A stretch of 32,000 bases of DNA from Nostoc sp. PCC 7120 = FACHB-418 (GCF_000009705.1 NC_003272.1:4590001-4622000); one strand, 5' to 3'. Positions 1 through 32,000 are shown, counted from the first letter of the stretch. The notes: generated by a model not told the origin, from the letters alone. A program made the numbers and translations.

Positions 1-1548
1 CGCATTATTGCTAGTCCCCCCAGTTGGGAGGACACTTTTTTACGGGACGTTTTAGCCGGGAGTGGGACTTACGGAACGATTAACCTCTCACCGATGCTGA
101 TGTTCACTCCTGAATCTAATGAGTCTGTGACAACTACAGATAATAAATCTGTGAATCCTTTTGTTCCATCCTCCACAGGTTTGGCTTCTTTTCAACCCCA
201 AACCAGTACGACAATGGAATTACTTCCTGTCAAAACTATCCCCAGCCACTTCAGCCAAGTTTATGAAGCCAGCGTGGATGATTTTCGGCGGGTATTTGGT
301 TGGGAAGACGACATCCAACGGAAAAACTTTTCCATTGGTAAACCTTTAGATATGGATGTCCCTGTTTGTATTGATTTAAACCGTTTTGTTGAACGTAGTA
401 ACGGGGTATTTGGTAAATCGGGTACGGGTAAATCTTTCCTTACACGCTTACTCTTAGCTGGGGTAATTCGCAAGAATGCGGCGGTTAACTTGATTTTTGA
501 TATGCACTCCGAGTATGGCTGGGAAGCAGTAGCGGAAGGAAAAAACGTCAACACCGTTAAGGGACTCAAGCAACTGTTTCCGGGAAGAGTCGAAGTATAT
601 ACCCTCGACCCGGAATCAAGCAAGCGCCGGGGTGTAAGAGATTCCCATGAACTATATTTGAGTTATGAGCAAATCGAAGTCGAAGATGTGAAATTATGTA
701 GTCGAGATTTAGGCTTATCGGAAGCAGCCTTAGATAATGCCAACATTTTATATAGTGAGTTCGGCAAATCTTGGATTGTCCAATTGCTGAATATGACTAA
801 TGAAGAAATTGAGATGTTTTGTGACGAGAAGCGGGGACACAAAGGCTCAATTATGGCGTTACAGCGTAAACTCTTACGCTTAGATGGTCTTAAGTATATG
901 CGGGCAGTTTGCCCCCAAAATTATATTAATAACATTTTACAATCTTTAGAAGCCGGCAAAAATGTCGTTATAGAATTTGGTTCCCAGTCGAATATGCTCT
1001 CCTATATGCTGGTGACTAACATGATCACCAGACGGATTCATGAGCATTACGTCCGCAAAGCTGATAAGTTCCTACAAAGTAAAAATCCCAGCGATCGCCC
1101 AACGCCATTAATGATTACAATAGAAGAAGCGCATCGCTTCCTAGACCCAGCGATCGTTCAAAGCACTATATTCGGCACAATTGCCCGTGAACTGCGTAAA
1201 TATTTCGTAACCCTTTTGGTAGTTGATCAACGACCTTCAGGCATAGATAATGAAGTTATGTCCCAAATTGGGACACGCATCACCGCCCTACTGAATGACG
1301 ACAAAGACATTGATGCCATCTTCACCGGGGTATCAGGGGCTGGTGGTCTCAGATCAGTGTTAGCCAAGCTAGACTCCAAGCAACAAGCTTTGATTTTAGG
1401 TCATGCCGTACCTATGCCCGTGGTAGTCAGAACCCGTCCCTATGATTCAACCTTTTACGCAGAAATTGGTGATACAGCCTGGGAAGAAAAACCAGACGCA
1501 GAAGTATTCGCGGCTGCTGAACTAGCCAAAGCCGATTTGGGATTTTAG
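1..1548 (+). CDS. HerA/FtsK-superfamily (DUF87-type) P-loop ATPase; the 5' end probably lies upstream of the window
   Basis: The ORF track gives 94..1548, but frame 1 has no stop between base 1 and the ATG at 94, so the CDS may enter from the left edge. Motifs: Walker A GVFGKSGTGKS, Walker B-like ITIEEAHRF, and VVDQRPSGID typical of HerA-type ATPases. Confidence 0.75.
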   Translation, partial: RIIASPPSWEDTFLRDVLAGSGTYGTINLSPMLMFTPESNESVTTTDNKSVNPFVPSSTGLASFQPQTSTTMELLPVKTIPSHFSQVYEASVDDFRRVFGWEDDIQRKNFSIGKPLDMDVPVCIDLNRFVERSNGVFGKSGTGKSFLTRLLLAGVIRKNAAVNLIFDMHSEYGWEAVAEGKNVNTVKGLKQLFPGRVEVYTLDPESSKRRGVRDSHELYLSYEQIEVEDVKLCSRDLGLSEAALDNANILYSEFGKSWIVQLLNMTNEEIEMFCDEKRGHKGSIMALQRKLLRLDGLKYMRAVCPQNYINNILQSLEAGKNVVIEFGSQSNMLSYMLVTNMITRRIHEHYVRKADKFLQSKNPSDRPTPLMITIEEAHRFLDPAIVQSTIFGTIARELRKYFVTLLVVDQRPSGIDNEVMSQIGTRITALLNDDKDIDAIFTGVSGAGGLRSVLAKLDSKQQALILGHAVPMPVVVRTRPYDSTFYAEIGDTAWEEKPDAEVFAAAELAKADLGF

Positions 1549-1556
1549 TGTGAGAA

Positions 1557-1622
1557 GTAGGGAGCAGGGATGCAGGGGGTGCAGGGGAAGACAACTAACA
1601 ACTGACAACCGACAACTAACTA
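1557..1622. repeat. STRR-type heptamer arrays (GCAGGGG-like x3, then ACAACTN x4)
   Basis: Tandem 7-nt periodicity read directly just after the stop at 1548. This repeat class is typical of heterocystous cyanobacteria. Confidence 0.7.
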
Positions 1623-2102
1623 CGTAAGTAGTAAAGTCTTACCCCATACAGTTCGGTTATCTCCCTACTGGCAGGCAACAGAAGAGGGAGTTTTCGCGTC
1701 ACTATAGGTATAGTTAGCTTTTCTAAGGAACTTAAAAATCTTTTTATAAAAAAAGCAATTTTACACTATAATCCATATCCTTCTTTTGGCTACTTTACTA
1801 TCCACCTGATTTGTCTTAATATAAAACTAAGTGGAACTCATGCTGACTTCGTATTGAACAGTTGCTGCCAGTAACTGAAATAGAGAAAGAATTCTGGAAA
1901 ATCAACCACTGTGCTTGTAAGACATTAAAACATTGTCGGATGGTAGGGGAACCTATCTCAAGGCAGCGCCTTCTAGAAAACGGATACATAACATTGTTTA
2001 AGTTTGGTAGCGCCTTGAGTTCTGTGAGATGCGGACGATGTTTACTAGCTAAATTTGTTACTCAATATTGATTGTGTTTACGGAGTAGAGGACAACGCAC
2101 CA

Positions 2103-3086
2103 ATGCCTACTGTTAACACCCACACAGAAGACACAAACACCAAATTCACGGCTGATATGGTGCGAACCTATCTGCGCGAAATTGGTCGTGTACCCCTGCT
2201 CACCCGTGAGCAAGAGATTGTTTACGGGAAGCAGGTGCAGCAAATGATGTCGCTGATTGACGCTAAAGAGGCTTTAGCGAAAAAGTTGGATCGGGAACCG
2301 AGTTTACCAGAGTGGGCTGACCACGTTCAAAAGTCTGAAACAGAGGTGAAACAGACTGTAACTCAGGGTAAGCGAGCCAAGCAAAAAATGATTGAAGCGA
2401 ACCTGCGTTTGGTAGTGGCGATTGCCAAGAAATACCAAAAGCGGAATATGGAGTTCCTGGATTTAATCCAAGAAGGAACTCTAGGACTAGAAAGAGGCGT
2501 AGAGAAATTTGACCCAATGAGGGGTTATAAATTTTCAACCTACGCTTACTGGTGGATTCGCCAAGCGATTACCCGTGCGATCGCTCAACAAGGTCGGACT
2601 ATCAGGCTACCTATCCATATTACCGAGAAACTGAACAAAATCAAAAAAGTTCAGCGCGAACTGGCTCAAACTTTGGGGCGTTCTCCATCACCGGCAGAAA
2701 TCGCCAAAGAACTAGAACTAGAACCTGCTCAGATTCGTGAGTATCTAAACATGGCGCGTCAACCAGTTTCTCTAGATGTGAAAGTTGGTGACAACCAGGA
2801 TACAGAACTGCAAGAAATGCTCGAAGATGATGGGCCATCCCCTGAGTATTACACCACTCAAGAATTCTTGCGCCAAGACCTGAATACCCTCTTGGCAGAA
2901 CTCACACCCCAACAGCGAGAAGTCGTAGCCTTACGCTTTGGTTTGTTAGACGGTAACGAATTATCCTTGGCGAAAGTCGGTGAACGATTGAACCTCAGTC
3001 GTGAACGCGTCCGCCAATTAGAACATCAAGCACTAGCTCATCTGCGTCGCCGTCGAGCCAATGTTAAAGAATACGTCGCTAGCTAA
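2103..3086 (+). CDS. sigB2: Group-2 RpoD-family RNA polymerase sigma factor
   Basis: Motifs: [12 protein letters not shown], region 2 [14 protein letters not shown], region 4.2 LSRERVRQLE. The ORF opens at 2055, but ATG 2103 (MPTVNTH...) is the more plausible start. The symbol rests only on synteny recalled from PCC 7120 (alr3800). Confidence 0.85.
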   Translation: MPTVNTHTEDTNTKFTADMVRTYLREIGRVPLLTREQEIVYGKQVQQMMSLIDAKEALAKKLDREPSLPEWADHVQKSETEVKQTVTQGKRAKQKMIEANLRLVVAIAKKYQKRNMEFLDLIQEGTLGLERGVEKFDPMRGYKFSTYAYWWIRQAITRAIAQQGRTIRLPIHITEKLNKIKKVQRELAQTLGRSPSPAEIAKELELEPAQIREYLNMARQPVSLDVKVGDNQDTELQEMLEDDGPSPEYYTTQEFLRQDLNTLLAELTPQQREVVALRFGLLDGNELSLAKVGERLNLSRERVRQLEHQALAHLRRRRANVKEYVAS

Positions 3087-3127
3087 ATTATCAAGACGTA
3101 GCGGTGCTACGTCTGTGCAAATCCCAG

Positions 3128-3162
3128 CGCCTCCTGAACTCACTCAGGGGGCGATTTTTTTT
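3128..3162 (+). terminator. Rho-independent terminator of the sigma-factor gene
   Basis: Stem CGCCTCCTGA (3128-3137) pairs with TCAGGGGGCG (3144-3153) with one mismatch, followed by a T8 run at 3155-3162. A second perfect 8-bp hairpin lies at 3094-3114. Confidence 0.8.
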
Positions 3163-3163
3163 A

Positions 3164-3275
3164 TGGGTGTGTGGGTTTAGGGGTTTAGGGGGTATAAATG
3201 CTAGCAACCCTTACACCCTTACACCCTCACACCCTCACACCCAGTCTCAACAAATAACCTGAGTGAGTAAGTCCT
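3164..3275. repeat. Inverted heptamer arrays (GGGTTTA/GGGGTAT facing CCTTACA/CCCTCAC) plus a conserved tail
   Basis: G-rich heptamers face C-rich heptamers across a short loop. The tail CAACAAATAACCTGAGTGAGTAAGTCCT (3247-3275) recurs nearly unchanged at 7261-7289. Confidence 0.65.
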
Positions 3276-3740
3276 ATTTTGAGAACCGACAAAAACATTT
3301 TGATGCCCCAAAGGCTTGTCCTGTCTTGATTCTTAATTTTGAATTTTGTTGACGAAGTCTTACCGTAGGCTATGAGTGAATTTTGAATTGGTATGACTTT
3401 TCCGAAATGAAAATACTTGCTGTTGTATATCTCTATGTACCTAGCAAGATGAATTTCTCTGACCGAGAAATGTCACAGCAAGACTTTAATCTTTATCGAT
3501 GATTAAATTGCAGTTTACATCACCTATTAGGATGAATCTGCTGGGGGAAGCAAAAGTTTCATAATCACTGATAGTTTAAGATCACTTGCGAAAAAATCTA
3601 GAAAACCTGAGTTTTTAAAAAATATTTTTTCTAGAGACTATATATCAAACCTTTGACCGAGACTTAAAGGTTGCAAATTTACTTATGGTTTAAGACAAGT
3701 TGCCGAGGCAGTCGTATAAGTTTGTCACAGGAGGAGTCGG

Positions 3741-4382
3741 GTGCTTAACAATATTTCTAAATTTTCACCATTGCGTCAGTTAAGAATTCCCGCGATTGGT
3801 CTGCTTTTTACTCTTTCCATCGTGGGCGCAGAAATCAGTCCTGTACAGAGTAAGGAAGTATCGGTACCTACTTCTACAACCCTATCGACGCATGACGAGC
3901 CACATAGTTCCCTGACTCCTCGTCTGATGAGCTTAACCCCAGTTAGTGAAGAGAAAGAAAGCGTTTTAGCACAGACAAAGAATCAGAAAGCCGAAAAAGA
4001 AACAGCGATCGCGCCGAAATTTAGTTTACCAAAAAAAGATGGCATTTATCTTTATGGTCAATCGCCACAACCAGACCAAATAGGACAAGGTTATGTTCTG
4101 TTTAAAAAACAGCAAGGTAGACTAGTAGGCGCATTGTATATGCCTAATTCTGAGTTTAGTTGTTTTCAAGGCAAACTTGATACATCTGGAGAGTTGGCAA
4201 TGACTGTTACAGCCACACCAGATGCTGGTATTTCACCTGAAGTAGCTACAGCTAGTACATTACCCAAATTTTCTGAAGATGCGCCAATGAGCTATGCTTA
4301 CTCTCTAGCATTGCAAGATTATCATCCCATCAATAGAATAAGTCCTGGCGATCGCCGCATTCTGCAAATGTGTAGTCAATAG
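3741..4382 (+). CDS. Hypothetical secreted protein (N-terminal signal peptide)
   Basis: GTG start with AGGAGG 6 nt upstream (3729-3734). Hydrophobic N-terminus LRIPAIGLLFTLSIVGAEI. No recognisable catalytic motif. Confidence 0.7.
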   Translation: MLNNISKFSPLRQLRIPAIGLLFTLSIVGAEISPVQSKEVSVPTSTTLSTHDEPHSSLTPRLMSLTPVSEEKESVLAQTKNQKAEKETAIAPKFSLPKKDGIYLYGQSPQPDQIGQGYVLFKKQQGRLVGALYMPNSEFSCFQGKLDTSGELAMTVTATPDAGISPEVATASTLPKFSEDAPMSYAYSLALQDYHPINRISPGDRRILQMCSQ

Positions 4383-4397
4383 AGACATTGTACACAA

Positions 4398-5090
4398 CTA
4401 ATACTCAATCCCTGGTTGTGCCTTAACGTTTTGATCACGGAAAGGATGCTTAATCAGGGTCATTTCTGTAACTAGGTCTGCGCGTTCAATGAGGGCGGCT
4501 GGTGCGCCTCTACCTGTGAGAATTACGTGTTTACTAGCGGGTTTACGTGCCAAGCCTGCCAGAACCTCATCTATGCTTAAATAGCCCATTTTCAGGGCAA
4601 TATTAATTTCGTCTAGTAGGACTAACTGGTACTGGGGGTCAAGGATGAATTCTAATGATTTTTCCCATGCGGCTTGAGCTTTGTCAATGTCGCGATCGCG
4701 GTCTTGGGTGTCCCAAGTGAAACCTTCTCCCATTGCGTGAAACTCGATTTGGTCTTCCCAATAGCTAAATACGCTTTTTTCTGAAGGTTCCCAAGCACCC
4801 TTGATGAACTGGACGATCGCTACTTTATACCCATGACCGAGCGATCGTAATACCATACCTAGTGCTGCGGTGGTTTTGCCTTTACCGTTACCAGTATTAA
4901 CAATAATTAACCCTTTTTCTGGCACAGCTTGAGATATGCGGCGCTCCTGTACTTCCTTGCGGCGCTGCATTTTGGTGCGGTATTGTTCATCAGAAAGGTT
5001 TTGGGTTGATGCCATTATTTCATCAATGAGACGCTCAATTTCCTTATCTGATTCTAATGCTTCTGGTGTATCGCTTGTCATCAAATTCAT
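4398..5090 (-). CDS. cobO: Cob(I)yrinic acid a,c-diamide adenosyltransferase (CobA/CobO/BtuR family)
   Basis: Family hallmark NTGNGKGKTTAALG P-loop and VQFIKG motif. The ~50-aa charged N-terminal extension is common in cyanobacterial copies. Confidence 0.85.
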   Translation of the reverse strand: MNLMTSDTPEALESDKEIERLIDEIMASTQNLSDEQYRTKMQRRKEVQERRISQAVPEKGLIIVNTGNGKGKTTAALGMVLRSLGHGYKVAIVQFIKGAWEPSEKSVFSYWEDQIEFHAMGEGFTWDTQDRDRDIDKAQAAWEKSLEFILDPQYQLVLLDEINIALKMGYLSIDEVLAGLARKPASKHVILTGRGAPAALIERADLVTEMTLIKHPFRDQNVKAQPGIEY

Positions 5091-5365
5091 CAGGAAATAC
5101 AGAAAATAAATGTTACAACGAACAAACCCAAGAAAAACTTGTGGTTAGATTGATGAGAAGTTGAGGGGAATCTGGCAGAGAAAATAAAAAGAGTTGGTGA
5201 AAAAGACTAATGTTTTCACCTATTGAGTTTGATACTTGACTAAATCTTCTTCTATGAACAATGTTGCGCGAATGATTTAGCGTTGTAATGTGTATAAAAA
5301 TATATCTAGTAAATCTCTCTAATTGCTTTCTAGCACGCAATTTATACAGTCTTTAGGTTGTGGTT

Positions 5366-5755
5366 ATGTCCAGTTCAGTTACGCTACAGAACATTGATAA
5401 TGTACTCACTTTTTTAACATTATTTTCCAGTCAAAATTGCCAACTATATGACATACAAACTGAACCTTTAACCTTAGACCCTTACTACTATTCTAAGGAA
5501 TTTAATAGATTCATAACAGCACTTTACGCAGGAAATTTTGTCATATCTTTTGATTGGACAAATTGGCAGGATGAGGCTAATCGTTTTGTAACTAATCCGG
5601 AACTATTAAATTTAGCTGATATTTCTACAATACAGAAATTATTGACTAGCCACGTTCGTAAAGAACGTTTTTGTAGTGGTCATCTAGCGCAAATGATAGA
5701 TAATGGTCATTTGTTGACAATATTGCAGCGACTACAAGCAATTCGCATAAGCTAA
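5366..5755 (+). CDS. Hypothetical protein, about 130 aa
   Basis: Clean ORF. GTG 5360 or ATG 5366 are both possible starts. No motif I can assign with confidence. Confidence 0.55.
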   Translation: MSSSVTLQNIDNVLTFLTLFSSQNCQLYDIQTEPLTLDPYYYSKEFNRFITALYAGNFVISFDWTNWQDEANRFVTNPELLNLADISTIQKLLTSHVRKERFCSGHLAQMIDNGHLLTILQRLQAIRIS

Positions 5756-5787
5756 TGCACGTCTAAATTGCATAACTACGAATAAGG

Positions 5788-5819
5788 GCTGTTGACTGTC
5801 AACGGTCAACAGTCATCAC
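5788..5819. repeat. STRR heptamer array (CAACAGT/CTGTTGA type)
   Basis: GCTGTTGACTGTCAACGGTCAACAGTCATCAC, with 7-nt periodicity and an internal palindrome. Confidence 0.7.
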
Positions 5820-5964
5820 TATGGATTGTGCAAGTTAAAAAAAATTCGTAGTTTTCCTATGTTCTGCACAAAGCGCGTACGATTCGTACATTCAGGGGAT
5901 GCGAGAAATTGCTGAAACATAGTTAACATTAGATTCGGCAAGGTTACGATTCGGGAGTCTGAAA

Positions 5965-7116
5965 ATGGCAAAACATTTGGGTAAGAAAATTGCACCTATA
6001 CCGATGTCAACCGATATCAGTGTGGTGGATTTGATTGATAATTACTTCACCGCCTACAACTCGGCGCGTTTACGGGAAGCCAGCCAATTGTTGGCTTGTG
6101 ATATCCTCAAAGATGGTGTAACTGTTGGTGTGAGTCTTTCTGGTGCGATGACACCTGCTGGTTTTGGGGTGTCTGCACTTGCACCCCTAATTCGCAATGG
6201 CTTTATTGATTGGATGATTAGCACTGGTGCAAATCTTTACCATGATATGCACTATGGGTTAGGTTTTGAGTTGTTCGCCGGGAACCCGTTTTTAGATGAT
6301 GTCAAGCTGCGTGAAGAAGGAACTATCAGGATTTACGACATCATCTTTGGTTATGATGTCCTGCTAGAAACTGATGCTTTCATCCGCAAGATTTTGCAAG
6401 CAGAACCCTTTCAAAAACGGATGGGAACGGCGGAGTTTCATTATTTGTTGGGTAAGTATGTGAGGGAAGTTGAAAAGCAATTAGGGGTGAAACATTCCTG
6501 CTTGCTGGCTACAGCTTATGAGTATGGTGTACCCATTTACACCTCTTCCCCTGGTGACAGTTCCATCGGGATGAACGTAGCGGCGTTAGCGTTAGAAGGT
6601 TCACAACTGATATTAGATCCAGCCATTGACGTGAACGAAACAGCTGCGATCGCCTACAATGCCAGAGAAGGAGAAGGCAAAAGCGCGGCTGTAATTCTCG
6701 GTGGTGGTAGTCCGAAAAACTTTTTGCTACAAACCCAACCGCAAATTCACGAGGTTTTGGGTTTAGAAGAACGGGGACATGATTTCTTCGTTCAATTCAC
6801 AGATGCGCGTCCTGATACTGGTGGCTTATCTGGGGCGACACCAGCAGAGGCAGTAAGCTGGGGTAAGATCGACCCAGACGAACTACCCAGCACCATTGTT
6901 TGTTACACAGATAGCACGATCGCCTTACCTTTGGTAACAGCATACGTCCTCAACCAATGTCCGCCCCGTCCCCTGAAGCGGTTGTATGACAGACGCGAAG
7001 AACTATACGATAAACTCCGCACAGACTACCTAGCGGCGAAAGATAAACCAGTAGAAAAAGTAGCAACTAATGGAGAAGTTGCTACTTATCCCTGCGGTAC
7101 ACCTATTAGGCAATAG
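5965..7116 (+). CDS. speY: Deoxyhypusine synthase-like protein (probable homospermidine synthase)
   Basis: 383 aa with a DHS-family look ([44 protein letters not shown]). The symbol comes from recalled Anabaena work on a DHS-like homospermidine synthase and from synteny, so it is tentative. Confidence 0.8.
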
Positions 7117-7138
7117 TAGGGAGTAGGAAGTAGGAAGT

Positions 7139-7289
7139 AGGACTTACGCAGTGATACGAAGAATCAAGGGTTTGGGCGAGGGTATAGGGGTATAGGGGTG
7201 TAGGGGTGTAGGTGTTCAAAACCCTTACACACCTACACCCTCATACCCTTATACCCCTTCTGAACAAATAACCTCTGTGCGTAAGTCCT
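7139..7289. mobile_element. MITE-like 151-bp palindromic element inserted in a GTAGGRA heptamer array
   Basis: Perfect 12-bp terminal inverted repeats AGGACTTACGCA (7139-7150) and TGCGTAAGTCCT (7278-7289). Inside, inverted arrays GGGTATA/GGGGTGT face CCTACAC/CCTTATA. GTAGGRA heptamers sit on both sides (7115-7138 and 7290-7310). Confidence 0.5.
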
Positions 7290-7348
7290 GGGAAGTAGGG
7301 AGTGAGGAGTAAAAAATTGTTCTCTTACACCCTCACACCCCCAAACCC

Positions 7349-8044
7349 CTACACCCCTCCATATATCGGAATAGCCGCGCCGCGAATATCTTTGGCTTTT
7401 TCCGAGGCTAAAAAGCAGATTAATTCGCCAATAGACTCAGGCTTTACCCATTTGTCGGCATTTTCTGTACCCATTGCTTGACGGTTAGCGGGGGTATCAA
7501 TAACTGTGGGGAGGATAACATTAGCGGTGATGTTTGTACCTTTCGTTTCATCAGCGATCGCTTTTGTGAAAGCTACCACACCCGCCTTCGCCGCAGAATA
7601 GGCGGCTAATCCTCCGGATGGTTCCACAGCAGCCTTAGAACCGATAGTGATAATACGTCCGTAGCCGTGGTCTAACATACTTTTGAGGCTATATTTGCAA
7701 ACCAAAAAAGTTGTATTTAAATTGATCTCAAATTCTCGTTTCCAACTGTAATAACTGTACTCGTGAGTTTTGCCCATCGAAAAGCCACCCACAAGATGAA
7801 TTAATACATCTACCCTACCGATGCGGGTGATGAGATTATCAACAGAAGATTCTTCTTCCAAATTAGCGGGAAGAAAGTTAACTCTGGCAAAATCCGCCGG
7901 CGGGAGAACCTCTTTGAGGCGTTCAACTTCCTTGAGATTGCGGTAAGTAATGGTCAGATTTGCACCTTGGGCGAGGACGACTGGTGTGACTCCTAAACCT
8001 AGTCCACCAGTACCGCCTGTAAGTAGAACTTGTCTACCTTTCAT
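7349..8044 (-). CDS. Short-chain dehydrogenase/reductase (SDR) family oxidoreductase
   Basis: Motifs: LLTGGTGGLGLG (TGxxxGxG) and YSAAKAG (YxxxK). The ORF extends to 8104, but ATG 8044 (MKGRQVLLTGG) fits the SDR N-terminus. Confidence 0.85.
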   Translation of the reverse strand: MKGRQVLLTGGTGGLGLGVTPVVLAQGANLTITYRNLKEVERLKEVLPPADFARVNFLPANLEEESSVDNLITRIGRVDVLIHLVGGFSMGKTHEYSYYSWKREFEINLNTTFLVCKYSLKSMLDHGYGRIITIGSKAAVEPSGGLAAYSAAKAGVVAFTKAIADETKGTNITANVILPTVIDTPANRQAMGTENADKWVKPESIGELICFLASEKAKDIRGAAIPIYGGV

Positions 8045-8115
8045 GATGTATGAACTCCAGAGAGCTTCATGATTCAAGATAACGCGTGGGCGTATTGCTT
8101 GCATCGGAGTAAAAT

Positions 8116-8146
8116 TTAGGGGTGTAGGGGTTTAGGGGTGTAGGGG
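8116..8146. repeat. GGGGTGT/GGGGTTT heptamer array, inverted relative to 7323-7351
   Basis: TTAGGGGTGTAGGGGTTTAGGGGTGTAGGGG. Its complement-type array CTTACACCCTCACACCCCCAAACCCCTACACCCC lies at the other end of the SDR gene. Confidence 0.7.
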
Positions 8147-8240
8147 AATAATACTTACTTCCCCAGTCGCTTCTAGTTGGTACGGCGATCGCCTACAATT
8201 CTTAAGAGATGAATCTATATTAATTAACTAAACATCAAAT

Positions 8241-9593
8241 ATGACTACACTTAATTTTCAACGTGCTAACACTTTGAAATCAGCCTTTCAAGCTTGTAGT
8301 GTGGAACCCTTGGAAGGGGAAGATATTGAAAAATACTATGTTGATTTATCAGCAGTCCGTAAAACTTCAGCCGTTGATAATGTTAGTACAATTTTAGACT
8401 TTCAAGAACCTGCGGATTTCACCACGATTTTATTTACTGGACATCGTGGTTGTGGCAAAAGCACAGAGTTAAAACGAATCCAAAAGCTTTGGCAAGAAAA
8501 TTATCATGTGATTTATTTAGAAGTGAATGAAGAAACAGATATTAATGATGCTAGTTATACAGATTTATATTTAATAGTTATTAAACAAGTAGAATATGAA
8601 CTGAGAAAATTAGACTTAAGCTTTGATAAACAACTATTGCAAAGTTTTGAGTCTTGGTTTAAGGAAATTACGAAAGAAACTGAGGAAAGTGTAGAAAAAT
8701 CCGTCAGCATTGAGGGAGAAGCAACGCTACAGCCCCAAGCGCCATTTATTGCTAAATTAATGGTGAAATTGCTGGCTCAGATTAAAGGTTCTGATAAACA
8801 GAAAACTACAATTCGCCAAACATTAGAAAAGGACTTATCGCGCCTGAAGGCAGATATTAATTTATTACTGGGTGATGCTTACATTAAACTCAGAAAGAAA
8901 TTTCCCCAGTTTAAAGGCCTATTAGTTATCTTTGATAATTTAGACCGAGTTCCGCCTGCGGTTGCAGACCACTTATTTTTCGATTATGCGGCGCAGCTAC
9001 AAGAACTGCACTGTACAATTATTTATACAGTCCCAATTTCTATTCTTTGTTCACCCAAAAATCCCCTTTGTCAATTTGATGGGAATCCTCATATTGTACC
9101 AATGGTGAATATTTATGAATTTGAACGTGATGTCTGCCATTTAAATTACAATCAAGCTGGGCTAGATGCGGTTGCTAGTTTGATTGAGAAGCGAGTAGAT
9201 GTTGATGCTGTATTTACTTCTCGCCAAGAATTGCTAGAGTTAACTAAAGCTAGTGGTGGTCATGTCCGTCAATTGATGCAGATGATGCGGAGTGCTTGTC
9301 AAACTGCTAGCACTAAAAAACATCCAAAAATTACGGCTGAAGATGTGGAATATGCTATCAAACAACAGCAATTTGGGTTTGAGAGGTTTATCCCTGAAGA
9401 ACATTATCATTATTTAGCTCAAGTGTGCATCAATAAAGATGTGAGCAAAGATGAAATTGGTCAATTGATGCTGTTTAACACTTCAGTTTTAGAATATAAC
9501 GGCAATAAACGCTGGAATTACCCCAATCCCGTGGTAAAACAAAATGAGTTCTTCCAAAAAGCCCTCACAGCAGCCCTCGCAGATAAATCTTAG
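8241..9593 (+). CDS. Uncharacterised AAA+/STAND-like P-loop NTPase
   Basis: Walker A FTGHRGCGKSTEL, Walker B-like LLVIFDNLDRV, possible sensor GGHVRQL. A long charged insert separates Walker A and Walker B. Confidence 0.75.
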   Translation: MTTLNFQRANTLKSAFQACSVEPLEGEDIEKYYVDLSAVRKTSAVDNVSTILDFQEPADFTTILFTGHRGCGKSTELKRIQKLWQENYHVIYLEVNEETDINDASYTDLYLIVIKQVEYELRKLDLSFDKQLLQSFESWFKEITKETEESVEKSVSIEGEATLQPQAPFIAKLMVKLLAQIKGSDKQKTTIRQTLEKDLSRLKADINLLLGDAYIKLRKKFPQFKGLLVIFDNLDRVPPAVADHLFFDYAAQLQELHCTIIYTVPISILCSPKNPLCQFDGNPHIVPMVNIYEFERDVCHLNYNQAGLDAVASLIEKRVDVDAVFTSRQELLELTKASGGHVRQLMQMMRSACQTASTKKHPKITAEDVEYAIKQQQFGFERFIPEEHYHYLAQVCINKDVSKDEIGQLMLFNTSVLEYNGNKRWNYPNPVVKQNEFFQKALTAALADKS

Positions 9594-11358
9594 TGCAGAA
9601 ATTGGGCAATTTATCAGCCTAAATCAAGAAGCTTTTGCTGAGTTACTGACTTTCATCGACTTTGCAGAAAAGTTTACCCTTGGTTTGGTGGAAGTTAACT
9701 TTCCTCCCGATGTGGATTTATTAATTGCGGCGTTACAAAACAACCCGGACTGTGAGAATATTCAATTTTTTATTCTTAAATGTGTCGATGCTAATCTGCG
9801 GTTTCTGCGAGATGAAATTATTAAAAGATTATCTGAGATTGAATTAGAATCTAATAAAAAGTTAGTCTTGATTGTCAGAGGTTTAGAAAACGCCATTGGG
9901 GTGTTCGGTGAATATCCCCCAGTATTACAAGACTTAAACTTTGTGCGGGATGCGTATAAAAGAACTGTCCCTCATCCCATATTATTTATTCTGCCAGATT
10001 ATGCCATCACTCGCCTAGCTAAATTCGCACCAGATTTTTGGGCTTGGCGTTCAGGAATATTTCGTTTTAAAACACCAGCAATAACAAAAGAAAATGCTAT
10101 TAATCAGGTTAAAAATAGCGAGATATTAGACAGGATAGAGCCGCCGGAGAAGCAAGAACGCATCGATTTATTACACCGCCTGTTAATGGAAGAAAAACCA
10201 ACTGGACAACAGGTAACAGATGGTAATCTCCGCAGCTATAGTAATATTTTACATCAACTTGGACAGGCTTATTTAAGTCATATAAAACCAGAAAAAGCTA
10301 GGGAATATTTAGAAGAAGCAGAAAGAATTTCTGAAAATTTACAAGATGAGTTATTTCAAGCAGAAGTTATTAACACTTTAGGCGATACCTACTCTCTACA
10401 AAGGCAATTTAATCTAGGAATCAAGTATTATGAGAAATCATTACTAATTGCTAGACGCTTAGAGAATCGCCTTAGTGAAATTAATGCTTTATTTAAACTA
10501 GGTAATGCTTATTTAGATTTGAGGCAATTTTCACAAGCTGCTAAATTTTATCAGCAGTGTTTAGACATTGAGCAAGAGATAGGCGATCGCTATAGCCAAG
10601 CAAGCACTTACCACGAATTGGGAAGAGTCGCCCAAAATTTACGGGAATGGGAACAAGCCAAAACCTATTATCAACAAGCTTTAGATATCACAATCGAATT
10701 TGGCGATCGCTATAACCAAGCAAGCACTTACCACCAGTTGGGAATGGTAGCCCAAAAATTAAGGAAATGGGAACAAGCCAAAACCTATTATCAACAAGCT
10801 TTGGATATCACAATCGAATTTGGCGATCGCTATAACCAAGCCAGAATTTACCACCAGTTGGCAATCGTAGCCCAAAATTTACGAGAATGGCAACAAGCCA
10901 AAACCTATTATCAACAAGCTTTGGATCTCAAAATTGAATTTGGTGATCGCTATAACCAAGCAAGCACTTACCACCAGTTGGGAATGGTAGCCCAAAATTT
11001 ACGGGAATGGGAACAAGCCAAAACCTATTATCAACAAGCTTTAGATATCACAATCGAATTTGGCGATCGCTATAGCCAAGCAAGCACTTACCACCAGTTG
11101 GGAATAGTAGCCCAAAATTTAAGGGAATGGGAACAAGCCAAAACCTATTACCAACAAGCGTTGGATCTCAAAATTGAATTTGGCGATCGCTATAGCCAAG
11201 CCAGCACCTATGGACAATTAGGAACGCTTGCAGAAGCGCAGGAAAATTATGTAGAGGCGAGGCTGAATTTGCAGACAGCTTTAGAAATATACGTTGAGTA
11301 TAAAGATGAACATTGGGCAGGGATAGCAAGAAAAATTTTAGACGAATTACCAGAATGA
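9544..11358 (+). CDS. Tetratricopeptide-repeat protein with a non-TPR N-terminal alpha/beta domain
   Basis: The ATG overlaps the upstream CDS by 50 nt. The first ~230 aa carry FTLGLVEVNF, LVLIVRGLE and PDFWAWRSGIFRF. About nine 40-aa TPR-like units follow (GDRYxQASTYHQLGxVAQNLREWEQAKTYYQQALDI). Confidence 0.85.
   Translation: MSSSKKPSQQPSQINLSAEIGQFISLNQEAFAELLTFIDFAEKFTLGLVEVNFPPDVDLLIAALQNNPDCENIQFFILKCVDANLRFLRDEIIKRLSEIELESNKKLVLIVRGLENAIGVFGEYPPVLQDLNFVRDAYKRTVPHPILFILPDYAITRLAKFAPDFWAWRSGIFRFKTPAITKENAINQVKNSEILDRIEPPEKQERIDLLHRLLMEEKPTGQQVTDGNLRSYSNILHQLGQAYLSHIKPEKAREYLEEAERISENLQDELFQAEVINTLGDTYSLQRQFNLGIKYYEKSLLIARRLENRLSEINALFKLGNAYLDLRQFSQAAKFYQQCLDIEQEIGDRYSQASTYHELGRVAQNLREWEQAKTYYQQALDITIEFGDRYNQASTYHQLGMVAQKLRKWEQAKTYYQQALDITIEFGDRYNQARIYHQLAIVAQNLREWQQAKTYYQQALDLKIEFGDRYNQASTYHQLGMVAQNLREWEQAKTYYQQALDITIEFGDRYSQASTYHQLGIVAQNLREWEQAKTYYQQALDLKIEFGDRYSQASTYGQLGTLAEAQENYVEARLNLQTALEIYVEYKDEHWAGIARKILDELPE
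10582..11220 (+). repeat. Five near-identical 120-bp tandem coding repeats plus a diverged sixth
   Basis: Units start at 10582, 10702, 10822, 10942, 11062 and 11182. Each opens with GGCGATCGC (HIP1), except the unit at 10942, which has GGTGATCGC. Confidence 0.9.
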
Positions 11359-11440
11359 TGGTGAGATGTAAAAGCAGTGGTGTGACAAGCCTAAAATTTA
11401 GGTTGGGTAGAGGCTTTGCGTAACCCAATACCCTGATATG

Positions 11441-11465
11441 GCTGTTGGCTGTTGACTGTTAACAG
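11441..11465. repeat. STRR heptamer array (CTGTTGR)
   Basis: GCTGTTGGCTGTTGACTGTTAACAG, downstream of the TPR gene. Confidence 0.65.
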
Positions 11466-12025
11466 ACTTAAAAGCCTTGTGTTGTCAGGGTTTTATCCTA
11501 TCTTAATGTACTAGTTTAGTCCGGTTATGCTACTAGTGCGATCGCACCAAGCACTATACGCTGCTCGTTTTTATTTCCACCTTTGCTTAACACTTTCTCT
11601 TATTCATCAGATCGCTTTCCTATGAAATGAAAACCCTTCTATACCTTGTGAGGGAAATTTTCTGATAATTTTTCCTGAGAACACCATTATTTACAAGTAG
11701 AGTGTGATGTCTAGGAAATGACAATTTTTCTGTTTTATTTCTAGTTTGTAGCCAATCTTTGATGAATCAGACCTCTTTCCTCTACTAGCAAGGCGGAGCG
11801 ACTCTGAGATAGCAAAGTAATGTTTAGAAATTATTGCAATAAGAGTAGTAACTAAACGTTAAATAATGAGTATAAATTCACTATACTAAAAGCTAAAAAT
11901 TGGCATTTTCACAACAGAAAAATCAGAAATTTGTGGTATTGATTAGGCTTGCTTTAATTTTTTAGATGTTAATATGTAGTAACTAAGCAGTTAGCAAATA
12001 TAACTGCCCAAAAGCGAGGAGAACA

Positions 12026-12580
12026 ATGGCTGATACACAAACTTTGTTACAAAATTTTGGTCAGGTATACGACAATCCAGTGCTACTGGATCGGAGTGTA
12101 ACTGCTCCAGTCACAGAAGGACTAAATGTTCTTCTAGCTAGCTTTCAAGCACTTTATTTGCAATACCAAAAACATCATTTTGTAGTTGAAGGCGCAGAAT
12201 TTTACTCACTGCATGAGTTTTTTAACTCCAGCTACAATGAAGTGCAAGACCACGTTCATGAAATTGGCGAACGGTTGAATGGATTGGGTGGCGTACCGGC
12301 TGCATCTTTCAGCAAGTTAGCAGAATTAACCTGTTTTGAACAAGAATCTGATGGCGTATATTCTTCCCGTAAGATGGTAGAAAACGACCTAGCAGCAGAA
12401 CAGGCGATTATCAACGTTATTCGTCGCCAAGCGGCTCAGGCTGAAAGTTTAGGCGATCGCGGTACACGCTACCTCTACGAAAAAATTCTGTTAAAAACCG
12501 AAGAAAGAGCTTATCATTTAGCTCACTTCTTAGCTAAAGATAGCTTAACCTTAGGATTTGTTCAGCCTGCTCAGAATTAA
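12026..12580 (+). CDS. dps: Dps-family DNA-binding ferritin-like protein
   Basis: 184 aa. [14 protein letters not shown] and FYSLHEFF match the Dps ferroxidase-site helices. GAGGAG RBS lies 6 nt upstream. The position matches recalled alr3808. Confidence 0.85.
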
Positions 12581-12660
12581 CCTTGGCTTAATCTCAATGT
12601 AGTTAATTCTGCTTTAGAGATAATGTCGTCTTAACAAGAAGGAATCTTAAGAAAATGTGA

Positions 12661-12699
12661 AAAATGGCAGAGAGAGTTGATACTCATCTGCCATTTTTT
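12661..12699 (+). terminator. Rho-independent terminator of dps
   Basis: AAAATGGCAGA (12661-12671) pairs with TCTGCCATTTT (12687-12697), and the T-run extends to 12699. Confidence 0.75.
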
Positions 12700-13256
12700 A
12701 TTGATATGTAGATTAGACAATACACAGTCAAATCATGATATGGTGGGCATTGTCAGCCATCGTAAAATGAAAGAGTTTTTTAAATTATTTTTATTCGTTT
12801 AATTAAGTATCATGCAGTGAAGGACATAGTCAGTAAGTTGGGGTTTTTGTATTAATCTAAATTTACGTCGCCAATGCGAGACTACGGAATAATTAAGGTT
12901 TCTTATCTATGCGATGAATAAGGTAAAGCATCAAGGTTTTTAAGCAAAGAAAATAGAAAAATTTTATTACTGATAGTACTGATGAAATTTACGTATCTCC
13001 CCAAGGATTAGTATTGGGATACCACTAAAGGATGAGTATATAATTCAGCGTGATGGATGCAAAAATATACAGACGCGTTGAAATCGTTAACCAGCGCACT
13101 ATATAGAGATATGATCATTTTGACTTTTGCCTTGTTGTACTAGCTGGCAGCTATTGTGTTATCAAACCTAGAAAACTTGATAATAAACAACATGAATAGG
13201 GGGAAAGACCCTTAAAATAATCAGGATTTGTATTCTCGTACTCCAACCCAACGACT

Positions 13257-16200
13257 ATGCCCCGCCGTCAAGACATCCAGAAGATATTATTATTGGGATC
13301 TGGCCCAATTGTGATCGGACAAGCCTGTGAGTTTGATTACTCTGGGACTCAAGCCTGTAAAGCACTGCGAGAAGAAGGTTATGAAGTAGTGCTGGTGAAT
13401 TCCAATCCTGCGACCATCATGACCGATCCGGAAACAGCCGATCGCACTTACATTGAACCACTAACACCGGAATTAGTAGAGAAAGTCATCGCTAGAGAAC
13501 GTCCAGACGCTTTACTACCCACAATGGGCGGACAAACTGCCTTGAATATCGCCGTTGCTTTAGCAAAAAATGGCGTACTGGATCAGTATAATGTTGAATT
13601 AATCGGTGCTAAGTTGCCGGCAATTGAGAAAGCCGAAGACAGAAAATTATTCAATGAAGCAATGGATAAGATTGGGGTCAAAGTTTGCCCCAGTGGTACA
13701 GCCTCATCTTTGGATGAATCGAAAGCGATCGCCCGTCGCATTGGCACTTATCCTTTAATTATTCGCCCAGCTTTTACTATGGGTGGTACGGGTGGTGGTA
13801 TTGCGTACAACCAAGAAGAATTTGAGGAAATGGCGCAAGTCGGGATAGATGCAAGTCCCGTTTCCCAGATTCTTATTGACCAGTCCCTACTCGGCTGGAA
13901 AGAATACGAGTTGGAAGTGATGCGCGACCTTGCAGATAACGTTGTAATTATCTGTTCCATCGAAAATATCGACCCGATGGGTATCCACACCGGCGATTCA
14001 ATTACCGTCGCCCCCGCCCAAACCCTCACCGATAAGGAATACCAACGCCTGCGGGACATGGCGATTAAAATCATCCGTGAGATTGGCGTAGAAACTGGTG
14101 GTTCTAATATCCAGTTTGCAGTCAATCCGGTAAATGGGGATGTGGTTGTCATTGAAATGAACCCCCGCGTTTCTCGCAGTTCGGCTTTGTCTTCCAAAGC
14201 TACCGGCTTCCCTATTGCCAAGATGGCGGCTAAGTTGGCTGTGGGCTACACCTTAGATGAAATTAGAAACGACATCACCAAGAAAACCCCCGCATCCTTT
14301 GAACCGACTATTGATTATGTAGTTACCAAAGTTCCCCGCTTTGCCTTTGAGAAGTTCCCCGGTTCCGAACCAGTCCTGACTACCCAAATGAAATCCGTCG
14401 GGGAAGCAATGGCTATCGGTCGGACTTTTAACGAATCCTTCCAAAAAGCCCTGCGTTCTCTAGAAACAGGCCGCGCCGGCTGGGGTTGCGATAAAGCCGA
14501 AAAATTACCCAGTGGTGAACAAATTCGCGCCCAACTGCGGACACCAAACCCAGACCGGATTTTTGCAGTGCGTCATGCGTTGCAATTAGGGATGAGTCCG
14601 GAAGAAATCTACGAACTCACAGCTATTGACCCCTGGTTCCTAGATAAAATGCAGCAACTGTTGGAGGTGGAAAAATTCCTCAAACGCACACCTCTAAAAC
14701 AGTTGACGCGAGAGCAGATGTATGCAGTTAAACGGGATGGATATAGCGATCGCCAAATTGCCTTTGCCACCAAAACCACAGAAGATGAAGTCCGCGCCTA
14801 CCGCAAAGAACTAGGAGTCACACCAGTTTACAAAACCGTCGATACCTGCGCGGCTGAATTTGAAGCGTTTACACCCTATTACTACTCCACCTACGAAGAA
14901 GAAACCGAAGTTATCCCCGCGAGCAAACCCAAGGTAATGATTTTGGGCGGTGGCCCCAACCGCATCGGTCAGGGAATCGAGTTTGACTATTGTTGTTGTC
15001 ACGCCGCCTATGCACTCAAAGGGGCTGGATACGAAACAATCATGGTCAACTCCAACCCAGAAACAGTATCCACCGACTATGACACCAGCGATCGCCTCTA
15101 CTTCGAGCCATTAACCAAAGAAGATGTCCTCAACATCATCGAAGCTGAGAACCCCGTAGGTATCATCGTCCAGTTTGGTGGACAAACACCGTTGAAGTTA
15201 GCATTGCCTTTACAGGACTATCTCAGGCAGGTTGGTAACGGGTCATTGGTAATAGGTAATGGGAATGAAGAAACAGCAATTACCGATGACCAATTACCAA
15301 TTACCAAGATTTGGGGTACTTCCCCCGACTCAATCGACAGTGCCGAAGACCGGGAAAGATTTGAGAAAATCCTCCAGAAGTTGAATATTTCCCAACCACC
15401 AAACGGAATTGCCCGGAGTTACGAAGATGCACTGATTGTTGCCAAGCGTATTGGCTACCCGGTGGTGGTACGTCCAAGTTATGTGTTGGGTGGTAGGGCA
15501 ATGGAAATTGTCTACTCTGATACAGAATTGGAACGGTACATGACCTTTGCGGTACAGGTGGAACCAGAACACCCAATTTTAATTGACAAGTTCCTGGAAA
15601 ATGCCATTGAAGTCGATGTGGATGCGATCGCCGACCATACAGGAAGAGTCGTAATTGGTGGCATCATGGAACACATCGAACAAGCGGGGATTCACTCAGG
15701 GGATTCCGCCTGTTCTCTACCTTCAATTTCCCTACCACCAGCCGTTCTCAATCAAATCCGTACTTGGACAGTACAACTAGCACAAGAGCTTTCTGTGGTT
15801 GGATTGATGAATATTCAGTTCGCCGTCATTGGTGCTAGCTCTTATTCACCCCAAGTGTATATTTTAGAAGCCAATCCCCGCGCCTCCCGTACCGTACCTT
15901 TCGTATCCAAAGCTACTGGCGTACCTCTCGCAAAATTGGCATCCTTAATTATGTCGGGAAAAACCTTGGAAGAGTTAAACTTTACCCAAGAAGTTATCCC
16001 CAGTCACATTGCCGTTAAAGAAGCTGTATTACCCTTTAATAAATTCCCAGGAACTGATACAATATTAGGCCCGGAGATGCGTTCCACTGGCGAAGTTATG
16101 GGAATCGACAGCGACTTTGGTCGCGCCTTCGCCAAAGCAGAATTAGGTGCTGGAGAACGTCTGCCACTAACAGGAACTGTCTTTGTATCGATGAGCGATC

Positions 16201-16571
16201 GCGATAAATCCGCCGCCGTACCCGTAGTTAGGGAATTTATCGACTTAGGCTTTAAAGTGATGGCTACCTTTGGTACGCGTCGAGTTTTGTTAGAAAACGG
16301 CTTGAATGTGGAATTAGTCTTGAAACTTCATGAAGGCCGTCCCCACGTTATTGATGCCATCAAAAACCAAAAAATCCAACTGATTATTAACACACCTTCT
16401 GGAGAAGAAGCACAAACCGATGCCAGATTAATCCGCCGGACAGGTCTAGCTTATAAAATCCCCATCATTACAACTATCGCTGGGGCTAAAGCAACTGTCG
16501 CGGCCATCCGTTCCATGCAGAATACCACCTTGGACGTAAAAACAATCCAAGAGTATTGCCCGAACTTCTAG
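13257..16571 (+). CDS. carB: Carbamoyl-phosphate synthase large subunit
   Basis: 1104 aa. Canonical start [33 protein letters not shown], two ATP-grasp halves (second half [21 protein letters not shown]) and an MGS-like C-terminus. Confidence 0.97.
15228..15308 (+). repeat. In-frame palindromic heptamer (STRR-like) insert within carB
   Basis: GGTAACG/GGTCATT/GGTAATA/GGTAATG on the left faces ATTACCG/ATGACCA/ATTACCA/ATTACCA on the right, as imperfect reverse complements. It encodes [26 protein letters not shown]. Confidence 0.6.
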
Positions 16572-16598
16572 AACACCAATTCAGTAATCTTGAAAGAA

Positions 16599-16790
16599 CC
16601 TCTCCCCCCACTCCTACAAGGAGAGGTGAGTTTGGCTCCCCCTTCCCTGTCTTTGCTACGCAACGCTAACGCGAACGACACGCTGCGCGAACGTAGGGAA
16701 GGGGGTTGGGGGGGTTAGGTACTTCATCAAAAACTTTCTCCCTGCCCCCTGCCCCAATTCCTAACTTTCGCCAGTCCCCAATCCCCAAGA
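16599..16790. repeat. Composite GC-rich palindromic dispersed repeat followed by degenerate CCCCAGT-type heptamers
   Basis: CCTCTCC pairs with GGAGAGG. A perfect 11-bp inverted repeat CCCCCTTCCCT (16638-16648) and AGGGAAGGGGG (16695-16705) is also present. The end GGTTGGGGGGGTTAGGT resembles GTTGGGGTTAGGT at about 21401. Confidence 0.6.
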
Positions 16791-17210
16791 TCCGAAATCT
16801 GCATTAAGCAGTATTTACAAGAAAAATTAAGTAATTATTATAGAAAAATAATTATGGTTTTCATTGAGATATTTTAACAAATATGAGGCAATAGTAATTC
16901 TCTGCGAAAAAGCTAATCGAATATACTTCTAGAAAGCTAGACAAATAGCAACAGGATATTCTTTTGTGTCTTGAAAAAGCCTTCTGTCAAGAGTTAAACG
17001 ATTCTACTCAGTCCCTGAACAATCTGCTAGAAAGCTGTTGATAGCAATTGCTATTGCTAAAAATTTTCCATAACCAAATCTTAATCTCAAGGTGTTGTCG
17101 AATTATGAATGAGCGAAACTGTAATTCTTTTTAATTTTAGGTAACAAAAGCTACAATTTGCTGAATTTATAAAGTTTTTAGTCTCCAAATTAACCATTTT
17201 TTCTCATAAA

Positions 17211-17219
17211 TGTTACAAT
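17211..17219 (+). promoter_or_regulatory. Candidate extended -10 element (TGTTACAAT) upstream of the second sigma-factor gene
   Basis: Fits TGnTAnAAT and lies about 220 nt upstream of the ATG at 17438. There is no good -35. Pattern match only. Confidence 0.25.
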
Positions 17220-17437
17220 TGTTAATACAAGGTTCAACGCAAAAATGTTATTTTCGACACCTTTTATCTAACTAAAGATAGTTGTGCGAAATACGGAATA
17301 ACTGTAACGTCTAGCAGTTAAAGACCTATTGAAACTCCTATAACAGCCGACATCATCGGATGTATAAACCCTAAACGATCAAACAACAACATCCCAGGTT
17401 AACTGGGTAGCAACGGCAAAGAGCATCTATTCAGTTA

Positions 17438-18436
17438 ATGACCCTACCAACAGAAACATCATCACCAAAGAGTAGCGCCATGAAGACCGCTCCAACAGCC
17501 ACAGACCTCGTGCGGACTTACCTGCGTGAGATAGGACGTGTACCACTTTTAAGTCATGAAGAAGAAATTCGTTATGGTAAACAGGTACAGCGTTCCACAA
17601 CGTTGCAAGAAATGCGAGAGGAATTGGCAACCCAGTCAGGGCGTGAACCAAGCGTAGAAGAGTGGGCAAAAGCGGCCAATCTCAACCCAGCAGATTTGCT
17701 GGAAGCGATCGCCGATGGCGAAATAGCCAAGCGCAAAATGGTAGAAGCCAACTTGCGGCTAGTGGTATCCGTTGCCAAAAAATATATTAAACGTAACGTC
17801 GATTTATTAGACCTCATCCAAGAAGGTAGTATTGGAATGCAACGGGGTGTAGAGAAATTTGACCCCACCAAGGGTTATAGATTTTCTACCTACGCCTACT
17901 GGTGGATACGTCAAGCCATCACGCGGGCGATCGCTGAAAAAGCGCGTACTATCCGCCTACCCATCCATATCACCGAGAAGCTGAACAAAATTAAAAAAGC
18001 CCAGCGTCAGCTCTCCCAGAGATTGGGACGTGCGCCTACAGCCGGTGAACTAGCCAACGAATTAGAACTAACACCCAAACAAGTTAGGGAATATTTAGAA
18101 AAAGCCCGTCTCCCCTTATCCTTAGATTTACGCTTAGGGGACAACTACGACACCGAACTAGGAGAAATGTTGGAAGATCCAGGCGCTTCTCCGGAAGACT
18201 TTGTTATGCAATCTTCCCTATCCAACGACCTAGAGGTACTGATGGAGCAATTAACGCCCCAGCAGAAAGAAGTAATCACACTCCGCTTTGGCTTAATCGA
18301 TGGGCAAGCCCTAACTCTAGCAAGAATCGGCGAAATACTTAACATCAGCCGCGAACGAGTCAGACAAATCGAAAGAGAAGCGCTTACCAAATTGCGTAAG
18401 TCTAAAGCCAACATGGGTGAGTATTTGGCAAGTTAG
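17438..18436 (+). CDS. sigD: Group-2 RpoD-family RNA polymerase sigma factor
   Basis: Motifs: [39 protein letters not shown] 17480 is an alternative start. The symbol comes from recalled synteny (carB then sigD, alr3810). Confidence 0.85.
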
Positions 18437-18440
18437 TCAG

Positions 18441-18518
18441 AGACGCGATTAATCGCGTCTGTACATTGGTCAGTAGTCAGATGTAAATCCTCTGTTTACA
18501 TCTGACTGCTGACTTTTT
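18441..18518 (+). terminator. Two hairpins downstream of the sigma-factor gene
   Basis: A perfect 20-bp palindrome AGACGCGATTAATCGCGTCT lies at 18441-18460. An 11-bp stem TCAGATGTAAA/TTTACATCTGA lies at 18477-18505, with TTTTT at 18514-18518. Confidence 0.6.
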
Positions 18519-18708
18519 ACTATTGACTAACAGGTGAGAAAATCCCCTGCTTATGGTACGGTTACGCCCACTTTGATGTATGAATGAGTTTGTTACATTA
18601 TTTGACAGGAACACCAAATGGTTAAAGCAGTCAGATAACAGACATATATCAATCATATATTTAAAGCCATTATCATCACACCCACCAGTATTATTGCAGG
18701 AGGAAAAA

Positions 18709-19053
18709 GTGAGTAATCAATCTAACCGAGTTTCAGAATTTTTTAATAGCGACTCAGAAACAGCCAATCTGCTGTGGCAGTATGTTAAGTCATTAAGTCC
18801 AGAAACTGTTACCCAACTCTCTAAACCCACATCACCAGAAGTTTTTCAGGTAATGGAACGCAATATCATCGGATTATTGGGCAACCTACCTCCAGAACAT
18901 TTTGGAGTCACCATTACTACCAGCCGCGAACATTTGGGACGATTGCTAGCCTCAGCAATGATTAGTGGTTACTTCTTGCGGAACGCTGAACAGAGAATGA
19001 GCTTTGAAACAGTCCTACAAGGAATTGAGAGTAACCACAACGAAGCCGAATAA
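18709..19053 (+). CDS. DUF760-family protein
   Basis: GTG 18709 follows AGGAGG plus 5 nt and is in frame with the ORF 18580..19053. The ~114-aa product has the DUF760-like motifs VMERNIIGLLGNLP and ISGYFLRNAEQR. Confidence 0.7.
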   Translation: MSNQSNRVSEFFNSDSETANLLWQYVKSLSPETVTQLSKPTSPEVFQVMERNIIGLLGNLPPEHFGVTITTSREHLGRLLASAMISGYFLRNAEQRMSFETVLQGIESNHNEAE

Positions 19054-19182
19054 GGTTGTCTAGTTTGTAGTCAGCACCTCAGTGCTTAATTAAATAGACA
19101 AGGATAAATTCCCTGTTCCCTACGAAAAGCTGGCGCGAACTTACTTTGTTCGTAGGGTCAACTACAAACAGGCAAATTATAG

Positions 19183-19222
19183 CTGGGGGCTGGGGACTGG
19201 GTAACGGGGACTGGGGACTGGG
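19183..19222. repeat. STRR1-type heptamer array (ACTGGGG, complement of CCCCAGT)
   Basis: CTGGGGGCTGGGGACTGGGTAACGGGGACTGGGGACTGGG. Confidence 0.7.
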
Positions 19223-19324
19223 TTAAAAGTCTTGTTATGTCTAGGTTGTATTATCTATTGGTGTCCTAACACTACTGGCGACAGCTATATATGAGCAGTA
19301 TTTAAGTTATATTTTTAATAAGTA

Positions 19325-19364
19325 AAAACTCGGTAGATAGCCAACAGATCTGCCGAGTTTTGTT
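19325..19364. terminator. Orphan bidirectional hairpin terminator
   Basis: AAAACTCGGTAGA (19325-19337) pairs with TCTGCCGAGTTTT (19349-19361) with one G-U pair. U-runs follow on both strands. No CDS ends nearby; the closest stop is at 19053. Confidence 0.45.
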
Positions 19365-19366
19365 AT

Positions 19367-19422
19367 TGGTCAGTTGACAGTTAACAGTTGACAGTTAACT
19401 GTCATCAGTCATCAGTCATCAC
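19367..19422. repeat. STRR heptamer arrays (CAGTTGA/CAGTTAA, then GTCATCA)
   Basis: TTGGTCAGTTGACAGTTAACAGTTGACAGTTAACTGTCATCAGTCATCAGTCATCAC, immediately upstream of the Nudix gene. Confidence 0.75.
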
Positions 19423-19457
19423 CTCCCCACTCCCCAATCTCTCCATCACCAAACAAT

Positions 19458-19889
19458 ATGAACACAACCACTACTCCACCACACAAAATTATCGGTGTTG
19501 CTGTCATTTGGAACGACCAGCAGCAAATATTAATTGACCGCCGTCGTCCAGGGGGGGTGATGGGGGGTTTGTGGGAATTTCCTGGCGGGAAAATCGAACC
19601 AGGGGAGACCGTGGAAGAGTGTATTCAACGAGAGATTTATGAAGAGCTAGGGATATTTATTGAAGTGGGTGAATGTCTCATAACTATTGATCACACTTAT
19701 ACTCACTTGCGTGTTACTTTGACAGTGCATCATTGTCGCTTACTGAAAGGTATTCCTCAGCCTCTAGAATGTGACGAAGTTCGCTGGGTAACTGTAGATG
19801 AGCTAGAAGACTTTACATTTCCTGAGGCGAATAGTGAAATTATTGCTGCATTGAAGGGAGTGGGGGAGATGAGGACTGTTGACGGTTGA
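19458..19889 (+). CDS. mutT: Nudix hydrolase, MutT-like (8-oxo-dGTP diphosphatase type)
   Basis: A perfect Nudix box: GGKIEPGETVEECIQREIYEELGI fits GX5EX7REUXEEXGU. Confidence 0.85.
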   Translation: MNTTTTPPHKIIGVAVIWNDQQQILIDRRRPGGVMGGLWEFPGGKIEPGETVEECIQREIYEELGIFIEVGECLITIDHTYTHLRVTLTVHHCRLLKGIPQPLECDEVRWVTVDELEDFTFPEANSEIIAALKGVGEMRTVDG

Positions 19890-19944
19890 CAGTCATCAGT
19901 CAACCGTCAACCGTCAACCGTCAACTGTTAACTGTTAACTGTCC
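19875..19944. repeat. STRR heptamer arrays overlapping the Nudix stop codon
   Basis: ACTGTTGACGGTTGACAGTCATCAGTCAACCGTCAACCGTCAACCGTCAACTGTTAACTGTTAACTGTCC. The TGA stop at 19887-19889 lies inside the array. Confidence 0.75.
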
Positions 19945-20036
19945 AATACCGTAACAATCTATTAACCAAATTCAGTAGAGTACCTGAATTTTCTACAATA
20001 ATCGCAGAGACTTTGGAAAAGAGTGTCAGTAAACCA

Positions 20037-20495
20037 ATGCCTAAAACCGTTGCCGATGTAATGAGTCACAACCCAGTTGTTGTCAAGCCAGAAACGCCGC
20101 TACAAGAAGCTATTAAGATTCTGGCAGAACGACGCATCAGTGGTTTACCTGTTGTGGATAATGACGGTAAATTGTTGGGCATTATCTCAGAGACTGATTT
20201 GATGTGGCAAGAAACTGGTGTGACTCCTCCTGCGTACATCATGTTTTTAGATAGTGTCATCTATTTACAGAATCCTGCTGTTTATGAACGCGATTTGCAT
20301 AAGGCTTTAGGACAGACTGTGGGCGAAGTGATGAGTAAAAATCCTGTTACCGTTTCCCCTGAAAAGTCTGTGAAACAAGCTGCTCAATTGATGCACGATC
20401 GCAACGTTCACCGTCTACCCGTATTAGATGATGCGGGTCAAGTGATTGGTATCCTCACCCGTGGTGATATTATCCGAGCAATGGCTACTAGTTAG
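20037..20495 (+). CDS. CBS domain pair protein
   Basis: Two CBS modules (VADVMSHNPVVV...ISGLPVVD and VGEVMSKNPVTV...VHRLPVLD). The ORF opens at TTG 20013, but ATG 20037 is preferred. Confidence 0.8.
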   Translation: MPKTVADVMSHNPVVVKPETPLQEAIKILAERRISGLPVVDNDGKLLGIISETDLMWQETGVTPPAYIMFLDSVIYLQNPAVYERDLHKALGQTVGEVMSKNPVTVSPEKSVKQAAQLMHDRNVHRLPVLDDAGQVIGILTRGDIIRAMATS

Positions 20496-20579
20496 TCAAC
20501 AGTCAACAGTTTTTTACTTTGGACTATTGACTATAGACTAATGAGTTTTTTAAAACCCTTTGTAAATTAGGATAATTAA

Positions 20580-21242
20580 ATGAGTATTACTCCTGAGTCT
20601 GTAAGAGAAGCACTCAGTTCAGAACATTTGGGCGATCGCCTACGTGCGGTAAATCACATCCGGGAATTAGATAAAGCGATCGCTTTTGAATTAGTACAAA
20701 TTGCTATTACTGATGGTAATTCCCGTGTTAGGTACTCAGCAGTAAGTCAGTTTGATACCCTTGGCACTCAGGATTTAGATTTATCGTTAGATATATTGCG
20801 GGGTTTATTAAGTGATCCGGAAGCTGATGTACAAGCAGCCGCCGCAGATTGTTTAGGTGCGTTGAAATTACACGCTGCTTTTGAAGACCTACAACAGCTT
20901 TATCACAACACTCCTGAATGGTTGGTGCAATTTAGCATTATTGCTGCATTGGGAGAATTGGGAGATCCGCGATCGTTTGAACTACTCAAAGAAGCACTAT
21001 CTTCAGAGGTGGAATTAGTCCAAACTGCTGCTATTAGTTCTCTGGGTGAGTTGGGAGATTTGCAAGCAGTCCCTCTGTTAGTTCCCTACGCCAGCAGTTC
21101 CGATTGGCAAATTCGTTATCGAGTCACACAAGCCTTAGCTCGTTTGGGTGGTGCAGAAGCTAAATCTATTTTAGAGACTTTGGTTAATGATGAAGTAGAG
21201 GCGATCGCTCTGGAAGCTCAACAATCTTTGCAATCAGTTTAA
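20580..21242 (+). CDS. HEAT-repeat protein (PBS-lyase HEAT-like, CpcE/NblB-type fold)
   Basis: Repeated units of the form D..VR..A...LG.LGD: DRLRAVNHI, NSRVRYSAV, DVQAAAADCLGAL, ALGELGDPRS, SLGELGDLQAV, DWQIRYRV. Confidence 0.75.
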   Translation: MSITPESVREALSSEHLGDRLRAVNHIRELDKAIAFELVQIAITDGNSRVRYSAVSQFDTLGTQDLDLSLDILRGLLSDPEADVQAAAADCLGALKLHAAFEDLQQLYHNTPEWLVQFSIIAALGELGDPRSFELLKEALSSEVELVQTAAISSLGELGDLQAVPLLVPYASSSDWQIRYRVTQALARLGGAEAKSILETLVNDEVEAIALEAQQSLQSV

Positions 21243-21337
21243 TGGGCGATTAGCCCTAGACCATTTTTTAGTCAGGATAAAGTGTAGACATCAGCCGCTT
21301 GTAGCCTCATCTTCAACATCCCTGTTAAGGTGACCTG

Positions 21338-21523
21338 AGAACAACCCCTCTCCATAGCGCGGAGCGCTTCTCGTAGAGTACCTCTCCCCGTGTCGGATAC
21401 TGTTGGGGTTAGGTTCCGTCAAACTCACCTTCTGTTAGTGACAAAGGAGAATAAAACCTCCATTTTTCCCTATCCCACCTCTAGGATAAGGAGGCCGGAA
21501 GGTGAGGAGAGATCAGGGTTCTT
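21338..21523. repeat. MITE-like dispersed repeat with imperfect terminal inverted repeats
   Basis: GAGAACAACCCCTCTCC (21338-21354) faces GGAGAGATCAGGGTTCTT (21506-21523). An inner CTCACCTTC/GAAGGTGAG pair is present. It shares the GTTGGGGTTAGGT motif with the repeat at 16599-16720. Confidence 0.4.
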
Positions 21524-21687
21524 AATTGATTACGTAAGCCCTAGACAGAAAAAACCTTTGAAAATCACAGGTTTTTTATTTATTTCAGAAAAATATTACT
21601 CCAGAAGGCATTAAAACCTAGATTATCCGCGTTTGGTGTTATTATATCCCTGAAATATTTTTTAATATTTCTCTTGAATATCGAAAG

Positions 21688-21720
21688 AAAAGACTTGGAT
21701 GGTTTATCCAAGTCTTTTTT
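21688..21720 (+). terminator. Strong rho-independent terminator
   Basis: AGACTTGGA (21691-21699) pairs with TCCAAGTCT (21707-21715) across a 7-nt loop, followed by a T6 run. A weaker hairpin plus T-run lies at about 21550-21580. Confidence 0.65.
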
Positions 21721-22162
21721 GCTGCTAACTAAGTTCCCGTCTACTACTACTCGGCTAAGGTTTCCCTATGTTACAAACAGCTAAAACTTCACGCAGAAAA
21801 AGCTACTTCTCCGTAATAAGTAATTATTCTTTACTTAAAAATATTTATTTTAACTTAATTACATATTTATTCTTAAATTCAGTGTTTGTACTGTAATTTT
21901 ACATTGGGTAAATGCACCCTAGCTAAACACGAATATTTGAAAGCAACATTAAGTTGCACTCTATCTAAATATTGGTTGGGATTGAACTTTTAAATTATTC
22001 ATCAGGGTGTGTTTTACCAAATTGTCTTGACTAGCAAATAAATAACAAATCAAAAAGTTTTTACAACATATCAATTCAATGAAATGTAAGGATGCAATGC
22101 TTTGTGTCCCTACGGAAACTCATGGCGACATTTTTTGAACCAGGTATAATCAGGCATAGCTT

Positions 22163-24652
22163 ATGACTCTTGATAATGCAGGTAACACATTAACTACTGC
22201 TAAAAAACTCTCTGTATCCTCTAATATCCAGACTTTTGCAGACCGAGTGGATTCGACAGATCCTAATGATTTTTATAGTTTCAGTCTGTCCGCTCGTAGT
22301 AGTCTTAATATTGCTGTTGATGGGTTGAGTGCTAATGCAGATTTGCAGTTAATTAGAGATACTAACAGCAATGGTTTAGTTGATAGCGGCGAAGTTATCA
22401 GTGGTTCTAACAAAACTGGCCGCAGCAGTGAATCAATTCGCAGGACACTAGATGCCGGTAATTATTTCATCAGAGTCTATTCCAATACTGGCGATACTAA
22501 CTACAATCTCAAGGTATTTGAAAATTTCGCCCCAACTGCACTAGAGTTTAAGCTGAATGACAGCAGCCTCAAAGCAACAGATACACTCAGCATTAATAGC
22601 GGTTGGGTATCAGATAGCAACGGTGTCAGCGATCTTTCCAAGGTAGATTTCCGTATACAAAGAGCAAACGGAAGTTGGATAGATGTAGCTGATGCTACTA
22701 AATTTACTGTCGATCCTAACAATACAAATAAAGCAAGTTTCAGCCACAATTTGTCTCTCAACAGCTTGAATTTAGCGGCTGGTGCTTATACTCTCCAAGG
22801 TATAGCTTATGACAAGACTGGTGCTACTAGTAATACAGTACGGTTAGGCCTGACAATTGAGAATCCTGAACTCACGTTAACTAATGCGAAAAAAATAACT
22901 TTATCTGCAAAGACCCAGACTTTTGCAGATAGGGTGGATTCAACAAATATCAACGATTTCTACAGTTTCAGTTTGTCTGCTCGTGGTAACTTGAATCTCG
23001 TTGTCGATGGTTTGAGTGCCAATGCAGATGTACAGATTATTAGAGACTCCAACAGCAATGGTTTGTTTGATGGTGGTGAAGTTGTTACTGGTGCTTACAA
23101 AACTGGAAGCGGTAGTGAATCCATTCGCAGAACTCTAGATGCTGGAAATTATTTCATTAGAGTCTATTCACAAAGTGGCAATACTAATTACAATCTCAAG
23201 GTATTTGAGAATTTTGCCCCAACTGCACTAGATTTTAAGCTGAATAACACCAGCCTCAAACCAACAGACACCCTCAGTATCAATAGTGCTTGGGTATCGG
23301 ATAGCAACGGTGCGAGTGACCTTTCCAAAGTAGATTTCCGCATTCAAAGAGCAGACGGAAGTTGGATAAATGTAGCTGATACTACTAAATTTACTCCTGA
23401 TTCTAGCAATGCAAATAAGGCAAGTTTCAGCTACAGTTTGTCTTTAAGCAGTTTGAATCTGGCAGTTGGTACTTATACTCTCCAAGGAATAGCTTACGAC
23501 AAGACCGGTGCTGCTAGTAATACAGTCAACCAGACATTTACAGTAACGACCACACCAACCACAACAACACCAATCACCACAACACCAACGACTGTTCAAG
23601 ATTGGTTCAGCCAAAATCTTCTCGACCAACAACTCATTACATTAACCCGCAACTTAGCATCTGACGGTAACTTAAGCCGCCAGGATATGCTGGATATCTT
23701 CAGAAATGTTCAAGATGATTCTAAGGTTGATGCTAATGAAGTAAAAGACCTCAGAACATTGGTGGGTGCTAGCACTCGTTTTAGTATGCAAGACCCTGTG
23801 AAGTGGCTATCCACACAGGTTGCTAATGGTGCGTTTGTAGATATGGCGGCTAGTAATTTTGAATCTAGTTTAGTTGGTCGCTGGTTCTTAGGTACAATAG
23901 CACCAACACCCGTCTTTAATGGTAAGACTCTCACCTACACCACAGTTACAGGTAATCTTTTCGGTAGCGCTAGCGAAGCGCGAATTGGTGATATTGACCA
24001 AGGAGGGCTAGGTGATTGTGCATTTTTAGCTGCTTTAGGTGCAACTTTTGGTCGTCAGTTTAATGATGCAGGTAACACTTCTAGTTCTGTAATTAACAGT
24101 ATGATTACAGATAATGGTGACAATACATACACCATGCGCTTTTATCAGAATGGTGTAGCAGAATATGTTACTGTTGACCGTCGTATTGCTACCAGCATAT
24201 CTGCTAAAAGAAATGATGGTGTTATTTGGGTTGCTTTAGTTGAAAAAGCTTATGCCCAATGGCGGGAATGGAGAGAAAATACTCCTGGTTATAACCTCAT
24301 TGGTAATGGCGATACCCTTAATCGCCCACTTGGATTTATTACAGGCCAAGCAAGCACATATGTAAGCTCTAGTAGCACTAATCTTTACTCTGCTATTGAG
24401 ACTGCTTTAGCGAACGGTAGAGCTGTAGCCACAGCAAGAATAAGTAGTACTGATAGTCTAGCCATAGGTGGTCATGCCTATTCTGTAACAAATGTTTACA
24501 CAAATAGTAGCGGTGAAAAAAGATTTGTAGTGCGTAACCCCTGGGGTGTTGATGGGCGAAGCGTGCGCGGAGCTAATGACGGATTTATTGACGTATCCTT
24601 AGACGAGTTCAAACAGTCTTTTAATTATGGGGTTAGTATTGTTTCTGCATAA
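22163..24652 (+). CDS. Calpain-like (peptidase C2) cysteine protease with two N-terminal PPC + Ig-like modules
   Basis: Catalytic triad context: QGGLGDCAFLAALGA (Cys codon 24017-24019), GGHAYSV (His codon 24473-24475), VRNPWG. The N-terminus shows the pre-peptidase C-terminal domain signature DPNDFYSFSL...AGNYFIRVY twice. A Thr/Pro linker TTTPTTTTPITTTPTT follows. Confidence 0.85.
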   Translation: MTLDNAGNTLTTAKKLSVSSNIQTFADRVDSTDPNDFYSFSLSARSSLNIAVDGLSANADLQLIRDTNSNGLVDSGEVISGSNKTGRSSESIRRTLDAGNYFIRVYSNTGDTNYNLKVFENFAPTALEFKLNDSSLKATDTLSINSGWVSDSNGVSDLSKVDFRIQRANGSWIDVADATKFTVDPNNTNKASFSHNLSLNSLNLAAGAYTLQGIAYDKTGATSNTVRLGLTIENPELTLTNAKKITLSAKTQTFADRVDSTNINDFYSFSLSARGNLNLVVDGLSANADVQIIRDSNSNGLFDGGEVVTGAYKTGSGSESIRRTLDAGNYFIRVYSQSGNTNYNLKVFENFAPTALDFKLNNTSLKPTDTLSINSAWVSDSNGASDLSKVDFRIQRADGSWINVADTTKFTPDSSNANKASFSYSLSLSSLNLAVGTYTLQGIAYDKTGAASNTVNQTFTVTTTPTTTTPITTTPTTVQDWFSQNLLDQQLITLTRNLASDGNLSRQDMLDIFRNVQDDSKVDANEVKDLRTLVGASTRFSMQDPVKWLSTQVANGAFVDMAASNFESSLVGRWFLGTIAPTPVFNGKTLTYTTVTGNLFGSASEARIGDIDQGGLGDCAFLAALGATFGRQFNDAGNTSSSVINSMITDNGDNTYTMRFYQNGVAEYVTVDRRIATSISAKRNDGVIWVALVEKAYAQWREWRENTPGYNLIGNGDTLNRPLGFITGQASTYVSSSSTNLYSAIETALANGRAVATARISSTDSLAIGGHAYSVTNVYTNSSGEKRFVVRNPWGVDGRSVRGANDGFIDVSLDEFKQSFNYGVSIVSA
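22187..23545 (+). repeat. Internal tandem duplication, about 2 x 687 bp (PPC + Ig-like module)
   Basis: TTAACTACTGCTAAAAAA at 22190 aligns with TTAACTAATGCGAAAAAA at 22877. The two protein modules are roughly four-fifths identical by eye. Confidence 0.85.
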
Positions 24653-25027
24653 CTAGGCTAACCAATCGCGATTTTGATAACTAGCGGACTCTGTTCTGTA
24701 AAAGCTATCCAAAATTACTAAGGTCTAGACAAAACCGGACAATAGGGGTTGTAGTGTTTATTTCCTAACTGACAGTAATCTTAAGACAACTCTTGAGAGG
24801 TTTCTTTACTCCAAGTCTGACACGCTAGAACTTATCTCCTCTTCTCGTTTAGGAATCAAAATTCCATCAAACCATTGATAGATATTTTTAAGCTGCGTTT
24901 AAGTTTTGATCCTCAGTGTAACGATGCACAGGAAAAGACATAGACGCAGTTTTTTCATGATATCTTGTGACCTAGCGCATTGTGCAAATTCCCCGACTTG
25001 GCGTGAGTCGCTTTATGATTTATTAAA

Positions 25028-25222
25028 TTTTATTTACTCGAATAATTAAAGTTTAGATAAAGATTACTTGATTTAATTAAATCGATACTTACAAAAATCT
25101 TTGAATGCTTTAAAGTGGAAATTACTTAACACAATGTTTATTTTTGTACTCAAATACTTGAACTTTAGGTAAAGATTACCTGATTTAGTTAAGTAAATAC
25201 TTGCAAAATTAATTGAATCCTG
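25028..25222. repeat. Two copies of a ~114-bp AT-rich direct repeat
   Basis: GTTTAGATAAAGATTACTTGATTTAATTAAATCGATACTTACAAAAATCTTTGAATGC (25051-25108) matches TTTAGGTAAAGATTACCTGATTTAGTTAAGTAAATACTTGCAAAATTAATTGAATCC (25165-25220). Confidence 0.6.
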
Positions 25223-25248
25223 TAACCTAGAAGTTACACACAAGCTGG

Positions 25249-25266
25249 AATGCTTTTAAAAGCATT
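25249..25266. promoter_or_regulatory. Perfect 18-bp palindrome AATGCTTTTAAAAGCATT, a candidate operator
   Basis: The sequence is its own reverse complement. It lies about 235 bp upstream of the first PEP-CTERM gene. A related ATGGT-N8-ACCAT lies at 27442-27459, upstream of the third paralogue. Confidence 0.3.
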
Positions 25267-25500
25267 TTAACTACACTAATTTTGGCTTAACTCTTAGTCA
25301 GTACATACATAAACATATCTGTACTGAGTTTTACTTTTTGATTGCTGTTTCTGGCGATTAGTGATTCTCTGATTGAATCCTTAAGTTTCAGACGAAAATT
25401 TTCCCTCTTACTACTCAGAGGGCGCAAATTTTCAAAAAAACTTTTCTCATTCAACATAACCAAATTCAAGAGCTACCTGATTATGATACTGAACAGGCAA

Positions 25501-26214
25501 ATGAAATCTTTCGCTATTGGAGCTACGGCAGCCGTTATGGCTGGTATCAGTATGCTCTCTGCTTCTGCTCAAGCTGCGGTTCTAAGCGGTAGAGTATCTC
25601 TCAGCGATTTACTTGCTGGTAATTCCTATGTGTTAGGTGACAAACTATTTGATAATTTCCGTGATTTCGTTCGCATCGCAACAGGTGGGGCGGTTGCTCC
25701 CACTGCGGCTGAAATATTTGTCACGGGAGCTATCAACGGAAGTTCATATGATCTTCTTTTTGAAAGCGACAGATGGAATGTAACCGCAGGTCAATTTATT
25801 GATACTGGTTTTCGATATGACGTTACTGTCACTGACCCAGCACAAGCCATCACTAGTGCTGGTGTATCCATCAAAGATGCGTATACTGTCACTGGTACTG
25901 GCAGAGTCGTTGTAACCGATACTATTAGGCTACTTGATCCATTTGTTGCTGGTAGTGAGAATATACTGGTTCGCTCAGTTTCCGGACGTGACTCTGAGCA
26001 AGTAGCTTTATTACCTCCTCAAACTAAAATATCTGTTGCTAAGGATATTGCTATTGTAGGAGGTACAGGCACTGCAAATCTTGGACGGGTGACTCAATCT
26101 GTTATTCAGAGAACTCCTGAATCCGGAAATCTTCTGGGGCTTTTTGCTGTCAGTGGTATAGGGGTGGCCGTAGTGGGGAAAAAGCTCAAGTTAAAAACTA
26201 CTATTCTGAATTAA
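25501..26214 (+). CDS. PEP-CTERM-type sorting-domain protein (variant PES motif), paralogue 1
   Basis: Signal peptide MKSFAIGATAAVMAGISMLSASAQA. C-terminus TPESGNLLGLFAVSGIGVAVVGKKLKLK (motif, TM helix, basic tail). The ORF opens at TTG 25342, but ATG 25501 fits the signal peptide. Confidence 0.75.
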   Translation: MKSFAIGATAAVMAGISMLSASAQAAVLSGRVSLSDLLAGNSYVLGDKLFDNFRDFVRIATGGAVAPTAAEIFVTGAINGSSYDLLFESDRWNVTAGQFIDTGFRYDVTVTDPAQAITSAGVSIKDAYTVTGTGRVVVTDTIRLLDPFVAGSENILVRSVSGRDSEQVALLPPQTKISVAKDIAIVGGTGTANLGRVTQSVIQRTPESGNLLGLFAVSGIGVAVVGKKLKLKTTILN

Positions 26215-26371
26215 ACAGTAGAAAGTAGCGTTATTACGTTGAGTTTTCCATTGGGATACGTATAAAAATAACGTAATGATTGGTGAACATTCTTCCTTTG
26301 AAATTAGGAAAAGCAAATTTTTACCGAAATATCCCCCCGTGTACACAACCAAAACCAAAAGTAGCCGAATT

Positions 26372-27124
26372 ATGAAATTCAACAGTCAAATTAAATCCCT
26401 AACATTGGGAGCAACTGCAACAGTTATTACCGCTCTCGGTATGCTTTCCGGATCTGTTCAAGCTGCGATTTTAAGTGGGACAGTCTCTCTGGCTGATTTA
26501 TTCGTTGCAGGTAATATTTATAGAATAGGTGACAAAGATTTCACCAACTTCCGGGATTTTCTCAGTAACTCAACTGGTGGTGCTGATACTATTAGTATTG
26601 GTGACATTTTCGTCACAGGAGTGCAAGATGATCCATTAAATTACAGACTAATTTTTCAGTCTGGCTTGTTGGATGTTGTAGGAAACCAGACGATCAGCGC
26701 CAGTTTTGCGTATGATGTTACAGCGACTAATCCTACCTTGCAAATTGCTGGTGCTGGCATAGAACTCACTGGTGCTGCCGCACGTCCTCCTGGAAGTATA
26801 GTAGTTACAGATACATTTACTCTTCCCGATAGTACAACTCGGACTGCAAGTGATACGATTGGTACTCCCAACCTGAACCCTACTTCGGTAGCTTTTGGTG
26901 TGCCAGGTCTTACTACTCTATCAGTTCGTAAGGATCTTGTGTTGAGTGGGAATGGCACATCTGGAGAAGCAAGTATCTCATTTTTAGATCAAACTGTCTT
27001 TCAAAGTATTCGTCAACAACAAGTTCCTGAATCTGGTTCTGTCTTGGGTGTTCTTGCTCTAGGCGGTGTAGGCTTGACACTAGCAGGTAAAAAACTAAAG
27101 TCAAGAGCTACCAATGTCGGCTAA
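26372..27124 (+). CDS. PEP-CTERM-type sorting-domain protein (variant PES motif), paralogue 2
   Basis: Signal peptide MKFNSQIKSLTLGATATVITALGMLSGSVQA. C-terminus VPESGSVLGVLALGGVGLTLAGKKLKS. The start is placed by alignment with paralogue 3. Confidence 0.8.
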   Translation: MKFNSQIKSLTLGATATVITALGMLSGSVQAAILSGTVSLADLFVAGNIYRIGDKDFTNFRDFLSNSTGGADTISIGDIFVTGVQDDPLNYRLIFQSGLLDVVGNQTISASFAYDVTATNPTLQIAGAGIELTGAAARPPGSIVVTDTFTLPDSTTRTASDTIGTPNLNPTSVAFGVPGLTTLSVRKDLVLSGNGTSGEASISFLDQTVFQSIRQQQVPESGSVLGVLALGGVGLTLAGKKLKSRATNVG

Positions 27125-27233
27125 ACACTGGTAACTGTCTTGAGCCTTAATTGCTGGGTATCTTAAAAGTAGATAATAAAGTCTACCCATCAATATTTTA
27201 TATCCTAGCCAAAATTGCTCAAAATCACTACTG

Positions 27234-27264
27234 AAAAGTCCTGAATTGAACTCAGGACTTTTTT
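27234..27264 (+). terminator. Rho-independent terminator after paralogue 2
   Basis: AAAAGTCCTGA (27234-27244) pairs with TCAGGACTTTT (27252-27262) across a 7-nt loop, followed by a T-run. Confidence 0.8.
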
Positions 27265-27594
27265 GTTATTTATTGTTTGTGTTTCAAAGTACAAAGAAAA
27301 AAGAAAAATATTAATGTGAAAATGTAAAATTTAGACGCACGTCAGATAAAGTCCTAAATTTACTTAAAAGTACTTTGGTGTAGAAAAACTTAAGTTTTTT
27401 AAAAAAGCCAGAGTTCTGAATTTTTATTGTTCTGAACTGTAATGGTTTTAAAATACCATCAATTAAGTGATTAATCAGGATATGTGCAAAAAACTATTGT
27501 GAATGAAGCAAATTCTTCCCTTGAAATAAGGAAGAGACAGTTTTCATCATAAAATTTCCTGGCGTACATAACTAAAATCAAAAGTAGCCGAATT

Positions 27595-28365
27595 ATGAAA
27601 TTCAACAGTCAAATCAAATCCATGACATTGGGCGCGACTGCAACAGTTATTACTAGTCTCGGTATGCTTTCCGGATCTGTTCAAGCTGCGATTTTAAGTG
27701 GGACAGTCTCTCTGGCTGATTTATTCGTTGCAGGTAATATTTATAGAATAGGTGACAAAGATTTCACTAACTTCCGGAATTTTCTCAGTAACTCAACTGG
27801 TGGTGCTGATACTATTAGTATTGGTGACATTTTCGTCACAGGAGTGCAAGATGATCCATTAAGTTACAGACTAATTTTTCAGTCTGGCTTGTTGGATGTT
27901 GTAGGAAACCAGACGATCAGCGCCAGCTTTGCGTATGATGTTACAGCGACTAATCCTACCTTGCAAATTGCTGGTGCTGGCATAGAACTCACTGGTGCTG
28001 CCGCACGTCCTCCTGGAAGTATAGTAGTTACAGATACATTTACTCTTCCCGATAGTACAACTCGGACTGCAAGTGATACGATTGGTACTCCCAACCTGAA
28101 CCCTACTTCGGTAGCTTTTGGTGTGCCAGGTCTTACTACTCTATCAGTTCGTAAGGATCTTGTGTTGAGTGGGAATGACACATCTGGAGAAGCAAGTATC
28201 TCATTTTTAGATCAAACCACTTTCTACGGTTTATGTGGCAGTGGATGTATATCGATTCCCGAACCGAGTCAAGTTCCGGGGCTTGTTACTTTGGGCGGTT
28301 TGGGACTGATGGTAATAGGGAAAAAGCTGAAATTAAAAATTACCAATGTGAATGAAATAAAATAA
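27595..28365 (+). CDS. PEP-CTERM sorting-domain protein (canonical PEP motif), paralogue 3
   Basis: The N-terminal 207 aa are nearly identical to paralogue 2. The C-terminus CGSGCISIPEPSQVPGLVTLGGLGLMVIGKKLKLK carries a canonical PEP, TM helix and basic cluster. Confidence 0.85.
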   Translation: MKFNSQIKSMTLGATATVITSLGMLSGSVQAAILSGTVSLADLFVAGNIYRIGDKDFTNFRNFLSNSTGGADTISIGDIFVTGVQDDPLSYRLIFQSGLLDVVGNQTISASFAYDVTATNPTLQIAGAGIELTGAAARPPGSIVVTDTFTLPDSTTRTASDTIGTPNLNPTSVAFGVPGLTTLSVRKDLVLSGNDTSGEASISFLDQTTFYGLCGSGCISIPEPSQVPGLVTLGGLGLMVIGKKLKLKITNVNEIK

Positions 28366-28400
28366 TTTGTAATTAAAAGATCTTGATTTTCAGACATACC

Positions 28401-28566
28401 CTAAGAACCAAATACTTATGGTCAGATTGTAAATAAGAAATCTGCAAGTGTAGCGATCGCCAACAGTCCTTAAATTAAATTCCCTACAGGCGATCGCTCT
28501 CTTTGTTCACCCTCAGCCAGAATTTCTTGATAAATCACTGACTCGCGCATTATTCCCTCTCCGAAT
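28401..28566 (-). pseudogene. Chimeric scar: a decayed copy of the DUF456 3' end fused to a copy of an internal Rpn-gene segment
   Basis: 28401-28488 aligns with 29407-29494 (the DUF456 tail) but has in-frame stops. 28490-28566 aligns with 28720-28820 (Rpn codons MRESVIYQEILAEGEQ...RERS). The junction sits at a GCGATCGC. Confidence 0.7.
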
Positions 28567-29395
28567 GCGTATCTAACCACGAGAATAAATCAGCCAAGTT
28601 AGTAAAATCTAACAGCGCTTCGCCCAGATTTTCTAATTGTTCTAGGGAGAGAGTTTCTAGGCGATCGCCCATATCTTGGGGTAATTCTCCTACTCGTCGT
28701 GTTAATAGTCGGAGAACGAGCGATCGCTCCCGTTGTTCACCTATTTGTTCACCTCGTTGTTCACCCTCAGCCAAAATTTCCTGATAAATCACTGACTCGC
28801 GCATCATTCCCTCCCGGAATAGTTGTTTAATCAATTCTTTTCTATATTTTAACCCTGCTAATATTTGAGTATAAGCCGATATTTCTGAGCGTTGTGTAGG
28901 TTCTAGTTGATTAACTTGTTCGACAACTTGTTGTAGTAAAACTTGTGGCTGATTTGTTGCTGTAAGTGGTGCTAAAGGTAACAAAGCCGAGTCATTGAGA
29001 AATAATTCTGGATTTTCCTCCCACATCCGAATTACTCTGTATTCATGACGTGTATTTTCTACTGAAAAAACAGTTTCAATCACTGTCCCTGGTGCGGGAG
29101 GAAGCAATAAAACCACAACTTGAGTGATTGGTAAACGATACAATCGATATAGCCTCACCCAATAATCCAACATCCGCAGAGGTAGTGGTGGGTTAGATTC
29201 GAGTTTGGTTTGAAATTCAAGATGGAGGATACGTCCTTCTAATTGTAAGAAGGTAACGTAATCAGCGCGTATTGGTTCAATGCTTAATTCGGTTTTGAGG
29301 ACTTTGACAGTTGTTTGAGGTGTTCCGAGAACCCAACTAGCAAAGTTTTCGGGATATTTTTCTGATAACAGCTTGCAGAGATTATCAAATGACAT
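28550..29395 (-). CDS. Rpn-family recombination-promoting nuclease / putative transposase (PD-(D/E)XK head, DUF4351-like tail)
   Basis: N-terminus MSFDNLCKLLSEKYPENFASWVLG, then ADYVTFLQLEGRILHLEFQT (D...ExQ/K core). The C-terminus LVLRLLTRRVGELP...LSLEQLENLGEALLDF resembles DUF4351. Confidence 0.8.
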   Translation of the reverse strand: MSFDNLCKLLSEKYPENFASWVLGTPQTTVKVLKTELSIEPIRADYVTFLQLEGRILHLEFQTKLESNPPLPLRMLDYWVRLYRLYRLPITQVVVLLLPPAPGTVIETVFSVENTRHEYRVIRMWEENPELFLNDSALLPLAPLTATNQPQVLLQQVVEQVNQLEPTQRSEISAYTQILAGLKYRKELIKQLFREGMMRESVIYQEILAEGEQRGEQIGEQRERSLVLRLLTRRVGELPQDMGDRLETLSLEQLENLGEALLDFTNLADLFSWLDTHSERE

Positions 29396-29406
29396 TGATG
29401 ATAATT

Positions 29407-29925
29407 TTAGCTACCAAATACTTGTGGCCAAGTTGTAAATAAGAATACTGCAACTGTAGCGATCGCCAAAACTCCTTGAATTAAATTTCCTACCAACGTA
29501 CCGACAACAATACCAATACCAGCCTTCACAGCCAACCAAAATTCCCTTCGGTAAATATACTCACCCACAATCGCCCCTAACAACGGCCCAAATAAAATCC
29601 CCAACAATGGGCCGCCAAAAGGCAAAGCTGGTAATAATCCGAAAAATCCCAAAACCAAACCCACAAATGCGCCAATTTGACCCCACTTGCTAGCACCTGC
29701 TTGTTTTGCACCCAAGTATCCAGCTAGAAAATCAACTCCAATACTTAAAATTAAGACAATAATTGTCACAATCAAGGGAATTTTAATCGCTGCAAAGGAA
29801 CTACTAACAATTCCCCAAATGATAATGGCAATTAAAATTAAACTGGTTCCAGGGATAGCAGGAACTACTGCACCAACAACACCTACCAGCATTAAGGCAA
29901 TGAGTAGCCAATAAAGAATTTGCAT
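29407..29925 (-). CDS. DUF456-family integral membrane protein
   Basis: 172 aa with Gly/Ala-rich TM helices (VPAIPGTSLILIAIIIWG, GLLPALPFGGPLLGILFGPLLGAIVGEY). The stop lies 11 nt before the Rpn start. Confidence 0.75.
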   Translation of the reverse strand: MQILYWLLIALMLVGVVGAVVPAIPGTSLILIAIIIWGIVSSSFAAIKIPLIVTIIVLILSIGVDFLAGYLGAKQAGASKWGQIGAFVGLVLGFFGLLPALPFGGPLLGILFGPLLGAIVGEYIYRREFWLAVKAGIGIVVGTLVGNLIQGVLAIATVAVFLFTTWPQVFGS

Positions 29926-29946
29926 GATTGATATTTTTGTAAAATT

Positions 29947-30588
29947 TTATATAGATTTGAGGGTTACAGCTAATTTATCAGCAATTCCTGCTATCCAATT
30001 TTCATCTTGTTTGGTGTAACTTCTAGGAGCATTTGCCCCTAAAATTAATACCCCTTCATTACCAATTGGTTGACAAATTACGCCTTGGGTATTTTCTGGT
30101 AAATAATCAAATTCAATTCGTCCTGGGTAGACATATAAAGCTACTAAATAAACAGGCTGTTGTTTTTCCAAAACTCGTTTAACGATCGCGCCTGGTGTAA
30201 CTTCTGCCTTTGGTGCCAGAATACCGCGACGTAACAAAACCTTACCTTGATAGTAAACCACCAGCGATCGCGTTACTGTGTTAGTCAACAATAAATGAGA
30301 TGCCCAGGCTAGTTCTGTTTTCACGGCTTCTGGTAAATCTGCTGCTAAAGCAAAACCTTCTTCGCCAATGAGTTCTACAGAATCAGGCGATCGCGGCTGT
30401 ACCTGCTGCCAAATTAAACCCGTTAAAATTAGCACAGCACTCAAAATCACTCCCAGCACATCACCACGGGCTTGAGAGTTTGTCAATTCTGGTGTCAATA
30501 AACGGTTAATTAGCAAAAGTATAGCGCCTAACCCACCTACTACTAAGGGTAAGCGCCGCAAAACTCGATTGGGATCAGGTTTGGTCAT
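29947..30588 (-). CDS. Cofactor assembly of complex C subunit B-like protein (CCB2/CCB4, DUF2930-type)
   Basis: 213 aa. Two N-terminal TM segments (LPLVVGGLGAILLLINRLL, VLGVILSAVLILTGLIW) are followed by a soluble domain. The family assignment is from memory of cyanobacterial annotation. Confidence 0.6.
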   Translation of the reverse strand: MTKPDPNRVLRRLPLVVGGLGAILLLINRLLTPELTNSQARGDVLGVILSAVLILTGLIWQQVQPRSPDSVELIGEEGFALAADLPEAVKTELAWASHLLLTNTVTRSLVVYYQGKVLLRRGILAPKAEVTPGAIVKRVLEKQQPVYLVALYVYPGRIEFDYLPENTQGVICQPIGNEGVLILGANAPRSYTKQDENWIAGIADKLAVTLKSI

Positions 30589-30640
30589 TAGTCGTTAGTC
30601 CATAGTCAACAGTCAACAGTTAACAGTCAACAGTTAACAC
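30589..30640. repeat. STRR heptamer array (GTCAACA/GTTAACA)
   Basis: TAGTCGTTAGTCCATAGTCAACAGTCAACAGTTAACAGTCAACAGTTAACAC, between the rpaB stop and the downstream gene. Confidence 0.75.
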
Positions 30641-30648
30641 TTGTTCCT

Positions 30649-31386
30649 CTATTCTTCTCCTGGCTCAATTATGCGTTGAAACAAATAACCAGTACCCCTT
30701 GCTGTGAGAATTAATTCTGGGTTGCTGGGGTCATCTTCTAATTTTGCCCGTAAGCGGGAGATATGCACATCCACCACGCGGGTATCTACATGGCGTTCGG
30801 GAGTATAACCCCAGACTTCTTGTAAAATTTCCGAACGGGAAAAAGCTTCTCCAGAACGGCTGACTAGCAACTCTAGTAAACTGAATTCCATACCTGTCAA
30901 GCGGATACGCTCATCGCCTTTGTAAACTTGGCGCTTGTTGGTATCAATTTTGATATTGCCAACGTGAATCACTCCAGAACTGGGAATACCAGAGGCACCA
31001 GTTTTATCTACCCGTCGTAATACTGAGCGAATTCTTGCTTCTAGTTCTTTGGGTGAAAATGGTTTAACTACGTAGTCATCAGCACCTAACTCTAGACCAG
31101 TGATGCGATCGGCAACGTCCCCTAAGGCTGTTAGCATAATTATGGGGACATCCGATTCTTTACGTAGTTCTTGACAAACACCGTAACCATCTAGTTTTGG
31201 CATCATTACATCCAAAACCACTAAATCGGGGTCAGATTTGCGGAATGTGTCTAAAGCTTCTTCGCCATCCCCTGCTGTGACTACATCGTAGCCAATCATT
31301 GAAAGGCGCGTTTCTAAAATTCGGCGAATGCTAGCTTCGTCGTCTACTACCAGGATTTTTTCTTTATGACTTTCCAAGTTTTTCAA
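30649..31386 (-). CDS. rpaB: OmpR-family response regulator RpaB (Ycf27)
   Basis: KEKILVVDDEASIRRILETRLSMIGY...VMMPKLDGYGVCQELRKESDVPIIMLTALGDVADRITGLELGADDYVVKPFSPKELEARIRSVLRRV is nearly identical to RpaB sequences I recall. There is no in-frame ATG; the start is TTG at 31386 or TTG at 31377. Confidence 0.92.
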   Translation of the reverse strand: MKNLESHKEKILVVDDEASIRRILETRLSMIGYDVVTAGDGEEALDTFRKSDPDLVVLDVMMPKLDGYGVCQELRKESDVPIIMLTALGDVADRITGLELGADDYVVKPFSPKELEARIRSVLRRVDKTGASGIPSSGVIHVGNIKIDTNKRQVYKGDERIRLTGMEFSLLELLVSRSGEAFSRSEILQEVWGYTPERHVDTRVVDVHISRLRAKLEDDPSNPELILTARGTGYLFQRIIEPGEE

Positions 31387-31553
31387 TGCTCCTTAACTAA
31401 ACTTTTCATGATTAATTTTTAATACCATAATATTAAGATATCATTCCTTCAAATGATTTGGAAAATGCTCTAACTCTTGCTATTAATCGGATTTTCAATT
31501 TGAGCAATACTTAAGGAAAAATTAAGATATTTCATATTAGTTAACATTTAATA

Positions 31554-32000
31554 ATGGCAAAGCCCAAAACTTTTTACATTTGTAACGAATGTGGAGCAGA
31601 ATCTCCCCAATGGTTTGGTAAGTGTCCAGCTTGTGGTACTTACAATTCCTTAGAAGAACAGATTACCATTCAATCTTCCGTAGATGTACCTAAGGGGGGA
31701 GTTAGTGGTTGGCACGCTTCTCAGAATAATGGCAAAGCACCTGTTAAGCCGCCAAAAGCACGAGCTTCTTTAACATTTGACCAAATTACCGATCGCCAAA
31801 TTGCACGTTGGGAGTCTGGCTATGGGGAACTGGATCGGGTACTTGGTGGTGGTGTGGTTCCGGGTTCGATGGTGTTGATTGGTGGCGATCCTGGTATCGG
31901 TAAATCTACTTTATTACTACAAGTTTCAAATCAATTGGCGCAGAGATATCGGATTCTCTATGTAACTGGCGAAGAATCTGGGCAACAGGTAAAGTTAAGA
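31554..32000 (+). CDS. radA: DNA repair protein RadA (Sms), 5' part, running off the window
   Basis: My own translation: MAKPKTFYICNECGAESPQWFGKCPACGTYNSLEE (zinc ribbon) ... LIGGDPGIGKSTLLLQ (Walker A). The frame is open to base 32000. It is absent from the ORF track because there is no stop in the window. Confidence 0.9.
   Translation, partial: MAKPKTFYICNECGAESPQWFGKCPACGTYNSLEEQITIQSSVDVPKGGVSGWHASQNNGKAPVKPPKARASLTFDQITDRQIARWESGYGELDRVLGGGVVPGSMVLIGGDPGIGKSTLLLQVSNQLAQRYRILYVTGEESGQQVKLR

Follow-up and report, generated by a model that had tools for sequence, protein, structure and literature searches.

The window, by which we mean the whole stretch of DNA analysed, covers 32,000 nucleotides of the Nostoc sp. 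PCC 7120 = FACHB-418 genome (NC_003272.1:4590001-4622000). It carries two overlapping open reading frames, here called gene A and gene B. The sequence of gene A is identical to BAB75505.1 of Nostoc/Anabaena PCC 7120, and from the accession numbering only, gene A is presumably alr3806 and gene B alr3807. The features of the locus, in window coordinates, are as follows.

8241..9593, plus strand: gene A, ORF with an ATG start, 450 aa, a predicted AAA+/STAND-type NTPase
8439..8465, plus strand: Walker A/P-loop GHRGCGKST of A, residues 67-75, with G70, G72 and K73 invariant
8556..8906, plus strand: helical insert, about 117 residues long, placed between strands b2 and b3 in the P-loop domain of A (AF2 model)
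8919..8948, plus strand: Walker B LLVIFDNLDR of A, residues 227-236, with D232 invariant and a strand at 227-232 in the model
9141..9326, plus strand: AAA+ lid/helical domain of A, helices 305-358 in the model, containing SGGHVR
9252..9269, plus strand: SGGHVR motif of A, residues 338-343, with G339 and G340 invariant and R343 nearly invariant
9327..9536, plus strand: winged-helix domain of A, residues 363-432 (AF2 model)
9544..9593, plus strand: out-of-frame overlap of A and B, 50 nt, +1 frame
9544..11358, plus strand: gene B, ORF with an ATG start, 604 aa, a predicted pseudo-AAA+ head followed by nine TPR-type units
9580..10194, plus strand: AAA+-like alpha/beta domain of B without a P-loop, five strands (AF2 pLDDT 82.6)
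9934..9951, plus strand: N132-x-x-R135 motif of the B head, invariant across the superfamily
10222..11301, plus strand: nine 40-residue TPR-type units of B, residues 227-586, matching TPR_12, TPR_10, TPR_1 and TPR_2
10582..11207, plus strand: tandem array of a 120-nt unit in 5.2 copies, 90% identity, Tandem Repeats Finder score 1028

A preliminary description of the locus had given both ORFs with their lengths and their 50-nt overlap, as well as a TAA two codons before the start of B, and all of these are present as described (the TAA lies at 9535-9537). The ATG of B is supplied by the A codons AAT-GAG (N-E). Translated in the A frame, the overlap gives the C-terminal helix of that protein (EFFQKALTAALADKS); in the B frame it gives a disordered N-terminal tail (MSSSKKPSQQPSQINL), in which residues 1-11 have a pLDDT below 50 in the AF2 model. 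RNA folding of the overlap revealed no significant structure (z = -0.88).

Column conservation in gene A was judged from an alignment of 42 diverse homologs at 24-76% identity, and the Walker A, Walker B-like and GGHVR motifs that had been picked out earlier all fall on invariant or nearly invariant columns. The AlphaFold (AF2) model of A (pLDDT 90.4) contains an AAA+ core, a lid, and a winged helix (helices 366-383, 386-398 and 405-412; strands 416-419 and 425-428), after which the chain stops with one further helix. This architecture agrees with the earlier assignment of A as a STAND/AAA+-like NTPase, as do the best Foldseek matches, which were Cdc6 (1fnn, 1.4e-6), ORC2, CED-4, and SSO1545; a Foldseek probability of 1.00 was obtained against Cdc6, RFC, RuvB, and TnsC. 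The lid region (329-391) weakly matches Cdc6_lid (residues 334-373), AAA_assoc_2, and the LonB lid in Pfam, and SGGHVR occupies the sensor-2/STAND 'GxP' position in the model. A has the hallmarks of the AAA+ superfamily, namely a Walker A of the form GxxxxGK[ST], a Walker B of the form hhhhD[DE/N], and a core plus lid with a sensor-2 Arg. With these predicted catalytic motifs intact, A is a putatively competent AAA+ NTPase. The 42-sequence alignment holds no conserved Arg between b4 (259-265) and b5 (284-286), so a candidate for an in-trans arginine finger is missing there; STAND proteins are likewise not known to have one. The winged helix is net acidic, at -3 in the A of the window and with a family mean of -1.3, and it is probably regulatory rather than DNA-binding.

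The insert of A is modeled as helices between residues 106 and 220, with a lower pLDDT of 56-73 in its middle, and D108, W139, F140, P168, R192, and N207 are conserved within residues 106-222. Judged from the model, it is KAP-like, lying at the site where KAP NTPases carry theirs. Among Pfam families, A exceeds the gathering threshold of KAP_NTPase (PF07693) alone, with a weak partial match (26.8 bits against a cut-off of 20; A residues 46-245, profile positions 6-171 of 293), and the two share a large insert between Walker A and Walker B. There were also weak profile matches to 8fnu, a 'KAP NTPase domain-containing protein', and a structural match to RdrA (8hra). The KAP family includes PifA, as well as RdrA of RADAR, deposited under 8fnu. 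KAP NTPases, as Aravind and colleagues are said to have described in 2004, have transmembrane helices inserted in the P-loop domain, whereas the insert of A has no transmembrane segment; the highest 19-residue hydropathy of the protein (1.18) falls in strand b4, outside the insert. The ATPase of RADAR pairs with a deaminase, a partner and an architecture unlike those of A and B.

The STAND class, reportedly defined by Leipe, Koonin, and Aravind in 2004, combines a nucleotide-binding, helical, and winged-helix NOD with sensor repeats and effector domains in one polypeptide. A has the tripartite NOD, with its winged helix (363-432) following the lid, and the TPRs lie on the separate downstream protein B rather than in a single chain. 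No Pfam STAND family (NACHT, nSTAND3, nSTAND5, NPHP3_N) reached its threshold, and the STAND models scored below their cut-offs (NACHT 18.7/26.7, nSTAND_NTPase5 15.1/34, AAA_16 17.3/32.6, ATPase_2 19.2/33.2). An 'Npun2340/2341' family, reportedly placed in the MNS clade by Leipe and colleagues in 2004, might be the A-B pair. NCBIfam NF047389, 'P-loop ATPase, Sll1717 family', a 454-position profile of similar length, weakly matches the P-loop domain and insert of A (E=7e-7); since A scores 28.6 bits against a cut-off of 75, it is not a member of that family, on which we found no paper in the searchable literature.

The first 226 residues of B have no sequence-family match in Pfam, NCBIfam, or the PDB and do not resemble gene A in sequence (hhalign probability 0.5%). 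They had been read as an alpha/beta NTPase-type domain that lost its P-loop, and the model bears this out with an AAA+-like fold in which the first strand (LGLVEV) is followed by NFPPD in place of GxxxxGK[ST]; the third strand is KLVLIVRGLE. The head is predicted to be unable to bind nucleotide in the canonical way. Besides N132-x-x-R135, the superfamily columns show P145 and D164, the latter within an APDFW motif, to be invariant. The best Foldseek matches of the head were Orc3 (7jk2_C, E=7e-5), RFC subunits, and the AAA+-like domain of Sir3.

The remainder of B is a TPR array (TPR_12, 191 bits, E=2.5e-57; TPR_2, 139; TPR_1, 123; TPR_10, 122). About nine units had been proposed and nine were found, with the C-terminus only 18 residues past the last one. 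The 120-nt units of the tandem array encode near-identical 'GDRY...' TPR units, and the HIP1 octamer GCGATCGC stands at five of six unit starts. In other cyanobacteria, a single protein holds 2-7 copies of the TPR unit, which are up to 95-100% identical to one another, and the number differs between genomes. The unit keeps its consensus from genus to genus, an argument against diversifying recognition.

Gene A had been called an orphan, a label that does not hold: a word-indexed search returned 1,244 matches, and at 50% identity the family comprises 2,652 representative clusters (E<=1e-3). The partnership with B is itself conserved, since a homolog of the B head lies directly downstream of A in 76 of 80 related loci, including loci from Acidobacteriota and Chloroflexota whose A is 34-37% identical to that of the window; a 77th locus (L067) has a 609-aa ORF overlapping A by 50 nt. 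TPRs were present in all 33 partners scanned. Across phyla, the pair is mostly an overlapping one: the genes overlap in 61 of the 76 pairs, by at least 38 nt in 47 of those, and stand in the +1 frame relation in 63 of 76. The start codon of B usually lies within the stretch that codes for the last helix of A. A and B diverge in parallel (r = 0.90 between their identities to the window across pairs). A matching description of the pair was not found in the searchable literature.

Within Nostocales, A is 80-88% identical, with about 80% kept in the planktonic genera Dolichospermum, Aphanizomenon, and Sphaerospermopsis, and it is 55-68% identical to relatives in Pseudanabaena and Leptolyngbya. The tree of the clade of the window largely follows cyanobacterial taxonomy, and the neighbors of the pair in the window are housekeeping genes. 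No third gene recurs beside the pair in 13 non-cyanobacterial and 55 cyanobacterial loci, and phage genomes and viral contigs held no relatives. Extra paralogs or decayed copies are found in several genomes, and the existence of truncated or deleted copies shows that at least some genomes can do without the pair. Within a wider family, the clade of the window is the branch that is chromosomal, strongly conserved, and for the most part passed on vertically.

As the preliminary description stated, no nuclease or protease effector is encoded in the pair or the adjoining genes, and the B of the window has no C-terminal CHAT domain. Some relatives differ. The partner in a Microcystis locus (L060) ends in a CHAT caspase-like domain (E=9e-41) with the His/Cys motifs HFSCHG/LFCDES, as does that in a Ca. 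Parabeggiatoa locus (L031; E=1e-52), where the catalytic Cys is replaced (LSAGETG). CHAT occurs in only these 2 of about 60 complete partners, and most family members have no effector. Distant paralogs of A on megaplasmids are followed by WD40 proteins with a B-type head (hhalign 96-98%), whose lengths of >1,600 aa are lower bounds because they run past the retrieved stretch; these plasmid pairs adjoin NACHT, integrase, and HicAB genes. Elsewhere, the NTPase module of A has been joined to HipA_C, an ABC-type ATPase with EAD1, and a MoxR-linked protein; a Nostoc plasmid encodes a MoxR-adjacent protein whose C-terminal half is a full copy of the module. The proposed NLR-like logic is backed by the CHAT-ended partners and the WD40-paired plasmid paralogs, and it is weakened by the lack of an effector in the pair of the window. 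An Avs-like anti-phage role is not supported: the clade tracks taxonomy, is 55-88% identical across orders, and sits among housekeeping neighbors, and PADLOC gave nothing above noise, with weak P-loop-level matches for A (mad8 23.5 bits, PDC-S01 18.4, VakA 16.8; no Avs match) and generic TPR models only for B.

Among described systems, the STAND/NLR-like proteins with TPR sensors (Apaf-1/CED-4, Avs, NB-ARC-TPR, MalT) share with A the nucleotide-binding, helical, and winged-helix arrangement with intact Walker A and B, and with B a repeat region of the TPR_12/TPR_10/MalT type that has near-identical, copy-variable internal repeats; a caspase-like CHAT domain is added in relatives. They differ in that the repeats of the A-B pair lie on their own polypeptide with a dead AAA+-like head, no N-terminal effector is present, and the clade of the window is conserved and largely vertical, not patchy. 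The pairing of an active AAA+ subunit with a partner without a P-loop recalls ORC (Orc3), RFC (the clamp-loader delta-type subunit), and Mg-chelatase ChlI/ChlD, and ChlD, like B, joins a dead AAA+ domain to a protein-interaction module; however, A and B have no detectable sequence homology to these proteins and no DNA-related or chelatase context. The MoxR-vWA ternary systems with iSTAND/VMAP (Kaur et al. 2020, PMC7159879) are likewise over-represented in cyanobacteria and in other bacteria that are filamentous or multicellular, and they also combine inactive NTPase domains, TPR/WD40/HEAT scaffolds, and caspase-like domains. Neither a MoxR nor a vWA gene is present in the window, and A is active by its motifs whereas the inactive domain lies on its partner B; the A-B pair is not described in the text of that paper.

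We propose that A and B belong together as a conserved bicistronic module whose two proteins make up an NLR/STAND-like ATP switch, a reading to which we give an even chance of being right. Through the overlap, translation of the two genes would be coupled and their proteins produced jointly. The pseudo-AAA+ head of B would dock on A through an AAA+:AAA+ interface, like the inactive subunits of ORC, RFC, and ChlI/ChlD, with the invariant N-x-x-R motif possibly contributing. The TPR array could serve as a ligand-binding or scaffolding surface that gates ATP-dependent assembly. Where no effector is encoded, the switch may act by recruiting the product of a distant gene, or the complex, once assembled, may itself be the output; in some relatives that output would be the CHAT caspase-like protease fused to B.

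The strongest alternative, a serious if less probable one, is an AAA+ complex with a housekeeping or regulatory task and no tie to conflict, such as a core cyanobacterial assembly factor or an ATP-dependent regulator, in which active and inactive AAA+ subunits combine as in ChlI/ChlD and clamp loaders and the TPR array is the adaptor for a conserved cellular client. The high conservation, the largely congruent tree, the housekeeping neighbors, the conserved TPR consensus, and the retention in planktonic Nostocales all fit such a role, as does the lack of an effector, of phage or viral copies, and of a defense-family match. It accounts poorly for the CHAT protease on partners within the same cyanobacterial clade, for the megaplasmid paralogs with WD40 partners beside NACHT, HicAB, and integrase genes, and for the recombination of the module with HipA, EAD1, and MoxR-linked proteins typical of conflict systems; the extra and decayed copies and the lack of a recurrent functional neighbor or pathway link also speak against it.

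Three further explanations are highly improbable. A single fused NTPase-TPR STAND protein made by programmed +1 ribosomal frameshifting within 9544-9593, as had been raised, could draw on the conserved long +1 overlap and on the A-run CAAAAAG, where re-pairing of tRNA-Lys in the +1 frame is conceivable in principle. However, no slippery or stall motif is conserved across loci: relatives have TTCCAACAAGC or TTCCAAACTGTC at the A-run, the zero frame holds no stalling stop or rare codon, and RNA structure is absent. Moreover, A and B share one frame in three loci (L052, L055, L077), separated by a stop and 6 nt, and are 130-400 nt apart in four others (L031, L041, L043, L056); in none of the 76 scored loci (L005-L084) does an ORF continue from an intact A into B, and joined products were truncated or deleted copies only, such as P0283.

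An Orc/Cdc6-like initiator or loader, with a winged helix binding DNA and a role in replication or DNA transactions, would explain why archaeal Cdc6/Orc and eukaryotic ORC/Cdc6 subunits come out as the best structural matches of A, and Orc3 as that of the B head. This we consider scarcely credible, as TM-scores of 0.36-0.44 at about 11% identity amount to generic similarity of AAA+, lid, and winged helix. A scores 20.1 bits against a cut-off of 181.3 for TIGR02928 (orc1/cdc6), its winged helix is net acidic rather than basic, and the family partners are TPR, WD40, and CHAT proteins, not DNA-related genes. Lastly, the overlap is most unlikely to be an annotation artefact with the true start of B 3' of the A stop codon: although disorder and poor conservation mark B residues 1-11, alignments show M1 to be invariant or almost so, the ATG holds the same position in the [ND]-[AE]-F motif of A in cyanobacteria and Acidobacteriota alike, the first helix of B begins at residue 13, ahead of the A stop at B codons 16-17, and the frame of B opens just two codons 5' of the ATG.

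Returning to the two-protein switch, the chromosomal, largely vertical, and strongly conserved character of the clade suggests that the pair may owe its fixation to a part in cellular surveillance or regulation and not be engaged in a fast arms race. A bolder version, which we regard as a long shot, is a bacterial apoptosome-like platform split into two chains, in which an A-B hetero-oligomer would, in most cyanobacteria, recruit and activate a separately encoded CHAT/caspase-type protease or other effector on the TPR scaffold, with Microcystis keeping the fused protease. If this were true, the conserved chromosomal copy of Nostocales would act as a cell-fate or cell-death checkpoint that is fixed in filamentous cyanobacteria, not as a mobile defense gene.

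Both open reading frames of the proposed NTPase-TPR cassette were confirmed, and they overlap on the forward strand of the window as follows:

8241..9593 (+): gene A, NTPase of 450 aa
9544..11358 (+): gene B, TPR protein of 604 aa, the partner of A

The sequence of A is identical to BAB75505.1, and going by accession numbering the genes would be alr3806 (A) and alr3807 (B). The NTPase motifs listed in the preliminary description are real and sit on conserved columns. Across 42 aligned homologs (24-76% identity), G70, G72, and K73 of Walker A are invariant, as are D232 of the Walker B motif LLVIFDNLDR and G339/G340 of SGGxxR, in which R343 is nearly invariant. Pfam KAP_NTPase is the sole family threshold that A passes, and it does so weakly (26.8 vs 20 bits). 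Against the STAND, AAA, and Cdc6 family models and the PADLOC models, A scored below threshold or at noise level; it reached 28.6 against a cut-off of 75 for the NCBIfam Sll1717 model, and PDB sequence searches returned weak P-loop matches only. No transmembrane segment was found in A, and the lack of a transmembrane insert argues against a classical membrane KAP protein.

The AlphaFold2 model of A, for which the 42-sequence alignment was the input, is confident (pLDDT 90.4, pTM 0.90) and contains the following parts:

Segments of A in the AlphaFold2 model
Residues 62-67, 89-94, 227-232, 259-265, and 284-286: strands of the AAA+ core
About 117 residues between b2 and b3: helical insert
Residues 305-358: helical lid with SGGHVR
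Residues 363-432: winged helix
Residues 436-449: last helix

The best Foldseek match of A in the PDB is archaeal Cdc6/Orc (1fnn, 1.4e-6), and further matches are ORC/Cdc6 subunits, CED-4, the archaeal ATPase SSO1545, TnsC, RuvBL, RFC, and RdrA, with TM-scores of about 0.36-0.41 and identity of about 11%. As modeled, A has the AAA+ NBD-lid-winged-helix layout that is common to initiators and STAND proteins, and it is a member of no single one of these groups. An Orc-like DNA-binding role is very improbable, because the winged helix of A is net acidic.

Residues 1 to about 226 of B matched no Pfam, NCBIfam, or PDB sequence family. A model of this head (residues 1-240, built on 28 homologs, pLDDT 82.6) has five strands alternating with helices. 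Its best structural match is Orc3 (7jk2_C, E=7e-5), and others are RFC subunits, Cdc48/ClpC domains, and the AAA+-like domain of Sir3; Orc3 and Sir3 are non-catalytic AAA+-like proteins. The head carries NFPPD after strand 1 (LGLVEV), at the expected place of the P-loop, and its strand 3 ends in GLE. Residues invariant across the superfamily are N132 and R135 (LNFVRD), P145, and D164 (APDFW). The structure prediction thus agrees with the earlier reading of an NTPase-like head that lacks a P-loop, and the predicted fold is AAA+-like. Profile-profile comparison of A with the B head gave no sequence relationship (hhalign probability 0.5%), which rules out B as a recent duplicate of A. A search for other architectures with the B-head profile returned, among the best 120 matches, close TPR partners only.

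The remainder of B consists of nine 40-residue TPR-type units at residues 227-586 (TPR_12 E=2.5e-57), in line with the approximate count of nine made before, and is encoded by a 120-nt tandem repeat with 90% DNA identity. At 10582-11207, these repeat units start with the HIP1 octamer GCGATCGC, which encodes G-D-R and is present at 5/6 unit starts; the 32-kb window holds 32 HIP1 sites. In assemblies with an identical NTPase, the partner has 444 aa vs 604 aa, or four units fewer, which may reflect a real copy-number change or a collapse in short-read assemblies. Partners in other cyanobacteria have 2-7 such units, with within-protein identity of up to 95-100%. The unit consensus is conserved between genera, which gives no hint of diversifying recognition.

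The NTPase had been described as an orphan, which did not hold up. A word-indexed search gave 1,244 matches, with 73-95% identity across Nostocales, Microcoleus, Tychonema, and Coleofasciculus, and a library clustered at 50% identity gave 2,652 clusters with E<=1e-3, mostly of about 430-470 aa. A scan of one genome per species yielded at least 593 relatives, and 80 loci were taken for comparison. The two genes were conserved neighbors, with a homolog of the B head immediately downstream of A in 76/80 loci (tblastn). Locus L067 has a 609-aa ORF with a 50-nt overlap with A, and of the three remaining loci with no partner detected, two have a truncated NTPase match (L062, L063) and in one it ends with the contig (L078). 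TPRs were present in all 33 partners scanned. The pairs from Acidobacteriota and Chloroflexota are only 34-37% (A) and 25-34% (B head) identical to those of the window. Across the 76 pairs, identity to the window is correlated between A and the B head (r = 0.90); by this comparison of sequences, the two genes diverged in step, as one unit. Copies that are truncated or carry internal deletions also occur (loci L062, L063, L065, and L084, and protein entry P0283), in which the front of the NTPase is joined to the mid-head of the partner; in P0283, NTPase residues 162-287 are joined to the partner from residue 15. These are apparently decaying copies.

The 50-nt overlap, with B in the +1 frame and a TAA (9535-9537) two codons before its ATG, is as first described. 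Overlaps occur in 61/76 pairs and are at least 38 nt long in 47; B lies in the +1 frame in 63/76. The ATG of B falls on the codons for a conserved [N/D]-[A/E] dipeptide of A (xAT-Gxx), at the start of the last helix of A ([ND][AE]Fxx A), and its position is identical in cyanobacteria and Acidobacteriota (loci L068, L069, and L073). An out-of-frame overlap of 40-50 nt has been kept from one phylum to the other, and an annotation artefact is scarcely credible beside it. The arrangement is old and maintained. In the models, the overlap encodes the well-ordered C-terminal helix of A and a predicted disordered N-terminal tail of B (residues 1-11, pLDDT <50). Co-expression and translational coupling would most simply explain it.

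The preliminary description also noted that a fused protein would require a +1 shift in the overlap. We consider a programmed frameshift that yields a fused NTPase-TPR protein most unlikely, since relatives do not keep the A-run of the window, loci L052, L055, and L077 carry both genes in one frame with a stop and 6 nt between them, 130-400 nt separate the genes in loci L031, L041, L043, and L056, and no ORF runs from an intact A into B in the 76 scored loci. Joined A-B products exist only as internal-deletion copies (P0283, L065, and L084), which look like decay. RNA structure around the start of B was rejected as a candidate element, as it was not significant (z = -0.88).

The neighbors of the pair in the window are housekeeping genes (sigma factors, a cobalamin adenosyltransferase, a deoxyhypusine-synthase-like gene, an SDR, Dps, and carB), and the flank synteny (DS-like, SDR, Dps, carB) is shared with the closest relatives only. 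At 13 non-cyanobacterial loci, the 48 flanking genes share no repeatedly occurring Pfam family. At 55 cyanobacterial loci, with 106 such genes, the repeats are limited to Nostoc-specific synteny and a few Uma2 genes; no conserved third gene was found in either set. No relatives of the pair were found in phage genomes or IMG/VR viral contigs. The pair is thus a self-contained two-gene unit. Uma2 genes account for 6/106 flanking genes and are immediate neighbors in several cyanobacterial loci, and in a Nostoc locus (L010:8654-9703) the partner ORF runs on into a Uma2 (PD-(D/E)xK nuclease-like) domain. The Uma2 family is very abundant in cyanobacteria, so this association could be chance.

Rfam and tRNA scans of the window returned nothing, and a promoter/terminator scan gave fewer sites than in shuffles. 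A G-quadruplex-type repeat, GGGGTGTAGGGGTTTAGGGGTGTAGGGG, lies at 8119-8146, about 95 nt upstream of the NTPase ATG. G-rich short tandem repeats are also present at 1560, 3165, 3208, 7168, 7330, 16696, and 19185, mostly in intergenic spacers. We rejected the repeat as a regulatory element of the pair, because it is upstream in 4/76 loci only and other spacers of the window have similar repeats. Elsewhere, the window encodes a 484-aa HerA-like ATPase at its left edge (94-1548; DUF87, E=1.9e-33), for which any upstream partner would fall beyond the window, an 829-aa protein (22163-24652) that combines a calpain-family (Peptidase_C2) cysteine protease domain with two PPC pre-peptidase domains, and two sigma-70-family sigma factors that are less than 15 kb apart and flank the region (2055-3086 and 17438-18436).

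Several relatives of the pair tie the wider family to conflict-type systems:

CHAT and WD40 partners among the relatives
L060:9983-11032: CHAT domain of the partner, Microcystis ichthyoblabe
L031:6510-7559: CHAT domain of the partner, Ca. Parabeggiatoa
L087: NTPase paralog and WD40 partner, Acaryochloris pREB2
L088: NTPase paralog and WD40 partner, Nostoc ATCC 53789 pNsp_c

Partners ending in a CHAT caspase-like domain are found in Microcystis (1,232 aa, E=9e-41), with intact His and Cys motifs, and in Ca. Parabeggiatoa (1,096 aa, E=1e-52), with the catalytic Cys replaced by Gly (LSAGETG). Both loci belong to the clade of the window, with A 61-65% identical; the Parabeggiatoa pair, at 65% identity to the cyanobacterial NTPase, suggests transfer from cyanobacteria. 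Large WD40 proteins (>1,600 aa, extending past the retrieved stretch) come after the paralogs of A on cyanobacterial megaplasmids (24-32% identity), and the N-termini of these WD40 proteins have a B-type pseudo-AAA+ head (hhalign probability 96-98%). The Acaryochloris pREB2 pair adjoins a NACHT protein, an integrase, and a HicAB toxin-antitoxin module.

The complete NTPase module, with motifs intact, is also found in a HipA_C fusion, an ABC-type ATPase/EAD1 fusion, and a MoxR-adjacent protein. In the first (L085:2803-7441), hipB-like HTH and Couple_hipA genes lie 5' of a 765-aa HipA_C::NTPase fusion and the usual TPR partner lies 3' of it (11-nt overlap), so that a toxin-antitoxin kinase module is joined to the pair. 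The second (L086:5001-8911) is a 1,002-aa protein that combines a divergent NTPase copy with an AAA_15/AAA_21 ABC-type ATPase bearing an EAD1 insert; a 299-aa protein with a weak HNH match lies 3' of it, and the same genome has a canonical NTPase-TPR pair (L048). In the third (L089:3324-6248, Nostoc sp. C057 plasmid p057_J), a 974-aa 'SAV_2336 N-terminal domain-related' protein has the module, with Walker motifs intact, as its C-terminal half; a MoxR ATPase gene lies directly 5' of it, and HEAT-repeat and FGE-sulfatase genes are close by.

In animals, plants, fungi, and bacteria, NLR/STAND-type switches play a central part in immunity and cell death; in the characterized cases, effector, NTPase, and sensor typically share one polypeptide chain. 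A STAND/NLR module is the closest functional likeness of the pair. The NBD-lid-winged-helix layout and the CHAT and WD40 relatives favor the STAND/NLR-like logic first proposed, whereas the pair lacks the defining single-chain architecture and reaches the threshold of no curated STAND model. Its sensor repeats are on a second protein with a dead AAA+ domain, the effector is usually absent, and the genes are joined by the 40-50 nt out-of-frame overlap. With ORC, RFC, and ChlI/ChlD, the likeness is that active and dead AAA+ subunits are combined, and nothing more. The best-supported account is one of structure and organization: a conserved, presumably co-expressed pair of a putatively active AAA+/STAND-type NTPase and a pseudo-AAA+-TPR partner.

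We regard the reading of this pair as an NLR-like switch as evenly balanced. In such a switch, which may act in immunity or cell death, A and B would form a hetero-oligomer via their AAA+ domains, the TPR array of B would bind a ligand or client and gate ATP-dependent assembly, and the output would be recruitment of a protein encoded elsewhere or, in some relatives, the fused CHAT domain. A purely housekeeping role, for example as a regulator or assembly factor, strikes us as rather unlikely. A conserved cellular role is favored by the neighbor-joining tree of A, in which the cyanobacterial sequences form one group with sub-clades largely following taxonomy (Nostocales, Leptolyngbya/Phormidesmis, Pseudanabaena, and Microcystis/Gomphosphaeria). 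Additional Nostoc paralogs fall in a second cyanobacterial lineage of this tree, as does one clear case of transfer to the gammaproteobacterium Parabeggiatoa. The same role is favored by the identity of A, which at 80-88% within Nostocales and 55-68% to Pseudanabaena/Leptolyngbya relatives resembles that of well-conserved cellular proteins, and by the constancy of the TPR-unit consensus.

An 'Npun2340/2341' STAND family was reportedly named by Leipe et al. in 2004, and we presume that it might correspond to the A-B pair; Npun2340/'MNS clade' has one passing mention in the searchable literature. As the preliminary description supposed, no system of the same layout was found there, nor any description of the pair, including under alr3805/alr3806/alr3807 and Sll1717. 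The pair is not described in Kaur 2020, Kaur 2021, a 2026 STAND survey, or a 2024 DGR paper.

The organization of the pair is unusual and deeply conserved; its proposed function is putative. With its conserved embedded start codon, the pair offers a clean natural case in which to study translational coupling across long overlaps. If A and B co-assemble, the module would be a simple, genetically tractable case of a pseudo-ATPase subunit regulating an AAA+/STAND switch, present in the model strain Anabaena/Nostoc PCC 7120, and a widespread, strongly conserved 'hypothetical' gene pair of cyanobacteria would gain a function.
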